Source: a virus
Virus record (IMG/VR): IMGVR_UViG_3300025237_000001
Coordinates: 32,001 to 96,000 of that record
DNA: 64,000 bases
Direction: 5' to 3' (one strand)
Part shown: piece by piece, positions 1 to 64,000 of the stretch
How positions within the stretch are numbered: the first letter of the stretch is position 1
How the letters are laid out: each line of letters begins with the position of its first letter
Notes under the pieces: model-generated
What the model was told of the DNA's origin: nothing
Databases searched by the model: none
Seen by the model: only the letters and a program-made list of their open reading frames with translations
Position numbers and translations under genes: made by a program

Positions 1-2
1 CT

Positions 3-209
3 AAAGAAAAAACGAAGGCTATGCTATCAGGTTGGTTGATGACCAATGCTGGTGATAGAACTCCTACTGAATATCAAGGGGATAACTTTGTTTCTAGAAA
101 AGGAAGAAATAAAGAGTCTATTAAACGACCTAAATTCAGTTCACAAGTATCTAAGAACATGCAAGACCCAACAGGGAAATACATGTGGCTATTTAGTGGA
201 ACCAAATAA
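3..209 (+). CDS. 3' end of a gene running in from the window edge; probably the C-terminal tail of the terminase large subunit
   Basis: Frame is open from nt 3 (KEKTKAMLSGW...YMWLFSGTK). It lies directly upstream of the portal, the usual T4-like gp17-gp20 neighbourhood. No catalytic motif is visible. Confidence 0.4.
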   Translation, partial: KEKTKAMLSGWLMTNAGDRTPTEYQGDNFVSRKGRNKESIKRPKFSSQVSKNMQDPTGKYMWLFSGTK

Positions 210-222
210 AAAATAAACACTA

Positions 223-250
223 TTGATTAATTTCAAATATTTAGTATAAT
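223..250 (+). promoter_or_regulatory. sigma70-like promoter of the portal gene
   Basis: TTGATT (223-228), 16-nt spacer, TATAAT (245-250), 17 nt before the ATG at 268. Confidence 0.5.
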
Positions 251-267
251 ATAGTAAAGAAAAAATA

Positions 268-2277
268 ATGGCAAACAAAAATTTAACAGTATTTCAAAAA
301 TTAGGAAATGTCTTCGGTAAAGATGGGTTAAACCCACATGTAAAAAAGACCAACAGATATAATCTAGGTAATGGTGAAATCATTAAAACGCAAGATAAAG
401 AAGAATTTGCTGCGGCAAAGTTACAAGCGCAACAAAACAAATACCTATCAAATTTATGGAGTAAAGTTGATGGAGAATTATATCAACAAGCAATTCATTA
501 TGAAACAACTAGAATTGGTTCATATTCGGATTTTGAAACAATGGAATTTTATCCTGAAATATCTGCAACGTTGGATATATTCATGGAAGAATCCACGACT
601 CCAAACGATAAGGGTGATATTATAAACGTTTACTCTGGTAGTAAGCGTGTAAAAAGAATACTTGAAGATTTATTTATAAATAGATTGGATATTCACACCT
701 CACTACCAATGTGGACTAGAAACCTTTGTAAGTACGGGGATAACTTCGTGCAATTAAACATTGACCAAACTGCTGGTATTATTGGGGCAAGGCAATTACC
801 TAACTTCGAAATAGAACGTAGAGAAAATGACATTCAAGGTGTTATCTCTCAATCTCAATTAGAAGGTGTAAATGCTGATGAAAAGAAAAACAAAACAAAA
901 TTCTTTTGGAAGGGTAGGGATATTACTTTCAACTCGTGGCAAATTGCTCACTTTAGATTACTTGGTGATGATAGAAAATTACCTTACGGTACTTCATTCT
1001 TAGAAAAAGCTAGACGTATTTGGAAACAATTAATCTTAGCTGAAGATGCGATGTTGGTGTATCGTGTAACGAGAGCACCTGAAAGAAGGGTTTACAAAAT
1101 ATTCGTTGGTAACATTGATAACGAAGATGTTGGTGCTTACGTAGATGAAATTGCTAATAGATTTAAACGTGCCCCATTAATTGACCCACAAACTGGTCAA
1201 ATGGATTTAAGATATAACCAATTGGGTATTGACCAAGATATTTTCGTTCCAACTAGGAGTGAAGATGCGGCAACACCTATTGATACACTTCCAGGTGCTC
1301 AAAACTTGGACCAAATTGCAGATATTGAATACTTACAAAGAAAGTTATTTACTGCACTTAGGGTTCCTAAGACTTTCTTAGGATTTGAAGAGCCAACTGG
1401 TGAGGGTAAAAACCTTGCATTACAAGACATTAGGTTCTCAAGAACTATTAATAGAATACAACAAGCTGTTTTACATGAATTAAACAAAGTTGCGATTATT
1501 CATTTATACCTTTTAGGTTTCCATGATGACATCGATAACTTTACACTTACACTTAACAATCCCTCAACACAAGCAGAGATGCTTAAGATTGAACATACAG
1601 CCGCTAAAGTAACACTTTATAAAGATGCGGTTTCTGATGCTGGTAACGGATTTGGTGCTATGTCAATGACTAGAGCTAAAAGAGAAATCTTAGGTTGGAG
1701 TGATGATGAAATCAAGCAAGATATGCTTGAACAAAGAATTGAGAAAGCTGCGGCTGCTGAATTAGAGAATACTCAAAACGTAATTAAAAATACGGGAGTG
1801 TTTGACCAAGTGGATAGGGTGTATGGAGATATGGACCTTGCGAAAATCGGTGGAGTTGTTGATGAAGAAGGTGGTGACGGTGCCCCATCTGAAGGTGGTG
1901 GTGGCGGTGGAGGCTTCGGTGGAGGTTTTGACGCACCAGATTTAGAGTTAGGTGATGAAGATTTAGACGCTGAAGATGAAGATTTAGGTGGTGATTTAGG
2001 AGATGATGATTTAGGTGGTGATTTAGGAGATGAAGGTTTTGGTGATGAACCAACTACGGATGAATCTAGAAACAAATCTGGTAAACTACTTAAAGAAAAC
2101 ATGAGACAGAAACCTAGTGATATATCAACTAAAAAATACCTTAACATGTTAGACAATAGCATTAAAAAAGAAGATATTATTAACGATAGTGTTACTAAGA
2201 TTTACGATAAATCAGTTAAGTTTAATGATGAATTAAATGATATGATTAGTGAAATCGATAATAAGTTAGGAGAATAA
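268..2277 (+). CDS. gp20: portal protein (T4 gp20-like) with acidic Gly/Asp-rich C-terminal extension
   Basis: QIAHFRLLGDD..PYGTSFLEKARRIWKQLILAEDAMLVYRVTRAPERRVYKIFVGN and DIEYLQRKLFTALRVP, typical gp20 motifs; followed by protease, scaffold and capsid genes. Confidence 0.93.
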   Translation: MANKNLTVFQKLGNVFGKDGLNPHVKKTNRYNLGNGEIIKTQDKEEFAAAKLQAQQNKYLSNLWSKVDGELYQQAIHYETTRIGSYSDFETMEFYPEISATLDIFMEESTTPNDKGDIINVYSGSKRVKRILEDLFINRLDIHTSLPMWTRNLCKYGDNFVQLNIDQTAGIIGARQLPNFEIERRENDIQGVISQSQLEGVNADEKKNKTKFFWKGRDITFNSWQIAHFRLLGDDRKLPYGTSFLEKARRIWKQLILAEDAMLVYRVTRAPERRVYKIFVGNIDNEDVGAYVDEIANRFKRAPLIDPQTGQMDLRYNQLGIDQDIFVPTRSEDAATPIDTLPGAQNLDQIADIEYLQRKLFTALRVPKTFLGFEEPTGEGKNLALQDIRFSRTINRIQQAVLHELNKVAIIHLYLLGFHDDIDNFTLTLNNPSTQAEMLKIEHTAAKVTLYKDAVSDAGNGFGAMSMTRAKREILGWSDDEIKQDMLEQRIEKAAAAELENTQNVIKNTGVFDQVDRVYGDMDLAKIGGVVDEEGGDGAPSEGGGGGGGFGGGFDAPDLELGDEDLDAEDEDLGGDLGDDDLGGDLGDEGFGDEPTTDESRNKSGKLLKENMRQKPSDISTKKYLNMLDNSIKKEDIINDSVTKIYDKSVKFNDELNDMISEIDNKLGE

Positions 2278-2321
2278 GGGTTTTTAATGAAACCTGAAAC
2301 ATATTTATTAAAAAAAGAACA

Positions 2322-3101
2322 ATGCAAAATTTTGGACAGATAAACGAAACCTTTAAAAATATTTTAGTAGATAGTATCATTACTAAAGACGAAAAAGGTA
2401 AAAAGGTATTTAAGAGTTATGTTAAAGCTCTTAAAGAGAATTCTACTTTAAGAACTCAATACGATATATTTAGTAAATTAGAAAATAAAGTTAACGAAGA
2501 AAATGAAGGTGAACGTAATGAAATGTTCATTACAGAATGCATTTCATTATTAGAAAATGTTGGTAGCGATACAGTAGATAAGGTTAACAATAAATTAGTT
2601 AAACACTTAACCAAAAACGGGTATGAGTTATACGCTGGTGACTATGAGTTAAAATCATTACACGAGCATATTACCAATGCCGCATACTTGGAAAGAAATA
2701 CTAAAAACGTTAACACTGTTATTGAATCTAAATTATTTCTTAAAAATTATTCAAAAGTACTTGTTGAATCTGAAGATATTGAAGTTGAACCTTATTCTAA
2801 TAAAATGTTAATTCCTTTATTAGAAAGAAAATTCAATGACAAATACGCAAACATCTCTGAACTTGAAAAGAAAGTGATTAGATTAAGTATTAATAGCACT
2901 GATGAGGCGAAAGAAGAATTATACAACGGCACGATTCGTGAATGCATAGATTTAGTAGATTCTCAGTTAACTGAGTGTACTATTGAGCAAAAGAATACTC
3001 TATTGCAAGTAAAAGATAAATTATTAAGAAGTAAATTCAGCACAGATGGTTTTACATCTGAAATGAGTAAAATTAGTTACCTAAAAACAACATTAAATTA
3101 A
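2322..3101 (+). CDS. hypothetical helical protein of the head module
   Basis: 259-aa ORF preceded by TATTTAT (2302-2308); no recognised catalytic motif. Confidence 0.75.
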   Translation: MQNFGQINETFKNILVDSIITKDEKGKKVFKSYVKALKENSTLRTQYDIFSKLENKVNEENEGERNEMFITECISLLENVGSDTVDKVNNKLVKHLTKNGYELYAGDYELKSLHEHITNAAYLERNTKNVNTVIESKLFLKNYSKVLVESEDIEVEPYSNKMLIPLLERKFNDKYANISELEKKVIRLSINSTDEAKEELYNGTIRECIDLVDSQLTECTIEQKNTLLQVKDKLLRSKFSTDGFTSEMSKISYLKTTLN

Positions 3102-3102
3102 T

Positions 3103-3396
3103 ATGATGGCATTGTTACCTTTATCTCTTGAGTTAGTCGAATGGTTAATTCAACAAGCACCAGTGGTGGTTGTTATGGGAGCTGCAATATTCTGGTTAGC
3201 GAAGAAGTTAACCAAATCGGAAGAAGATAAGGATTCCTTGGCGAAAGATGTAATTAAGTTAACAACGCTTTGGGAAGAAAAGAGTGATAAGATTGAAGAA
3301 CGGAATGAGGAACAACGTATGAGGGATGATAAAGTGGATGATAAAATAATAGAATTACTTCATGATATTAAAATACTAGTTAGCAATAAAAGATGA
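3103..3396 (+). CDS. small single-TM membrane protein, BhlA/holin-like
   Basis: EWLIQQAPVVVVMGAAIFWLAKK hydrophobic helix followed by a charged coiled coil. Confidence 0.55.
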   Translation: MMALLPLSLELVEWLIQQAPVVVVMGAAIFWLAKKLTKSEEDKDSLAKDVIKLTTLWEEKSDKIEERNEEQRMRDDKVDDKIIELLHDIKILVSNKR

Positions 3397-3893
3397 AAAA
3401 TTTAATGAACCTGTTTTTCCCAGAAAAAAATGATAACTATTCTAAAGCTAAGTCTGGGCTTAGTAACATCAAAAAGAAATTTGATGGTTTTGCACTTTCT
3501 TTTCCTGACATAACTCCAGATGAAATTATGTTTGTTAAAGAGAAATGGGAAACCCTACCAAAATCCATATCTAAAGGTGTTAAGATAATGGCACTTAAAT
3601 TTAGAGATGATTGTAAGTGTTTACTTACATCGTATGATTCAAACTCTTATATTAGACCACATAGACATACAGAAGAGTATGAACATGGTGTGATACTTAA
3701 AGGTCAACTTATTGACAAGTTTAGAAACATATCTTATAAAGTTGGTGATACATATGTAATCGAGCCAAATAAAATTCATTATTTATCTTCTAGTATTGAT
3801 GGATGTCTCGTATATTCTCAATTAAGTCAGAATAAAATACACGAGTTAGAACCACTTCCAAAAAATTTACTTTCAAAACTAGAAATGGTGTAA
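3393..3893 (+). CDS. cupin-domain protein
   Basis: PHRHTEEYEHGVILKG...GDTYVIEPNKIH cupin motifs 1 and 2 with metal ligands present; ATGA overlap with the upstream gene. Confidence 0.75.
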   Translation: MKNLMNLFFPEKNDNYSKAKSGLSNIKKKFDGFALSFPDITPDEIMFVKEKWETLPKSISKGVKIMALKFRDDCKCLLTSYDSNSYIRPHRHTEEYEHGVILKGQLIDKFRNISYKVGDTYVIEPNKIHYLSSSIDGCLVYSQLSQNKIHELEPLPKNLLSKLEMV

Positions 3894-3953
3894 ATCCACT
3901 GTTTATAGGTGGTCAATTTATAAGAAACCTGGTTTTCAGGGTCATTAGAGGGG

Positions 3954-3983
3954 TTGACTAATTTTATATTTTACGTATATTTG
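3954..3983 (+). promoter_or_regulatory. host-polymerase promoter (Bacteroidota-type)
   Basis: TTG (3954-56)-N19-TATATTTG (3976-83) matches the Flavobacterium/Bacteroides -33/-7 consensus; it also reads TTGACT-16-TATATT. Confidence 0.6.
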
Positions 3984-3987
3984 TAAT

Positions 3988-4455
3988 ATGAAATATAACA
4001 GAGGAACCGAATTAGAAATAGATATAAATGATAACTTAAACGTAGTTTTTGGGACAATAGATAAGCATACACCAAAGACTGTATACATAAGGATTAGTGG
4101 TTGGGGAAACCCAATAGACTATGACGATGAAAATGATTATAGTTCAATCATACGAAAATATGATAAGCGTATTAAGACTTACTTATACAAGAACTCAAAC
4201 TTAGATATACTAAATAATATTAGTATGGTTGATATGGATATGCGGGAGTCTGGTATAGCCCAAAACAAATCTAGTTTCATGTCATGTGAGATAACACTAT
4301 TTCAAAAGAATCTTCAGCTATTAACTGACGATTCTTTAAACAACGAACTAATAAAACTATCCAAACATATCTGCGATGAGATTATCAATCGAGATATTTA
4401 TTTCAATTTTTTTAAGAAAAAAACCAACGCTAAAAAAGAATTAACTGAAGCCTAA
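3988..4455 (+). CDS. hypothetical protein
   Basis: 155-aa ORF with its own promoter and a downstream terminator. Confidence 0.75.
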   Translation: MKYNRGTELEIDINDNLNVVFGTIDKHTPKTVYIRISGWGNPIDYDDENDYSSIIRKYDKRIKTYLYKNSNLDILNNISMVDMDMRESGIAQNKSSFMSCEITLFQKNLQLLTDDSLNNELIKLSKHICDEIINRDIYFNFFKKKTNAKKELTEA

Positions 4456-4476
4456 TCGTAATGATTAGGCTTTTTT
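4448..4476 (+). terminator. intrinsic terminator
   Basis: AAGCCTAATC-gtaat-GATTAGGCTT followed by a T-run, overlapping the stop at 4453-4455. Confidence 0.8.
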
Positions 4477-4510
4477 GTGTTTATTCGCATATTTATTGAA
4501 AAAGGTATTT

Positions 4511-5200
4511 ATGAACGAATTTAAAGTTATAAGAGGTGGTAGAGCTGGAACTGGATTATTAATTGAAGGTGATGCTGGTTTTATCGAACCAAATGATATT
4601 AGGAACAAGCCATTTGTTACTGAAGCTGCTAAGATAGGCAAAGGTACTGTAATGATTGAACCATTAATCCTATTCGTTGTGTTACAAAAATTTGGTGTAG
4701 AGAACAAGAACGGTAGAATCTATCCAGAACACATTTTAAAAAGAGAAGCTGTTAATTATCAAGAGTTAATTAACAATAGGTCAGCAGTTGGGGAAAGTGA
4801 CCACCCTGAATCATCAGTTATTTCAAACAGTAGAGTTTCACATGAAATCAAAAAGATTTGGTGGGAAGGTCGCACGCTTGTTGGTGAAATAGAAATCATT
4901 ATGTCTCCAGGTTTTATTAATCAAGGAATCATATCTTGTGAGGGTGATAACATTGCAAACATGTTAAGAAAAGGAATACGTGTGGGAGTATCTTCAAGAG
5001 GTGTTGGTTCACTGGATGAAATTGCTGGTAAATTATTAGTGCAAGAAGATTTTGAATTAATATGTTGGGATATCGTTACGAGTCCTAGTACTCCAGGTTC
5101 TTATATGTTCAATAGTAAGTCTGAGGCACAACCATTTATGGAGTCTGAGATAAAGGGGAAAGACCTATTAATCGACAATTTAAATAAATTTTTATTATAA
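4511..5200 (+). CDS. gp21: prohead core protease (T4 gp21-like, peptidase S77)
   Basis: NKNGRIYP, GESDHP, GVSSRGVGS and WDIVTSPSTPGS motifs; start moved to the ATG at 4511 downstream of TATTTAT. Confidence 0.92.
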   Translation: MNEFKVIRGGRAGTGLLIEGDAGFIEPNDIRNKPFVTEAAKIGKGTVMIEPLILFVVLQKFGVENKNGRIYPEHILKREAVNYQELINNRSAVGESDHPESSVISNSRVSHEIKKIWWEGRTLVGEIEIIMSPGFINQGIISCEGDNIANMLRKGIRVGVSSRGVGSLDEIAGKLLVQEDFELICWDIVTSPSTPGSYMFNSKSEAQPFMESEIKGKDLLIDNLNKFLL

Positions 5201-5334
5201 TAAAATAGATAATTTAATAAAATTAAGTTTTTTTTTACCTAAAACGGGTGTTTTAGGAAAATAAACTATATTTATTAAGTAACTGGTACGATTTTATATT
5301 GTGCCTAATCACAAAAACTTTAAAACAAAGACAA

Positions 5335-7032
5335 ATGAAAGACGAAAAAAAGTCTATTATAGAAGAAGCACTAGCGGAATTTAACCTTATCGAGGAAACA
5401 TTAAATTCGAATGCTAAAGAAATACTTCGTTCCGTAGCGAAAGAAGAAATTACTAGCACGCTAAACGAGTCCTTGAATGAGGATGAGTATGATATTGAAG
5501 ATATCGAAGACGTTGACACTGATACAGATGTTGACGCATTACCAATAGATGACGCACCAGATGCAGCACCAGAAATGGGAGCTGAAATGGGTCCAGAACC
5601 AGAAATGGGAATGGAACCTGATTTAGGTGGTTCTGAAGAACTTGGATTAGATGACATGGGAATGGACGCTGGAGAAGAAGGACTAGAAATAGAACTTGGA
5701 GCAGAAGAAGGTAGCGAAGACTACGGATTGGACATGACTGGAGCATCAGACGAGGAAGTTATATCAGTTTACAAGAAATTGCAAGGTGAAGACGAAATAG
5801 AAGTAGTATCATCAGAAGAAGTAATAATTAAAGACCCAGTATCGGGAGCAGAGTACAACGTCAAAATGGGCGGTGGTAGTATGCTAGACCAAGGGGAAAT
5901 GGACGCAGAAGGTGGACTAGGAGCAGAAATGGGACTAGACGCTGAACCAGAAATGGGACCAGAAATGGGTGCGGAACTTGGACCAGAGGTTGAAGCTGAA
6001 CCAGCAATGGATACAGAAGTAGACGCTGAACCAGCACCAGATTTTGGTGGAGGTGAAGAAGAAACTGAAGTTGCACCAGAAGGTGGAGAAGCAGAAGAAA
6101 CTGAGGAAGAAGAAGATGAAATAGGTGAAGCAGTTGTTTATGAAATTGAATTATCGGAAGATGATGAAATTGTAGAAGGTTTAGAAAATGACCTTAAGAT
6201 AAACAAAGATAGCAAAATTGGTGCTACCGCAGACGGTAAGCCAAGAACTGCTACTAGTGATGTTGAAAAAAACATGACTGGCGATTTAGCTACTGGCGAT
6301 ATCGAAGGACAAAAAGCTCCAAATGATTCTGATTCAGGTGATAATCTTACAGGTGGATTTGACGATGATGCTCAAAACGGAAGTGGCGACAATCATGCGG
6401 CTCACATCATGGAAGATGCTGAAGTAGTTGATGAAAACGAAAACATTGATGAAACGGTAGAAGTTGTGGACGAAGAAGAAGTTGTAGAAGGAGAAGATGC
6501 TATTGACGAAAAGATTTCAACCAACGGTGCTCGTGAGAGACAAGCTGGTGGAGATTTAACTAAAATTAAAGGTCCAGGGGCAAGGCAAACTGCTAAGAAC
6601 CTAGGTCACACAGTTGAAAGCGTATCTAAAAAATACAACACTTTATTAAAAGAAGCGAAAGCTCTTAAAGTTGAGAACGTAGCGTTCAAATCATCTTTAA
6701 AAGATTTTAAAAGAACCATGACTGAGACAGCGATATTTAATATCAACCTAACTCACGCTACTAAATTATTCTTAGAACACTCTACTACTATTGGAGAGAA
6801 GAAAGATATTTTAACTAGATTTGATGAAGAGGTTAGTACAATCGAAGAGTCTAAAAAACTTTACAAACGAATCAATTCTGAATTAGGAAATCAAAAACCT
6901 CTTGCTGAATCGATTGAAAATAAATTAATGTCTGAGCAAACATCAGGTCAATCAACTCAAATTAACGAGACGGTTGCTTATGTAGACCCAGCACAAAAAA
7001 GAGTTCTTGATTTAATCAATAGAACTAAATAA
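5335..7032 (+). CDS. prohead scaffolding/core protein (gp22-like), very acidic
   Basis: Lies between protease and capsid; Glu/Asp-rich low-complexity middle, coiled-coil C-terminus, many [ILV]xE sites; ATG at 5335 preferred over GTG at 5299. Confidence 0.8.
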   Translation: MKDEKKSIIEEALAEFNLIEETLNSNAKEILRSVAKEEITSTLNESLNEDEYDIEDIEDVDTDTDVDALPIDDAPDAAPEMGAEMGPEPEMGMEPDLGGSEELGLDDMGMDAGEEGLEIELGAEEGSEDYGLDMTGASDEEVISVYKKLQGEDEIEVVSSEEVIIKDPVSGAEYNVKMGGGSMLDQGEMDAEGGLGAEMGLDAEPEMGPEMGAELGPEVEAEPAMDTEVDAEPAPDFGGGEEETEVAPEGGEAEETEEEEDEIGEAVVYEIELSEDDEIVEGLENDLKINKDSKIGATADGKPRTATSDVEKNMTGDLATGDIEGQKAPNDSDSGDNLTGGFDDDAQNGSGDNHAAHIMEDAEVVDENENIDETVEVVDEEEVVEGEDAIDEKISTNGARERQAGGDLTKIKGPGARQTAKNLGHTVESVSKKYNTLLKEAKALKVENVAFKSSLKDFKRTMTETAIFNINLTHATKLFLEHSTTIGEKKDILTRFDEEVSTIEESKKLYKRINSELGNQKPLAESIENKLMSEQTSGQSTQINETVAYVDPAQKRVLDLINRTK

Positions 7033-7062
7033 AATTAAAAATTAAAATTAAATTATATTATT

Positions 7063-8865
7063 ATGAATAGCAATTTTTTAACTTCAGGTCAAGTTGGTAA
7101 CATCGGACTTAACCACATGAAACAAGTAAGAGAGAACACTATCAATAAATGGGATTCATTAGGATTCTTAGATGGTCTTCAAGGACATGTAAAAGAGAAT
7201 ATCGCTCAGTTATATGAAAACGAAGCTTCTCACTTATTAAACGAATCAACTGATGCTTCAAGCTCAGGTTCATTCGAAACGGTTGTATTTCCAATCGTAA
7301 GGAGAGTATTCTCTAAATTATTAGCAAATGATATTGTATCAGTACAAGCTATGAATATGCCAATTGGTAAATTATTCTTCTTCGTACCACAAACATCTGC
7401 AAGATATGACGCTGCTGGTGATGCATACGGAGACCCACATAAAAATGGACCTCAGTTTTCTGCTCACACTTCAATGGGTGCTGATGGACTACCAATCGTA
7501 AGAGGTGTAGACCCATCTTATGCTCCAACTGAGTATTTAGCTAAAAATCTTTATGATATTTACTATAACGATGGATTATTTGATGCATCTAAAGGTACTA
7601 TCTCAATTATTGCGGGAACAGGTAACTTAGTTACTTTATCTGCTGACGGTACATTCGCTGCCGCTGCTGATTTCTCTGCACTTCCAACTTCAACTGATGG
7701 TTCTTTAAGAACTGCCATTTTCCAAGTATCTGGATTTAGTGCAATAAACAAAGGTAGATTAAGTGGACCAGATGGTAACCCAATGGACACAGAATCTTTC
7801 TTAGCTTCTTTAAAAGTTGTTACCAATGGTATCGCTTTAAATGATGCTGACGGAAACGTAATTGTTGCTGACGCTACAATCGTTCCTTTTAGATTAGTTA
7901 CTCAAAAATACGGTAGAGGTATCGTAGATTATAGTGACATATGTGACGCTGCTGGTGTTATCTATCTTGAATTAGATATGACTCACCCAGTTGACGCTGC
8001 TGGAACTTCAACATACGATGGTTATGTTGGTGCAGATATGGGCGGTGCTCAATCAGCATTTACAAGTGCTGATTTCTCAGTATCTTGGGCAGAATATGCT
8101 ACGTTAGAACTTGAAACAGAAATGGGTGAAGTATCTTTCAAATTAGACGAGGTTGTTGTTTCCGTTGAAGAACGTAAATTAAGAGCTACATGGTCTCCAG
8201 AATTAGCTCAAGATGTTAGTGCATTCCACAACATTGATGCTGAGGCTGAATTAACTGCAATGTTATCAGAACAAGTTGCTGCTGAAATCGATAGAGAAAT
8301 CTTAAGAGACATCAGAAGTGCTGCTGCATGGCAATTAAGATGGGATTGGAACGGATGGAGAAAAGCTTCATTGGCTGCTAATGCTTACACGCAAAAAGAC
8401 TGGAATCAAACTTTAATTACTAAAGTTAACCAAATTTCAGCACAAATCCACAAGTCTACTCTTAGAGGTGGTGCTAACTTTATCGTAGTTTCTTCAGAAA
8501 TTTCTGCTGTATTCGATGATTTAGAGTACTTCCACGTAAGTGATGCATCTCCAGAGCAAGACCAATATAATATGGGTATCGAGAAAATCGGTTCATTAAG
8601 TGGTCGTTACCAAGTGTACCGTGACCCTTATGCACCATCTTGGTCACTTATTATGGGACATAAAGGAAAATCATTGTTAGACACTGGTTACATCTACGCA
8701 CCTTACGTGCCAATGCAATTAACGCCTACAATGTATAACCCATTCAACTTCGCACCAGTGAAAGGTATAATGACACGTTATGCTAAGAAAGTGGTAAACA
8801 ACAGATTCTACGGAGCTGTAAGAGTTGATGGATTACAAACATTCAACATCGCTGAATTAAGATAA
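7063..8865 (+). CDS. gp23: major capsid protein (T4 gp23-like)
   Basis: ANDIVSVQAMNMP, RKLRATWSPELAQD, AEIDREI and GYIYAPYVP..KGIMTRY motifs; predicted maturation site LLNE|S. Confidence 0.96.
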   Translation: MNSNFLTSGQVGNIGLNHMKQVRENTINKWDSLGFLDGLQGHVKENIAQLYENEASHLLNESTDASSSGSFETVVFPIVRRVFSKLLANDIVSVQAMNMPIGKLFFFVPQTSARYDAAGDAYGDPHKNGPQFSAHTSMGADGLPIVRGVDPSYAPTEYLAKNLYDIYYNDGLFDASKGTISIIAGTGNLVTLSADGTFAAAADFSALPTSTDGSLRTAIFQVSGFSAINKGRLSGPDGNPMDTESFLASLKVVTNGIALNDADGNVIVADATIVPFRLVTQKYGRGIVDYSDICDAAGVIYLELDMTHPVDAAGTSTYDGYVGADMGGAQSAFTSADFSVSWAEYATLELETEMGEVSFKLDEVVVSVEERKLRATWSPELAQDVSAFHNIDAEAELTAMLSEQVAAEIDREILRDIRSAAAWQLRWDWNGWRKASLAANAYTQKDWNQTLITKVNQISAQIHKSTLRGGANFIVVSSEISAVFDDLEYFHVSDASPEQDQYNMGIEKIGSLSGRYQVYRDPYAPSWSLIMGHKGKSLLDTGYIYAPYVPMQLTPTMYNPFNFAPVKGIMTRYAKKVVNNRFYGAVRVDGLQTFNIAELR

Positions 8866-8897
8866 GATAACTTCTTAATCTCAGTCGAGATAAATAC

Positions 8898-8931
8898 AAA
8901 AGCCCAACATTACAGATGTTGGGCTTTTTTT
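8898..8931 (+). terminator. intrinsic terminator after the capsid gene
   Basis: AAAAGCCCAACAT-tacag-ATGTTGGGCTTTT plus T-run. Confidence 0.88.
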
Positions 8932-8952
8932 ATTTTATAGACTATTTATAAT

Positions 8953-9810
8953 ATGAACTTATATAACTTATATGAAGAAGTTTTAAAAGAAGATTGTGAG
9001 AAAATATCTCTCGTAAGTAAATCCAAGAAAGGTAATCGTTATTTTAAAATGCTTAAAGATGCGCAATGGCAACATTATGACGCACCTAAAGGTGACCTAA
9101 CTGATTACGTTAGTGGGGAAGATGATAGAAAACGTCTAGTTACTAATTTAAGTAAAGCTGATAAGAAACTTTATAGAGAATGGTTAAAAACACCAGAAGG
9201 TGAAACATCGGTAAAATTATTTGCTGATAAGCAAACTAAATTTAAAGAAAGGACTAAAGGTTGGGGTGAAGGACCTATTTCTGAATCAACTGATAGAATG
9301 ATTGATGTATCATGTGCTGCTTTAGGTAGTATTAAAATTGATGGTAAATATTTATTATTTAAAGAAAAAATGAAATACCAACCAATAGGTGGTGGTCTTA
9401 AATTTAAACCATCCGCAATTCCATTCTTAGAATCAATAAATTACCGTACAGCTAGAACTGATAATGATATTAGAATTCAAATACCCGAATCTAAATGGGA
9501 AATTTTTAAACAATGGTTCCAAAGTGGTAAAGATAGAGAAATATCAATTGATAGAGAAATGGAAGAAGAATTAGGTTCATTCCTAGACTCTTCATATCTT
9601 TCACAAATGAATACAAGTAACTATCAACTTAAAGAAGTAATTGAAGGTAAACATAGAATATTTCAAATACATCAAATTACGTTTTCAGATGAAGTTCGTA
9701 ATGCGATATTAGAATTAGTTCATCATAAACAATTATTTATATTGGCAACGCCAGAAGAAATGAAATCTTCTGATGAAATATCAAGCCACAGCCATAATAT
9801 CATATTATGA
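8953..9810 (+). CDS. two-domain protein: unknown N-domain plus SMODS-associated NUDIX (Sa_NUDIX)-like domain
   Basis: DVSCAALGSIKIDGKYLL..YQPIGGGLKF..DIRIQIP..FKQWFQSGKDREISIDREMEEELG follows the Sa_NUDIX pattern, including the RExxEE half of the Nudix box. Confidence 0.7.
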   Translation: MNLYNLYEEVLKEDCEKISLVSKSKKGNRYFKMLKDAQWQHYDAPKGDLTDYVSGEDDRKRLVTNLSKADKKLYREWLKTPEGETSVKLFADKQTKFKERTKGWGEGPISESTDRMIDVSCAALGSIKIDGKYLLFKEKMKYQPIGGGLKFKPSAIPFLESINYRTARTDNDIRIQIPESKWEIFKQWFQSGKDREISIDREMEEELGSFLDSSYLSQMNTSNYQLKEVIEGKHRIFQIHQITFSDEVRNAILELVHHKQLFILATPEEMKSSDEISSHSHNIIL

Positions 9811-10811
9811 GATTAAATACACTGTATACGCAAATATTAAACGAAGGAACAGGTTGTCCAGTTCTTAAAGTAACTAAACAGATTCAATCTGAGGTAATAA
9901 GATTTAAATCTGATGAAGATTTATTAAGAGGTGGTGGTATTTCAATAGAAGCTTTAGATAGAGCCGCACATGGCTTCTCTGAGGGTGATATTAAGACAAT
10001 ACACCCTAGTAAGTTATCCATTAAATGGAAAGAAGACCATGAAAATGTTATGTGGGAGATTAAAAAAAGTGGAATGAACATCACTCAATGGTCTAAACAG
10101 ATAAATTTAAATGAACCAATTGATGTTAGTTTTAAAAATGGTAAGTTTTTCATTGAAGATGGACATCATAGGTATGTTGCCGCTAAAACACTTAACGTTG
10201 AATTAAACTGTAATTTAGAAATTAAAGAAAATCCAATAAGGGTCTTAGCACCAACATTAGGATATGATGAATTTCATAGATGTCTTTATAAGCAAGTTTC
10301 ATCAGGAGTAAGTGAAATAGTGGAAGGTTCAAAGATTAAAACTAATCGAGGTTATTTAATTGATAACGGTGATAAATACACCAAATTAACTACCGATAAA
10401 ATAGAATATGAAAATGCCTTAAGATTAATTAATAACCCAAATAAACATTTCGTTAAATATTATTCAGCTAAACCTCATAATGAAAAATATTATGAGTTAG
10501 TCATGGATAAACTTAATCCATTAAGTGATAATGATTCTGATATCGTTGATATGATTCAACAAAGCTTAGGACTTCAAGAATATATGTTGGATAGTGCTAA
10601 ACGAAACTCAATAATAAACGAGTTTAAAAGAAACCCAGAATGGTATGAAGGGTTAGGTTCAATACAAGACGTTTTAAAGATTATTAATTCTATTTATCAA
10701 ATGTATTTATATGCCAAAAATAACACTTTTTCCTTATTTGATTTAAGGGCGCAAAATTTAGGTAGAACTAATGAGGGAATTTTAGTTCATTTCGATTTAG
10801 GTTCGGGTTAA
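9807..10811 (+). CDS. ParB/Sulfiredoxin-like domain fused to a protein-kinase-like domain
   Basis: PIDV...FFIEDGHHRYVAA (ParB-N). KYTKLTTDKIEYENA, LVMDKL, DLRAQNLG and VHFDLG correspond to the kinase Lys/Glu pair, hinge, catalytic loop and DxG. Confidence 0.7.
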   Translation: MRLNTLYTQILNEGTGCPVLKVTKQIQSEVIRFKSDEDLLRGGGISIEALDRAAHGFSEGDIKTIHPSKLSIKWKEDHENVMWEIKKSGMNITQWSKQINLNEPIDVSFKNGKFFIEDGHHRYVAAKTLNVELNCNLEIKENPIRVLAPTLGYDEFHRCLYKQVSSGVSEIVEGSKIKTNRGYLIDNGDKYTKLTTDKIEYENALRLINNPNKHFVKYYSAKPHNEKYYELVMDKLNPLSDNDSDIVDMIQQSLGLQEYMLDSAKRNSIINEFKRNPEWYEGLGSIQDVLKIINSIYQMYLYAKNNTFSLFDLRAQNLGRTNEGILVHFDLGSG

Positions 10812-11347
10812 AATGTTTCGTGAGTTGCGAATCTTTTAATTTTATAACAAGTATTTGGTGTTAAACCAGAATAATTATCGGTTAAAAATAAATTATGTCG
10901 CTGATTGTATAACATATCACTATCATCATCAATAATAGCGTACTTATAAAAGTCATAATAGTTTATACCATATTTTTCCTCAACAATATTATCTTTTATC
11001 CACCTTTTAATTTCATTTCCCCTACAACAGTCTCTACAACCATATGGAGTAACGTCATGGACCTTAAAGGTACCACCTACTCTATCAAAAATCTCTTGTA
11101 GACCTTCCACACCATAATTTCGCCAAGTACTACTTACAACTACCTTTGCATCAATAGCTACAACTAAGTTATTGAACCATGAAATCCTTTCACGACAAAA
11201 TTGGTTAGCGTGATAAGCTGCCATATCCTGTTCTTCGGGGAAACCATCTTTTGTCCATCGTTCATGTCTTTCCTTATAGAAAAGTTGACAATTGAAAACT
11301 CCATCTATGTCTAGAAATATAATAAAAGGTACTTTTTCCATTACCAA
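10808..11347 (-). CDS. HAD_SAK_2-type phosphatase (HAD family associated with RNA repair)
   Basis: IIFLDIDGVFN, VVVSSTWR, RGNEIKRWI, YAIIDDDSDM, GLT motifs. Confidence 0.85.
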   Translation of the reverse strand: MVMEKVPFIIFLDIDGVFNCQLFYKERHERWTKDGFPEEQDMAAYHANQFCRERISWFNNLVVAIDAKVVVSSTWRNYGVEGLQEIFDRVGGTFKVHDVTPYGCRDCCRGNEIKRWIKDNIVEEKYGINYYDFYKYAIIDDDSDMLYNQRHNLFLTDNYSGLTPNTCYKIKRFATHETF

Positions 11348-11646
11348 CTAAGTTTTTCTTCAGCTTCTTCTTCTGTTAAATGATTTTTTAAATCAAATAG
11401 AGCGTAATATTTCTCACCATTTTCTTGAACATAAAACATTTGAATCCCATCAACAGTGTTACCCACTTGATTGGCATATTCATAACTATACACATCATCT
11501 TTTAGATAACTTATTTCATCTGAATGTAAACGCCAAGGATGTTCTATATTATTTACAATTTCCATATAACCATCAACATCAAATATTGAGAATATTTGCG
11601 CTTTAGCGGCATAAAAATCTTCTATAACTTCTTTTACTACACTCAT
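11341..11646 (-). CDS. hypothetical protein
   Basis: 101-aa ORF tightly packed with its neighbours. Confidence 0.7.
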   Translation of the reverse strand: MSVVKEVIEDFYAAKAQIFSIFDVDGYMEIVNNIEHPWRLHSDEISYLKDDVYSYEYANQVGNTVDGIQMFYVQENGEKYYALFDLKNHLTEEEAEEKLSW

Positions 11647-11879
11647 TATGTAGCTTCTTGAACCAATGTATAACGTGAGAACGTTATCTTATCACCGAAT
11701 TTGTTTTTTCCTTCTTCAGTTACCGAAGTGATAACATGACCATCTTTCTTCAAATTAAAGATTGTAGCAGCCAATCTAGTGTTACCTAATTGATTGATTG
11801 CATACCAAGGACTAATTGATTTTGACGCATGAGTTCTCATTGCCTCTAATACACGTTCTTTTCTAGTTACTTTTGCCAT
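11646..11879 (-). CDS. small winged HTH protein (HTH_39-like)
   Basis: VLEAM..SISPWYAINQLGNTRLAATIFNLKKDGHVITS...YTL pattern. Confidence 0.75.
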   Translation of the reverse strand: MAKVTRKERVLEAMRTHASKSISPWYAINQLGNTRLAATIFNLKKDGHVITSVTEEGKNKFGDKITFSRYTLVQEAT

Positions 11880-11908
11880 AATATAATGTTTTTATTATTA
11901 TTAAAGTA

Positions 11909-11940
11909 CAAATATACAAATAATATTTTAACTTTCCAAA
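11909..11940 (-). promoter_or_regulatory. Bacteroidota-type promoter
   Basis: Minus strand reads TTTG (11940-11937)-N20-TATATTTG (11916-11909), upstream of the HTH gene. Confidence 0.6.
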
Positions 11941-12069
11941 TTTTTGTTAATTATTTCTAATTTTCTTTTTTCCATTCGACTAATTAAAGTCAAAGACTTG
12001 CGTATTGGATTATCTTCTATCCAAAATCTAGCTCTTTTTAACTCAAGTTTAACCTCAGCCAATGTCATT

Positions 12070-12300
12070 TCATTTATTACCATCTAATAATTCTTTAGAA
12101 CGGTAATAATCATCTATTCCACCGCCACATTCTGGACATGTTGGGTAAGGTATATCATTACCTTTAAATTCATCCCACTCATACTCGATTTCAGCGTCTT
12201 TTAAGAGACCATCCCATTCACAATCCATACACGAGCCACTATCAACCGTAAATTCATCTACGGGTGTCTCATTAACTTTAATTCTTTTAAACGTCATCAT
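12070..12300 (-). CDS. small zinc-ribbon protein
   Basis: CMDC...CPECGG; start moved to MMTFKR. Confidence 0.6.
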   Translation of the reverse strand: MMTFKRIKVNETPVDEFTVDSGSCMDCEWDGLLKDAEIEYEWDEFKGNDIPYPTCPECGGGIDDYYRSKELLDGNK

Positions 12301-12727
12301 GATTAATTTTATATTCAATAACACCGTCTTTATGTATTACACCAAATGTTACATGAGTGTCTTCACCATTAGCCATATCACAACCTATGATATATTTAGG
12401 TTTATTATATTTTAATAAGTCATACGATTTTCGATAACTAGCAGTAATTAAATTTAATACTCTAGTTTCAACATCTTTAGGAAAGTTTTTTTTAAATATT
12501 GCAGTCTTACACCTTGTAAACCATAACTTATAAAAAGTTTCTGTCATATTTTTGGTATGTGATAGGTCATCCATAGCATAGTTGAAGTTTACTAGAATTT
12601 TCCCAACTGACTTCGTTGTGCTTTTATTATTTAAATCAGTTAGTATTTGAGCTAAGTCAATTGCACATTGTGAACTACCATATGTGTTCTTGTCAACTTC
12701 ACCACGATTTGATTGTTTATATTTCAT
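12287..12727 (-). CDS. hypothetical protein
   Basis: 146-aa ORF; no motif recognised. Confidence 0.6.
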   Translation of the reverse strand: MKYKQSNRGEVDKNTYGSSQCAIDLAQILTDLNNKSTTKSVGKILVNFNYAMDDLSHTKNMTETFYKLWFTRCKTAIFKKNFPKDVETRVLNLITASYRKSYDLLKYNKPKYIIGCDMANGEDTHVTFGVIHKDGVIEYKINHDDV

Positions 12728-12740
12728 GTGACAATATTAC

Positions 12741-12777
12741 AAAAAAAAAGGGAGAAAACCTAATTTTCTCCCTTTTT
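12741..12777. terminator. intrinsic terminator with A/T runs on both sides, after the vWA gene
   Basis: AAAAAGGGAGAAAA-cctaa-TTTTCTCCCTTTTT, perfect 14-bp stem. Confidence 0.85.
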
Positions 12778-12798
12778 AATATATTTTAATTCTTAATC

Positions 12799-13440
12799 TT
12801 AAGAATCACTACCCGTATCTGAATCTGAATCAACTAAGTTTTCAGTTTGTACATCATTATCAATCACACTAGCAAAATACAATGATTTTGACATGTTTCT
12901 TGAAACACTAGCTAAAGTTGTACCAACACCACTATCAGCGTATTGGAACGTATTGCTACGGCTAATACCTAGATTCACTGCACTTTCAATTGCACCTTCT
13001 GTTGTTCCCATAAAGGTTAATCCCCATTCTTTTTTCTTAGCTTTTTTAAGAAGCTTTTGAACATCTGTTTGGGTAAACTCTTTGGAATCATTTTCACCAC
13101 CATCGGTAAGAATACTTACGAACACACCGTCTTGTTTTTTACCTACAAGACCAAAACTTTGTCCGATTGCATCATATAGAGCAGTCATACCATTTGGTCT
13201 GTAATTGTCAGCACTTTCATAAGTGATGTTTTTTCTTTTTGAAGAGTCTAATAAAACTGTAAACTTTCCAGCAGATGAAAACTGCGAAACTATAGTTCTA
13301 ATTTTAGCATCACCCTTTGTTTTTTTCATATCCTTTCTGACATCCTTAAGTAAGTCTTTAAGACCACCTTGCACTTCTTGTGTTTTGCTACTCATACTTG
13401 AACTAGCATCTACGATAATTAAATTTGTAATTTTTTTCAT
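12799..13440 (-). CDS. von Willebrand factor A (vWA) domain protein
   Basis: MIDAS DASSSM, GMTALYDAIG, ILTDGGENDSKEF. Confidence 0.9.
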   Translation of the reverse strand: MKKITNLIIVDASSSMSSKTQEVQGGLKDLLKDVRKDMKKTKGDAKIRTIVSQFSSAGKFTVLLDSSKRKNITYESADNYRPNGMTALYDAIGQSFGLVGKKQDGVFVSILTDGGENDSKEFTQTDVQKLLKKAKKKEWGLTFMGTTEGAIESAVNLGISRSNTFQYADSGVGTTLASVSRNMSKSLYFASVIDNDVQTENLVDSDSDTGSDS

Positions 13441-13525
13441 TTTGTAATATTTTAAGATTTGTTAATAATTGTAATTATACTATTTTTTTATTATATAAAC
13501 AAGTATTAAACAATGTTATTAGTAA

Positions 13526-13540
13526 AACGTGATTAAACTA
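13526..13540 (+). repeat. left arm of a perfect 15-bp inverted repeat (partner at 14608-14622)
   Basis: AACGTGATTAAACTA at 13526-13540; TAGTTTAATCACGTT at 14608-14622. Confidence 0.9.
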
Positions 13541-13545
13541 ATTAT

Positions 13546-14520
13546 TTATTGTTGTTTACCGCAAAATGCGCAAAACTTTGTTTTACATCTACCACCACAA
13601 TTTGTGCAATGCTTAGTGTAATAATCAACCGAAGTTAATTGTTTTTGTGATTTAGGTGATAACTTATACTTAATGATATGGAATGACATCATTTCGAAGT
13701 CACCCGAAGCCTCACGTAAATCTTGTTTAGAATTTGAACCCTTTTCAACTCTACCAGTTTCAATTGTAGTTGGTGTAGCGTTACTCGCTGTGGTTGTTCT
13801 ACGTCTCTTACCTTTAAGATTTTTAGATTTTAAGGATTGGTCCTTTTCATTGGTTAAAGTTATACCTCTTGTTGCGATGTTACCATCGACACTTAAATCA
13901 CCCTTTATATTTACATCACCATCAATAGTTAAAGAAGCTGCATTTGATTCACCTCTTACGGGAATAAATATATCTTCGTTTATATTCAATTGATTATAAC
14001 CACCAGTTGACGTTGTTAAAGTTGAATTACCCAAAGTGTATGTTCCACTGCTACTGTCAACGAAACCTACATTAGTAGTTCCGAATTGGTCACTATCAAA
14101 ACAATCCAATGTAACGGTCCCACTTGACCCAAAATGTTGGAAAAATGGAATTTCTTCAACTTCCTTAAAGAAAGCGATTTCTACATCACCGTTAGGTTCG
14201 ATAGCTTTTTTAGCACTCTTCGTATTATCTACGTTATAAGTGTCAAATAAGAACTTCTTATTTGTGTCTAAAAATCTATCAAGAAATACTCTCTCACCTG
14301 GTCTTATTACTAAGCCACCTGAAATTGGTTTGTTGTTTAATTTAATTGTTGTTAGTATTTTACCCTGAGTCGGGTTAAATAGTTCGATTTGGAATTCTTG
14401 TCCTTTTTCCAAATAGTATGAAGGAATAGTCTTACTCTTCCCATACTTTTTAATCCTACTTTTATTAATAGCAAGATTTGCTGTAGGCTTTTTATCGCCC
14501 GAAGTTTTCTTTATTTTCAT
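13546..14520 (-). CDS. phage protein with beta-rich N-domain, low-complexity middle and C-terminal zinc ribbon
   Basis: GQEFQIELFNP...GGLVIRPGERVFLDRF...FLFDTY; ends CTNCG...KFCAFCG. Confidence 0.8.
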   Translation of the reverse strand: MKIKKTSGDKKPTANLAINKSRIKKYGKSKTIPSYYLEKGQEFQIELFNPTQGKILTTIKLNNKPISGGLVIRPGERVFLDRFLDTNKKFLFDTYNVDNTKSAKKAIEPNGDVEIAFFKEVEEIPFFQHFGSSGTVTLDCFDSDQFGTTNVGFVDSSSGTYTLGNSTLTTSTGGYNQLNINEDIFIPVRGESNAASLTIDGDVNIKGDLSVDGNIATRGITLTNEKDQSLKSKNLKGKRRRTTTASNATPTTIETGRVEKGSNSKQDLREASGDFEMMSFHIIKYKLSPKSQKQLTSVDYYTKHCTNCGGRCKTKFCAFCGKQQ

Positions 14521-14607
14521 AATTATTTTTAATTTAAAATTAATGTGCAGATATTTTCGTTACCATTTGATAACTCTAAAGTCGAATACGACTCAAGACC
14601 AACACGC

Positions 14608-14622
14608 TAGTTTAATCACGTT
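14608..14622 (-). repeat. right arm of the 15-bp inverted repeat, at the predicted transcript 5' end
   Basis: Exact reverse complement of 13526-13540. Confidence 0.9.
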
Positions 14623-14631
14623 ATATAATTA

Positions 14632-14659
14632 AATATACGAAAAATTAAAAAAAAGTCAA
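14632..14659 (-). promoter_or_regulatory. promoter of the 13546-14520 gene
   Basis: Minus strand TTGACT-16 nt-TATATT; same TTGACT...CGTATATTT form as 3954-3982. Confidence 0.6.
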
Positions 14660-14683
14660 TAGGTTTGTAAAAAAAGTTTTGAA

Positions 14684-16102
14684 TTAACCAATTCTTTCGT
14701 CAACTTGGTTCACAATATCAAAAGTAATTACGTTTTTAAGTGTTGATACTTCGTAGCTTGATTTTGCTTTAATATCGAGGTAATACCTTTGTGGTACTAG
14801 ACTTGCGGTATCCAATAAAAAATAATTATGGTTGAATGCAATCTCAACTGACGTATAATCAATTACAGTATATTCAGCGTTACCTTCTTTAATATAAATT
14901 CTATATTCTAAGGCATCTAAAACTTCTTGTTCGTTAACTGTATAAGGGACTCTAGCAGAAATTCTAATTTTTCTAACATCACCTCTGTTGATTTTTTCCT
15001 TGTCTTTAACTCCAGATACATTAAATGTAAAATCTAATGGGATTGAAGTATCAGAACCAAGACCATAATATTCACCAGCGTCCTTCAATTCAAATTCCAT
15101 TTCAATATCGGGTCTAGTAACACCGTTGATTACAACTCCTGACCAAACGTCTTCATATAGTACACAACCAATTGAAGTTGTTGGTACCATTAAATCGATT
15201 GAATAAACTCCTTGAGATATGTGAGTGATACCACTACTAGTAATAGCTGAAAATACATCACCTGAATTATCTAATATTGATACGCTCATACCTGACATAA
15301 CATCAACGTCTGTAGGTATTCCACCAACATTAACATATAAATAAAGTTTATTATTTTTATCTAGATAGAATTTACCTCTATCATCGTTGATTGTTTCTGA
15401 ATATCTACTTTCTACATAAGGTTCATAGAAAGTTTGTGTATGTCGAGTAAAGAACCCAACGTATTTTAAATTATCTAAGACATCATTTTCACGAGCCTCA
15501 TCAAATGCGATTCCTAACCCATTGTTAGTATCACCTGTTAAATATGCATTTACAATGTCAGTAACATCCATTTCAAGATTTTCATTACCATCTTCAAAGT
15601 GTTGTGTTACTAAGGTTTGTCCAGTCCATCCAGAGAATACACCACTACCATTAGCCCAAACAGTACCTGTCTCCGCTTCAATCCAATTTGAAGCAGCATT
15701 GCTATATACTGACGAATCAGATGAAGTGAAATATTTTTGACCAGCAAAATCATAACCCACACCTTCATCCCAAGGTTGGTTAACTGCAAATAAGTTTAAG
15801 TTGAAAGATGATGTTCTATCTTTACCATCACCAGTTTCTTTACTTAGTAAAGAATCATCGAATGTCCCAGTATTGGTCATTCTAAGTGTGTGTTTTAATT
15901 TAGATAAATCAGGATACATACCTTTATCTCTAAACGCTTCGATTCTTGAGGTATCGAATTGAAAGATATATCTTGTGAATAGTGGATTTTCAGTTGTCCA
16001 CACACCACCGTAAAATAATTCAGCTACAGGGTTTTTACCTGTATTGGTATTATCATTGTAAACCAGTGTGTTATTTCTATCGAAGTATGTTCTTAGTACC
16101 AT
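14684..16102 (-). CDS. virion structural protein (beta-rich, DNRLRE-like N-domain, Ig-like C-domains)
   Basis: 472 aa; TRYIFQFD...MDVTDIVNAYL..NNGLGI..FFTRHTQT pattern; TATTTATA upstream. Confidence 0.55.
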   Translation of the reverse strand: MVLRTYFDRNNTLVYNDNTNTGKNPVAELFYGGVWTTENPLFTRYIFQFDTSRIEAFRDKGMYPDLSKLKHTLRMTNTGTFDDSLLSKETGDGKDRTSSFNLNLFAVNQPWDEGVGYDFAGQKYFTSSDSSVYSNAASNWIEAETGTVWANGSGVFSGWTGQTLVTQHFEDGNENLEMDVTDIVNAYLTGDTNNGLGIAFDEARENDVLDNLKYVGFFTRHTQTFYEPYVESRYSETINDDRGKFYLDKNNKLYLYVNVGGIPTDVDVMSGMSVSILDNSGDVFSAITSSGITHISQGVYSIDLMVPTTSIGCVLYEDVWSGVVINGVTRPDIEMEFELKDAGEYYGLGSDTSIPLDFTFNVSGVKDKEKINRGDVRKIRISARVPYTVNEQEVLDALEYRIYIKEGNAEYTVIDYTSVEIAFNHNYFLLDTASLVPQRYYLDIKAKSSYEVSTLKNVITFDIVNQVDERIG

Positions 16103-16123
16103 TGTTTCTTTTATTATAAATAG

Positions 16124-16471
16124 TTAGTTATCTAGTAATAATTCGTAAATTGCTTTACGTTCTTCCAAACCCTCAATTAACAGTATTTCATAGTCTAATT
16201 TAGGACTAGTGTCGTCTGGTGGTATAATCCTACCACCGTATGCACCTCTAACTCTACCAATTATTTTTTTACTTTCAGCTAACAGTAATCTACTAATAAT
16301 AACATTTCTATTAAATTTAGATGTGATAGTGATATTATGATTTTCTAAATCTTCCTCCACCATTTCAAGTATAATTTCGAACATATCATCATCCATAGTA
16401 AAATTTATTAACGGTACTCCTAAACGCCCTTTAACCCATTTAAACATTTTTTCCAAATCAATTTTATTCAT
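16124..16471 (-). CDS. miniature paralog of the neck protein at 49288-50463
   Basis: RLGVP and AESKKIIGRVRGAYGG...LDYEILLIEG align with SLGAP and AEAKKALGRTRGKFGG...MDYETLITEG. Confidence 0.65.
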   Translation of the reverse strand: MNKIDLEKMFKWVKGRLGVPLINFTMDDDMFEIILEMVEEDLENHNITITSKFNRNVIISRLLLAESKKIIGRVRGAYGGRIIPPDDTSPKLDYEILLIEGLEERKAIYELLLDN

Positions 16472-16472
16472 A

Positions 16473-17414
16473 TTAATTAATCTTTATATTTTTGGATAGT
16501 ATTGACTCTAAATTAAATTCTAATAAAGTATCAATATCATTGGCACCAGAAAGGTCTTGTGGTTTCATACCTGGAAATGCATGAACATGATTAATAAAAG
16601 CATTAATAAAAACCTTTATTAAATCAATTAAATTATCACCAAATACCAAAGGATGTGCATTATTAATTATTTTTTGCATTTCTATATCTGTAATCATAGA
16701 TTCTTGGTCGTTTAACTTAAACCTAGGACTACCATTTTCGTGTGTTAATAAATTAATTTTATTACTCACAACGTTGATTACTCCACCAAGTTTTGATTCT
16801 TGATTTTCTGTTTCTTCACGTAACGTTACATCGTGTTTAATTTGAATAAATGATGGATTGACTTTGTTAAATTTTGGTATTTCACCAATAATAACTTTTG
16901 AGTCGAATTGACCCGCTCTTAATACAATTTCTTTTTCTTTTAAAAGTATATCAGAATTGTTTCTACCTTGAATCGCAATAGTGTCTAATTGTGGGTATAC
17001 TCCTTTGTTTTCTGGGATAGTATCAGGTGAAGCTTTTGCTTCTTTTATACCACTAGATAATGTTGACCTTGCAGAAAATAAATCACTTTCTTTATATAGG
17101 TTTTGTGGTTGTGAAATAATTGGACCTAAATATAATCTATCTATAAATGGATTCTTAACATCTGGTATGAAAACTAATACAGTCTCACCCACTTTAGGTA
17201 TGATATGAATGAATTTTTGGAGCATAGGGAATGCAAAGCCTAATTGTGACCCTGATAAGGTATCATCTATACCAATTATACGCACTTTAATGCGATTTGC
17301 GCCTAGTTCATCAATATTTGATGTAACCTTACCATAATAGAAGATAGTGGTCTCTAAACGTCCTCTAGAGCCTTGGTTATATATACTAGTACCACCGAAT
17401 GCAAACTTACTCAT
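16473..17414 (-). CDS. baseplate hub/spike protein with gp5-like N-terminal OB fold
   Basis: YYGKVTSNIDELGANRIKVRI...IPKVGETVLV; C-terminal HVH motif. Confidence 0.6.
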   Translation of the reverse strand: MSKFAFGGTSIYNQGSRGRLETTIFYYGKVTSNIDELGANRIKVRIIGIDDTLSGSQLGFAFPMLQKFIHIIPKVGETVLVFIPDVKNPFIDRLYLGPIISQPQNLYKESDLFSARSTLSSGIKEAKASPDTIPENKGVYPQLDTIAIQGRNNSDILLKEKEIVLRAGQFDSKVIIGEIPKFNKVNPSFIQIKHDVTLREETENQESKLGGVINVVSNKINLLTHENGSPRFKLNDQESMITDIEMQKIINNAHPLVFGDNLIDLIKVFINAFINHVHAFPGMKPQDLSGANDIDTLLEFNLESILSKNIKIN

Positions 17415-17584
17415 TATCTTTGTAATCTTTTATCTAACACCGCTTTACTTTTAATGAAATCAGCGTCCATATTATCCATTTTATCAAGCAATTGCTTGAT
17501 TCTTAATCTTATCGCCTCATACTCTTCTTTCATCTTAACATGTGATGCTGCGATATCTGTATTTGACATTGTTTCGTAATTCAT
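17414..17584 (-). CDS. 56-aa coiled-coil protein (below the ORF-track threshold)
   Basis: MNYETMSNTDIAASHVKMKEEYEAIRLRIKQLLDKMDNMDADFIKSKAVLDKRLQR*, fills the gap between its neighbours exactly. Confidence 0.65.
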   Translation of the reverse strand: MNYETMSNTDIAASHVKMKEEYEAIRLRIKQLLDKMDNMDADFIKSKAVLDKRLQR

Positions 17585-17587
17585 AAT

Positions 17588-17992
17588 TTATCTAATTACA
17601 CCTTCACCAACACCCATATTAGTGGTTGCTCCTTGACTTATTACTGGTCCACCCATGTTCCCTAGACCTGTTGTGGTTACTTGAACACCTGGCGGTACCA
17701 CGATTTCTATCTTAGCATCCAATTGTAATGCACTTACAACTTCTTCAACCATTATAGCGACCATAGATTCCATAATATTAGTATTCTCAGAGAAAATATT
17801 ACCTACTGGCGCACCCGCTTCTGACTGTCTAGCTATAACGTTTGAAGCAATATTCCTAGCACTCAAACCAGGTTTTAATCTAGCTCCAACCATAACTAAT
17901 TGAGGTGGTAGACTTTGAACAGGAGTTCTAGGTACTGCGAAAGCTGCTTTTAATGTATTAATAACATTACTCATTGAACTTTTTTGTGTCAT
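17588..17992 (-). CDS. hypothetical, probably baseplate-associated protein
   Basis: 134 aa in the baseplate operon. Confidence 0.7.
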   Translation of the reverse strand: MTQKSSMSNVINTLKAAFAVPRTPVQSLPPQLVMVGARLKPGLSARNIASNVIARQSEAGAPVGNIFSENTNIMESMVAIMVEEVVSALQLDAKIEIVVPPGVQVTTTGLGNMGGPVISQGATTNMGVGEGVIR

Positions 17993-18002
17993 ATATTTAT
18001 TA

Positions 18003-19445
18003 TTATACTAATCCTGATAACTGTCTAAGTATATCAGTTGGGACACCGACTAGACTAGCTACTTGTGCCTTTTTATATTTTGTTTTTTCTATTTGCGTTT
18101 TAAGAATATTATCAGTTACTAGTTTTTTAATTTCTTTAAGAACCACAGCCATTAGTATCACTACCACCGCATCTCTTATAGTATTTAATACAGATGTCAA
18201 TAAGACATTATTTTTTTTCATAAAATCTTCAGTGTTGGTAAACGTCTCACCGTAAATAATAGCATGGTTTACCGCTAATATTACCGCTAATTTAGGAGAT
18301 AATATTACATTAACAATTGCAGTCATTAACTGTTTTAACATTTCTTCGATAAAAGAAAGTTTAATTGTTAATCTATCTTGGTTTTCAACGTTTTCAGCTG
18401 ACTCATCAGCTAGGTTATCTAATCCTTCTCTAACAACGATTAAAATCTCTTCCATTAGTTGTGGTGTTGTTGGTTGTGCTTCTAACACATCCAATTGAGC
18501 GTTCAAGGAACTTAACGTATCAAAAGATACAGTTGATGGTGTGTTACCACAAGTGGTAACTATTCTCATGCCACTTCGTCTAAGTTCAGCTCTATAATCA
18601 ATTGACGATAGTTGTTCATTTGAGAATTTATAATAACTGTCATCAATTATGATTTCGTCATCAGTATTTATAATTCTATTAACTATATCCTCGATTCTAA
18701 TCTCGTTTCTAATTTGTTCCGAATCCTTATCCGTTTGTACACTAACCACACCAAATATCGACTCTATAATATTGTTGATTAATTTAGCCGAATTAAATAA
18801 TTGAATACTATCGATGTAATCATTATTTAAATCTGGTAATTTTTTATTATTTACATAATAAGAACTTGGTTTAACATTTAATGAATTATTAGGTTCGCCA
18901 TTGGAACCTTGTTCATCAAATCTAATCTCTAATATGTCTTGATTGGTAGTTTGTAGTCCCCAAGGGCTGGTAGCTCCACCACCTTGAATAACGTTGTATA
19001 AGTATGTGTTAAAATCAGTACTATTTAAACCTTGGTCTACATCATTATAAAGTAACGCACCTTCGTTAGTCGTTGGGTCTGTTTTAAACATGTCTAAGTA
19101 ATCAATCTTATCTAATTCTAAAGTGACACCATCGTTGATAAAGAAATCAGGGATAGATGGGTTTACACTACAGCTAACCATAGATTTTAATGATTTCTTA
19201 AGTGCTTGTTTAATGTCTAATTCAATTTCATCTAAGTTATGGGTTAATATATCAACCAAAGATTCTTTCAATGCTTCAAAACCCGTTAAAGCCTTAACTA
19301 AATCAGTTAAGAAATTTAAACTATTTGCGGCTTGAGATATTGAAGCTATGGAATTGGAAATAGAGGTTATGGGGAATCCTTCAGCAGAAACCCTTAATGC
19401 GGCAATTTGACCGAAAACATCAGATTTTTCTTGGGTGATATCCAT
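18003..19445 (-). CDS. hypothetical helical protein
   Basis: 480 aa in the baseplate operon. Confidence 0.75.
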   Translation of the reverse strand: MDITQEKSDVFGQIAALRVSAEGFPITSISNSIASISQAANSLNFLTDLVKALTGFEALKESLVDILTHNLDEIELDIKQALKKSLKSMVSCSVNPSIPDFFINDGVTLELDKIDYLDMFKTDPTTNEGALLYNDVDQGLNSTDFNTYLYNVIQGGGATSPWGLQTTNQDILEIRFDEQGSNGEPNNSLNVKPSSYYVNNKKLPDLNNDYIDSIQLFNSAKLINNIIESIFGVVSVQTDKDSEQIRNEIRIEDIVNRIINTDDEIIIDDSYYKFSNEQLSSIDYRAELRRSGMRIVTTCGNTPSTVSFDTLSSLNAQLDVLEAQPTTPQLMEEILIVVREGLDNLADESAENVENQDRLTIKLSFIEEMLKQLMTAIVNVILSPKLAVILAVNHAIIYGETFTNTEDFMKKNNVLLTSVLNTIRDAVVVILMAVVLKEIKKLVTDNILKTQIEKTKYKKAQVASLVGVPTDILRQLSGLV

Positions 19446-19451
19446 TATAAA

Positions 19452-19826
19452 TTATTTAGTTTCTTGGTTTTTTTCAGCCTTGATTAACTCTCTAATATTT
19501 GCAAAAGCATCTTTTCCAACTATTTCTGGATTATTGGTCATTGCAGCTGCAACGTCACCACTATGTTTAAGTACATCACTTTGAAGTTTCCCAATATCAA
19601 GTTTAGTTTTGATAGCGTCCATTTTCTGTTTTAATGCATCTGTTTTAGCTTTGGCAATTTTAACCAAATCGTCAGTGTCCTCTATGTTCTGAGCAGCACC
19701 AACTTCATTTACTATTTTTTGTGCATCTTTTATTTGTGTACAAACATTGTTGTATACTTCTTGTAAAACACTTTGAAGTGAATCAGTATTATTCACTTCT
19801 ATTTTTTGTCTTGTAGTTCTAGGCAT
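19452..19826 (-). CDS. hypothetical coiled-coil protein
   Basis: 124 aa; TATTTATA upstream (19843-19850, minus strand). Confidence 0.75.
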   Translation of the reverse strand: MPRTTRQKIEVNNTDSLQSVLQEVYNNVCTQIKDAQKIVNEVGAAQNIEDTDDLVKIAKAKTDALKQKMDAIKTKLDIGKLQSDVLKHSGDVAAAMTNNPEIVGKDAFANIRELIKAEKNQETK

Positions 19827-19854
19827 AATGTATCGTTTTAATTATAAATAGCTA

Positions 19855-19883
19855 GAAAAAGGGTTTTAATTACAAAAAACCCT
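19855..19883 (-). terminator. intrinsic terminator overlapping the sigma-factor stop codon
   Basis: AGGGTTTT/AAAACCCT stem (19860-19883) followed on the minus strand by TTTT. Confidence 0.6.
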
Positions 19884-20610
19884 CTTCAATCTTATCACTT
19901 TTAACTAATTCATAAATCATTTTATACCTACGCATTGCGATTCTAATGTCTTTAGTTATTAGATTCGTATTTTCTCTAATGGTAGCTAGTATAACATTCT
20001 TGTTAAATTTAGCTCCACCTAGTGATGAAAATAACATTTCCCAATTGTTAAGAATATCTAACAAAGCTTCACCAACTCTTCGTTCATTCTCAGTCATTTT
20101 CTTCTTGTTGCCAAGTCCTTCACCATCAAGTTCTTTCTGTATTTCCTCACATATTGTATTAATCAAATCTGATAAACCATAATCGGTATCAGGTAAATGA
20201 TATACAAACTCATCCTTCTCATGAATTTTGGTAATTGAAGTGTCAAAATCTAAGGTTTGGTTAAGCATTTTCGTGTCTTTAATCATTAACCCTAAGATGT
20301 AATGTTTACATATAGTTCCGTAATAAGAGTATGCACGTTTACCCTTAGTAGTATCAAACTTATCAGCCTTAAGAATTAAGTATGATAACGTATCGCTATG
20401 TAGGTTTTCAAACGTGTAACTCTTTCGGTATAATTTATATCGTCTAATTATAGATTCAATCATTATATCAAATGCATCTCTTAGGTGTTCGTTATAAATT
20501 TTATTTCGAATTGCTGGGTCTTCCTCATTTAAAAATTCCACAACAGCTTTTTCTTGTTCTTCACCAAAATATAAACCATTCTTTCTTTTACGCCCTCTTT
20601 TAATTGCCAT
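19870..20610 (-). CDS. phage RNA polymerase sigma factor (T4 gp55-like, late)
   Basis: Sigma region-2-like DTLSYLILKADKFDTTKGKRAYSYYGTICKHY; no region-4 HTH apparent. Confidence 0.7.
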   Translation of the reverse strand: MAIKRGRKRKNGLYFGEEQEKAVVEFLNEEDPAIRNKIYNEHLRDAFDIMIESIIRRYKLYRKSYTFENLHSDTLSYLILKADKFDTTKGKRAYSYYGTICKHYILGLMIKDTKMLNQTLDFDTSITKIHEKDEFVYHLPDTDYGLSDLINTICEEIQKELDGEGLGNKKKMTENERRVGEALLDILNNWEMLFSSLGGAKFNKNVILATIRENTNLITKDIRIAMRRYKMIYELVKSDKIEEGFL

Positions 20611-20616
20611 TAATAT

Positions 20617-21402
20617 TTAATCTTTTTTTTCATAAAGAATTTCCCTATCGTTAATATGAAAACATTCTCTTTTTGCTAAAGTTAACCACCATCTGTATTC
20701 ATCTTCTGATAATTCTTTTTTATAGTTTGAGAAAAGAGCACCTTCTCTCTCGTTGACATGTTTATATCCGTTTTTAGGGATTACCATAACTCTACAAGAA
20801 TTATGTGTCATTCGTAATAAATATTCATAAATGAAACTTAGTTTAATACTTTCTTTTAACCCACCATAATCATCGTATGCCTCTTTTAATACAGCCATAC
20901 CATCAATACTAAAGTTTTGAAATCTTAATAATGCAGCATTATCTAAAAACCCCATTTCATCACAAAATTGTGAAGCCCAAACTGGTTCGTTTGTAAAGCC
21001 CATGAAGTTATCTTCAGGCGTTACTTCAACTATAATTGGTAAGAAGATTGTTACATCAGGATTATCATCCCTGTATTTAATTACATTGTCAACCCAAATG
21101 TTAGATAATTCATCGTCTTGTTCTAAGAACACAAACCATTCAGTTTTACATTCCTTTACACCAAGATTAAATTGAGCTTGGAAATTAGTATTCCCTTTGT
21201 TTGCAATAATTTTACAATTAACTGCAATATCTTTGGTTAATTTCTTAACTAATTTTTGGTCATCAGATTTATCTTTAACCACAATAATTAAAGTATCTGG
21301 CAACACTTTTTGTGAAGTCACACTTTGTATAGCTCTTGCTAAAAATATTTCATCAGCATTGAATACTGGTAAAATTACACTTATTTCGTTTGTCTCTTTC
21401 AT
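20617..21402 (-). CDS. glycosyltransferase family 2
   Basis: ISVILPVFNA, FNLGVKECKTEWFVFLEQDD (DxD-like). Confidence 0.85.
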   Translation of the reverse strand: MKETNEISVILPVFNADEIFLARAIQSVTSQKVLPDTLIIVVKDKSDDQKLVKKLTKDIAVNCKIIANKGNTNFQAQFNLGVKECKTEWFVFLEQDDELSNIWVDNVIKYRDDNPDVTIFLPIIVEVTPEDNFMGFTNEPVWASQFCDEMGFLDNAALLRFQNFSIDGMAVLKEAYDDYGGLKESIKLSFIYEYLLRMTHNSCRVMVIPKNGYKHVNEREGALFSNYKKELSEDEYRWWLTLAKRECFHINDREILYEKKD

Positions 21403-21403
21403 A

Positions 21404-22495
21404 TTATTTTGTTTTTTCAGATTCTATTTTTAAAATTGTTTCAAATTCAACTTTTCTATCAGATACGAATTTAGAATATAATCCTTCAATCGCTTTATCT
21501 TCATTTTCTTTCGTGTATATGTCTTTTGAATCGCTTACAGCGTCTAAAAATGAATCGGTAAGAGAATCATCTAACCATGCTTTCATATAGTCAGCTATTA
21601 AATCAGGAATAGCTAAGGCACTATTTGTCCAAATACCATTATTTTTTAATTTGATGACTTGTTTATCATCTGACTCATCTTGCATCCATTCAGGAATCAT
21701 TTCAGGAATCTTCCCAATAACTGGTGTATCACATTGAATTGCTTCTAATGGGAATGTTCCAAAACTTGAAATATCATCAACCCAAACAGCTAAACATGAT
21801 TCACCTAAAGTTTCAGCAAACGTTTTCCTTGGTAAACCTCTTAATTCCCTAAACGTAACCCACTTATACATTGGGTAACGAAGATAGAATGATTTAACAA
21901 TACTTAACGCTTCTTTTTGGTCTCTAGTTAAAATAGAGATAACTGGTTTTTTAATCTTAGTACTAGGTTTAAAATACTCAGGAATAGCTGGGTTAATTAC
22001 GTGAGTCTTAATCCTTGGGAATAATTCTTTAATGTAACTAGCTTGCTTATCTGTTGTTGTAATAACATCCCAGAAACCGTAGTTAATATCCCATCTTTCA
22101 TTAATCTTTAACAATTCTAAAATATAGGTGTAAGATTGTGATAACACAATTTTCTTACAAGGCATTTGTTTAACGCTTTCCATTACATTAGAGAAAATCT
22201 CAGGTACTATTAAATAATCAATAGCCTTTAAGTTTAAATCTTGGTTTTCGATTGAACAATGAGGTAGCGAAGCATAGGTTTCACCTAGCCAATCACCAAC
22301 ACCTTGATAATCATTTTTGTCATGTAATATTGAAGCTCTGTAACCTAATTCATTTAACACTTTAACGTGCTCATAAATGTTAGCAATAGCTGCCGTAGGG
22401 TTACCTTTAGTGTCTAAAGTGTAAAAATAGAAATCGAAATTTTTATTATCGATACTTTCTATTAATTCTAAAATCTTTTTGTGCTTATCTTCCAT
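21404..22495 (-). CDS. GT-B fold glycosyltransferase (GT4-like)
   Basis: SFGTFPLEAIQCDTPVIG, a C-terminal GT-B nucleotide-binding motif. Confidence 0.7.
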   Translation of the reverse strand: MEDKHKKILELIESIDNKNFDFYFYTLDTKGNPTAAIANIYEHVKVLNELGYRASILHDKNDYQGVGDWLGETYASLPHCSIENQDLNLKAIDYLIVPEIFSNVMESVKQMPCKKIVLSQSYTYILELLKINERWDINYGFWDVITTTDKQASYIKELFPRIKTHVINPAIPEYFKPSTKIKKPVISILTRDQKEALSIVKSFYLRYPMYKWVTFRELRGLPRKTFAETLGESCLAVWVDDISSFGTFPLEAIQCDTPVIGKIPEMIPEWMQDESDDKQVIKLKNNGIWTNSALAIPDLIADYMKAWLDDSLTDSFLDAVSDSKDIYTKENEDKAIEGLYSKFVSDRKVEFETILKIESEKTK

Positions 22496-22496
22496 C

Positions 22497-22871
22497 TTAA
22501 TCTAATTTTTTTAATATATCGTAAGCTAATAATGTGTTAAAAGCTAACTTAAATCTAATACTAGTTTTTCCTAAACTAGAATCACCCAATTTTGGGTCTT
22601 CTTCATAACTCTCATCTCCTATATCTGAAATGAAATTTCTTATAATTTCAAATCTAACACCGTCAATTTCTTTATGTTTTATATGTTCTCTTATTGTTGT
22701 TTCTGTGGATTGTATTATTCCATTTTTGTCCATTACTTCAACAATGTCTTTGGTAAATATTTTACCAACATCACCTTTTTTTATTTTACCTTTTACGTCC
22801 TTATCCAATAATAGAATATTGTCTAATTCCGCAAAATCAATATAGTATACTTCACCAAATAATTCTATCAT
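22497..22871 (-). CDS. hypothetical protein
   Basis: 124 aa, overlaps the upstream gene by 4 nt. Confidence 0.7.
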   Translation of the reverse strand: MIELFGEVYYIDFAELDNILLLDKDVKGKIKKGDVGKIFTKDIVEVMDKNGIIQSTETTIREHIKHKEIDGVRFEIIRNFISDIGDESYEEDPKLGDSSLGKTSIRFKLAFNTLLAYDILKKLD

Positions 22872-23440
22872 TCTACTATCTCATTAAATGTAACTTCGTC
22901 AGTAACGAAATCTAGAATACTATCCAATGAAAAATCAGCTTCAGTATCCGTGTTATAACTGGCATTTATCTTAACTGATATTTTACCTTCTGGTTTAGCT
23001 TCTAAAGCTATTGGGTTTGCAGTAACTAATATGTCAATGTCATCCCATTTTTTTGCAGTATCCGTAACGAATTTAATGTTATTTCCAGTGAAACCTAATT
23101 TAGATAAAAAGAATAATGTTGAAGGTCTGCTCTTATGTGCGTCTCTACTAATCATTACAACTTCATGTTCTTCGTCATCATTTATCTCTGAAATAAACTT
23201 ATTTAAAATCGTACCAATGTTATTGTGCAATTGGTCTGCGTGTGCAAAAATTTCCATTGGTGCATCGCTGTATAAAAACTCATTAAGTTTTGTTTCGTTG
23301 GGAAATGGAAAGAATTTAATTAAATCCCATTCATCTACATCAACTTCATCTAAATCTGCTTTATAGTATTTACCATAAACATATTTAAATTGTCCTATAA
23401 AGTCTCTTATTACTTCATTTAGTGTTATTCCTATTTTCAT
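22868..23440 (-). CDS. HAD-fold 5'(3')-deoxyribonucleotidase-like protein with degenerate motif I
   Basis: MKIGITLNEVIRDF where IxxDxDGVlxDF is expected; TLFFLSK, WDDIDILV. Confidence 0.55.
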   Translation of the reverse strand: MKIGITLNEVIRDFIGQFKYVYGKYYKADLDEVDVDEWDLIKFFPFPNETKLNEFLYSDAPMEIFAHADQLHNNIGTILNKFISEINDDEEHEVVMISRDAHKSRPSTLFFLSKLGFTGNNIKFVTDTAKKWDDIDILVTANPIALEAKPEGKISVKINASYNTDTEADFSLDSILDFVTDEVTFNEIVE

Positions 23441-23482
23441 ATTACTATTTTAATAAAAAATTCGTCAAAGTAAACATAATGT

Positions 23483-24202
23483 TTAATCTTTGTCAGTTTT
23501 TTTGTAATTATTCACAATCTTTGTTATTAGTGGGTTTCTAACAATATCATTCTCATCAAATTCAAAGAACCCGATTTCTGGAATATTGTTATGTCTATTC
23601 ATCGCATCATATAACCCAGTTTTCTCAATAGAATCATATCTATCGGATTGGTCCATATCACCAGAAATTATAAATTTAGAACCATAGCCGATTCTAGTTA
23701 AAAGCGTCTTCATTTGAGATGCTGACATATTCTGAGCTTCCTCCACAATTAAAATGGAATTATCAATCGACTTACCTCTAATGAAACCTAATGCTTCACC
23801 GATAAGTTCTTCAGACTCTTCTAATTTAATTCTTTTTTCTTTGGAAACTAATTTATCAACAATATCAATCGATGATGCTAAGTATGGTGCTAATTTTTCT
23901 TTTAAATTACCTGGTAAGAAACCAAGGTTCTCTTCAGCTTCAACAGCTGGTGTGATAATTAGTATTTTTCTAAAGGATGTTGTAGTGTCTTGAAGTAATT
24001 GAATTGCTGCTGCGATTGCTATATAGGATTTTCCTACACCAGCTGGTCCAGCACAAATTATTATTTCTCGGTCCTTTATTAATTTAACGTATTCTTTTTG
24101 TTTTACGTTCTTACATTTTAAAACTAGTTTTTTAGGTAATATTTTATTTACCTCATAAACCTTAGATTTAACTGTATCGGTACTTACTTGTCTTTTTGCC
24201 AT
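23483..24202 (-). CDS. phoH: PhoH-like ATPase
   Basis: GPAGVGKS, LGFLPGNLKEKLAPY, FIRGKSIDNSILIVEEAQN, GDMDQSD, DIVRNPL; start moved to 24202. Confidence 0.93.
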   Translation of the reverse strand: MAKRQVSTDTVKSKVYEVNKILPKKLVLKCKNVKQKEYVKLIKDREIIICAGPAGVGKSYIAIAAAIQLLQDTTTSFRKILIITPAVEAEENLGFLPGNLKEKLAPYLASSIDIVDKLVSKEKRIKLEESEELIGEALGFIRGKSIDNSILIVEEAQNMSASQMKTLLTRIGYGSKFIISGDMDQSDRYDSIEKTGLYDAMNRHNNIPEIGFFEFDENDIVRNPLITKIVNNYKKTDKD

Positions 24203-24276
24203 AAAAAAATGTGAACTTATTGATAAGTTCACACTAAATATAATAACAAAATTTAAAAACTAAATAAAAAAGTCTA

Positions 24277-25254
24277 TTATTTAGCTTCTTTATTTTTATA
24301 ACGTTCATCAAGTTCATCTAACTTGTACTTGGTGAATATGTTATCTCCGTCAATTGTAGCCTCCGCAATAAATTTAATTACGTAATGACCATTGAATTTA
24401 ACTATTTTATCGAATTTCTTGATTTCAAATTCATATTCTAGACCATCTTGCGCACCTATAGCCTTATCGGTAATAAATCCAACTTTTTTGAAGTCTAATA
24501 AATCTGAGTGTCTTGGATTCTTGATTGCAGCTTTAATATCAGAAATTAATAATCTAGTTTTTCTATTATATTCATCTGGGTATTCTGATAGATAAAACTC
24601 AAGTAACCTCTCATTCTCATTTATCTTTCTAATCAATAGTTTTTTAGCGTATTCTTCAATTTCAAATTTAGGTCTAAAATCTCTTTCAACATATAACGTT
24701 TTTTTAGATTTCATGGAAGCTACCATGTCATCAAATGATATTTCACCCAACGTCCTTGCTTCCCATTTTTCAGTTCCTATTAAATCAAATTTCTCTTTAT
24801 CATCTTCATAATTAACGATTTCATCTTTATCTAAAACCTTCATCTTTTCATTACCAAATTCTTCGGCTGTTGGTTTACCCATAGCCATATTCTTAACGAC
24901 CATGACAACGGGATAAGGGTCTGCATCGTCTTTAATTATTTTATCTAATTTATATTTCTCTATATCATAAGTTTCCACTATTGGTAAGCCATCAGCGTCA
25001 TAACCTGTAATCTTGGCTGTTTTAGATTTAGATTGATTTAAAACCTTATATAATCTCCACCTCAATTCTTTAACTGGCATTGTAATTTCACCTTTTAATA
25101 AAGAATCCGCTAACATACCTTGATTATATCCTTGTTCTAGTTCACCTCCGCTTGTTATTGCATCTGATTTTTGAGCAAAAGCGTCCTTCTCTACCCTAGA
25201 TAGGGCTAAAGATATTAATCCCATTTTTCTATTTAACCAATTTTTCATAATCAT
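24277..25254 (-). CDS. hypothetical protein
   Basis: 325-aa ORF; no motif recognised. Confidence 0.75.
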   Translation of the reverse strand: MIMKNWLNRKMGLISLALSRVEKDAFAQKSDAITSGGELEQGYNQGMLADSLLKGEITMPVKELRWRLYKVLNQSKSKTAKITGYDADGLPIVETYDIEKYKLDKIIKDDADPYPVVMVVKNMAMGKPTAEEFGNEKMKVLDKDEIVNYEDDKEKFDLIGTEKWEARTLGEISFDDMVASMKSKKTLYVERDFRPKFEIEEYAKKLLIRKINENERLLEFYLSEYPDEYNRKTRLLISDIKAAIKNPRHSDLLDFKKVGFITDKAIGAQDGLEYEFEIKKFDKIVKFNGHYVIKFIAEATIDGDNIFTKYKLDELDERYKNKEAK

Positions 25255-26285
25255 TTCTTTTCTACTTCGTTAGTAACCCATTTTAATGTATCTAACATCC
25301 CATTAACTAATGGTGCATTTACTTTCCAACCTATCTTTTCAAAATACAAGTCATTATGTGAATTTCTACCTTTAACACCAATTGGACATGTGAACCCATA
25401 CTTACTAATAAACTCTTTACCTTCTATGTTATTTATTTTAACATTCTTACCTGATAAATCAATTGCCATTTGCGCTAGACCGTTGATTGAAATCATTTCA
25501 TCTGACCCAATGTTAACAGGTCCCATGAAATCGCTATCCATAAGCCTTTGTACGGCTTCTAAACATTCATCAATATATAAGAATGAACGGGTTTGTTTAC
25601 CGTTACCCCAAACTTCTATTTCTCCACCATCTTTAGTTTCAGCTACTTTCCTACACATTGCGGCTGGGGCTTTCTCTTTACCACCATCCCAAGTACCTTT
25701 TGGTCCAAATATATTATGAAACCTAGCTACTCTTATATCTAATTTATAATTTCTGTGAAATGAAAAATATAATCTTTCACTAAACAATTTTTCCCATCCA
25801 TATTCTGAATCTGGTTGAGCTGGATAAGCTGAAGATTCTTCACAATTTGGATTATCTGGGTCGGTTTGATTGAACTCTGGGTACATACACGCTGAAGAAG
25901 AGTAAAACAATTTTTTTACATTTTTCTTAGTTGCTTCATAAACAACATTTAAATTTATCAACGCTGAGTTATGTACAACATCTGCATCGTGATTACCAGT
26001 AAAGATATATCCAGCACCTCCCATGTCGGCAGCCAATTGGTATACCTCATCAAATGAATTAAACGCATCGTCAACCGATGTTTGAGTTGGTGAAAATATT
26101 ACCATAGAAACTAATTTTGGGTCTCTTAAATCACCTAATACGAAGTCATCACATATTTCATCGTGGTCAAAATATTCGTGAGGTTTAATATCCACGATTC
26201 TAACCCAATGCCCTTCTTCTTTTAATTTTTTCCCTAGATGACCACCTATAAAGCCTCCACCACCTAATATTAATATATTCTTCAT
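25251..26285 (-). CDS. GDP-mannose 3,5-epimerase-like extended SDR
   Basis: GGGGFIG, QLAADMGGAGYI, SSACMYP, YGWEK, RFHNIFGP..WDGGKEKAPAAMCRK, RSFLYIDEC (catalytic Cys and Lys of GME present). Confidence 0.9.
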   Translation of the reverse strand: MKNILILGGGGFIGGHLGKKLKEEGHWVRIVDIKPHEYFDHDEICDDFVLGDLRDPKLVSMVIFSPTQTSVDDAFNSFDEVYQLAADMGGAGYIFTGNHDADVVHNSALINLNVVYEATKKNVKKLFYSSSACMYPEFNQTDPDNPNCEESSAYPAQPDSEYGWEKLFSERLYFSFHRNYKLDIRVARFHNIFGPKGTWDGGKEKAPAAMCRKVAETKDGGEIEVWGNGKQTRSFLYIDECLEAVQRLMDSDFMGPVNIGSDEMISINGLAQMAIDLSGKNVKINNIEGKEFISKYGFTCPIGVKGRNSHNDLYFEKIGWKVNAPLVNGMLDTLKWVTNEVEKK

Positions 26286-26286
26286 T

Positions 26287-27102
26287 TTAATATCTTTTTA
26301 TTATTTGTGTTATTCCATCTCTCAATGAGGTTTTTGGTTTCCAGAAATTAAGTATATAATCGTCTGGCTCATTTCTTTTATCTAATTGAATATCATCAGT
26401 TTTTTTTGATGGGCGAACTATAATGTTACCGAACTGAAGTCTTATAATTTCAGCAATATCTGATATTTTGTTCCATTCAAAATTTGTAATGTGTAATTCT
26501 TTTTCTCTATCAATATCATCGTACTTATCCATTAATATTGATAGACATTCACAACAATCATTGGCGTATAGAAATTGTCTTTCTTCCGTACCATCAGTTC
26601 TCATATTAATAATACCTTCATTCTTAGCCATAAGAATAAAATCGGTAATAACATGAGATTTTGTAAGGTCGGATTCATAACCGTATACATTCCAGAACTT
26701 AACAACCACACCATTTAAAATCTCAGTGTATGTTTCACCTAGTCTCTTTAAGATACCATATGGTGAATAACTCATATTGGACATTTGACTTGAAGCAAAT
26801 ATAAATTTTGTATTATGTTTTTTAAGACTTTCGAAAGTGTTTGTCATTAATTTAACATTGTTATCGATAAACTCAAAAGTGTGTTGGTATTTGGATAAAT
26901 AAACTGACCCACCAACATCAAATGCTAAAAAGAATACAAAGTCTACCGTTGGTAGTATTTCATCCAAGATATTGCTTACCCTTAAATCTTCGTTTATTTC
27001 AACAGCTATGTCAAATTCAATGACAGTGTGATTTTGCGCTCCTAGGTGTTGAACCAAAGGCGCACCTATTTGTCCAGCAGACCCTAATACTAGTATTTTC
27101 AT
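26287..27102 (-). CDS. NAD-dependent epimerase/dehydratase
   Basis: GSAGQIG, ASSQM, YGILK, FWNVYG, ERQFLYANDC. Confidence 0.85.
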   Translation of the reverse strand: MKILVLGSAGQIGAPLVQHLGAQNHTVIEFDIAVEINEDLRVSNILDEILPTVDFVFFLAFDVGGSVYLSKYQHTFEFIDNNVKLMTNTFESLKKHNTKFIFASSQMSNMSYSPYGILKRLGETYTEILNGVVVKFWNVYGYESDLTKSHVITDFILMAKNEGIINMRTDGTEERQFLYANDCCECLSILMDKYDDIDREKELHITNFEWNKISDIAEIIRLQFGNIIVRPSKKTDDIQLDKRNEPDDYILNFWKPKTSLRDGITQIIKRY

Positions 27103-27935
27103 ATAATTATTTTTTGTAATGTATCAGCTATGATGTCATCTGTTGATACATATTCTCCACCTAAAATAATATTTTTTCGAATAAAGTCAAGTTTATCTGT
27201 GTAATCTTTTATAGTTAAATTATCTAAAATAACATCTAGCTCATCAAGTGTATCAAAAGTTATTATTCCGTTTTTATCAAAATATTCACCAATATTTGGA
27301 CAACCCCAGAATATTGGCACGGTACCAACCATAAAATTATCTATTAATATCTCAGTGAAGAAATTGTCTACTTTACTATTCATAACGGATATACTAAAGT
27401 AGTATTCACTTAGTGGGTCAAGTTTATCATTAAAACGTTTGTATCCGCTTCCCCACATATCGATGTTATGTTTACTAGCTAAAGATTTAGCGATAGTATG
27501 TCTAAAATTATGACCTTCAGTTGTTCTTTTGTTTGAAGCAATCATACTAAGGAATTTATTCTTCTTATATATTTTAGGTAATGTAATTCTACTTTGACCA
27601 ACAACGTATTTTAAATACTTGTCACTTCTCTTTAAAAGTTCAGCGTCATAAGTTAGAATGTAGTCAAACTTATGTTCTAATTTTAAAATGTTTAAATAAC
27701 TTTCAGGTCTAAAGGCTCTAGGTTCTAGAATCCAAGCGACCTTTATTTTACTTTTAACTCTATCAACCATTGCAGTGTTGATGAATCTCTCGGTGAAGAC
27801 AGTTATCCCATCATATTCCATTAAACCATCTAACCATTCAATCTTTTTTGGTTTTAAAGTATCTGAACATGTGATGTAACCGAGCATGTTCTTAGTGTGT
27901 ATAAATTCTTTATCAAATAAATTAACTTTTAGCAT
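27099..27935 (-). CDS. GT10 (alpha-1,3/4-fucosyltransferase)-like glycosyltransferase
   Basis: LSMIASNK..GHNFRH, YYFSISVMNS..NFFTEILIDNFMVGTVPIFWG; start moved to MLKVNLF. Confidence 0.65.
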   Translation of the reverse strand: MLKVNLFDKEFIHTKNMLGYITCSDTLKPKKIEWLDGLMEYDGITVFTERFINTAMVDRVKSKIKVAWILEPRAFRPESYLNILKLEHKFDYILTYDAELLKRSDKYLKYVVGQSRITLPKIYKKNKFLSMIASNKRTTEGHNFRHTIAKSLASKHNIDMWGSGYKRFNDKLDPLSEYYFSISVMNSKVDNFFTEILIDNFMVGTVPIFWGCPNIGEYFDKNGIITFDTLDELDVILDNLTIKDYTDKLDFIRKNIILGGEYVSTDDIIADTLQKIII

Positions 27936-28599
27936 TTTGTAGTTTAGTAATATCTCTAGTAGCACTATTATTTAAATAGGCTTTATATCCATGAAAATCT
28001 TCTTGACCTTTACTATCAACCACAACACTTAACGCATCTTTTTCTCTTTTACCTGTTGAATAATGTCTGTGTTCTACGATGATATCATCAAAATAGAATA
28101 ATGAATTCATTTTTTTACCAATAAACTTCCAAAAGTGGTCAGCCCATAGGTATTTTATTTCTGGTGGGCACATGTAACCTAAAACTTCTATTATTTTAGA
28201 GTTCATAAATGGTAACCCAACAATATATTCTTTATTTAATAAATCATTTCCCCAAACAATTCCATACTCACCAAGGTCTTTTAATTTATCAATAAATCTA
28301 GATTCCCATTTTTCAGTTACAAAGTTACAATCGTCTTCTAAGAACGCAACGTAATTATATTCCTTAGCACCTTCAATAGCCATTTCATTAAGAATCTCTA
28401 AAAACGGTTTAGGTGTTATGTTAACGTACTTAAATGGGTACTTATCCTTCACACTATCATAAGTGGTGTCACCTTCATCTATTCCAACCCACACGTCACT
28501 TTTACCCTCTGTTGTATTAACCCAAGAATCCGCAAAAATGATGAAATCATCTAAACGGTCTTTTGTTGGTATTAACACTAATATTTTATCTTGTTTCAT
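27922..28599 (-). CDS. glycosyltransferase family 2
   Basis: LIPTKDR, YVAFLEDD, WADHFW..IVEHRHY. Confidence 0.75.
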   Translation of the reverse strand: MKQDKILVLIPTKDRLDDFIIFADSWVNTTEGKSDVWVGIDEGDTTYDSVKDKYPFKYVNITPKPFLEILNEMAIEGAKEYNYVAFLEDDCNFVTEKWESRFIDKLKDLGEYGIVWGNDLLNKEYIVGLPFMNSKIIEVLGYMCPPEIKYLWADHFWKFIGKKMNSLFYFDDIIVEHRHYSTGKREKDALSVVVDSKGQEDFHGYKAYLNNSATRDITKLQNAKS

Positions 28600-29204
28600 T
28601 ATCTTTGTTTGAATTTACTAGAGTACTTCTTTCTAAGGATTGTTAGACCGTTATTCCAAGGTAATGTAGAGAATTCCCAGAATTGTGGGTTAAGTTCAGC
28701 TACGGCTCTGTATGGACCTCCATTATCCCATTGTTTACCAGCAGATTTGGTTAAATCAGAATGATAAAACGGACAGGTACCTCCATACATCAAATCGTGT
28801 AAAACTATAATCGTTGATGGTGATACTAATGCATCAATAATTTCCAACTGCTCCTTAACGTGTTCATATGAATGCCAATCGTCAATATAAATCAAATCAA
28901 TATTAACCTCTTGTTTTAAGTTTTTTAAGAATTTTATTGAATCTTTTTTAAAGAACGCCCAATGTTCTTTTTGTTCTTCACTTGGTTTGAAATCAGTATC
29001 TTCTATATCTACCGAAAATAACTGACCGTCATTTATTCTAGCAGCTTCTAGTAACGGTAATGTTGTGCCACCACCTCTTACACCTAATTCGATAATCAAC
29101 TTAGCTTTACTCCCTAAAGCAATTCCTAATAAAGTGGTAAGGTGTCTATCTGAATCACCTTTTCCATTTATTGTAGTGTCTATAATTTTTTCTATTGTAT
29201 TCAT
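28599..29204 (-). CDS. class I SAM-dependent methyltransferase (Methyltransf_24-like)
   Basis: IIELGVRGGGTT, DLIYIDDWHSYEHV, IIVLHD; start moved to MNTIEK. Confidence 0.88.
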   Translation of the reverse strand: MNTIEKIIDTTINGKGDSDRHLTTLLGIALGSKAKLIIELGVRGGGTTLPLLEAARINDGQLFSVDIEDTDFKPSEEQKEHWAFFKKDSIKFLKNLKQEVNIDLIYIDDWHSYEHVKEQLEIIDALVSPSTIIVLHDLMYGGTCPFYHSDLTKSAGKQWDNGGPYRAVAELNPQFWEFSTLPWNNGLTILRKKYSSKFKQR

Positions 29205-29205
29205 A

Positions 29206-29838
29206 TTATTTAAAAAAGTTTGTATAGTTAACAACTTTATTTTGGATGTCACTATAATCTATGGTTTGTACCGCCATATTAGGGGTGAAGCCATATGCAT
29301 TTATTACTGGATGTAAATCAGCATAATAACCATCTATTTGTTTATTTCTGTTTTTAACTAAATCAAGTATTCTATCGTAAACGGTAGCTCTAATAGCCAC
29401 ACATTGTAACGCTACGGTTTTATTTAATTTTATGATATTATCATTAACTTTAATTGGTGGTCTACCATAAATATGATTACCACCAAAATATATCATATCC
29501 CAATTATCTGGGACCGATTCCATATAGTCTTTTAATCCATTAATCTCATCGGTAAATAATACGTCATCTTCAAGTATTAAGACACTTGAGTACTTATTTT
29601 CTTTAGCTTCTGTAATGATATTAATATGGGTTTCCATAACACCTAACTCACCTAATAATAAATTTGGATTATGTTTGAATTTTGAAGTATCCAATTTCTT
29701 CCCATCAATAGCTTTGAATTTAATTACATCATCAAAACCCACCCTGTTAAATTCTATGTTAACTTTATCCCACCTATCAGGTCTTCGTTCTAAGTTAATA
29801 CAATATACTTTATCAAAATACGTTTTTAATATACTCAT
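29206..29838 (-). CDS. glycosyltransferase family 25
   Basis: YCINLERRPDRW, FKAIDGK, GELGVMETH, LILEDD, WDMIYFG. Confidence 0.9.
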   Translation of the reverse strand: MSILKTYFDKVYCINLERRPDRWDKVNIEFNRVGFDDVIKFKAIDGKKLDTSKFKHNPNLLLGELGVMETHINIITEAKENKYSSVLILEDDVLFTDEINGLKDYMESVPDNWDMIYFGGNHIYGRPPIKVNDNIIKLNKTVALQCVAIRATVYDRILDLVKNRNKQIDGYYADLHPVINAYGFTPNMAVQTIDYSDIQNKVVNYTNFFK

Positions 29839-30489
29839 TTAAAAATCTTTTAAACCCTCACTATCTCTAAATGCTTCCCACCCAACTGATTTCTTAAAAC
29901 CTATACGTACAGCATTAAAATAAGTTGTTGGTATTGAAGCGTCAGCGTAAGTTTTATGGTCAGTACCTAATAATAAAGCACTACCTTTTAATTCAAAATC
30001 CCATGGGGAATATTCATCTTTAAGAACTTCCAATAAATATGACTTCTTCCATATTGATGGTTGAACTGAAATTATATATCGACTATTTGGTTGAAATATT
30101 TTATAAGGACAATTTTCTTTATCCATATATCTTTGCTCACCTGGCGGTCCACATACTTGTAACCTATTCATATCGTACTTTTTCATATCTTCTATCCACG
30201 TATTCATTTGGGTTTCGTCATATGAATAATTAAAAAAGTAATCTTCCAAAACAAAAAAGATATATTCCTCTTTACAAGCAATAACCCCATCTCTCATTCT
30301 ACTACCCCACGACTTCTTACCTAAAGCAATAGTGTCGAACTTAGTGTCAGTATAATTTGGAATAACTTTCGTTTCACCAACGAATAAATTTTGTGTAGGA
30401 AATTTCCAATACCTATCAAAGGTAATTTGGAATGGCTCCCAAAGTGGTTCGTATGCGTCACAGGTTCCTATTAGTACGGATAATTTCAT
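29839..30489 (-). CDS. putative GT-A glycosyltransferase
   Basis: LIGTCDAY..W..F..YW, YIFFVLEDYFF, QPSIWKK, SPWDFE. Confidence 0.55.
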   Translation of the reverse strand: MKLSVLIGTCDAYEPLWEPFQITFDRYWKFPTQNLFVGETKVIPNYTDTKFDTIALGKKSWGSRMRDGVIACKEEYIFFVLEDYFFNYSYDETQMNTWIEDMKKYDMNRLQVCGPPGEQRYMDKENCPYKIFQPNSRYIISVQPSIWKKSYLLEVLKDEYSPWDFELKGSALLLGTDHKTYADASIPTTYFNAVRIGFKKSVGWEAFRDSEGLKDF

Positions 30490-30490
30490 A

Positions 30491-31348
30491 TTATATCATT
30501 TTTTTAATTTCCTCAATAGTAAATTCTTCTACTTCGTTTGAGTATGGACCTTCATCCAATACTTTTTCATGTAAATTCTCACCCGCTTGTAATCCAATTA
30601 CATTAAAATTAATCTCTATTCCATTGGAATATTTTTGAACCATTGCAGTTAATAAATTTTCAATACTCATTGATTTCATATTAGGACAAAATGGTGTGCT
30701 ATCTATAGCCTCTTCCATACATTGGTAAATTAATTCTAACGCTTGTTCAACCGTCCAGAAAAATCTAGTAGCCGAAGGTTCTGTTACGATAACATCTTCA
30801 CCATTTTCAATTAGAGCTTTCCATTTACATAAAACTGAACCAGTTGAGTATAATACGTTTCCATATCTAACTATCCTATATTGACAATTAGGATTTAACG
30901 CCTCATATTGCTTAGATAACCTTTCCATTAATAATTTAGTGGCACCGTAAACACCAACTACTTGAGCGGCTTTATCAGTTGAAATTGATAATATAAAATC
31001 TAGAGGTTGTTTAAGTGATTGCTCAAAAATATTTAATGAACCAATTACGTTAGTTTTTAAACATTCTCTGGGGAACGTTTCTGCAAGACCAACGTGTTTA
31101 GAAGCTGCTAAATGAAATACTCCATCCACACCTTTCATGGCTTGTTGAACTTCAAAGGCATCGCTTATATCACCAGTAAAGATTTCAACATCAGGGTATA
31201 CTTCTTTTAAATACACCAACGTACCTTCGTCTCTACCCATGACTCTAACTCTACCACCTTTATTAAAGATATCTTTAACTAGGGGTTGACCTAAAAAACC
31301 ACCACCACCAGTTACTAGATATAATTTATTAATTTCTATTTCTATCAT
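30491..31348 (-). CDS. UDP-GlcNAc 4,6-dehydratase (PseB/CapD, Polysacc_synt_2-like)
   Basis: TGGGGFLG, HLAASKHV, ISTDKA, YGATK, RYGNVLYSTGSV, TRFFWT, GENLHE. Confidence 0.85.
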   Translation of the reverse strand: MIEIEINKLYLVTGGGGFLGQPLVKDIFNKGGRVRVMGRDEGTLVYLKEVYPDVEIFTGDISDAFEVQQAMKGVDGVFHLAASKHVGLAETFPRECLKTNVIGSLNIFEQSLKQPLDFILSISTDKAAQVVGVYGATKLLMERLSKQYEALNPNCQYRIVRYGNVLYSTGSVLCKWKALIENGEDVIVTEPSATRFFWTVEQALELIYQCMEEAIDSTPFCPNMKSMSIENLLTAMVQKYSNGIEINFNVIGLQAGENLHEKVLDEGPYSNEVEEFTIEEIKKMI

Positions 31349-32988
31349 TTTATAATTTCTTTATACTCTTCTATTATTTGTGTGACAACATTTTCACTTT
31401 TATATTTGTCAACATCTGTAGGGACTGGGTGTAATTTCTTACCCAATACAATCCCCTTATCGTCAACATCATATATCCAACCAGCTTTACCACATAACCA
31501 ACCTTCAATTGTTGTCCTACCTAATAGGATTCCAGCGGTTTCGGTACATTGGTTGATATAATTCTCAACCTTTCTTTGTACTCCATGATACGTTACGTGA
31601 GTGTCACTATCATTTATAAGACTATCAACGGTTACACCATTTTCTTTTCCTATAACCCATAGTTTACTTCCTTCTTTTTTGGTTCTTTCAATTAAATCAG
31701 ATAACATATTTTTCCTTAAGTAATCAATAGTTCCAACAAACAAAGTAATTTTTTCATCAATGAGCGTATCTTTTGGTTGAAATCTATTCGTGTCAATTGG
31801 GTTATAAATAACGCTTATCTTTTCTTCAGGTATGTCATAACCTGAAGTGATAAAATCTTTTATCTCAGGTCTAATTGCAATATATTTCTTAATATTATCA
31901 TGTACTACTGGATGCTCTAAAGATATTACTTCAGAGTGTATTGAAGCTATCGCTGGGATTTCAGGGTATAATTGTAACATTAAGTTGGTTACAGGTGTGT
32001 GGTTTAAATGCATTATATCAAAATTAGCTGGTGCCATTTTATATAATTTATTTTCTACTGATTTTTCTAAAGTACCATCTGGTTTTTGGATTTGCCATTT
32101 ACCATCACCTTTTTTAAAACCTAAAGGTTCTTCTATATTTGATAATTTGATTCCAGCTTGTTTAGCTTTAAACGCTAACTCACCACCTATTCTAGAACAT
32201 ATGGTAACCTCACAACCTCTTTCAACTAACCCCTTAGCTAACTCATAATTATATAATTCAGAACCAGTTAAGCCATTAAAATTAAGGCAAGCAATCAATA
32301 CTTTAAACTTATGATTATCCTTGAACACTTTATCTATTTTTAACGGTAAAGAATCTTTATACTTTTCAGCAAATAGAACTCTATTTTCTTCCCACTGCTC
32401 GTTGGTTTCACCGATTGACATGTGGTTGATACTAATGTTAGTGTGAACACCAACTTTAACACCTTCTAAACGATTTCTTAAACAAAAATCTAGGTCATAG
32501 AAATGAAAACCTTCAACAGATTCATCAAAATCTTTTTTAAGTCTAGACTTCATTACTGAAAAGAATACACCATCAACTACTGCGGTTTCTTCAATACCAG
32601 TCCCTTGGTCATCACTATATTTAGATTGACGTTTTTTACCTAAATGTGTATGCCATACACGACCAATCATTTTTCTTGGGTCTGCCCACCATTTACCGCT
32701 TTCATCTAAAACTTTAGTTCCAGCAACACCTAAAATACCATAATCGGTATTATCAAAATGTTTCTTGATTTTTCTAGCGAATTGTTTTGTTTGAACCTCA
32801 ATATCGTCATGACAAAAAACCACGATATCGTGGTCTGCTTGTTTTAATAATTCATTGTAAGAAACTGTTAAAGATTCCCCATTATTAATTCGTTCAATAA
32901 CTTGAACTTTAGGGTGTCCCGCCATTTTCTTTAAATGGTCAATATGTTTTTGATTATGTTCTCTTGTACAATATACGATTGTTATCAT
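31345..32988 (-). CDS. bifunctional glycosyltransferase: N-terminal GT2-like (Glyco_tranf_2_5) plus C-terminal GT-B (GT4-like)
   Basis: VVFCHDD...VVDGVFFS..FDESVEGFHFYDLDFC; then GLTGSELYNYELAKGL..VIYNPIDTNRF..GRTTIEGWLCGK. Confidence 0.85.
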   Translation of the reverse strand: MITIVYCTREHNQKHIDHLKKMAGHPKVQVIERINNGESLTVSYNELLKQADHDIVVFCHDDIEVQTKQFARKIKKHFDNTDYGILGVAGTKVLDESGKWWADPRKMIGRVWHTHLGKKRQSKYSDDQGTGIEETAVVDGVFFSVMKSRLKKDFDESVEGFHFYDLDFCLRNRLEGVKVGVHTNISINHMSIGETNEQWEENRVLFAEKYKDSLPLKIDKVFKDNHKFKVLIACLNFNGLTGSELYNYELAKGLVERGCEVTICSRIGGELAFKAKQAGIKLSNIEEPLGFKKGDGKWQIQKPDGTLEKSVENKLYKMAPANFDIMHLNHTPVTNLMLQLYPEIPAIASIHSEVISLEHPVVHDNIKKYIAIRPEIKDFITSGYDIPEEKISVIYNPIDTNRFQPKDTLIDEKITLFVGTIDYLRKNMLSDLIERTKKEGSKLWVIGKENGVTVDSLINDSDTHVTYHGVQRKVENYINQCTETAGILLGRTTIEGWLCGKAGWIYDVDDKGIVLGKKLHPVPTDVDKYKSENVVTQIIEEYKEIIK

Positions 32989-33206
32989 TATGCTTCTCTA
33001 ATTTTTCTAATTAATTCATTTCTACCATCATTGATTACTTTACCTATGTTAACCTCCGATTTAATTTTTGCGGCAGCTTCTTCATCACCATTTAAGGCTT
33101 TTTTCATATCCTTTGTTACTACACTAGGTGCGCCACCAGCCATCATTTGTGACATTGCTACTTCATTCCAAAAATTATTAATGAAATCACTACTATCTTT
33201 ACTCAT
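32988..33206 (-). CDS. hypothetical protein
   Basis: 72 aa from MSKDSSDF; the longer start overlaps dut. Confidence 0.6.
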   Translation of the reverse strand: MSKDSSDFINNFWNEVAMSQMMAGGAPSVVTKDMKKALNGDEEAAAKIKSEVNIGKVINDGRNELIRKIREA

Positions 33207-33216
33207 AATATATATT

Positions 33217-33669
33217 TTATTTTCCTGTACTTCCAAAACCACCTGTACCTCTATCAGTCGTTGATAAATCATCAACTTCGTTAAATGTTATGTGGGGTCT
33301 TTCGATTATCATTATTTGTGCAACTCTTTCACCAACTATATATTCATTCCCATACTCAGATAAAACTACATTATCTGGGATAAATATTGGCGTTGGTTTG
33401 AATTTACAGATTATCTCACCTCTATAAGCAGCGTCAATAACTCCAACTGCATTAGCTAAAGATAATTTCTTTTTACTAACACTACTTCGTGGAAAAATTA
33501 ACCCTACGTAACCAATTGGGATTTCCATTGCTAAACCTGTACCATAAGACACATTCCCATAACCATCTTTGGTTATACTTGTTGCCGTCAAATCCATAGC
33601 CCCATCCCCTTCTATTGCATAGGTAGGGATAGTCGCTTCTGGTACTAATTTTTTTACATTAATGTTCAT
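33217..33669 (-). CDS. dut: trimeric dUTPase
   Basis: AMDL, FPRSS, GVIDAAYRGEI, GERVAQ, RGTGGFGSTG (motifs 1-5). Confidence 0.96.
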   Translation of the reverse strand: MNINVKKLVPEATIPTYAIEGDGAMDLTATSITKDGYGNVSYGTGLAMEIPIGYVGLIFPRSSVSKKKLSLANAVGVIDAAYRGEIICKFKPTPIFIPDNVVLSEYGNEYIVGERVAQIMIIERPHITFNEVDDLSTTDRGTGGFGSTGK

Positions 33670-34234
33670 TTGCTATGTGTTTTTCTTCCATAATAGCTAA
33701 TCTTACAGCGATTTTAAGTAAATCACCACCAGTTGTATTATACCACTCAGCTTGTGCGTCATCTAATTTATCAAAATTAACGATAGCTGCATATTCTTCT
33801 TCATTTAATTCAACACCATTAGTTAAAGCATAATAAGCTGAACGCTCACCAACTCTAGCTGATACTAAATCTTCATTGAAGTTATACATTTTCCCTTGGT
33901 TTTTTCTATGCCATTCTGAATCGTTGTAAACGTAAAGTTTTGCTTTACCAATTGAATGTAATAGAACTACTTTGAATAAAGACGCTTCAGACATCTTTAA
34001 GCCAGCAACTAAGTTATTCTTATTAATTAGGTAAGCGTGTTTCATAACTCTTAAGATATGGTCTATTAAACCACCCTCAAATGCGTTATGTAATTTTGTT
34101 GTTGTTGATGCTGGCGCACCAACAAAATCTAATCCTAAAAATGCTTGTAATTCAGGTGTTGCGAAACCATGCTTTTCCGCTGTTTCAAAATACTTTATTG
34201 CATTTGCAACAATTTTCTCTTTTGTTAAACTCAT
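33659..34234 (-). CDS. HD-domain-like protein (HD replaced by HS)
   Basis: APAS..LHNAFEGGLIDHILRV...LLHSIGK. Confidence 0.65.
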   Translation of the reverse strand: MSLTKEKIVANAIKYFETAEKHGFATPELQAFLGLDFVGAPASTTTKLHNAFEGGLIDHILRVMKHAYLINKNNLVAGLKMSEASLFKVVLLHSIGKAKLYVYNDSEWHRKNQGKMYNFNEDLVSARVGERSAYYALTNGVELNEEEYAAIVNFDKLDDAQAEWYNTTGGDLLKIAVRLAIMEEKHIANEH

Positions 34235-34638
34235 TTTGTTCTTTTTTTAATTTCTTCTAATACCTCTAATACTTTATCTCCAGAGTTAATTCCGCTAGTT
34301 GTCGTAAATCCATTTTCTAAAATTTTACTTTGCTCACGGTCTAATTTTACACCTTTGTTTAAAATACTACTTAATTTTTTACTAATTTTTATTGGTCTGA
34401 ATAACTTAAAACGTTTTTTTTTGTCCACAGCTAAAGCCTTTTCCTTTAAAGGCATTGCTGGGTCATTTGGTTTCCCATTAAACTCCATAAGGTATTTAAT
34501 CCTATCTTTGTTTTCTTCTAAAAAACTATAGAATTCTTCTTCCTTAGTTAAAAGGATTGATTCAGGGTCTTTAATATTAAAGAATGCTCTGTAAAGACCA
34601 ATAAAATAGTTTCCGATATTTCTAAAAATATTTTTCAT
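34231..34638 (-). CDS. hypothetical protein
   Basis: 135 aa with a hydrophobic N-terminus. Confidence 0.65.
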   Translation of the reverse strand: MKNIFRNIGNYFIGLYRAFFNIKDPESILLTKEEEFYSFLEENKDRIKYLMEFNGKPNDPAMPLKEKALAVDKKKRFKLFRPIKISKKLSSILNKGVKLDREQSKILENGFTTTSGINSGDKVLEVLEEIKKRTK

Positions 34639-34650
34639 AATGTAATTATA

Positions 34651-35889
34651 CTACTTTTTAGTGTTAAATACAAGTTTTTTGTAATATTTAGCACGATTTT
34701 CTGTAACTGTATTCAAAGAATATTTATCAGAAACAGTATTATATAAGTTATCACCAAATGTTTTAATCAATTCTGGGTTTTGGATTAACTTCTTTAGGTA
34801 TTGATACCATGATTTGTGATTTCTACGTGAATCAACTAAAAACCCATTTTTAGTTGTATCTAGTTCACCACCTTTTTGGTATGCACTTTCAATATCGATT
34901 GTGTAAGGACCAAAATTTTGTGCAATAATAGGTTTCTTGAAGAATCCACTTTCAATGACCTTTAACTGACTTTTAACTTTATTAAATGTGTTTTCTCCCA
35001 ATGGAGCTAATGATATATCAAATAGATTATAGTTAGTTGCGTAACTACTAATTGGTTTAGTCCATACTCTACGGTAAGGTTCGTTTTCAACCCCTACAAA
35101 TTCTTGAGTAGTAAATCTATTTAAATGTTCTTTATATTCAGGTGAGATAATTGAATAGTTGTTGGTGAATATTTTCTCATATTCAACCCACACACTTTCT
35201 TCTGGTTTGATATCTCTTTGACTTTGTTCACCAGTATCTTTATTAATAGTATTAATTTTACCACGAATATCAAATCCACAAACCACAAATTGAATCTTAT
35301 CTAATAACCCATCATTTTTTAGTTTTGATGACACACCATTTAAAATTCTTAAATCATTTAGGTGAGAAGAACCTCCTAACCATCCGATTCTAATTCTATC
35401 TGATTTTTCTGGTTTTGCTATAAATTGTTTTTCGGTAGGGTCAATAGAATTAGGGAAAACTGTAACGTTTTTATTAAACTTTCTAATTTCATCCGCAAAG
35501 ATTGGTGTTGTTGTGGTTACGTTTTCAGCACCTTTAATATTATTTAATATTTTAGTGTTTAAATCGTTTGTTTTTATAATGTGATATGCTGGATGTGTCA
35601 TATCGGGTAACCAATAATCATCTAAATCCATTACCGTTACAATTCCTAAACCTTTAATTTTATCTATTAAAGCTTCCATTTTATCATAATCAGTTAACGT
35701 TCTATGGTAGTGAATTAAATCATATTGCTTTAACCATTCATCATCATCTAAATTTGGTTCGTATTCAATATCCACATGAAAATCATCTGGGTATAATTTC
35801 TCTAAGTGTAAGTGTGGTTTGGTTGAACGGAAGAAAGAAACTCCTGTTCTGTCGCTTGGAACGACTAATATTTTTATTTTTTTACTCAT
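34651..35889 (-). CDS. GT-B glycosyltransferase (GT4-like)
   Basis: DLDDYW, RIGWLGGSSHLNDL, DISLAPL..FNKVKSQLKVIESG. Confidence 0.82.
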   Translation of the reverse strand: MSKKIKILVVPSDRTGVSFFRSTKPHLHLEKLYPDDFHVDIEYEPNLDDDEWLKQYDLIHYHRTLTDYDKMEALIDKIKGLGIVTVMDLDDYWLPDMTHPAYHIIKTNDLNTKILNNIKGAENVTTTTPIFADEIRKFNKNVTVFPNSIDPTEKQFIAKPEKSDRIRIGWLGGSSHLNDLRILNGVSSKLKNDGLLDKIQFVVCGFDIRGKINTINKDTGEQSQRDIKPEESVWVEYEKIFTNNYSIISPEYKEHLNRFTTQEFVGVENEPYRRVWTKPISSYATNYNLFDISLAPLGENTFNKVKSQLKVIESGFFKKPIIAQNFGPYTIDIESAYQKGGELDTTKNGFLVDSRRNHKSWYQYLKKLIQNPELIKTFGDNLYNTVSDKYSLNTVTENRAKYYKKLVFNTKK

Positions 35890-35907
35890 TATTATTTAAT
35901 TTATACA

Positions 35908-35936
35908 AGTATAAAGAAAATTGTGATATAAGTAAA
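35908..35936 (-). promoter_or_regulatory. sigma70-like promoter at the head of the glycosylation block
   Basis: Minus strand TTTACT-17 nt-TATACT. Confidence 0.45.
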
Positions 35937-35939
35937 TAT

Positions 35940-35964
35940 AAAATCCCACAAAAAGTGGGATTTT
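35940..35964 (-). terminator. intrinsic terminator
   Basis: AAAATCCCAC-aaaaa-GTGGGATTTT 10-bp stem. Confidence 0.75.
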
Positions 35965-35968
35965 AATA

Positions 35969-36583
35969 TTATTTAGTTGTTTTTTTCGGGGAGACTTTAA
36001 TTTTACCTTCTTTTATTAAAGTAGTAATAGTTCTCTTAATCGTGTTCTCCGTTAAATTTTTAGTAAATGTTGTTGCCATAAACTGAAGTAACGCATCATT
36101 AATTTTTTTATCTAATTCAGCTTCAGTTAATGTGACTAACATCTTACCTTGTGAATTAACAAATGAATTTTCATTCATCTGTTGTTGTTGTGGGATTTGT
36201 TGAACCACTTGTCTAACTTGTTGTGCTTGTGGTTGTTGTTGATGTGCTTGAGGTCTAACTAAAGACTTAACATCTTCTAAATTAAACGTAGGTCCATTTC
36301 CACTAGCCATTTCAAATTGAGGCATTGGGTTTGAAGTCATTGCATCTTTGATAGCTTGAGGCATTTTACTAGTCTCTAAGTTTTTATATGAATTACCCAT
36401 TGGTCTAGTTGGGTTTCCTTGTGGTGCCGCACCATTTGGTACCGCATCTAATAGTTGCACATCTCCACCAGACATACCTTCTTGTATTCTAGCATGGTCC
36501 ACTTTGTAATTGGTATCACCTACCTTATCCATTACTTGTTTAGCACCACCAAGCATTGCCATTAATCTTTCGTTTTGGTCCAT
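35969..36583 (-). CDS. hypothetical protein with a Gln-rich linker
   Basis: 204 aa. Confidence 0.75.
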   Translation of the reverse strand: MDQNERLMAMLGGAKQVMDKVGDTNYKVDHARIQEGMSGGDVQLLDAVPNGAAPQGNPTRPMGNSYKNLETSKMPQAIKDAMTSNPMPQFEMASGNGPTFNLEDVKSLVRPQAHQQQPQAQQVRQVVQQIPQQQQMNENSFVNSQGKMLVTLTEAELDKKINDALLQFMATTFTKNLTENTIKRTITTLIKEGKIKVSPKKTTK

Positions 36584-36585
36584 TT

Positions 36586-37293
36586 TTAATCTATTGTTTC
36601 TTCATCTTCAACCTCACTCCCTACTTTAGGATATTCGGTATATTGATATTCTTTATAATTAGGTTGTTCTTTTTCAACATCCCTTTTATTGTAATTACTG
36701 GTATATTCATGGTCTTGATTAGTTGGATAATTTGGTTGTTGTTTCTTAGTATTATCTTCATAATCTTGACTACTTGAGTTATAGGTCACCCTATTTCTCG
36801 CTAATGGTTCGTTAGATTGTTTAGTATCTATATTACTTTGCCATCCAGTTCTATTTTTAGTCATTGTACCTTTCTTATCGGTCAATTTAGCGATATTTGC
36901 ATCTCCATTACTATTAGGTAATCCCAATGTAATATCTTGAGTTGGTTTAAATAACTCATCTGGAGGTAAATTAAGTTTCATACTTGTTTCACTCCAATTT
37001 GTAATGTGGTTAATAATAAAAACTTTGTAACGTTGTTCTTTACCTTGCTTAGTTCTTATATTAGGTCCATTTATTTGATAAATTCTAACCGCATCATTAC
37101 CTTTACTTGTTTTACCAATTGAGATAACTTGTCCATACCTCTTTGCACCATCCTTGTAACTTAAATTTACAGCATGTTTATTGGTTAACGCTTGTTGTAC
37201 ATCAGACAATGACGGTGTACCACCTTCATTAAGTTCTAATTTAACGCCCGTTTCCTCAAATATAACATCTTTATATAAATTGTAAAGTTTCAT
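36586..37293 (-). CDS. WYL-like domain protein with the MKLYNLY..E N-terminal motif
   Basis: KHAVNLSY..KRYGQVISIGKTSKGNDAVRIYQ resembles a WYL/Sm-like fold; TATTTAT upstream. Confidence 0.45.
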   Translation of the reverse strand: MKLYNLYKDVIFEETGVKLELNEGGTPSLSDVQQALTNKHAVNLSYKDGAKRYGQVISIGKTSKGNDAVRIYQINGPNIRTKQGKEQRYKVFIINHITNWSETSMKLNLPPDELFKPTQDITLGLPNSNGDANIAKLTDKKGTMTKNRTGWQSNIDTKQSNEPLARNRVTYNSSSQDYEDNTKKQQPNYPTNQDHEYTSNYNKRDVEKEQPNYKEYQYTEYPKVGSEVEDEETID

Positions 37294-37309
37294 GAATAAA
37301 TATTTTTGT

Positions 37310-37636
37310 TTACTCTATTGTAACTTGTCCGATATTTCCAGATGTATCTGGGTGTCCATAACCATTACCATCATTATATTGATTGATGACCGTATTACCA
37401 ATTCTACCTGAACCAGCATAATTAGGGTTTCCATAAATATCTTGATGTGAACCACCGTTTGCGCTATCAAATGGCACGCCAGTACCTTTACCATGATTAG
37501 GTGTTGTTTCGTCACTCTTAGCATTTGTATGAGTAACTGAGTAATTATTAGCTGTCGCCTCATTGTTAAATGCATTATTAGTTAATAATTGTTGTCTTGC
37601 TGCAATTGCCGCTTCTTCTAATTTGTTAGATGCCAT
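37310..37636 (-). CDS. hypothetical Asn/Gly-rich protein, probably virion
   Basis: 108 aa in a late operon. Confidence 0.7.
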   Translation of the reverse strand: MASNKLEEAAIAARQQLLTNNAFNNEATANNYSVTHTNAKSDETTPNHGKGTGVPFDSANGGSHQDIYGNPNYAGSGRIGNTVINQYNDGNGYGHPDTSGNIGQVTIE

Positions 37637-37638
37637 TT

Positions 37639-38169
37639 TTATTTGTTTTTACTTTTATCCATATATTCTATCAAATATTTCATAGAATCTATTTCTTTCT
37701 TATAGTTTTCTTGATAAATAGCTGAGTTTGCCATAATGTTCTTAGCTTTACTACTTTTTGCTATATCTATCATCCCACCGTTAGCTCTGCTAAGGTTCGT
37801 ATTATCATTATCTTTTTCGTGGGTCTTAATAAATTGATTCTCTAACCCACCGTCCATTTTAGCTTTTTTAGATTGTAAAATACTATCTCTATTTGAACCA
37901 AGTGTTTTATCAACCCACATTCTAGTTACCTTACCACCAATTAACTTAAATTCTTCATCATTACCATCGCCTTTATAAGTATCGAAGTAATTCTTCAATC
38001 TCTTCATTTGTGAATATGATATTTTTCTATCTGCTACAATATCTTTAGCCCTCTTCAAACCCTTTGCTTGCTCAGTATCAGGATTGATAGCTGAAAGCCT
38101 TCGGTTGATTTGGTTAAATACATTATCAGGTACTTTAAAGTACTTATCGTTTAATTGACTATTAGGCAT
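37639..38169 (-). CDS. hypothetical, probably head-associated protein
   Basis: 176 aa; GLKRAKDIV..ISYSQMKRLKNYF..GG...W. Confidence 0.7.
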   Translation of the reverse strand: MPNSQLNDKYFKVPDNVFNQINRRLSAINPDTEQAKGLKRAKDIVADRKISYSQMKRLKNYFDTYKGDGNDEEFKLIGGKVTRMWVDKTLGSNRDSILQSKKAKMDGGLENQFIKTHEKDNDNTNLSRANGGMIDIAKSSKAKNIMANSAIYQENYKKEIDSMKYLIEYMDKSKNK

Positions 38170-38671
38170 TTGGTTTTAAATTACTGTTAACAAAATTTAA
38201 TATTATATCTACCTTAGCTGGGTCTTTATCAAGCCCATTAGCTTTTACACTTTTCACTAAATCTAACATCTTTCTACTTACACCATCAGGTAATTCGTCT
38301 GTATCAATAACTGAATTATTATTATAATCAGACCCTAAATCCTCTAATAAAGCGATTGCTTTCTCTTTTGCAATCCTATTTTTGTTCTCAGAAGTGTTCC
38401 CAGACCTGTTCCCACCTACTGAATTTATATTATATAAATATCTATTTGGTTGAATAGCTTGTCTGGCAAAATCATCGGTAGTAGCTTGTGGTGAAGTCTT
38501 AATTTCACTGTTATTTACATTCTTTTCATCCCCAGATATAGGGGCACCCGTACCATTAACGAATTCATCCAACTCTTCCACCTCTTCAAGTTCAACTATT
38601 TCAGTTTCAACTTTCTTGGTTTTAACCTTTGGTTTATAGCTTTTTATGTCTTTCTTTTTTAAAGTTTGCAT
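38162..38671 (-). CDS. hypothetical protein, probably virion
   Basis: 169 aa with LDE/LLE sites; late motif upstream. Confidence 0.7.
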   Translation of the reverse strand: MQTLKKKDIKSYKPKVKTKKVETEIVELEEVEELDEFVNGTGAPISGDEKNVNNSEIKTSPQATTDDFARQAIQPNRYLYNINSVGGNRSGNTSENKNRIAKEKAIALLEDLGSDYNNNSVIDTDELPDGVSRKMLDLVKSVKANGLDKDPAKVDIILNFVNSNLKPNA

Positions 38672-38731
38672 ATATTACGTTTATATATAAATATAACTGA
38701 AAAGATTAATATTTATATATAAACTGATTTT

Positions 38732-40717
38732 ATGTCATTTGTGACAAAACTAGATTATTCTGATAATAGACAAATAAAACAATTTGAACTCACTAATACA
38801 CAACTTTCTGGTACAACAGAGTTTGGTGTAACTTTTAGTGCGTTAACTGGTGTCTTAGATTCATCTATTGTTTTAACGAGTACTTTAACTGGAATCACTT
38901 CTACATTTTCTGGAAATTCAACAACTACAAATATCACATTTGGTGACCCTAGAATGGTTTCTGGGTCAGAAATGTTAGAGGTTATAACCGATATAACCTC
39001 AGGTTATACACAACAAGGTTATGGTTTTCTTGGGGTTGACCCATATGAATTAGATGGTAATACAATATACGGTAGCTATACAGGGTCTTCATATGATTTC
39101 TCAGTAACTTCAATTGAAGAAGTTGGAGTTGATATGTGGACTGGTGAAACCATTAGTAATGTGGTTGCTATTCTAAGCGGCACTTCAACTGATTTTACTG
39201 GTAGAACTATATGGGTGGATGTTTTAGGTATTGCAAGAACAAAGCGTTTAATACTAACCGATGAACCAGACGAGTATAGTGGTGCTACACATGTATTAAC
39301 AAGAGGTGTTAGTGGAGATGTATTAAATTTCCCTTTATCCAATCTAGTTGGGGCTGGTAATACAGATGATTATACAACTGGTGTAACCCTTAGTGGTGAA
39401 ACTCTAGAATTCACAAGATTATCAGGTGGTACATATTCTGTTATTTTAGATAGTTTTGAAAATAGTGGGCTTGAAAGAATCGATGAAGGAAATGGGGATG
39501 GATGGAGACTTATTGATAGAGACTCAGCATATTATGGTAATATAGGGGAAACTGCAATTGATTTTAGTCTTAGTACAGTCAGTGGTAGTACTACCATGGG
39601 TTCTACTGGATTTGGAGCGGTTACATTTGGGTTAAATAATATGAACCCATATGTTGAAACTCTAATGTTAGGTAGGTATATTGAAGGTTCTACGACAAAT
39701 GGTTATAGTGGTAGTAATATAATTGTTTCTGAAAACTTTGATGGTACACCAACCAACTTCTACAATAATATATACAATTGTATGTTTAATGTATTTTCAT
39801 CAACCATAGGTACTTCTGGTGCTGCACTTGGGACTGCTGTTGTATATGAATCAACCGCTTCAGGTAGGTATATTGATATGTATGCGGGGCAAAGTTCCGC
39901 TATGTTTGGTGGATGGTTAAAAGGTGGTTCTACTTGTACAACAATTGTTGGTATATCAAATGAAGATTTAACCACTACAACCGCCACAGCTAGTGGTGGT
40001 TCTTTTAATACATTCGGACCCAGATTTATTGTTGGTGTTGGTACAAACGGTGCTGCTATAAGACGAAATGGTTTTGTAGTAATGTCAGATGGTACATCAT
40101 TCTTTCCTTATTTATCAATCGCACAAATAACTGCGGCAACTGGTGATAGTGCAATCACAAAAGAATATCTTGAAAGTGTAACAAGTGGTTTTACTAGTAC
40201 AGATGATTACTTAACAGGGCATACTTTCAATACAACAACAGGGTTATTTGAATCTAATCTACAAGGTGGTTCAACCGTTTCAGTTAATCTTGATGGTAGG
40301 TATTCTCTTACAGGACATACACATACAGAATTTGGTGATTACTTACCTCTTTCAGGTGGAACACTTACGGGTGGGGTTACAGGAACAACATTTAATGTTG
40401 ATAAATCTCAACTAGATTATCAAGAAAATCTAACTGTTGATTCTGGAACAACTGAGACAATTGCAACTGTTTCAATATTAACACATAAAGCAGTATTTTT
40501 TGATTATGTTGTATCAGAAAGTACCAATATAAGGGCGGGTACAGTTATGACTACTCATATGGGTGGTTCGACAGTTTTTACTGACAACTCAACAACAGAT
40601 ATAGGTGATACGAGTGATGTTATCTTTAGTACAGATATTAGTGGTAGTGATTTAAGACTACTGGCAACAACAGCCACAGATGGCTGGGAAATAAAAGTAA
40701 TGATTAGAGCATTATAA
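38732..40717 (+). CDS. tail fibre/virion appendage protein
   Basis: Thr/Ser/Gly-rich; TDDY.TG..F...LDGRY module, GHTH, YLPLSGGTLTG; C-terminal domain shared with 40775. Confidence 0.7.
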   Translation: MSFVTKLDYSDNRQIKQFELTNTQLSGTTEFGVTFSALTGVLDSSIVLTSTLTGITSTFSGNSTTTNITFGDPRMVSGSEMLEVITDITSGYTQQGYGFLGVDPYELDGNTIYGSYTGSSYDFSVTSIEEVGVDMWTGETISNVVAILSGTSTDFTGRTIWVDVLGIARTKRLILTDEPDEYSGATHVLTRGVSGDVLNFPLSNLVGAGNTDDYTTGVTLSGETLEFTRLSGGTYSVILDSFENSGLERIDEGNGDGWRLIDRDSAYYGNIGETAIDFSLSTVSGSTTMGSTGFGAVTFGLNNMNPYVETLMLGRYIEGSTTNGYSGSNIIVSENFDGTPTNFYNNIYNCMFNVFSSTIGTSGAALGTAVVYESTASGRYIDMYAGQSSAMFGGWLKGGSTCTTIVGISNEDLTTTTATASGGSFNTFGPRFIVGVGTNGAAIRRNGFVVMSDGTSFFPYLSIAQITAATGDSAITKEYLESVTSGFTSTDDYLTGHTFNTTTGLFESNLQGGSTVSVNLDGRYSLTGHTHTEFGDYLPLSGGTLTGGVTGTTFNVDKSQLDYQENLTVDSGTTETIATVSILTHKAVFFDYVVSESTNIRAGTVMTTHMGGSTVFTDNSTTDIGDTSDVIFSTDISGSDLRLLATTATDGWEIKVMIRAL

Positions 40718-40774
40718 CAAATAAACTACATATTTATAAAATATAGGTATGTAAAAGATTAAAAAATAATAATT

Positions 40775-42250
40775 ATGGCAAACGAATACATTTTACGAAA
40801 AGGATTCATTTCAAAATCGGGTTCAACGGTACAAGATTTCTTAAACATTAGTGGTGATACAACTTCACCAGCTTTTGTAACGGTTGGTGGTGCGTCAACT
40901 GACTTTGTTAAGGGTGATGGTACTCTTGATTCAAATACATACCTTACATCAGCTGATTTAGTTGGTGTTAACACAGATGACTATGTAACCAGTGCATCAT
41001 TTAATACAGGTGACGGTGTTTTAACACTTAATATGTTATCAGGTGGTACTGTAACCCAAGACCTTGATGGGAGGTACTCATTACTTGCACATACACATCT
41101 TCTTGCTGATGGTGCTACTGACGTAACTGCTACAGCTGCTGAAGTAAATATATTAGATTTATCTGCAACCGCTCTTACCACTGGTTGGGGTTACTTCGCA
41201 GATGGTGCATCAGCCGCTAGTTGGAGACAACTATTAGGTTCAGAAATAAATAATGACCAAGGATGGACAAATAATGTTGGTACAGTAACCTCAGTAACCG
41301 CTGGTTCGGGTATGACTCAATCAGGTGTATCAACCGTTAACCCTACTTTAGATGTAGTTGGTGGAACAGGTATATTTGTTAATGCCAATGACGTTGAATT
41401 AGCTTTAGACCAATTACCAGTTGCAACAATGCTTACTAGTGATTGGATTGCATTCGATGATGCTGGTGTTTCAAGTAAAGCACTTATCTCAGCAATTCCC
41501 TTATCATTATTTGATAATGATTTATCAACTGTAACCAATACAGATGACTATGTAACTGGAGCAACATTTAATACTGGAACAGGTGTTTTAACACTTAATA
41601 TGTTATCAGGTGGAACCGTAACTGAAGACCTTGACGGTAGGTACTTAGAAAGTCTTAGTACTGGAACTGGATTAGCTGATACTGGTGGTCAAACCCCAGC
41701 AATTACACTTGACTTTCCTAGTTTGCCAGATGGGACAGCTGCAATTGTAGGTGCTACGGATGAAATTATATATTTAGATAATGGAGTTGAGAGTCGTAAG
41801 GCTTTCGATGAGTTAGATTTAGGTCAATTTAATAACGACCAAGGTTGGATTACTGGAGCTGATGTTGTAGGTGGTTACTTACCTCTTTCTGGTGGGACAC
41901 TTGTAGGGGAATTAACTACAACGGAAATTGTAGTTAAAAATGCGTTGGTTGATAACCAAGAAAATTTAGTGGTAACTACTGGTACTGAAGTTGTTGCGAC
42001 AATAAATAAAAACACATATGACGCTGGGTTTTTTGATTATGTGGTTAAAAATGGTACAAATTTAAGGTCTGGAACTGTAATGGCTTGTCACGATGGTACA
42101 TCAGTTGAATTTACTGATAACTCAACAAATGATTTAGGTGATACTGAACAAGTATTATTTGATGTTGATATTTCTGGAACTGATTTAAGATTACTAGCTG
42201 ATGTTACAAGTGGTACTTGGGAAATAAAAATATTTATTAGAGGTTTATAA
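40775..42250 (+). CDS. tail fibre/virion appendage protein
   Basis: FVKGDGTLDS; two NTDDYVT.A.FNTG.GVLTLNMLSGGTVT.DLDGRY modules; same C-terminal domain as 38732. Confidence 0.72.
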   Translation: MANEYILRKGFISKSGSTVQDFLNISGDTTSPAFVTVGGASTDFVKGDGTLDSNTYLTSADLVGVNTDDYVTSASFNTGDGVLTLNMLSGGTVTQDLDGRYSLLAHTHLLADGATDVTATAAEVNILDLSATALTTGWGYFADGASAASWRQLLGSEINNDQGWTNNVGTVTSVTAGSGMTQSGVSTVNPTLDVVGGTGIFVNANDVELALDQLPVATMLTSDWIAFDDAGVSSKALISAIPLSLFDNDLSTVTNTDDYVTGATFNTGTGVLTLNMLSGGTVTEDLDGRYLESLSTGTGLADTGGQTPAITLDFPSLPDGTAAIVGATDEIIYLDNGVESRKAFDELDLGQFNNDQGWITGADVVGGYLPLSGGTLVGELTTTEIVVKNALVDNQENLVVTTGTEVVATINKNTYDAGFFDYVVKNGTNLRSGTVMACHDGTSVEFTDNSTNDLGDTEQVLFDVDISGTDLRLLADVTSGTWEIKIFIRGL

Positions 42251-42312
42251 TTAAAAAAAAAAGAATATATTAATAATACTCACCTTTTGGAAAGTGAAAA
42301 AAGTGTGCAACT

Positions 42313-44298
42313 ATGTCAAAACAATTTATAGCCCGTAAAGGGTTAATTTCAAAATCGGGTTCTACTATCGAATCCTACCTTAACGTTAGTGGTGATACAA
42401 CCGCTAATGCGCATATCACCGTTGGTGGTGTATCAACCCAATTTGTAAAGGGTGATGGTACGTTAGATTCTACAACATATAGTACTGGTACTATTGGTGG
42501 TTCTATTACTGACAATCAAATTGCTTTTGGAGCTACTACAGCAGATGAAATTGAAGGTGAATCTAATCTAACTTGGGATGGTTCAGTATTCAATGCTATT
42601 GGTAATACAAAACTTGATGGATTTGTGGCAATGGGTGGTACGGCTATTAATACAAATAACATATTACAAATTGCTGGTAATTCAACTGACCCTACTTCAA
42701 ATGTAACTGGTGCAAATGTTACAAGAACATTGGCAATGACTGCTGATAACGCAAAGAAGATTACTGGTGGTGCATTTGTTGCTTCAACCACTACTACTGC
42801 TTTTAATCAAACACAGAGACTAATTGGTGGTGACTTTACAGCACAAACTTCTGGAACTGGTACTTATAGTAGATTATTTGGTGGTTCATTTGTAGCATAT
42901 AATCAAAGTACAGGTACAGTTACAAATGCATATGGTGGTCAATTCAAAATTCAAAATCTTGTTTCGGGTGGGACTATTACAAATGCGTATGGTGTATATA
43001 TTGGTGGTGGTTTTAATAATGGTACTATTACTAATAAGTATGGGTTATATCAAAGTGATACAGATGCTAATAATTATTTTGGTGGGACATTAACATTTGA
43101 TAGTTATGATAATGTAAGGGATGATGGAACACCTAGTAGTATGTTAAGTACAGATGCTAGTGGAAATCTACAATCTGCACCAATTAGTACGATACCTTTA
43201 AGTATATTCGATGATGATTTAACATATGGTACTGGTGATGGTACTGTAACTAATGTTAATGATGGTAATGGTATGACCTTTACCGCTATTAGTACAACTG
43301 GTGATGTAACACTTGGAACGCCAAGTACTTTAACAAGTGTTTCAACAAATGCAGTAACAACGAATAGTCATACACACGCAATAACAACAGGTATTGCAAG
43401 TAGTAATATAGTCCAAATGAGTGCTCTTGGTGTTGATAATGAATATGCAAGATTCACCGCAACTGGACTTGAAAGTAGAAGTAATGCAGAAGTATTAAGT
43501 GATATTGGAGCGCAAGCATCTGGTAGTTATTTACTAGATACAACTGATAGTTTTATTGGAACATTATCAGTTGATGGTGAGGTTAGAGTGGATTCTGATG
43601 TTTATGGGGTTGGTTGGAATGGTGATTCTAGTGTTGCTACCAAGAATGATATTTATGATAAAATAGAAACATTAGGTGGAGGTGGAGACGTAACGAAAGT
43701 GGGTACGCCAGTGAATAATGAAATAGGTGTTTGGACTGGTGATGGTATGCTAGAAGGTGATACTAATTTACAATGGAATGGCACTTCATTAACAATAGAC
43801 GGTACTATAATACTTCAAGAAAGGTCTGACCCACCATCAACAGTGAGTGGTTACGGTCAAATATGGGTTCATAATACAGATACACCTTCGTTATGGTTCT
43901 CAGAAGAGGATGAAGAAGATATGGATTTACTTGGTGGGTTACACCATACATTTACATCTGCTGGTGTAACTGCGGGTGATTTATGTTTCATTAATTCTAG
44001 TGGTAGAATGGAAAGGGCTAACGCTGATAGTGTAACAACTTCTGATACACAATTAGGAATCGCAATGACAACTAGAAGTAATGGGCAACAATGTATGTTC
44101 AAATTATTTGGAGAGCATATAACAACTGGTTTATCTACTGGTGCAATATATTATGTTCACACAGTTGATGGTGATTGGTCAACAATAAAACCATCAACAG
44201 CTGACCATGTGGTTAGAACAATTGGAACTGCAATAAGTACTACTAAATTATTCTTTAATCCAAGTCAAGATTACATAACACGTATAGGTGACGTATAA
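42313..44298 (+). CDS. tail fibre protein
   Basis: N-terminus paralogous to 40775; NSHTH; beta-rich repeats; C-terminal beta domain. Confidence 0.7.
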   Translation: MSKQFIARKGLISKSGSTIESYLNVSGDTTANAHITVGGVSTQFVKGDGTLDSTTYSTGTIGGSITDNQIAFGATTADEIEGESNLTWDGSVFNAIGNTKLDGFVAMGGTAINTNNILQIAGNSTDPTSNVTGANVTRTLAMTADNAKKITGGAFVASTTTTAFNQTQRLIGGDFTAQTSGTGTYSRLFGGSFVAYNQSTGTVTNAYGGQFKIQNLVSGGTITNAYGVYIGGGFNNGTITNKYGLYQSDTDANNYFGGTLTFDSYDNVRDDGTPSSMLSTDASGNLQSAPISTIPLSIFDDDLTYGTGDGTVTNVNDGNGMTFTAISTTGDVTLGTPSTLTSVSTNAVTTNSHTHAITTGIASSNIVQMSALGVDNEYARFTATGLESRSNAEVLSDIGAQASGSYLLDTTDSFIGTLSVDGEVRVDSDVYGVGWNGDSSVATKNDIYDKIETLGGGGDVTKVGTPVNNEIGVWTGDGMLEGDTNLQWNGTSLTIDGTIILQERSDPPSTVSGYGQIWVHNTDTPSLWFSEEDEEDMDLLGGLHHTFTSAGVTAGDLCFINSSGRMERANADSVTTSDTQLGIAMTTRSNGQQCMFKLFGEHITTGLSTGAIYYVHTVDGDWSTIKPSTADHVVRTIGTAISTTKLFFNPSQDYITRIGDV

Positions 44299-44310
44299 AT
44301 ATATATATAA

Positions 44311-45414
44311 ATGGCACATACTTTTTCAACAAAACTAGAAGCAGCGGGTTCTACTTCAAACCCACTAATCTTAACTAAAAACATTACTTCAACGGTCACC
44401 CTTTGTGTGCTTTCTATTATAACAACTGGGGGTGCTAGGTCTGGTGGTGCGCCAACACAAGAAGGTACTACTATGCTTTCTGGTGCGGGTTCAGCGGGTG
44501 ATGGGGAACAGAAGGTTGAAATATGGTATTTATTAAACGATGATATTTCAACTGGGGCTGGTCAACAAATATCCATACCTAATAGTGGGTCAGACGAAAT
44601 TAGTGTTGTAGCTTCTTTTTTTATTGCGGGTAGTGGTTCATCTGGTTTTGTGTCAGCAACAGTTAATGGAACTATTGGTGTGGGTACTTCATCAAATCCA
44701 AGTACGTCAGTTACTGGTGCTGCGGGTGGTGTAATAGTTGACGCTTTGGGAAGTGGATACCACATTACACCAACAGCAAACAATAGAACATTACTTTACA
44801 AGGGGGATACTGGTTCTGAATCATATGGTACACAATATACCTTACCAGTATTTTCCCTTCCCACAACATTTAATTATACTCAACCATCAGATGATTGGAC
44901 ACATGCCATTGTCATTTTTAGAGAAAATGAAAAACCAACTATAGTGTATGAGACTGCGGATAAAATTAATTTTGGTTATGACAGTACACCAACTCTTGAA
45001 TTTACGGGGTCGGATGAGGATGGTGATGACCTTACATATCATTTTAGGATAGATAATAATAGTAATATGTCATCACCAGAGATAGTTGTATATTCTAGTG
45101 GTTTAACTCAAGGATTTCTAAACACTGTAATTGGTGGAGATTTAGCTCCATTTACTGAAGCACAAAAAATTAGTTATACTGTACAAGCTGGTGATGCACT
45201 ATCCGCTGGTACATATTATTGGGATTGTGAGGCAACCGACTTAAAAGGTACAAAACTTTGGAGTACAAAACCAAAATTACGGAGTTTCACAACAAGTGGT
45301 GCCACAGCTAGTGGTGATATACTTGGTTGGGATACAGTTTCTGTAGCACAAATAAAAGTAATGAATGGGGTGTCTGAAAGTCAGATAAAAACTTGGAATG
45401 GGGTAGATTGGTAA
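44311..45414 (+). CDS. virion structural protein with an Ig/FN3-like C-domain
   Basis: PTLEFTGSDEDGDDLTYHFRID...AGTYYWDCEATD...W. Confidence 0.55.
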   Translation: MAHTFSTKLEAAGSTSNPLILTKNITSTVTLCVLSIITTGGARSGGAPTQEGTTMLSGAGSAGDGEQKVEIWYLLNDDISTGAGQQISIPNSGSDEISVVASFFIAGSGSSGFVSATVNGTIGVGTSSNPSTSVTGAAGGVIVDALGSGYHITPTANNRTLLYKGDTGSESYGTQYTLPVFSLPTTFNYTQPSDDWTHAIVIFRENEKPTIVYETADKINFGYDSTPTLEFTGSDEDGDDLTYHFRIDNNSNMSSPEIVVYSSGLTQGFLNTVIGGDLAPFTEAQKISYTVQAGDALSAGTYYWDCEATDLKGTKLWSTKPKLRSFTTSGATASGDILGWDTVSVAQIKVMNGVSESQIKTWNGVDW

Positions 45415-45454
45415 TTAAAAGTAATTAAAACATATTTATATATAAACCTATTTT

Positions 45455-46645
45455 ATGTCATTTTTAACTAAATTAGATTATTCCAATAATCGACAAATAA
45501 AACAATTTGAACTCACTAATACGCAACTTTCTGGTACAACAACATTTGGTGTACCAAACGAGTATATACCTGAAAATCTTTCAGGTAATACTATCAATAT
45601 TGACGCTTTACAACTTATTCAAACTAGGGGTATTATTTTCCCTGAAATAATACCCGTATTTACTGGTGTTACATATCAATTATTAGGTAGAGATAACACT
45701 AGTGGTAAATTAGTTGACGTTTCTAATGATGGTTACATACCATATTCTGGTGCTACAAACACGTTAGATTTAAATTCACAAAACTTAACACTAAGTGGTT
45801 CTGTAAGAGTTAACTCATCAGACACTTCAACTAATAAATTTGTGTTAGAAGATAATTTAGCTGTAGGTTCCAACAATAATTTATTTAAGATAGTTAATAG
45901 TGGAACTACAAGAACTTTTATAACCTCTAGGGGTCAGCAATTGTGGAAACTTAATGATGGTGCTGTAGAAGTGGGTGCTGTAGCTATGGGAACTCCTTTT
46001 AATGAACCAGGAATTGAATTTTCAAATTCTGTTAGTGCGGGGACTTCAATTATTAGATTAACGAATAGTGGTGGTGGATTAGATTTTGCTGCAAATAGTG
46101 GTGTAGGGTATCCTACTACTCAAATGCAATTAGATACTAGTGGTGATTTAACATTATTAGATGGTGATGTGACCGCTAGTGCGCATGTCACTTCTGGTGG
46201 GACCGCTTCACAGTTTGTAAAAGGAGATGGTAGCTTAGATTCATCAACTTATAGTTCATCAACAATAACAAAAACACTTCAAATAGAAGTGTTCGCAAGA
46301 GGAAGTTCAGTTAGTATTGGTTATAGTGTGGGTGATGTTATAATCCCAAGTTGTATGAATGGTATGTCATTGATTAATGTTGTTGCGACAGTAGAAAATA
46401 AAGGTAGTTCTAACACAACTAATATTCAAGTAGAAAGATTTAGAACTGGATTTCTTGCACAAATGTTATCAACTGAAGTGACTATTGGTGATGAATATTT
46501 TGCACAAGATGGTGTTGTAGAGTTAGGCGGTGAAAGTTTAGTTTTTACGGGGGATAAAATTAGGGTTGAAGTAACCGATATTCATTCATTAGTTGCACCA
46601 CAAGGGTTGGTGGTGGTAATGGAATTTGAATTTATTCCAATTTAA
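45455..46645 (+). CDS. tail fibre/virion appendage protein, N-terminus duplicated from 38732
   Basis: MSF.TKLDYS.NRQIKQFELTNTQLSGTT.FGV; YIPYSGAT; QFVKGDGSLDS. Confidence 0.68.
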   Translation: MSFLTKLDYSNNRQIKQFELTNTQLSGTTTFGVPNEYIPENLSGNTINIDALQLIQTRGIIFPEIIPVFTGVTYQLLGRDNTSGKLVDVSNDGYIPYSGATNTLDLNSQNLTLSGSVRVNSSDTSTNKFVLEDNLAVGSNNNLFKIVNSGTTRTFITSRGQQLWKLNDGAVEVGAVAMGTPFNEPGIEFSNSVSAGTSIIRLTNSGGGLDFAANSGVGYPTTQMQLDTSGDLTLLDGDVTASAHVTSGGTASQFVKGDGSLDSSTYSSSTITKTLQIEVFARGSSVSIGYSVGDVIIPSCMNGMSLINVVATVENKGSSNTTNIQVERFRTGFLAQMLSTEVTIGDEYFAQDGVVELGGESLVFTGDKIRVEVTDIHSLVAPQGLVVVMEFEFIPI

Positions 46646-46709
46646 AATTAATTAAATAACATTTTAGTTGGTAATAGCTTTATTCATGACTATTTATTTA
46701 AAAACATCT

Positions 46710-47159
46710 ATGAAGAAACTTATCCTTACATTATTTATTCTCATAAACTTATCTTGTATTTCTGAGAGGGAAAGAGAAATTAATTTCCATGTATACAATA
46801 ATTTACCTATAATTAATGCCTATATTAATGGGGTTAGGGTTAAACTATTAATAGATACAGGTGCAAATGTTTCATTACTAGATACTTCTACCGAAACGTT
46901 TCTATTATTTAATAGAGATTATAGTGTTCCTATGATTATAGGTCAAGGTGTGGGTGGTGAAACTCATATTTATGGTATTAAAGACATTATTTTAGAATAT
47001 GAAGGTAAAGTTTTAAATGTTGACTTCAGAGGTGCTAATTTAAAGGAAATTAGAGAAATAAACGGAATTCATGGTATTATTGGTTCAGATTTCTTAATAA
47101 AACATAGTTTAGTTATTGATTACTATAATAGAACAATAAAAGAAGGTGTTTTAGAATAA
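46710..47159 (+). CDS. retropepsin-like aspartic protease with a lipoprotein signal peptide
   Basis: MKKLILTLFILINLS|C; LLIDTGANVS; GIIGSDFL; start moved to 46710. Confidence 0.82.
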   Translation: MKKLILTLFILINLSCISEREREINFHVYNNLPIINAYINGVRVKLLIDTGANVSLLDTSTETFLLFNRDYSVPMIIGQGVGGETHIYGIKDIILEYEGKVLNVDFRGANLKEIREINGIHGIIGSDFLIKHSLVIDYYNRTIKEGVLE

Positions 47160-47186
47160 CTTTTTATATATTTATAAAAGAAACAA

Positions 47187-48905
47187 ATGACTAATATAAA
47201 GAATTATAACTTTTCAGGGCTTGATTACCACTTAAGTAATAGTGATTACTATGATTTTTACTTAAATACTGATGGTGTGTCCATATCTAATGAAAATACA
47301 GGTGATTGGAATGGTTCAGATTATGAAAATAATGATTGGTTTGTATCAGCGAACCCTATTGATTCTTTAATATCAGCTTTTGATTTTAATCATTATTATA
47401 CTAACCCAGTTAATCAAATAACAAGTTATGTTGATTGGGGGGAAGCTGTCTCAGGAAGTTTTTCAGCGAGTACATACGGTTTAACGGGTTTAGATAACGG
47501 TAGTGTTACATATTCACCAGAAACAGATAATTATGGTCACACAGGGCTTATAAATGCGTTAACGGGTACGACACTGATACATTCTTCAGGTGATACGACA
47601 CTTACACTTAATAAAGTGACTGGATATACTGGAAATTATGTTTATCCGACTGAATTAGTGTCTACAACTGCGGCTACTGGAAATTATATTAATTTTTGTG
47701 GTGGATTTTACCAAGGATATTATAAATTAGATGGTTATGACTATGAAGTTTTACCAAATAGATATCAAAAAGGTTGGACCATTGATACTTGGTTAGTTAA
47801 ATCTGATAGTGTTTGTAGTGGTACAACTGGTACAACATTAAATGATACTTATCCCGAAAATAAAGGGTTCTTTTATTATATTGGTGCTAGAGCTGAAAAT
47901 AAATTCTGGAATATATTCACAGGAAATACAACTGGTTGTACTAGTGGTTCAACAGATTTTTGTATGGAAGTTAAAGAAACTGATGTTAATATCAATAACG
48001 TTGAAGTGGATGGAAATGGAACTACATTAAGTGTTCCCTTAAGCCCACCACCAATTGACTTAAAAGAAATTAAGAATCAATTCTTAATTTTTGGTAGGTC
48101 AAACGGTATGGTATGTAGTAATCAACAATCAAAAGATGGTTACGGTCAAGTTAGAGCTGATAATAAGTTTGATAAAACTAATATATATTATTCAAGTATT
48201 GTTCGAGAAGAAATGGTGGATTTTACCAATCCATTTTTAATCTATGGTAGGTCAAACGGTATGGTATGTAGTAATCAACAATCCTCAGATGGTTACGGTC
48301 AAACTAGGGCTGATAGTAGGTGGACTGGGACAACAGCACCTATAATGGAATTAGATAAAGACGCTGATATAATCGATAATGCAATTGGGTTTAGAATTAA
48401 AGATGATGGTAGTATTGGTTATAGATTACTAACACTTTCTGCGGATTGTAAATCTGTTGAAGTGGTTGAAGAATATTCAATGAGTGGAATGGTAACATCC
48501 GACCAATGGCAACATATAGTTGTTAAATGGGTAAATAATGACACTTATAGTGGGTGTGACCTAGAAGTAGGTAAAGCTAGAAAAGGTAAATTAAAATTCT
48601 ATATAAATTCTATGTTAATATTTAGTTCTAAAACATTGGATGAATTTATTGGGAGAAGGTTAGATGACTTATTGGAGAAACAAGTTGGAGTTCCATACAA
48701 TGTTAGTATTGGTGGTGGTACACAAGGGTTATTAGATAGTATGACATTTGACGGGCAAGATAACGATGATATAGGTTTAATCATCGAACAAAATTTCGCT
48801 GGAACTTTTATAGGTTCGATTGCAACATTTAATATGTATGATTCGAATTTAAGTTGGTGTGAAATTAAATCTTTGTACAAAGAGAAATTAACAAAATATA
48901 ATTAA
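47187..48905 (+). CDS. virion structural protein with a LamG/concanavalin-A-like domain
   Basis: GWTIDTWL...DQWQHIVVKW...LKFYINSML...FIGSIATFNMY. Confidence 0.6.
   Translation: MTNIKNYNFSGLDYHLSNSDYYDFYLNTDGVSISNENTGDWNGSDYENNDWFVSANPIDSLISAFDFNHYYTNPVNQITSYVDWGEAVSGSFSASTYGLTGLDNGSVTYSPETDNYGHTGLINALTGTTLIHSSGDTTLTLNKVTGYTGNYVYPTELVSTTAATGNYINFCGGFYQGYYKLDGYDYEVLPNRYQKGWTIDTWLVKSDSVCSGTTGTTLNDTYPENKGFFYYIGARAENKFWNIFTGNTTGCTSGSTDFCMEVKETDVNINNVEVDGNGTTLSVPLSPPPIDLKEIKNQFLIFGRSNGMVCSNQQSKDGYGQVRADNKFDKTNIYYSSIVREEMVDFTNPFLIYGRSNGMVCSNQQSSDGYGQTRADSRWTGTTAPIMELDKDADIIDNAIGFRIKDDGSIGYRLLTLSADCKSVEVVEEYSMSGMVTSDQWQHIVVKWVNNDTYSGCDLEVGKARKGKLKFYINSMLIFSSKTLDEFIGRRLDDLLEKQVGVPYNVSIGGGTQGLLDSMTFDGQDNDDIGLIIEQNFAGTFIGSIATFNMYDSNLSWCEIKSLYKEKLTKYN
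48092..48283 (+). repeat. 39-bp exact direct repeat, 153-bp period, inside the LamG-like gene
   Basis: TGGTAGGTCAAACGGTATGGTATGTAGTAATCAACAATC at 48092-48130 and 48245-48283. Confidence 0.9.
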
Positions 48906-48921
48906 AACAAAACACCCTATT

Positions 48922-49263
48922 ATGACAGAACAACCAAAAGTGAGAGAATATGACAAGGTTAAGTATAGTGACAAAGATATGTGGTATGCTAGTAGTAAAA
49001 CAGCTATCGCAGTGTTTGTTATTGCTTTGATTTACGCTAGATTTTTAAGTGTGGAAACAACACAAGTTACGGTTACAGAACAACAAGTAGCTATAACAGA
49101 ACAAATGGTAACAGCTTTAGAGTTGTTGCATGATAATGATAAAATTAATATAGATTTCCTAAATGATAGGATTGATAAGAAAACATCACGAATTGAAGCT
49201 GATGTTAAAAAAATATGGGAGGAAATTGATTATTTAAGACTTCCTAACTCAGATAAGGAATAA
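48922..49263 (+). CDS. single-TM coiled-coil membrane protein
   Basis: AIAVFVIALIYARFL helix followed by a coiled coil. Confidence 0.65.
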   Translation: MTEQPKVREYDKVKYSDKDMWYASSKTAIAVFVIALIYARFLSVETTQVTVTEQQVAITEQMVTALELLHDNDKINIDFLNDRIDKKTSRIEADVKKIWEEIDYLRLPNSDKE

Positions 49264-49287
49264 ATTAGATATTTATAATAAAAGATT

Positions 49288-50463
49288 ATGGCTGTATCAG
49301 AAACAGATAAAGATAGAATATTCAGACAATTTAAACATTCGTTAGGTGCGCCTATTAGAGATATTGAAGTGTTAGACGAAATGTTATGTACATTTTTAGA
49401 AATAGCAACAGAGGACTATGCAATGTATGTTCAACAATGGTTAATAGAACACCAATGGCAATCAGTCCTTGGTAAAAATGTAGATACCACAGATATGGCG
49501 TTTGCATTAAGTGTACGTGATTTTGATTTTACAACACAATACACCTACGCTTATTCTAAACAAGTAGGACTTCAAGCTAGAGGTCCTTGGGAGATGAAAA
49601 AAGATTTCGTTGAAGTTGAAGCTGGAAGACAAGTTTATGTAATACCAGCTGGTAGAGAAGTAAATGAAGTTTTATGGGTTACCCCACCAACTACAGATGC
49701 TGCATTATTCGCCAACTATGGTGGATTTGATGCTGGTTACGGTGGTGGTTTTGCTCAAATGGGTATTGGTGCTGGAGCAAATGGTGCTTCTGGTGCTGGA
49801 GCTGGTGGTGGTTACTATGTAGCACCCGCATTTGATGTATTATTAACAGCAGCAGATTTCAATTTAAAAAATAGATTATTAAGAAGTGAATTGGCATTTA
49901 AGATTACGGCTGGACCAGATGGTACAAGGTTATTACACCTTATGAGTACTCCAGGTTCTAGATTATCATTCGGTGGAGCTGGAGTTGGAGCTGGAGCGGG
50001 TGCTGGAGCGGGACCTACGGCTGTAGGTCTACAAGGTTGTAAGGTATGGTATCACTATTATGATACTGGAACAGACCCAGAAGATATTAAAGAATGTAGA
50101 AAATTAAACTCGGATATTATTACCATGCCAAATGAAGTGCCATTGGCTGAATTAGATTTTGAAGATTTTAATGCGCCAACCAAAATACTTGTTAGAAATT
50201 TATTTATGGCTGAAGCTAAAAAAGCTCTAGGTAGGACAAGAGGTAAATTCGGTGGAACAATAGGACCACCAGAAGCAGAAAGAACAATGGATTATGAGAC
50301 ATTAATTACCGAAGGTAATGATGAGAAAAAAGCAATCCTTGAAAGACTTGATGAAATGTTAGGTCGTCTATCTAGTGATAAACAATTAGAACGTGCAGCT
50401 AACGAAGCTGAAAATTTAAATAAACATTTAAAATTTCGACCACTAGGATTTTATTTCCATTAA
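49288..50463 (+). CDS. neck / head-completion protein (T4 gp13-like)
   Basis: SLGAPIRDIEV..., GRQVYVIPAGREVNEV, AKKALGRTRGKFGG; assignment from these motifs and context. Confidence 0.55.
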   Translation: MAVSETDKDRIFRQFKHSLGAPIRDIEVLDEMLCTFLEIATEDYAMYVQQWLIEHQWQSVLGKNVDTTDMAFALSVRDFDFTTQYTYAYSKQVGLQARGPWEMKKDFVEVEAGRQVYVIPAGREVNEVLWVTPPTTDAALFANYGGFDAGYGGGFAQMGIGAGANGASGAGAGGGYYVAPAFDVLLTAADFNLKNRLLRSELAFKITAGPDGTRLLHLMSTPGSRLSFGGAGVGAGAGAGAGPTAVGLQGCKVWYHYYDTGTDPEDIKECRKLNSDIITMPNEVPLAELDFEDFNAPTKILVRNLFMAEAKKALGRTRGKFGGTIGPPEAERTMDYETLITEGNDEKKAILERLDEMLGRLSSDKQLERAANEAENLNKHLKFRPLGFYFH

Positions 50464-50464
50464 C

Positions 50465-50494
50465 AAAAAGAGACTCAAATTTGAGTCTCTTTTT
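50465..50494. terminator. bidirectional terminator between the convergent neck and polB genes, overlapping the polB stop
   Basis: AAAAAGAGACTCAA-at-TTGAGTCTCTTTTT. Confidence 0.85.
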
Positions 50495-53400
50495 CTTCTA
50501 GTACATGTTTGTAATCTTCGATATCTAATTCAATTCCAGCTAATTTTAATTCAGCTCTAATGAAACTAGCTTTAGCATCATCTTTAGCTTTCTTAGCTTC
50601 AACCCATATATGAGTTAACCAAGTCTCGAAAGTCTTATCTTTCTTATATTTAACTGTTGGGTAGAACGGTACTCGTTGCTTCGCCCAAGGTTCATACTTT
50701 AGTATATCAGTTACTTTACATAAATCAATATCCCAAAGTTTAGATTTAATATAAATATTTGGGGTTCCATTTTCATCATCGTGAACAACAAACTCACCCA
50801 TATTAGCGAATGGTTTAGGTATTTCACTACTTTCTTTCATCAATTGAATTTCATCCCATTCTAAACGCTTCATAATTTCAGTCGTTCTTTTTCTCTCATG
50901 AGCCATTCCTTCAATTCTAGCAATTCTCATACGCTCATGATAATCCGTTTGTATCCATTCCCAATTCATGTTTAATTCAACAAGGTTATTTGGTTCTTTA
51001 TTAACTCTAATCCAAAACTCAATTTCCTTATCTTCCATGTCCATTAACTCACTCATTGTATTTTGGTCACCATCTTTAAAAGCAGTACCTCTATCCATTT
51101 CAGTGTCTTTTTTTGTAAAGATTTTTCTTTCAGTTAATTCCATTTCTTTAGTTTCCTTGTTCTTAACCATGTCCATTAGAATTGCCTCCCTAATTTCAGG
51201 TTTGAAACAAACTAATAATGCGTGAATTCTATTATTGAAAGCCGCTAAATACTTTGGTACGTTATATTCGTCAGTTGTCAAATCAGGGTTATTCTCTATT
51301 TGGTCTGTTGGTATTACTTTACATTGAATCTTAACAGTTCTATCACCAGTTTCTTTATCAGTAATAACTTTAACATCACCATGAGATTTAACACTACCTA
51401 TGTTAACATAGTAAATTGTATCACCTAAATTAGATTTGATACCATCTTGCATTATCAATTCCATATGAGCTTTTCTAGCTTTAAATGAACCTGATTTTGT
51501 TTTGGTTTTCATATCTCTTAAATACGAAGACACTGTATCCTTAACATTAGACTTCGAAGCTATTTTAAGCAATGGAATTCTAAAATTGTAGATGTCATCT
51601 ACTGTCTTGTTATATAACTGAACGAACTTATCTCCTTCACCATTTAAAAGATGTTCAATTCCTATGGCTAAGAAGTCTTCAATATATCCTGGCATTTTAG
51701 ATGACTTAATCGTATTCCCAACCAATTTAATTTTACCATCAATTAAGTTAGCATAATTCTTTCTAGAGAAGTTGATGGTAGACTCACAGATATCATCAAT
51801 ATCTAGACCCATTCTATCAATCATAAATAATTCGTTGAACTCAGCAACAACTGCGTCTAATCCTACAAGAGTATTACCTTTATCAGGTTCAGTAAACCTA
51901 TGAGTACCAAGAGGCACATATGAGTTTTCATTGATATTATCGGGGATGGCAAAGTTAAATCCATCCGTATCCCCTACAAGAGGTCTGAAATCTAAATCCA
52001 TAAAGAATTTAACCATCAATCTCAAGTATTGTCTACCTCTACAGGTAGTTTCCTCAGCAATATTAGTATCTCCCCATGGAAATATATTGGGAGCACCCAT
52101 CGAACCAAAGAATGAATTCGCTAAAATCTTAATTGGTAATTGTTTCTTATCGTACATACTAACTAAAGCAGTCTCTTTTGCAATTTCCTCATTTAACATG
52201 TCTAAATCTTCTTTAGACATTGTATCACCAGTCTTTTCTTTCAATTCTTTTAAACCACTCAACACACCTTTATGTTTATTCATAAGGTTCTTGAATTTAT
52301 CCCTTGTATTTGCAATATACGTTAAGAAACCTTTCATCGCACCAGTAATATCAGTGTCAGGAAAAATATCGTGAGTAATCTTAATATTAGGGTATAAGGC
52401 AGCAAAATCCAATTTTGCGACATTTTTAGCATATCCAAGTTCTAATACTCTTGAGAGTCCACCTGTAAATGTTTTTCTTGGTTTTGTTGCTGGAACAGCT
52501 AATCTATTCTCGTATGACCAAGCTAACATAATTAATTTCCAAATACCAGCAGTACCCATCGTTGTTGAACGCATGTACGTTGTAGGAATAATCTTAGATA
52601 GTAAGAAAGATGCTTGATTGTAAACACCATCCACTTGTTCTGTTTCCCATAAATCATCTAATAAATAACGTCTGATAATAATATTACCTTTAACAACCTC
52701 ATAACCTTCTTTTAAGGGCTTTTCTTCACTTATTGGGTAGTAAGTACCATCAGTATCATTAAAAGCGTAATCAGTTACCTTATCGTTCCAAATTTCGAAT
52801 ATTTTATTACCTTCTACATACACACGATTGGCTTTGTTAAGTTTTGAGTATTTTGTAATATACTTTAACCCAGCACTTTTAATGTTTGAGTTAATCGCTT
52901 TGGCTCTACGTACTGCGTGCCAAACATCGATTATATTATAACCCCACATTGTAGTTTGCTTATAGAATTCACTTTCACCACCTAACTTGATGCTTTTGTC
53001 AACTCTTCTAATTTTAGAACCACCTTTCTTATCAAGTGTCTTTGCAGCAATTTCAATGTCTAATCCGATAATATCACATCTTGTGAATATGAAACTCCAG
53101 TCAAAGTTTTCAGAGTTATATCCAGCAATAGTGTCAGGTTTCAACGTATCTATAATGTCAAACATTTTAAGTATAGCGTAAGCTTCGAAATCTTTTAATT
53201 CTTGCTTAGTACCTTCTTGTGGAACTTCTATAATTTCTTCAAAACCTCTATTATCTTTAATTCCAATTTGGAATATCTTAGCATCTTTAAGTCTAATTGG
53301 TTCACCAGCAACATCAAACTCATATAATTTAGTTAAATCTTCTCCAGTTCCCATACGACTTTTAACCTCCAAAATATCTTCTTGTGATAGAAGTGTACCT

Positions 53401-53933
53401 TTAGGGTAAAGACCAGTTGTTTCTAAATCAAATTGTAATCTATGAATATCATTATAATCTTCCATTCCTTTGAACAAACGCTTTCCTGATGCGATTAAAT
53501 ATTGTTCCACTGGATTTATGGCTATGAACATACTTCTGTGACGTTCACCATAAACATCGATACCACCTTCTTTGAAGAAATTGAGTACTTTAGTATAAGA
53601 ACCTTTGGTTTTAGCCATGTATTTGTAACCCGAAGCCATTCTTTTAGGTTCGGCTTCATCTGGCATTGAAGATTTTAGTTTTGTAATTACGATGCCGTAT
53701 TTCTCAGCAGCTTTTTTGATAAGAGTTCGTTTACCGCCATACATTATTTTGGTAACTTCTTCTTTAAACCATATAAATGATGTAAGTGCATCTTTTGATA
53801 TGAACTTTCCTCTTTCAGGGTCATTGATTATAAGCGAAACTTCAGCACTCCCATAAGGAATCTCAACACCTACAATATATTTTTTTTGATTTCTACCTTC
53901 TAAAAACCTAGAAATTACATCCTCATTAATCAT
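50475..53933 (-). CDS. polB: DNA polymerase family B with 3'-5' exonuclease
   Basis: FDLETTG, GYNSENFDW, YLLDD (Exo I-III); LDFAALYP, KILANSFFG, GDTDG (pol motifs A-C). Confidence 0.95.
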   Translation of the reverse strand: MINEDVISRFLEGRNQKKYIVGVEIPYGSAEVSLIINDPERGKFISKDALTSFIWFKEEVTKIMYGGKRTLIKKAAEKYGIVITKLKSSMPDEAEPKRMASGYKYMAKTKGSYTKVLNFFKEGGIDVYGERHRSMFIAINPVEQYLIASGKRLFKGMEDYNDIHRLQFDLETTGLYPKGTLLSQEDILEVKSRMGTGEDLTKLYEFDVAGEPIRLKDAKIFQIGIKDNRGFEEIIEVPQEGTKQELKDFEAYAILKMFDIIDTLKPDTIAGYNSENFDWSFIFTRCDIIGLDIEIAAKTLDKKGGSKIRRVDKSIKLGGESEFYKQTTMWGYNIIDVWHAVRRAKAINSNIKSAGLKYITKYSKLNKANRVYVEGNKIFEIWNDKVTDYAFNDTDGTYYPISEEKPLKEGYEVVKGNIIIRRYLLDDLWETEQVDGVYNQASFLLSKIIPTTYMRSTTMGTAGIWKLIMLAWSYENRLAVPATKPRKTFTGGLSRVLELGYAKNVAKLDFAALYPNIKITHDIFPDTDITGAMKGFLTYIANTRDKFKNLMNKHKGVLSGLKELKEKTGDTMSKEDLDMLNEEIAKETALVSMYDKKQLPIKILANSFFGSMGAPNIFPWGDTNIAEETTCRGRQYLRLMVKFFMDLDFRPLVGDTDGFNFAIPDNINENSYVPLGTHRFTEPDKGNTLVGLDAVVAEFNELFMIDRMGLDIDDICESTINFSRKNYANLIDGKIKLVGNTIKSSKMPGYIEDFLAIGIEHLLNGEGDKFVQLYNKTVDDIYNFRIPLLKIASKSNVKDTVSSYLRDMKTKTKSGSFKARKAHMELIMQDGIKSNLGDTIYYVNIGSVKSHGDVKVITDKETGDRTVKIQCKVIPTDQIENNPDLTTDEYNVPKYLAAFNNRIHALLVCFKPEIREAILMDMVKNKETKEMELTERKIFTKKDTEMDRGTAFKDGDQNTMSELMDMEDKEIEFWIRVNKEPNNLVELNMNWEWIQTDYHERMRIARIEGMAHERKRTTEIMKRLEWDEIQLMKESSEIPKPFANMGEFVVHDDENGTPNIYIKSKLWDIDLCKVTDILKYEPWAKQRVPFYPTVKYKKDKTFETWLTHIWVEAKKAKDDAKASFIRAELKLAGIELDIEDYKHVLEEKETQI

Positions 53934-54044
53934 AATTATTATCTATTTTATGCAATATAACTACATTTTGACCCAAAAAACAAGGGTTTTGTCATATTTT
54001 TTAAAATAAATTACTGTAAGCCAGGTTATGTCATATTTATTTGT

Positions 54045-54899
54045 ATGACAAAAGATATAAAATGTAACACAAATAATATCCATGATTTCATGGAAAATTA
54101 TAAATCAGGTTTTAATAAAATTAAATCAGAATATGAAGTATTTGAATACTACGATTTTGAAAGAGAAATTGTAAATTTGATTAATGATAATCGTTTTTCG
54201 ATTATATTAAAAGGTAGACAAGTTTTTGTGAGTACGATTTTAGCTACTTATACTGCTTGGCAAGTTTTAAATGGTAAACAGATTGCTTATTATAGTCATA
54301 ATAGACATATGTCTAAACATTTTTTAACTAAAGTAAGAGCGATATTAATGAGTTATGGTGCAGAATTTGAATGTGATAATCAAATTTACATTAAATTGAA
54401 AGGTTTAGGTTCGATAAAAGGTTTATGCACCCCAACAGAGTTTTGTAGTCACACATTTGATGAAATAATCTATGATGAAGCCGCATATATTAATAGGTTT
54501 AATGAAGCTTTAAGTATTGGGACTTCAATTATTGCAACAGGTGGTAAAATTATTTTAGCTTCTACACCTAATGGTCTGGAAAAATTTTTTTATACATGGC
54601 AAGGTAGTGAAGTTGGTGATAATCCTTTTAAAAGGATTAAAGTCACTTATAAAGATGTTCCTATATATGATGAAGCGTGGGCTGAAGAAATGAAAAGGAT
54701 TATGAATTATAATAAAAGGTGGATTGACCAAGAACTTCATGCTGAATTTATACCAGCATTAAAAAATAATAAAAATAAATTAATTCAATTTAGAATTGAT
54801 AAAGATTTGAATTTAAAATTGTTAGAAAAATTAATAGAGAAAGATGTTAATATTTCAACCTATATGCGAGATTTAATTCTCAAGGATGTGAATAATTAA
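54045..54899 (+). CDS. terminase-large-subunit-like ATPase domain fused to a C-terminal ribbon-helix-helix domain; no nuclease domain
   Basis: RFSIILKGRQVFVST, IIYDEAAYI, GGKIILASTPNG, DQELHAEF; then LIQFRIDKDLNLKL..EKDVNISTYMRDLI. Confidence 0.72.
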   Translation: MTKDIKCNTNNIHDFMENYKSGFNKIKSEYEVFEYYDFEREIVNLINDNRFSIILKGRQVFVSTILATYTAWQVLNGKQIAYYSHNRHMSKHFLTKVRAILMSYGAEFECDNQIYIKLKGLGSIKGLCTPTEFCSHTFDEIIYDEAAYINRFNEALSIGTSIIATGGKIILASTPNGLEKFFYTWQGSEVGDNPFKRIKVTYKDVPIYDEAWAEEMKRIMNYNKRWIDQELHAEFIPALKNNKNKLIQFRIDKDLNLKLLEKLIEKDVNISTYMRDLILKDVNN

Positions 54900-55235
54900 T
54901 TCATCCCTTATTGGTACCAATAGGGTTCCCGAACCATCGTTAAAGATTATTTTGAATTCACCAACGAATGTGCCAGCTTTTCTAGTTTCTTTTGCTGAAA
55001 ATTGATATCCGATGAAATATTCTTCACCGTTACAATCACTTGAAGGGTCTTTAAGAATACATAAACCTTCCTTACCACCTATTCTTTTAACGCCAGTGCT
55101 AGTGTCGGTCATACAGAATGTAATTACAGAGTTTTGTATCATATCGTGGAACTTATCGTACTCATTTCTTCCATCGTTAATTAATTCCATCTTTAAGATA
55201 GGTAATGTTGCAGTTTTATTTATGTAAAAATCCAT
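54873..55235 (-). CDS. BppU-like Ig-fold virion/baseplate protein
   Basis: TLPILKMEL...YQFSAKETRKAGTFVGEFKIIF..G.L.VP. Confidence 0.55.
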   Translation of the reverse strand: MDFYINKTATLPILKMELINDGRNEYDKFHDMIQNSVITFCMTDTSTGVKRIGGKEGLCILKDPSSDCNGEEYFIGYQFSAKETRKAGTFVGEFKIIFNDGSGTLLVPIRDELIIHILEN

Positions 55236-55264
55236 TTAATTTGTTTTATTATAAATATAAATTA

Positions 55265-55522
55265 TTACGAAATAATCGTGTTTTGTATTAAATCAATTGC
55301 ATTATCTATCGTCACAAAGCTCCTTTTTGGGACCAAGATGTGTGGTGGAATGACAATAATTGGTATTACAGCTTCACCCGCTTTTTCGAACATTAAACCA
55401 ACTGGTTCTTTATTCTTAGCATCATCCACATCAATCTCCACGAACTTTAATTCGAGTTTTGTTAGTTTTTCTGTTAACTCTACACAGTATGCACACTGTT
55501 TACTTGTATATATTTGTATCAT
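55265..55522 (-). CDS. glutaredoxin-like protein
   Basis: IYTSKQCAYC..L...VEIDVD...IPII. Confidence 0.85.
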   Translation of the reverse strand: MIQIYTSKQCAYCVELTEKLTKLELKFVEIDVDDAKNKEPVGLMFEKAGEAVIPIIVIPPHILVPKRSFVTIDNAIDLIQNTIIS

Positions 55523-57372
55523 AATTCTAATCCATTTTCTTCTAAATCATCCATTAACATTTTCAATCTAACGCCATGTTCATCATTTTTACCGATGATT
55601 TTATTAATTACTTCTTGCTTACGCATAAGTGTGTACCACATCACTAGTGATACCGTACCTGTAAATAGTTGATAATATACTGATACGTTGTTTGTTTGAC
55701 CAATACGGTAACATCTATCTTCGGCTTGTTCATTATCACCTGGTACCCAACTAAATGAATTAAAGATAACAACTGTCCCTTCAGTCAATGTAATTCCCAC
55801 CCCAGCAGATGTTATGTTTCCAACGAAAACTTTACATTTATTGTTGGTTTGGAACCTATCCACAGATTTTTGCTTAGCATTAGCTGTCATCTTACCATTA
55901 TGTGTTACACACTCAGTATTGGTGAAGTTTTCTGCTATTTCGTCCAATTCATCGGTAAATGTCGTAAATATCACCACTTTTTGACCTTGTTCAATAGCAT
56001 CTTTAGCTAATTGTATCGTATTTGGGATAGTTTCCATGGCTATAAATTTCCTAAGAAGTCCTAATTCAACTATATCTTTAGATAAATCACTAATTTTACG
56101 TTTACCTTCCTCAGCTCTTTTCTCCATATATTCATCCCAAAGACTTTCATACTCTTTTTCACCACGTTTTGATAATGTATGATAGTTTGTTGAAATTGTT
56201 TTATCTGGCATATCTAACACTTCGGTCTTTAACCTTCTTAATAAAGAGTTTTTGGTCCTGATTGATAATTCATCTAGATTAGAATTACCATTGGTAATCC
56301 ATATTTGTCTTGATTGACCATTCTTAAGGGTTTTATAAAAACGCTTGGCATCACAATACCTTTGCGCAAAGAATTTCCAATTATCAGCTAGAGGTGATTT
56401 AATCATCTTTAGAATATTAAAGAAATCCATTGGTCTATTAGCAATAGGAGTACCCGTAAGTTCCCATACCCTATCAATGCCATGAGTTAACGCAAGTTCA
56501 TTACATATTTTACCCCTTTGAGTTTTATGGTCTTTAATTTTGTGAGCTTCATCGATGATTACTAAATCATATTCTTCATTAACAAGTTGTCTATTAAATG
56601 GATTAGGGTTCCCTTCTTTATCAAATGTTTGATTACCAATAGTGTGAAAATTTTTAAGAATATCAAAATTAATGATAGTAAAACGTCCTACGTGAGGAAA
56701 TTTCCTACCGCTAACAATCATAGCTTTTTGTCCAAAACTTTCGATTTCTCTTTGCCAAGAGATTTTAACACTCGCTGGACATATTACCAATACTTTCTTA
56801 GCATCAACCTCTAAAGCGGCTACAATTGACTGGTAAGTTTTACCCAAACCCATGTCATCAGCTAATATCGCACCTTTTCTACAAACTAGGAATTTAATAC
56901 CTTCTTTTTGGTGGTCATATGGATGTCTACCCATAAGGTCCATTTCTTCGTACTTAGCCCAATCAACTTCAATATCACATTCAGTGTAATAAGGGTCGTC
57001 CAAAACAAGTGTTTTTGGTAACCAATACATTTTAGAATGTTTTTGATTTTGTTTTAGTTTACCATATATGTGATAAGTTTTTTCTTGGTCGGCAAGCATT
57101 GCTTGAATAAGAATCTTCTCAGGTAAAAAGGATAATCTATCTTTAGCTTGTAAAGATTCACCCAATAAAGGGTTTATTGAAACTACACGATTTAACACTT
57201 GTGGTGGTACATCATGAAATTTATTTATGTATTCAACTTGCCCTTCAGTTAAAGATATTTTAGTATCTCTAAGCAATTTCTTGTTTAAGTCTTTTAAATA
57301 CGGGTTAACTCCGCTATATGTTTGTAGTAGGGTCACCGCACCTCTACTTTTAATGTCATCTAAATTTATCAA
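55519..57372 (-). CDS. SNF2-family helicase/ATPase (SMARCAL1/HARP-like)
   Basis: LADDMGLGKT, IIDEAH, LTGTPIANRP, GVGITLT, QAEDRCYRIGQ. Confidence 0.93.
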   Translation of the reverse strand: MINLDDIKSRGAVTLLQTYSGVNPYLKDLNKKLLRDTKISLTEGQVEYINKFHDVPPQVLNRVVSINPLLGESLQAKDRLSFLPEKILIQAMLADQEKTYHIYGKLKQNQKHSKMYWLPKTLVLDDPYYTECDIEVDWAKYEEMDLMGRHPYDHQKEGIKFLVCRKGAILADDMGLGKTYQSIVAALEVDAKKVLVICPASVKISWQREIESFGQKAMIVSGRKFPHVGRFTIINFDILKNFHTIGNQTFDKEGNPNPFNRQLVNEEYDLVIIDEAHKIKDHKTQRGKICNELALTHGIDRVWELTGTPIANRPMDFFNILKMIKSPLADNWKFFAQRYCDAKRFYKTLKNGQSRQIWITNGNSNLDELSIRTKNSLLRRLKTEVLDMPDKTISTNYHTLSKRGEKEYESLWDEYMEKRAEEGKRKISDLSKDIVELGLLRKFIAMETIPNTIQLAKDAIEQGQKVVIFTTFTDELDEIAENFTNTECVTHNGKMTANAKQKSVDRFQTNNKCKVFVGNITSAGVGITLTEGTVVIFNSFSWVPGDNEQAEDRCYRIGQTNNVSVYYQLFTGTVSLVMWYTLMRKQEVINKIIGKNDEHGVRLKMLMDDLEENGLEL

Positions 57373-57416
57373 AATATCTAATCTTTTTCTACTCTTTAAC
57401 TATATTATATATCGTT

Positions 57417-57445
57417 AATATACTAAAAATTAATGAAAAAGTCAA
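57417..57445 (-). promoter_or_regulatory. sigma70-like promoter of the SNF2 gene
   Basis: Minus strand TTGACT-17 nt-TATATT. Confidence 0.55.
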
Positions 57446-57501
57446 TAGCTTTCAACTATTTACCTAATATCAAATATTTATCAATATACACTTTAAAGAA
57501 T

Positions 57502-58020
57502 ATGAGTAATAAAAGAAAAATACCGATTAAAAGAATTAATAAATTCTTCTCTGGAAGAGACTTCGATTTGGAAGTTCAAATGGGTCGTGAGGCAATGGAA
57601 GGTGATGGTAATTTTACTGTCATACTATATCGAGTTGATAGAGCTACAACCCAAGTTGACGATTTATATGGTGAGGCTAGTGCGGATGAAATTAATTATT
57701 TAGCACCAGTTGAATTATATGTGATTCCTATCATAGACGAAGCAACCAATGAAACATATGCAAAAGGTTTCCTAAATAATTTAGAAGATGGAAATATGAC
57801 ATTTATAGTTTACGTTGAACATTTGTCTGAATTAGATGTTGATATTACTATGGGAGATTACGTAGCTTATCCTATCAATGAAACAGATGTTGTTTATTAT
57901 TCTGTGACCAATGCTGGTCAAAAAAATTACGACAATGCCCATACAATAATGGGGTATAAAGGTGCATACAGAAAGGTTACATGTACTTTTGCTAACGAAG
58001 ATGAATTTAAAGGAATATAA
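57502..58020 (+). CDS. neck/head-tail joining protein (gp14-like)
   Basis: DDLYGE...PVEL...TFIVYVEHL..GDY; start moved to MSNKRK downstream of TATTTAT. Confidence 0.5.
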   Translation: MSNKRKIPIKRINKFFSGRDFDLEVQMGREAMEGDGNFTVILYRVDRATTQVDDLYGEASADEINYLAPVELYVIPIIDEATNETYAKGFLNNLEDGNMTFIVYVEHLSELDVDITMGDYVAYPINETDVVYYSVTNAGQKNYDNAHTIMGYKGAYRKVTCTFANEDEFKGI

Positions 58021-58023
58021 ATT

Positions 58024-58767
58024 ATGCCACTACCAAAAGGTTTTAGAAAAAATGTAAAGTTTATTAATCAAAACATCGGTCCTGAAAAAAGACAAGACAT
58101 TCTTGATGATATAGATTATAAGGGTATGTACTTACCTAAAGGGGTTGATTACGAAGATATTGATAGAGGATTTCTTGATTTCACGGATGATGAATTATCT
58201 GTTGAAGTTGATGGTAATTCAGTACCAGTAAGATTTTTAACACTACAAAGATTTGCTGAATTCAGTAAAACTTGGACATTTTCAGATAAATTTAAAAATC
58301 TAAAGATGCCTTTCATTACCGTAGTTAGACAACCTGATATTCAAGTTGGTACTAACCAAGCGGGTATATGGAATATTCCAGGTCAACAGGTTTATACATA
58401 TATGAAAATACCTAACCTTGTAGGTGGTGTAAAGGGTATTGACACCTATAAGATTCCACAACCAACTTCAGTCGATATTACATATGATGTAAGATTCTTT
58501 TGTAATAGAATGAGGGATTTAAACATATTACACAAAGTAGTTCAAACGACATTTAATTCTAGACAATTTTACATTACAGTAAATGGACATCCAATGCCTA
58601 TTCACTTAGAGAAAATTGGTGATGAAAGTCAAGTTGATGACTTTGATAAAAGAAGATTTTACGTTCAACATTTCGAAATGAAGATATTGGGGTATATATT
58701 AGATGAGGACGATTTTGAATTTATACCAACCATTAATAGAGGTAATATAAAATTTACCGAACAATAA
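58024..58767 (+). CDS. tail completion/terminator protein (gp15-like), copy 1
   Basis: KMPFITVVR, PQPTSVDITYDVRF; context next to the neck gene. Confidence 0.5.
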   Translation: MPLPKGFRKNVKFINQNIGPEKRQDILDDIDYKGMYLPKGVDYEDIDRGFLDFTDDELSVEVDGNSVPVRFLTLQRFAEFSKTWTFSDKFKNLKMPFITVVRQPDIQVGTNQAGIWNIPGQQVYTYMKIPNLVGGVKGIDTYKIPQPTSVDITYDVRFFCNRMRDLNILHKVVQTTFNSRQFYITVNGHPMPIHLEKIGDESQVDDFDKRRFYVQHFEMKILGYILDEDDFEFIPTINRGNIKFTEQ

Positions 58768-58774
58768 TTAAATT

Positions 58775-59806
58775 ATGCCACAAGGATATAAAAAAGATGT
58801 AAAGTTTATTAATCAAAATGTTGGTCCTGAAAAAAGACAAGACATTCTTGATGATATAGATTATAAAGGAAGTTACTTACCTAAAAGTATCTATTACGAA
58901 GATATTGATAAAACATTTCTTGATTTTATTGATAATATTCTAGAGATAGAGATTAATGGGGTGAAGGTGCCTGTCTATTTTTTTACAATACAAAGATTTG
59001 CTGAATTCAGTAAATTGTGGGATACTTCAGATAAATTTAAAAATGTTAAAATTCCATTCATTACCGTAGTTAGACAACCTGATATTCAAGTTGGTACTAA
59101 CCAAGCGGGTATATGGAATATTCCAGGTCATAAATTATACACCTATATGAAGGTACCTAATTTTGTTGGTGGTCGTGGTGGGGTTGATTTATACAAGATT
59201 CCACAACCAACTTCAGTCGATGTAACATATGATGTAAGATTCTTTTGTAATAGAATGAGGGATTTAAATATGTTTAATAGAAAGACACAATTTACTTTCC
59301 AATCAAGACAATATTATATAAACGTTGGTGGACATCCAATGCCTATTCACTTAGAGAAAATTGGTGACGAGAGTCAAGTTGATGATTTCGATAGAAGAAG
59401 ATTTTACGTTCAACACTTCGAAATGAAGGTTCTTGGATATATATTAGATGAAGACGATTTTGAATTTGTACCAACTGTAAATAGAATGATAGTGTTTACA
59501 GAATTAATGGATAAGACGATTAAACCTAAGATTGTAATTAGGTCATTTAAAGATATTGATGAAATATGTTTAAATGTTGTAATAAAAGCTGACCATTTTA
59601 GTGATGAGTTTATAATTACTATGATATATGATGCGGAGATAACTTCATTAACATTTGTTAAGAATGTTACAAACGTTAATATAGCAATAAATGGGGTTCA
59701 ACAAACATTCCCCTTTACTATCACAGCTAATCAACAAATGGTTTTAACCGTTGATAGAGACGAAAGTAATGAGTCTAAATTTCAAATAATTGGAATTGTT
59801 AAATAA
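58775..59806 (+). CDS. tail completion/terminator protein (gp15-like), copy 2 with an ~95-aa C-terminal extension
   Basis: Co-linear with 58024-58767 over ~240 aa. Confidence 0.5.
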   Translation: MPQGYKKDVKFINQNVGPEKRQDILDDIDYKGSYLPKSIYYEDIDKTFLDFIDNILEIEINGVKVPVYFFTIQRFAEFSKLWDTSDKFKNVKIPFITVVRQPDIQVGTNQAGIWNIPGHKLYTYMKVPNFVGGRGGVDLYKIPQPTSVDVTYDVRFFCNRMRDLNMFNRKTQFTFQSRQYYINVGGHPMPIHLEKIGDESQVDDFDRRRFYVQHFEMKVLGYILDEDDFEFVPTVNRMIVFTELMDKTIKPKIVIRSFKDIDEICLNVVIKADHFSDEFIITMIYDAEITSLTFVKNVTNVNIAINGVQQTFPFTITANQQMVLTVDRDESNESKFQIIGIVK

Positions 59807-59827
59807 AATTGATATAATAGAATAAAA

Positions 59828-60790
59828 ATGAGTGATGTTAATAAAACATATGTATTTGAGACAGTATTAATTAGTGGTACAACTGGTACTACTGCCGAGT
59901 ATATAACTGGTGCTACTTTTAATCCTACTACAGGTGATTTAAATTTAGAAACAGTTTCTGGAAATACAATTACTACTAATTTTGATGGTAGGTATTCCTT
60001 AACGGGGCATACTCATGATGATTTATATTCCTTAACAGGACATACTCATGATGATTTATATTCCTTAACAGGACATACTCATGATGATTTATATTCCTTA
60101 ACAGGACATACTCATACCATATCTGAAATAGTTGATTTTCCAACTTCCTTATCCGCATTTACTAATGATGAAGGTTTTATTACTGAAGATACTAACGATT
60201 TTGTAACAGGAGCAACATTTAACACATTAACTGGTGAATTTATTTTAACTACACTTTCAGGTAATACGGTAAGTGAAACTCTAGATGGTAGGTATTTATT
60301 ATCTGATGATTACACACCAAGTGATTCTAACACCGATGATTATGTAACTGGAGGTACATTTAATAATGAAATATTAGAATTTACTAGATTATCAGGTGCA
60401 ACATTTAATATTGATTTATCTAACACATATTCTCTTACAGGACATACTCATACCATGTCTGAAATAGTTGATTTTTCTGGTTCAACAGCTAATGATTACA
60501 CTACTACTGCTGAGCTTACTAGTGGTAACACTTTAAATTTCACAAGATTATCAGGTGGTACATATAATGTTGTTTTAACTGGTTTAACAGGTACTGTTGC
60601 TGGACCAATTACTTTTTCTGCGGAAACACTTAGTGGTACTACAACATATGTTGGTTATGGGGAGGTTAATGCTTGTAAAATTAGGAGAATTATTACTTCT
60701 TCTGGGACTACATATTCAGCATTTTGGTCCAATGGTGAAGAAACTTTAGATAAATTTTGGGCAAATAGATATAGTTATGGGTATTTTTAA
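59828..60790 (+). CDS. fibre-like virion protein with His-x-His repeats
   Basis: DYVTG.TFN modules shared with 38732/40775; SLTGHTH occurs five times. Confidence 0.68.
   Translation: MSDVNKTYVFETVLISGTTGTTAEYITGATFNPTTGDLNLETVSGNTITTNFDGRYSLTGHTHDDLYSLTGHTHDDLYSLTGHTHDDLYSLTGHTHTISEIVDFPTSLSAFTNDEGFITEDTNDFVTGATFNTLTGEFILTTLSGNTVSETLDGRYLLSDDYTPSDSNTDDYVTGGTFNNEILEFTRLSGATFNIDLSNTYSLTGHTHTMSEIVDFSGSTANDYTTTAELTSGNTLNFTRLSGGTYNVVLTGLTGTVAGPITFSAETLSGTTTYVGYGEVNACKIRRIITSSGTTYSAFWSNGEETLDKFWANRYSYGYF
59993..60115 (+). repeat. 33-bp tandem repeat (3.7 copies) encoding YSLTGHTHDDL
   Basis: TATTCCTTAACAGGACATACTCATGATGATTTA units at 59993, 60026, 60059 and partial 60092; the first unit has 2 synonymous changes. 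Confidence 0.92.
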
Positions 60791-60829
60791 TTAAAATACC
60801 CATATTTATAAGAAAGTATAAATTATTAA

Positions 60830-61564
60830 ATGAAAGCATTTCCAATAAGTCAAGATTTAGATGTTATACAAGCAGAAGTTGACTTAAATACAGCTAAGGT
60901 AACTGATTTAGTTCATCCACTTGTAGAGACAGCAGTTCCGTTAGGGGCTTTGTTCACTGATACAATTTATGATGACTCCGCTATACAAGCGGAAGTTGAC
61001 TTAAATACAGATAAAGTGACTGATTTAGTTCATCCATTGGTTGAAACGGCAGTGCCTATTGGAGCCTTATTTACTGATACAGTTTATGATGATGCAACAA
61101 TACAAGCAGAAGTTGACTTAAATACAGCTAAAGTAACTGATTTAGTTCACCCATTGGTTGAAACAGCGGTGCCTATTGGCGCATTATTCACTGATACAGT
61201 TTACGATGACTCTAATACATTAGTTGATTCAGACGCAAAAACTTTAGTAACTCCTACTAATAAATTAATTACAGAGGATGATGTTATTTCGGTTGCATCT
61301 ATGTTTGAAGTTGAAATAGATGTGGGTGCTACACCAGTATCAGAAGCAAGTATTTCAGTAACAGATGCCTCTATAACAACTAGCTCTAAAATACTTGGTA
61401 GTGTGGCTTATTTAGCCCCTACTGGGAAAGATTTAGACGAGATAGAAATGGATACTTTTGATTTAAAATTTGAACCATTGGTGGGTAGTTTCAATCTTAA
61501 GATTAAAGGATTAGAAGGGTATATAGCAGATAAATTCAAAATTAACTATTCCGTTTCAGTATAA
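60830..61564 (+). CDS. virion protein with three 39-aa tandem repeats
   Basis: IQAEVDLNT.KVTDLVHPLVETAVP.GALFTDT.YDD three times. Confidence 0.72.
   Translation: MKAFPISQDLDVIQAEVDLNTAKVTDLVHPLVETAVPLGALFTDTIYDDSAIQAEVDLNTDKVTDLVHPLVETAVPIGALFTDTVYDDATIQAEVDLNTAKVTDLVHPLVETAVPIGALFTDTVYDDSNTLVDSDAKTLVTPTNKLITEDDVISVASMFEVEIDVGATPVSEASISVTDASITTSSKILGSVAYLAPTGKDLDEIEMDTFDLKFEPLVGSFNLKIKGLEGYIADKFKINYSVSV
60866..61210 (+). repeat. 117-bp tandem repeat, 3 copies
   Basis: Units start at 60866, 60983 and 61100; mostly synonymous divergence. Confidence 0.9.
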
Positions 61565-61576
61565 AATATAAAAAAT

Positions 61577-62473
61577 ATGGCAATTATAAAATCAGGTGAA
61601 TCAACCGACCAACTAACAATAGACCCAACAAGTAAGGCAGCTAGAGTAACACTTTATGACACTGCGGGAGATGTTGTGGACCGTTCTATACCAATTAGTA
61701 TTCCTGTAAATCCAGTAACAGTAGTGGATAACGACCTTGTTGCGTCATTCGATGCGGGTGCATACAAATTTGTGTCTATCCAATTAACAGGAACATGGGT
61801 TGGTACAGTTTCATTTCAAGGTTCAAATGATAATGGAACTTTTGAGGATATTGTAGTACAAAATACAGGTTCAGTCCTTACTCCATATACATTAAGTAGT
61901 TCCACTAACGGTGGGGTAAAAATTCCAATTCTTTTTAAATATTTAAGAATACGAGTTACTGCATATAGTTCTGGAACTGTTGAAGGTACTGCTTTTGGAT
62001 TAAAAGAAGATTCCAACACAGGACAGATTTCATCTACTGGTATAGTAGATATTGGAGCTGGTCAAACAGTAGGTTTGGATGTAGGTGATAATATTATAGG
62101 GTCTGTTCGTCTATTATCTCCAATTACAGCTTCCACAATATACACTAAATTTATTTCAGGTATTGGAACTAATGAAACTTTAGTTAAAGGGAGTACCGCT
62201 AATATGATGACACTACATATTATAAGTACGGCTGCAACACCACGTTATTTTAAACTTTATAATAAAGCAACTACACCAATCGTAGGTACTGATGTACCAA
62301 TGATAACCATTGGTATGGCTAGTGCTGGGGCTAGTAATTTTCAAGTACCTTTATTTACTGGTATAGATTTTTCACTTGGTCTAGGGTTTGCAATTACTTT
62401 AGGTGTTGACGATAGCGATACAACTTCATTCACTGTGATTGGGGAGGTAACAGGTATGATAGGGTATACTTAA
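61577..62473 (+). CDS. virion structural protein with two beta-sandwich domains
   Basis: SIQLTGTWVGTVSFQGSND; RYFKLYNKATTP..GTDVP..F..GLGFAIT. Confidence 0.65.
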   Translation: MAIIKSGESTDQLTIDPTSKAARVTLYDTAGDVVDRSIPISIPVNPVTVVDNDLVASFDAGAYKFVSIQLTGTWVGTVSFQGSNDNGTFEDIVVQNTGSVLTPYTLSSSTNGGVKIPILFKYLRIRVTAYSSGTVEGTAFGLKEDSNTGQISSTGIVDIGAGQTVGLDVGDNIIGSVRLLSPITASTIYTKFISGIGTNETLVKGSTANMMTLHIISTAATPRYFKLYNKATTPIVGTDVPMITIGMASAGASNFQVPLFTGIDFSLGLGFAITLGVDDSDTTSFTVIGEVTGMIGYT

Positions 62474-62689
62474 AAAATAATAATTAAACAAAAATAATTA
62501 ACATGGAAACTACTACAGATGAAGCTTTTATTATATTACAAGGGGCAAGGTTAATATACACACAACTTATCGTTGTGAAGCTAATTCATCAAACACAGTT
62601 AAGTTAACTTAACATTTTATTTATTTTTTAATTTACTTTTAACTATTTATATATATAATAAAAAAGTATTAAAATTTAACAATATAATT

Positions 62690-62896
62690 ATGACAGCAAC
62701 AGAAATAGCAATAAGTGACTTAACCGTTCAGACAACAGCATTACTTGCTGCGGTTAATTTTTCGAAAACAAATCTTGAAAATCAAATCGCTAACGCAGTT
62801 GTTATATCAGAAAACGCATCACAAATACCACTTGCTACAATAGCAGTGTCCATTATAGACACACAAACAATATTTGTTAACAATTTAACTAAATAA
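62690..62896 (+). CDS. small helical protein, probably virion
   Basis: 68 aa; TATTTATA upstream; N-terminus similar to the next gene. Confidence 0.65.
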   Translation: MTATEIAISDLTVQTTALLAAVNFSKTNLENQIANAVVISENASQIPLATIAVSIIDTQTIFVNNLTK

Positions 62897-62897
62897 T

Positions 62898-63491
62898 ATG
62901 AGTATAGAAACAGAAATAGCGGCATTAACAACTTCAACAACAGCATTATTAAGTGCTGTCACAATACAACAAACAACTATTGAAGTTGCTGTATCAGGAT
63001 TTGCAACAACCACTACAAGAGTTGATGCTTTAAATTTAGTGGAGAATACGGCAGATGCAGATAAAGAAGTGAGTGGACCGCAAGCAACCGCAATTGGTTT
63101 AAAAGTTTCTGCAAGTGATTTAGCAAGTGTAAATGGTCAACCCTTAAATACAGGGTTAGCTTTAGTAATTGCGAGAGGTGCGATAGAAAAACCTGTATTA
63201 GTTTATGCAAGTAGAGCCACACTAAGAACACCTTCACTACCCGTTCCATTAGCGGGTGACATTCTAAATATTCCACACTTAGGGGAATTTCAATATGAAG
63301 TTAGTTTTAATTACGTTGATGATGATGAAACTGTATTTCAAGTAGTTGACCCATCTGATGGAGTAACTCCAATAGGTCAATGGGTTATGAGTTTAGAAGC
63401 TCATGAATTTACAGAGGTAAACAAGATGTTTGAAAATGCAGTATTATGGGAGTGGATGGAAGATGAACAATTAAGGTTTGCAACCTATTAA
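62898..63491 (+). CDS. putative fibre-associated virion protein
   Basis: VENTADADKEVSGPQATAI resembles the V.NT.D..KPVS..Q..Al fibre motif. Confidence 0.6.
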   Translation: MSIETEIAALTTSTTALLSAVTIQQTTIEVAVSGFATTTTRVDALNLVENTADADKEVSGPQATAIGLKVSASDLASVNGQPLNTGLALVIARGAIEKPVLVYASRATLRTPSLPVPLAGDILNIPHLGEFQYEVSFNYVDDDETVFQVVDPSDGVTPIGQWVMSLEAHEFTEVNKMFENAVLWEWMEDEQLRFATY

Positions 63492-63529
63492 AAAATAAAA
63501 AAGATATTAAAAAAATATATTAAAAAATT

Positions 63530-64000
63530 ATGGGATTATTTAGAGCAGAAAATTTACTACGTGGTGTTGAAGCACAAACCACGTCAGGTGCTGAATTAGA
63601 AACAATATTATCAGGTTCTACAGCACAAAAAGCTGAGTTTGGGGCAATGTTGAGTACAAGACATATGGCACGTAGGATGGCGGGAAACCCTATCACTATG
63701 ACTGCTATTAATGCAAGTGATAAAGCAATTGAGACGGTTTTCACAAACACATCTACATATAACTTTAGACCAATAGAAGAAATTGCTAAAAACTCAGGGG
63801 CGATGGTAAACACTTCAACAACTTTAACTTCACTTAATGCAGTGACCGCAAATTCAATAGCTTTTGGTTATTTTAGTGCGTCAGAATTTTATGAAGGAGT
63901 TGCTGGAGTTAATATTTTAAACATCTTATCAACATTAATTGGGGATGCTCCAGGAACTCACGCAAGTTTAGCTGCAATGGTTGCAAATACAACAGCAATG
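63530..64000 (+). CDS. 5' part of an Ala/Thr/Ser-rich virion protein running off the window
   Basis: ATG at 63530, open to 64000 (MGLFRAENLLRGVEAQTTSGAELETIL...); absent from the ORF track because no stop codon is present. Confidence 0.75.
   Translation, partial: MGLFRAENLLRGVEAQTTSGAELETILSGSTAQKAEFGAMLSTRHMARRMAGNPITMTAINASDKAIETVFTNTSTYNFRPIEEIAKNSGAMVNTSTTLTSLNAVTANSIAFGYFSASEFYEGVAGVNILNILSTLIGDAPGTHASLAAMVANTTAM

Follow-up and report, generated by a model that had tools for sequence, protein, structure and literature searches.

Results

A phage gene is enclosed by a perfect inverted repeat

The window analysed here is a stretch of 64,000 nucleotides (positions 32,001 to 96,000 of IMG/VR record IMGVR_UViG_3300025237_000001) from a virus record of 197,358 bp with 32% G+C, estimated to be about 56% complete, with genes for a T4-type major capsid protein and a family B DNA polymerase. 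A gene for a 324-aa protein (13546-14520, minus strand) is bracketed, together with its leader, by the outer limits 13526 and 14622 of a perfect 15-bp inverted repeat, in which AACGTGATTAAACTA (13526-13540) is the exact reverse complement of TAGTTTAATCACGTT (14608-14622), as an earlier note on this DNA had described. Because the gene is on the minus strand, 14608-14622 is the upstream (5') arm and 13526-13540 the downstream (3') arm. The parts of the putative transcription unit, in the order in which they would be transcribed, are the following:

14632..14659, minus strand: predicted sigma-70-type promoter, -35 TTGACT (14659-14654), 16-nt spacer, -10 TATATT (14637-14632), 10 of 12 matches
14608..14622, minus strand: 5' arm (E5), AACGUGAUUAAACUA, at the predicted transcript start or no more than a few nt from it; partner of the 3' arm
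14545..14605, minus strand: three-way-junction leader, closing stem 14596-14605 with 14545-14552
14579-14594, minus strand: leader hairpin GAGUCG/CGACUU
14559-14574, minus strand: leader hairpin GUUAUC/GGUAAC
14518..14525, minus strand: start region (TIR), UAAUUAUG, with the start codon at 14518-14520; alternative partner of the 5' arm
13546..14520, minus strand: gene for the 324-aa protein
13526..13540, minus strand: 3' arm (E3), UAGUUUAAUCACGUU, starting 6 nt after the stop codon
13490..13519, minus strand: promoter-like site of the next gene (213 aa)

The 5' arm lies 87 nt upstream of the ATG and begins 9 nt past the -10 hexamer TATATT, close to the 10 nt or so given in the earlier note; the 3' arm was correctly placed there as 5 nt past the stop, a 5-nt spacer separating it from the TAA. 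Neither 15-mer has another copy in the 197,358-bp genome, even when one mismatch is allowed, which rules out the arm as a repeated genome motif. The genome contains four perfect inverted repeats of 15 bp whose arms are no more than 3 kb apart, and none that is longer, so that the length of 15 bp alone is at chance level. We then compared the 130 nt upstream with the 50 nt downstream of each of the 220 genes of the genome, and the flanks of the 324-aa gene were the most complementary of all, scoring 31 where the median was 14 and the 95th percentile 19. The duplex in the window extends to 25 bp at 84% complementarity. The view that this placement is hard to attribute to chance is borne out both by the top score among the 220 genes and by the compensatory changes that preserve the pairing in relatives (see below).

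The conserved parts of the 324-aa protein are an N-terminal beta-sandwich and a C-terminal domain with a CxxC...CxxC zinc ribbon at its end; the middle between them is hypervariable and of low complexity. According to the AlphaFold model, strands from the C-terminal part would complete the N-terminal beta-sandwich, with the middle predicted as disordered and the zinc ribbon in a terminal position. Searches of Pfam, PHROG and NCBIfam gave no match, and Foldseek against the PDB gave none at E <= 0.001; VIA-align returned merely generic Ig-like sandwiches (Z <= 7.2), and the ESM Atlas just viral hypothetical zinc-ribbon clusters. Homologues are numerous in metagenomes (more than 1600, on contigs of up to 381 kb), and the annotated phages that carry one are Lak megaphages and other huge phages only. 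The upstream neighbour, a 472-aa gene, is syntenic in 137 of 177 loci, on which ground a mobile cassette was rejected. An SD-like 4-mer was found at only 9 of the 220 genes; as the genome hardly uses Shine-Dalgarno sequences, initiation should depend on an unstructured leader or start region.

The two arms covary in homologous loci

Homologous loci were fetched by protein or by leader pattern, never by the arms, and the 316 loci obtained were reduced to 112 distinct flank pairs; in all the conservation, pairing and G-U/A-C statistics given here, loci are counted irrespective of phylogeny. A helix at the canonical place was present in 77 of the 112 distinct loci, representing 60 arm haplotypes, and many compensatory changes, which the earlier note had proposed to look for in homologous loci, were found. 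The perfect run of this helix has a median of 11 bp (range 6-15), core helices being mostly of 10-12 bp. Its 5' side lies about -100 to -110 from the ATG and its 3' side +5 to +21 after the stop, with the 3' arm starting 5-21 nt past the stop codon, most commonly at 12.

Leader and 3' arm are nearly identical in close relatives, at a protein identity of only 55-72%, and in one of these an A-to-G change in the 5' arm keeps the pairing as G-U. Arms of distant relatives differ and yet match each other (ACGUUAACUC with GAGUUAACGU; UGCGUUAACUA with UAGUUAACGCA; UGUGUUAACUC with GAGUUAACACA; AUCGUGAUUGA with UCAAUCACGAU; UUGUAUGAUUAACAUU with its complement), and remote clades have unrelated arms that pair as well (GAAACCUUGUU with AACAAGGUUUC; GACCUUGUGGUU with AACCACAAGGUC), including one remote locus (L094) with a 17-25-bp helix of unrelated sequence.

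More specifically, a flank score of at least 20 was reached by 80% of the cognate pairs, against 21% of the non-cognate pairs and 3% of the pairs with shuffled 3' flanks, and a locus's own 3' flank beat that of another haplotype in 2351 comparisons versus 136. RNAalifold gave no structure on the concatenated arm alignments, as indels put the arms out of register, and for the arms it was replaced by an anchor-based pair table. In the register anchored on UUAA, 88.4% of the cells were paired, whereas 1000 permutations gave 69.6% on average and 75.3% at most; the positions flanking the invariant central UUAA show three to four Watson-Crick pair types each. When each of 11 arm types was represented by one locus, the cognate 3' arm was the best partner in 10 of the 11 (mean -17.4 versus -7.2 kcal/mol).

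About 30% of the loci have no recognisable 3' arm and retain E5. This indicates that the 3' arm is not essential to the gene, and that E5 must have another role.

Both arms are predicted to lie in one transcript with a structured leader

Isolated non-Watson-Crick positions inside the helices were G-U in seven cases and A-C in one, a small count from partly related haplotypes; a preference for G-U over A-C points to pairing in the sense RNA, for which this sevenfold excess would be modest evidence. The promoter block CTTGAC(A)-16/17-TATATT is kept in relatives, with the -10 present in 64 of 67 loci and a -35-like box in 67 of 72. With 5-6 nt between the conserved -10 box and the start of the perfect helix (47 of 72 loci), the helix should begin at about +1. 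At the other end, 55 of 67 loci have a terminator, made of a hairpin and a T run, beyond the 3' arm, the gap having a median of 7 nt. These predicted promoters and terminators would place both arms in a single transcript. In the sub-clade of the window, no hairpin terminator was found between the 3' arm and the promoter-like site of the 213-aa gene; a run of 4-8 U follows the 3' arm in five loci (L014, L010, L001, L002 and L102) and is absent from three others of the same sub-clade (L016, L097 and L096).

In the predicted fold of the full-length, 1109-nt window RNA, MFE and centroid structure alike contain a terminal helix of 16 bp. The proposal that the ends of the mRNA pair with each other, one of two options put forward in the earlier note, agrees with arms that lie at the predicted +1 and between stop codon and terminator and that covary in the relatives. 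In our interpretation, the inverted repeat reflects at the level of DNA a conserved RNA helix between the first bases of the mRNA and its 3' UTR.

The 85 nt separating the 5' arm from the ATG form a three-way junction that is rich in compensatory changes. In an RNAalifold analysis of 81 leaders, most positions of the fold had two to three pair types, for example GC 49 and CG 30; GC 48, AU 17 and UA 16; or UA 60 and CG 20. Changes of this abundance indicate that the leader works as RNA. It is present as a single copy in the genome, and a cmscan search of 12500-15500 against Rfam (E up to 10) revealed no leader or arm family; the only two hits between 13520 and 14630 were at chance level and both within the coding sequence.

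The 5' arm also matches the translation start region

A second complementarity was observed in the window, between CGUGAUUA in E5 (14613-14620) and UAAUUAUG in the start region, over 8 bp of which two are G-U. This helix draws on bases that also form the panhandle, and it is weaker by about 12 kcal/mol. In the predicted fold of the leader only, CGUGAUUA is paired to UAAUUAUG in MFE and centroid, and in that of the full-length RNA the panhandle replaces this pairing, again in both. The window leader does not fold better than shuffled sequence (z = -0.9), and E5:TIR helices are generally short, AU-rich and weak.

Across the relatives, the target of E5 is located 8-12 nt upstream of the AUG or over the AUG itself, with at least five clade-specific pair types at -12 to -8. 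The most frequent is UUAACU with AGUUAA (48 distinct loci); CGUGAUUA with UAAUUAUG occurs in 8 loci, the window among them, and GUUAAG with CUUAA in 5, CUUAA being found in none of 60 UUAAC-type loci. Clades with a Shine-Dalgarno-like start region have CCUUGUU with AAUAAGG, CCUUAA with UUAAGG, ACCUUGU with AUAAGGU, CCUUU with AAAGG or CUCGU with ACGAG. The start region AATTATG accompanies GATT-type arms in 13 of 17 loci and GTTAAC-type arms in 4 of 64, kinship being ignored in these counts. E5 still matches the start region in the clades that have no 3' arm.

The association between E5 and TIR was quantified on two definitions of the 5' segment. When the segment still included the AT-rich promoter, the cognate advantage was absent (13.04 versus 13.05); with the segment defined as the transcribed part, the threshold was exceeded by 88% of cognate, 63% of non-cognate and 30% of shuffled pairs. 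At the level of clades, no more than 6 of 11 types had their cognate start region as the best partner. Duplex energies have a median of -4.9 kcal/mol for E5:TIR and of -16.3 kcal/mol for E5:E3, the pairing with E3 being the stronger in 76 of 77 loci, and the E5 bases that pair with the TIR fall wholly within the E3 helix in 64 of 77. The two pairings of E5 are mutually exclusive.

In clades whose arms are not palindromic, the 3' arm resembles an extended version of the start region (UAAUCACG and UAAUUAUG in the window's type; AACAAGG and AAUAAGG in another). This resemblance suggests that the 3' arm competes for the 5' element and does not block the start site, and the likeness of UAAUCACG to UAAUUAUG means that E3 can serve as a decoy for E5. 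The largest clade has a palindromic core, GUUAAC, and there E3 could also pair with the start region. Many loci allow a local hairpin of 3-4 bp at the UUAAC core (ACGU...ACGU); it was rejected as a conserved element, with its shifting register and unsupportive pair counts, and a metastable intermediate of this kind is possible.

Discussion

A predicted switch with three partners

The best explanation of these observations, and one that we consider somewhat probable, is a selected E5:E3 RNA helix that belongs to a three-partner switch and ties translation to an intact 3' end. E5, the first 10-16 nt of a monocistronic mRNA, would pair with E3 just past the stop codon and close the mRNA of roughly 1.1 kb into a panhandle. 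In an incomplete or 3'-trimmed transcript, E5 would instead fold onto the TIR across the three-way junction and hinder 30S binding. Once transcribed, and for as long as it is not degraded, E3 would capture E5 and free the start region, so that translation would be coupled to the presence of the intact 3' end. The purpose of the helix is thus probably to free the translation start site in the complete transcript only. Of the consequences that the earlier note listed for a pairing of mRNA ends (circularisation, RNase III processing, or feedback from the 3' end on translation or stability), feedback on translation is the most fitting, given the second match of the 5' arm, to the start region. The 5'-terminal bases may in addition be held in a duplex, as a by-product, a configuration that in bacteria protects against 5'-end-dependent decay.

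Other explanations of the two arms

A simpler explanation is that the panhandle serves stability only, its buried 5' terminus slowing 5'-end-dependent decay, with an E5:TIR match that has no function. The helix does begin at the predicted +1 in most loci and the E5:TIR helices are weak; base pairing of the 5' terminus reportedly stabilises bacterial mRNAs (Emory, Bouvet and Belasco 1992). [quoted passage not shown] However, stability leaves unexplained why the E5:TIR pair type shifts between clades in step with E5, and why clades that have no 3' arm keep E5 and its match to the start region, and we regard this explanation as unlikely. The duplex, possibly stacked on the closing stem of the leader, might also be an RNase III processing site, cut to trim both ends as in the stems of rRNA precursors. 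In favour are the duplex of 25 bp in the window and the 3'/5' UTR pairing of icaR, which makes an RNase III substrate (PMC3868564). The core helices of mostly 10-12 bp are short for it, though, the conservation pattern has no sign of a cleavage motif, and the 197-kb phage record holds no RNase III domain, a host enzyme being able to act in its place; we find processing distinctly improbable. For the sub-clade of the window, the long-range helix and the U run (CACGUUUU) could be read as the stem and tail of an intrinsic terminator, given that the window has no hairpin terminator after the gene and that five loci carry 4-8 U after the 3' arm. Against this, three members of the same sub-clade have no U run and most clades carry an ordinary terminator 7 nt further on. 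We know of no terminator with a 1-kb loop, and the chance that this one is such a case seems to us very slight.

Two explanations place the function of the arms in the DNA. Inverted sites for a regulator, or an element that loops around the gene, would account for the invariant and palindromic centre TTAA (GTTAAC in most loci), operator half-sites being often palindromic. Such sites would not be expected to differ completely between clades, nor to shift their boundaries with complementarity kept; both arms lie inside the predicted transcription unit, G-U outnumbers A-C by 7 to 1, and a third match, at the start codon and with G-U pairs, is left unexplained at the level of DNA, all of which makes DNA sites very improbable. 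The other option of the earlier note, an invertible cassette that flips the open reading frame relative to an outside promoter, has a fitting geometry, the repeats flanking gene and leader with the promoter outside. Several observations speak against it. A recombinase, of which the earlier note had seen none in the window, was also absent from the whole 197-kb record of about 56% completeness, where neither Resolvase (PF00239) nor Phage_integrase (PF00589) was detected and control genomes did score. Among the 67 helix loci tested, 64 have the -10 box before the 5' arm, 55 have the terminator after the 3' arm, as expected for the uninverted orientation, and no inverted copy was seen, assemblies showing the majority form only. 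Moreover, the arms covary between clades, unlike a conserved recombinase site, and the 472-aa neighbour stays in place upstream. An invertible cassette is the least credible of these explanations, and the data do not support it.

Significance and comparison with known systems

To our knowledge, only a few cases of end-to-end pairing in bacterial-type mRNAs have been described (hok, aapA, icaR and hbs), mostly at single loci, and in those that act on translation the 3' end represses. The complementarities found here predict the reversed logic, with the 3' UTR as a built-in activator, and they come with a depth of comparison that as a rule only riboswitches offer (more than 1600 homologous proteins, 112 distinct loci and 60 haplotypes), in uncultured large phages of marine, freshwater and gut habitats with relatives in Lak megaphages. 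Tentatively, the arrangement could be a prokaryotic counterpart of the eukaryotic closed-loop check, in which a 3' UTR decoy captures a 5'-terminal anti-start sequence. If this reading is true, only mRNAs retaining their 3' end would be translated, unfinished or 3'-trimmed transcripts would silence themselves, and the device would be conserved in a very large gene family of large and huge phages across many habitats. The unit would also offer a compact and transferable test system for translation coupled to transcript integrity without a cap or a poly(A) tail. Furthermore, comparing the flanks of genes finds long-range pairs that are missed by motif searches confined to intergenic regions. In the literature we found no earlier description of a phage mRNA panhandle; the leader may be listed among the more than 10,000 candidate viral RNA structures catalogued in PMC10690425.

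Among the closest precedents are the type I toxin mRNAs hok of plasmid R1 and aapA1/aapA3 of Helicobacter pylori, in which the full-length fold is inert and 3' trimming activates translation; their folds were first inferred from coupled covariations, and they have metastable alternative partners (PMC6733600). As in hok and aapA, the ends of one mRNA would pair and decide on access to the start site, and alternative partners exist. Unlike there, the phage complementarities predict the opposite outcome, with a 3' element that frees the start site: in the non-palindromic clades E3 mimics the TIR and not its complement, in contrast to an inert lock of the hok/aapA type. Nor is the product a small toxic peptide, the phage gene encoding 324 aa with a beta-sandwich and a zinc ribbon in large phages. 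We also looked within the unit for a promoter-like site on the opposite strand, from which an antisense RNA could arise as in type I toxins, and none was convincing.

Pairing between the UTRs of one mRNA is likewise known from icaR of Staphylococcus aureus, where the 3' UTR pairs with the SD region, blocks it and creates an RNase III site (PMC3868564). The likeness would lie in the intramolecular 3' UTR/5' UTR pairing, which in icaR controls translation; the difference is that icaR is repressed, whereas the phage 3' UTR would pair with an anti-start element and should activate. In hbs of B. subtilis, a helix of similar length (14 bp) connects the 5' and 3' UTRs of a short, monocistronic transcript, modulates RNase Y cleavage in the leader and thereby couples stability to translation; unlike in the phage mRNA, no occlusion of the start site by the same 5' segment is described there (PMC5737220).

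The 5' half of the proposed switch resembles the leader of the MS2 maturation gene, in which the SD is bound, across a cloverleaf, by a complementary sequence upstream of it and initiation is repressed, an interaction that is supported by covariation and relieved kinetically, during RNA synthesis (PMC4615214). Both leaders have a segment near the 5' end that can pair with the ribosome binding region across a covarying multi-helix junction; the phage RNA is, however, the mRNA of a dsDNA phage and not an RNA genome, and it has a dedicated 3' UTR decoy of higher affinity. A similar opening is found in rpoS, whose inhibitory leader helix is opened when DsrA or RprA captures the inhibitory strand. 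There the activator is a separate small RNA, and its phage counterpart would be built into the 3' UTR of the mRNA itself. It is this combination of an MS2-type leader with a 3' UTR decoy that leads us to predict a sign opposite to that of hok, aapA and icaR.

The leader of the P0001 gene

Between the 5' arm and the start codon of the gene for P0001, the 324-aa protein, the leader is predicted to fold into a closing stem and two hairpins, and its pairs were compared across 81 leaders.

14545-14605, minus strand: three-way-junction leader

Most pairs of the junction occur in this comparison as 2-3 pair types each, and conservation extends to the single-stranded UUUAGAG that links the two hairpins. 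The junction is present in a single copy in the whole 197-kb phage genome, in every case it lies 5' of a member of the P0001 gene family, and Rfam gave no match to it. As an RNA motif, the junction is new and well supported. In the lineage of loci L081 and L188, an inserted hairpin (UUUCAGAAA...UUUCUGAAA) separates the 5' element from the closing stem of the junction, and the 3' arm is absent.

Conservation along the gene and its distant homologues

The comparison of homologues delimited a hypervariable middle third of the protein.

13777-14145: P0001 residues about 126-248, hypervariable

This part is of low complexity, rich in G, S, T and N, and differs in length among homologues, with conserved N- and C-terminal ends; at the DNA level, the leader and the 3' arm are more conserved than the middle part of the coding sequence.

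Homologues are also found in huge phages. In a 462-kb phage (LR756500.1, locus L175; homologue at 1477-2310, protein identity 30%), UGUUAAGG is complementary to CCUUAACA and CUCACUUUGUU to AACAAAGUGAG in the flanks of the gene. Because their order is incompatible with a single continuous helix, these two pairings are perhaps alternative to each other or arranged like a pseudoknot. In Prevotella phage Lak-A1, a Lak megaphage (MK250016.1, locus L176), the homologue at 1492-2310 is an open frame only under code 15, in which TAG encodes a residue; with code 11, the frame ends after 9 codons. This locus showed no clear pair of 5' and 3' arms.

Repeats elsewhere in the genome

58010-61150 (genome 90010-93150): long direct repeats, 745-nt spacing, identity over as much as 74 nt
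Genome 195244-197057, not in the window: recurring segments of the GGTTCGAATCCC type

The first region also carries periodic repeats of 33 nt and 117 nt, together indicating tandem gene duplication as well as internal repeats in the gene block 58024-61564. The repeated segments of the second suggest a tRNA gene cluster close to the record end.

Promoter and upstream region

Four relatives (L010, at 5112-5831, and L011-L013; protein identity 72%) carry, on the opposite strand, an additional gene of 239 aa, which separates the conserved 472-aa gene from the promoter of the P0001 homologue.

14623-14683: window counterpart of the L010 region with the additional gene

In more distant loci, the gap from the 472-aa gene to the homologue is 0.5-1.5 kb. 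The site upstream of the promoter seems to take up insertions.

An SD-like 4-mer precedes the start codon in 9 of the 220 genes of the genome, more rarely than in random 14-mers (9%). In contrast with this scarcity, the promoter of the P0001 gene is of the classical TTGACA/TATATT type and not of the Bacteroidota type.

Follow-up and report, generated by a model that had tools for sequence, protein, structure and literature searches.

A terminase-ATPase paralogue with a ribbon-helix-helix tail and a putative operator in uncultured marine phages

Results

A terminase-related gene alone on its strand

The stretch of DNA analysed here (the window; 64,000 nucleotides) comprises bases 32001-96000 of the linear 197-kb viral record IMGVR_UViG_3300025237_000001 of IMG/VR, whose completeness is estimated at about 56%. 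The record originates from marine metagenomes, and three marine metagenome DNA sequencing runs contain it; the sequencing runs listed as containing the phage sequence include no RNA run. The phage is of the T4-like kind and encodes a gp20-type portal, a neck protein resembling gp13, a sheath and a family-B polymerase. It is distant from isolates, its large terminase (TerL) sharing no more than 30% identity with the TerLs of Microcystis phage Mel-JY01 and Flavobacterium phage immuto.

An open reading frame of 284 amino acids occupies positions 54045-54899 of the plus strand, as a first-pass annotation of the sequence had stated, and an alternative start at ATG 54090 would give a protein of 269 residues. 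It is a lone gene on its strand, divergent from the family-B polymerase gene polB (50475-53933, minus strand), again in agreement with that annotation, and convergent with an open reading frame of 120 amino acids (54873-55235, minus strand) which it overlaps by 27 nucleotides. In close and middle-distance relatives the family gene is likewise always alone on its strand, and the neighbourhood of polB, glutaredoxin, SNF2 helicase and gp13-like genes is kept. Distant members have other neighbours, namely a major-capsid-like gene, a GIY-YIG protein, a denV-like gene or nucleotidyltransferases. Since the polB neighbourhood is not found in these, adjacency to polB is no trait of the family and lends no support to a link with replication. 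The earlier proposal that the protein couples packaging to replication is not supported, because the polB/SNF2/glutaredoxin setting is confined to the closer relatives.

The phage also encodes a complete TerL

A complete TerL gene (621 amino acids, plus strand; genome positions 30344-32209, positions 1444-3309 of locus L001) directly precedes the portal gene. It starts 1656 nucleotides before the window, and its 3' end occupies window positions 1-209. The first-pass annotation had put the presumed real terminase at the window start, which is right for the last 209 nucleotides of the gene; the first whole gene of the window is that of the gp20-type portal (268-2277; Pfam Portal_T4, E = 2e-77). 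The TerL matches gp17 (E = 3e-19) as well as the RB49 nuclease domain 3c6a (E = 1e-6), and its nuclease motifs, ILASDVARGDGED and GYHDDLLMAL, align with the matching segments of gp17. A full terminase elsewhere in the genome, which the annotation had asked to be confirmed, is thus present. The Pfam profile PF17289 (Terminase_6C) misses the nuclease even of this true TerL, so that its blank in the record carries no information.

The protein follows the gp17 ATPase up to the hinge

Residues 16-236, approximately (54090-54752, plus strand), correspond to an ATPase domain of the T4 gp17 type. PHROG family phrog_2, 'terminase large subunit', matches residues 26-236 (E = 3e-16), and a profile of the protein and eight homologues, compared with the PDB, finds gp17 of T4 and RB49 (E = 6e-21). 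An AF2 model (pLDDT 81.5, pTM 0.74) has the T4 gp17 ATPase domain 2o0j as its top Foldseek match (E = 4e-14), followed by other terminase ATPase domains. A TerL-type ASCE ATPase domain is present by all three approaches, and the assignment to gp17 up to the QE..AEF boundary, made at first from motifs, is borne out. The fold is that of the T4-type TerL ATPases (2o0h, 2o0j, 3cpe; PF03237 Terminase_6N), with which the protein also shares the order of motifs: the adenine-binding region, Walker A, Walker B, the coupling motif and lastly the hinge. Over the ATPase domain, the protein and the TerL of the same phage are 29% identical, and the stretches common to both include KxRQxxVST, DEAA(F/Y)I, STPNG and NKRxIxQEL..F. 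A further phrog_2 match in the window (23483-24232, minus strand) was considered as a TerL paralogue and rejected; the match is weak and the gene encodes a PhoH-like P-loop protein.

The similarity to TerL ends at the QE..AEF hinge, which in TerL precedes the nuclease. Unlike T4-type TerLs, the protein has no C-terminal RNase H-like nuclease beyond this point; it ends 48 residues past the hinge, with a ribbon-helix-helix (RHH) domain. A MAFFT column that paired Y273 and D281 of this tail with the first strand of the TerL nuclease was judged an artefact of forced global alignment.

Catalytic residues are eroded

The Walker A motif is deviant (K56-G-R-Q-V-F-V-S-T64; 54210-54236, plus strand), and Walker B with the catalytic glutamate reads I-I-Y-D144-E145 (54465-54479, plus strand). 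The first-pass annotation had called the string GRQVFVST a degenerate Walker A. The missing GK[ST] is not itself a defect, as K-x-R-Q-x-G-x-S-T with an upstream lysine is the form used by the phage's own TerL and by 52 of 53 related TerLs, and deviant Walker A motifs of this kind were reportedly described by Mitchell and Rao in 2004. The real defects are other ones: unlike TerLs, the window copy has the P-loop glycine (G61F), the arginine finger (R134C) and the adenine-binding glutamine (Q39E) replaced. The residue at position 134, ten before Walker B, is an arginine in TerLs, which we take to be the trans finger equivalent to R139 of P74-26.

Erosion is a property of the family at large, as judged by comparing 86 family members (see below) with the 53 related TerLs nearest to the family profile. 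The upstream Walker A lysine (K56) is found in 65% of the family members versus 98% of the TerLs, the P-loop glycine in 23 of 86 (27%) versus 53 of 53, the arginine at position 134 in 39 of 86 (45%) versus 51 of 53 (96%), and the adenine-binding glutamine in 43% versus 100%. The catalytic glutamate (E145) is kept by 55 of 86 (64%), with asparagine in 22 (26%), versus 96% of the TerLs. A complete set of lysine, glycine, serine/threonine, arginine finger, aspartate and glutamate survives in a single family member out of 86 versus 50 of the 53 TerLs. The window copy reads K-F-S-C-D-E with E39: the lysine precedes a P-loop that is no longer intact, Walker B with its aspartate and glutamate is present, and the finger position holds C134. 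Because K56, R58, Q59, S63/T64, D144, E145 and the coupling residues S173/T174 are retained, it may still bind nucleotide to some extent or hydrolyse it slowly.

The nuclease is replaced by an RHH tail

The tail (54780-54896, plus strand; residues 246-284) reads LIQFRI / DKDLNLKLLEKLIEK / DVNIS / TYMRDLILKDV. It is modelled by AF2 as one strand of alternating hydrophobic and polar residues (LIQFRI) followed by helices 253-266 and 270-283, with the turn N-I-S271 between them. Taken alone, the window's tail matches CopG_antitoxin at E = 0.08 only, below Pfam significance. The tails of six of the eight homologues, however, match the Pfam families NikA-like (best E = 3e-6) and CopG_antitoxin (E = 6e-6), and single homologous tails match HicB, RHH_1, RHH_3, RHH_5, Arc, RelB, CcdA and FitA-like, RHH families by name. 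A tail profile gave weak PDB matches to MazE6, AvtR and RelB.

Folded as two copies, residues 238-284 reached an ipSAE of 0.72, compared to 0.07 in the best of three controls; the mark used was reached by 20 of 30 solved one-chain pairs and by one of 23 solved single chains. The contacts are RHH-like: the strands pair in antiparallel fashion (247/249 and 248/248), helix 2 meets its partner at 277/277, and three runs agree in at least 97% of contacts with a partner pLDDT of at least 84. As RHH dimers are well represented among solved structures, such a pass shows likeness rather than proof. The tail is accordingly modelled as a homodimer that would form through an antiparallel beta ribbon, fitting a known type of solved complex. 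Pfam matches among the homologues and the dimer model together bear out the RHH C-terminus that the first reading of the sequence had proposed.

The protein shares with RHH repressors (CopG, Arc, Mnt, MetJ, RelB, MazE6, NikA; clan Met_repress) a beta-alpha-alpha unit of 40 residues, the predicted intertwined dimer with its antiparallel ribbon, and two conserved residues, an arginine in the strand and an N-cap serine in helix 2. It also resembles them in the short palindrome-like boxes at its own promoter, which are repeated at a distance of two helical turns (see below). Unlike in those repressors, the RHH domain is here fused C-terminally to a terminase-derived domain of 240 residues, and its DNA binding is a prediction from the sequence.

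A family set apart from TerLs

A word-indexed search found eight homologues of 243-298 amino acids. An exhaustive profile search of 1.84 billion representatives extended these to at least 86 clusters (at 50% identity) of proteins with 240-340 amino acids, all from metagenomes, which match to the end of the profile including the tail, whereas true TerLs (450-990 amino acids) match profile positions 1-228 or so only. In an unrooted maximum-likelihood tree made with the tails removed, 86 family members are parted at one branch (SH-aLRT 96) from 53 TerLs, these being the ones nearest to the family profile and not a balanced sample; the phage's own TerL falls among the TerLs. The family is thus a group of its own. 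Its best-conserved part is the tail, with R250 in 85, S271 in 83, Y273 in 86, R275 in 81, L277 in 83 and D281 in 78 of the 86 members. Also kept, in the ATPase core, are R58, Q59, D144, S173, F181 and E230. Judging by its sequences, the family is under selection and not a one-off.

No member was found in 50,697 records of isolated phages, where tblastn with the protein and with a distant member (P0047) returned full TerLs only, at less than 30% identity. A scan of IMG/VR added one family locus (L010), the other matches being TerLs, and a structure search of BFVD returned TerLs beside one unnamed entry of 313 amino acids (A0A345MNB6). The nearest cluster in the ESM Atlas, which may be the protein's own, has 81 members and is labelled 'Terminase large subunit N-terminal domain-containing'. 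NCBIfam and PADLOC gave no match for the protein. A full-text literature search found no description of a terminase ATPase-RHH protein, and a comparative paper on jumbo phages (PMC7824862) does not mention one; the family is apparently undescribed so far.

Two conserved boxes follow a late-type promoter motif

The late motif announced by the first-pass annotation is the sequence TATTTAT at 54034-54040 (plus strand), a late-type promoter-like motif that lies directly before the first of two boxes. Box 1 (TGTATGACA, 54042-54050, plus strand) is near-palindromic and a candidate half of an RHH operator; box 2 (TGTAACACA, 54063-54071, plus strand) follows 21 bp after it and is a candidate site for a second RHH dimer. 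As to the promoter, 11 of the 22 copies of TATTTATA in the window lie no more than 45 nucleotides ahead of a correctly oriented start codon, compared to an expectation of about 2%, and these start-proximal copies mostly precede virion genes. From its distribution, TATTTATA looks like the late promoter of the phage. The motif before polB differs from the TATTTAT motif seen before virion genes.

We compared the 5' ends of the gene at 12 family loci (the window, L004, L007, L010, L092, L105, L091, L094, L090, L103, L104 and L106), which reach down to about 25% protein identity. All 12 have two (T)GTAWNACA boxes between -32 and +18 of the called start, at a background density of 0.018 boxes per 121 nucleotides in the same loci. 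Mostly, the boxes are the palindrome TGTA(A/T)TACA or TGTATGACA. Their starts are spaced by 20-25 bp at 10 of the 12 loci, with 21 bp the commonest value, and box 1 begins 0-4 bp after TATTTAT, which is intact at 10 loci, cut by the contig end at one and variant at another. At the most distant loci the flanking DNA has no other similarity evident on inspection. The composite of promoter and two boxes occurs exactly once in each of 17 loci with a family gene (five of them copies of this genome) and in none of 85 loci without one, and the 197-kb record has the box pair only here. An inverted repeat noted earlier, TGTCATA-N8-TATGACA, does occur in the window, and only once there. Its upstream arm is conserved neither in L004 nor in L007, TTTGTCATA is no commoner in the genome than its control, and we rejected the repeat as the conserved element, which is the downstream direct pair of TGTAnnACA boxes.

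Where does translation begin? ATG 54045 sits inside box 1, only 4 nucleotides past TATTTAT, so that the message would be leaderless or nearly so if this start were used. The identical protein in public data (P0003, 269 amino acids) is called from ATG 54090, and in distant members the start codon directly follows box 2. Within the subclade of the window an I-H-(D/E)-F motif is conserved before M16, which favours translation from 54045. Depending on which of the two starts applies, the boxes are either partly coding or wholly within the leader.

Discussion

Given the combination of features at this locus, the gene is best explained as an ancient paralogue of the ATPase domain of a T4-type TerL, which is without the nuclease and most of the catalytic apparatus and has acquired a C-terminal RHH domain. 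As to its role, we favour, with a probability of roughly 55%, an autoregulated protein that is dimerized by its RHH domain and uses a catalytically degenerate terminase-like domain as a binding or sensing module, a regulator or modulator and not a motor. Our conclusions on structure are much firmer than those on function. Of the original notion of a domesticated terminase acting as a regulator, the TerL ATPase domain, the RHH domain in the place of the nuclease and the separate complete TerL have all stood; the coupling of packaging to replication is not supported. Consistent with a regulator, the RHH domain is the most conserved part of the protein, catalytic residues are eroded and an operator-like box pair lies at the protein's own promoter.

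How might such a protein act? We infer from the DNA that two palindrome-like boxes, two helical turns apart and just past a promoter, represent the classic layout for two self-repressing RHH dimers; an unvarying strand arginine is in keeping with unvarying TGTA/TACA half-sites. We envision a scenario whereby the protein dimerizes through its RHH domain and two dimers occupy the two TGTAnnACA boxes, 21 bp or two helical turns apart, which would overlie the transcription start or the 5' end of its own late-type promoter. Owing to this position of the boxes, the protein is proposed to repress its own synthesis and to hold its dose steady. The TerL-like domain would no longer serve as a ring motor, and might instead bind or sense nucleotide or a packaging partner (TerL, the portal or the small terminase, TerS), with its occupancy modulating either DNA binding or packaging. 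Alternatively, the boxes may belong to a special promoter or be the site of another factor; the phage also has a small candidate RHH gene with box-like sequences upstream of it (see below).

The arrangement resembles enzyme-repressor fusions of the PutA type. In PutA, an RHH domain is joined to large enzyme domains and acts at the protein's own promoter. The likeness, which also pairs an RHH domain with a large enzyme-derived domain, goes as far as analogy: PutA has an N-terminal RHH domain and active enzyme domains and is not viral, whereas the RHH domain of the window protein is C-terminal and the sequences are unrelated.

A more ambitious, and considerably more tentative, version would make the protein a terminase mimic that acts in the packaging decision, its dose again autoregulated through the RHH domain. 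Conceivably, it might be an initiation subunit with sequence specificity, taking the place of the small terminase or supplementing it at a pac-like box pair; or else it might be a brake, which gets into the TerL/portal assembly or caps it, or which intercepts terminase-sensing immunity of the host. If true, this would constitute a new class of motor-derived packaging regulators, widespread in marine T4-like and jumbo phages.

The main rival to autoregulation is the first of these options taken by itself, in which the RHH domain reads the box pair as a pac-like site and the TerL-like domain docks TerL there to start cutting and packaging, in the manner of a small terminase. Pac sites lie within the terS genes of P22, SPP1 and similar phages, and the window protein similarly would join a DNA-binding module to a part that might contact TerL, with its site in or beside its own gene. 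A late-type promoter motif precedes the gene, the box pair occurs once in the record, a TerL-derived domain would be a natural partner of TerL, and there is no recognizable TerS in the record (PF11053 has no match, and the open reading frames upstream of TerL are unannotated). However, TerS proteins are often missed by profiles, and any of three unannotated open reading frames directly upstream of TerL, of 134, 154 and 409 amino acids, could encode one. Unlike known TerS families, to which it has no kinship in sequence or fold, the window protein has no TerS family among its Pfam or PHROG matches and showed no evidence of ring formation. In every member, moreover, the boxes are placed precisely as an operator would be, with the promoter motif on one side and the start codon on the other, and T4-type packaging is not known to depend on a strict pac site, a point that likewise speaks against this reading. 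We consider it unlikely.

Three further readings are progressively less likely. In the first, the protein would be an active DNA motor anchored at its site, which hydrolyses ATP to pump or remodel DNA from a loading site for replication, recombination or segregation beside polB and SNF2. The window copy does keep the Walker A lysine, the D-E pair of Walker B and the S-T of the coupling motif, and close relatives retain the polB, glutaredoxin and SNF2 neighbourhood. Against this, the window copy has other residues in place of the arginine finger, the P-loop glycine and the adenine-binding glutamine, 85 of the 86 members lack the full set, the neighbourhood is not retained in distant members, and the promoter motif is of the virion-gene type and unlike that of polB; activity as a motor is improbable. 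Less probable still, by some way, is a role as an anti-defence decoy or sponge, a harmless TerL look-alike that would occupy sensors of the terminase ATPase such as those of the Avs1-3 type. A TerL ATPase fold that is kept while catalysis is dispensable would suit this role, and late timing would match the synthesis of TerL. Yet a decoy has no need of a conserved operator, or of a DNA-binding domain that is highly conserved and sequence-specific; a mimic of TerL would be expected to trigger such sensors and not to silence them, and neither the PADLOC and NCBIfam searches nor the neighbours in close relatives point to defence or anti-defence. None of the results speaks specifically for a decoy, or for the dominant-negative packaging modulator that the first-pass annotation had likewise put forward. 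Finally, the idea that the gene is one half of a terminase that was split or interrupted, or a duplicate in decay, can be discarded even though the protein spans exactly the ATPase half of TerL, because a complete TerL with nuclease motifs sits upstream of the portal gene, because the separate nuclease gene that the first-pass annotation had named as evidence for a split does not follow (the gene is followed by the convergent 120-amino-acid frame instead), and because length and RHH tail are conserved across at least 86 diverged clusters that part from TerLs at one branch.

Large terminases are usually viewed as invariant two-domain enzymes and serve as a universal marker of tailed phages. In the family described here, the motor domain of TerL alone appears to have been duplicated, stripped of catalysis and rewired as a putative DNA-binding protein, which a deep radiation of uncultured marine phages has since retained. 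An autoregulated pseudoenzyme of this kind would offer a concrete and testable case of a viral motor turned to another use, with a predicted operator, and may reveal a further layer of control over late gene expression or packaging. A corollary concerns annotation: databases label family proteins of about 280 amino acids 'terminase large subunit', or fragments thereof, and phylogenies and completeness checks can take them for TerLs that are split or truncated.

Might the protein have other targets? As the record is only about 56% complete, further binding sites may exist beyond it. Within its 197 kb, the perfect palindrome TGTATTACA has only two copies. One of them, at genome position 97597, lies between the tail-sheath gene and a small candidate RHH open reading frame (genome positions 97390-97578, minus strand; weak RepB-RCR_reg match, 0.014), whose product has no kinship to the tail that hhalign could detect (probability 6%) and whose upstream region carries box-like sequences. 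This copy adjoins an inverted repeat with which box 1 has the 12-mer GTATGACAAAAG in common, and the site is, as a post hoc observation, a possible second target.

Candidate regulatory sequences

Where else in this genome might the ATPase-RHH protein act? Conceivably, a second site lies ~1.4-1.7 kb past the end of the window, where a small candidate ribbon-helix-helix (RHH) ORF of 51-62 aa on the minus strand, with a weak RepB-RCR_reg match, forms a divergent pair with the tail-sheath gene (ORF and spacer, G000:C1:97390-97682, corresponding to 1390-1682 of the genome stretch L099). The spacer between the two genes contains an inverted repeat, AAGTATGAC-N19-GTCATACTT, which has the 12-mer GTATGACAAAAG in common with box 1, the candidate operator half at the 5' end of the ATPase-RHH gene, and it also carries a TGTATTACA palindrome, which occurs just twice in the whole 197-kb record. 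Because of the shared 12-mer and the palindrome, this spacer is a possible second target, either for the ATPase-RHH protein itself or for a shared regulon.

Throughout the window, many virion genes are preceded by TATTTATA, copies of which are found, for example, upstream of 2322, 5299, 8953, 14684-16102 (-), 38732, 45455, 47187, 49288 and 60830. Half of the copies in the window (11/22) are located at most 45 nt upstream of a start and in the right orientation. The late promoter of T4 is TATAAATA, and TATTTATA is likely to be a late promoter of this phage group. A block upstream of polB, GTGCAATATAACTAC (TTGCA... in the polB orientation), is conserved between window 53940-53975 and the corresponding stretches of the related loci L007 and L010; it differs from this late-type motif and probably represents an early or middle promoter.

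Neighbouring and related genes

A 120-aa ORF (54873-55235, minus strand) without any family match is convergent with the ATPase-RHH gene and is preceded, at a distance of 22 nt, by a TATTTATA motif of its own; the 3' ends of the two genes overlap by 27 nt, and L004, L007 and L010 show this same overlap. Directly upstream of TerL, the position of the small terminase gene in T4, three unannotated ORFs of 134, 154 and 409 aa (L001:116-1345 and L102:10146-11016; genome ~28.1-30.2 kb) matched no Pfam or PHROG family. A PhoH-like P-loop protein (GPAGVGKSY; 23483-24232, minus strand), encoded inside a glycosylation/auxiliary gene block, gives a weak match to phrog_2 ('terminase large subunit') and could thereby pass for a third terminase paralogue, a reading that was rejected.

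In some relatives, the SNF2 helicase is long (978-987 aa versus 617 aa; L007:12181-15144 and L092:8888-11824) and shows a faint LAGLIDADG match, features suggestive of an inserted intein or homing endonuclease. Among the profile matches, several TerL fragments end in C(I/V)TGDT, which is typical of intein starts. A distant family member is found in L103, a 67.7-kb ENA contig that appears to represent a large phage equipped for translation and anti-defence: it encodes SmpB, peptidyl-tRNA hydrolase, IF3 and ClpP, together with an anti-Pycsar Apyc1-like lactamase-fold protein and an ADP-ribosylglycohydrolase.
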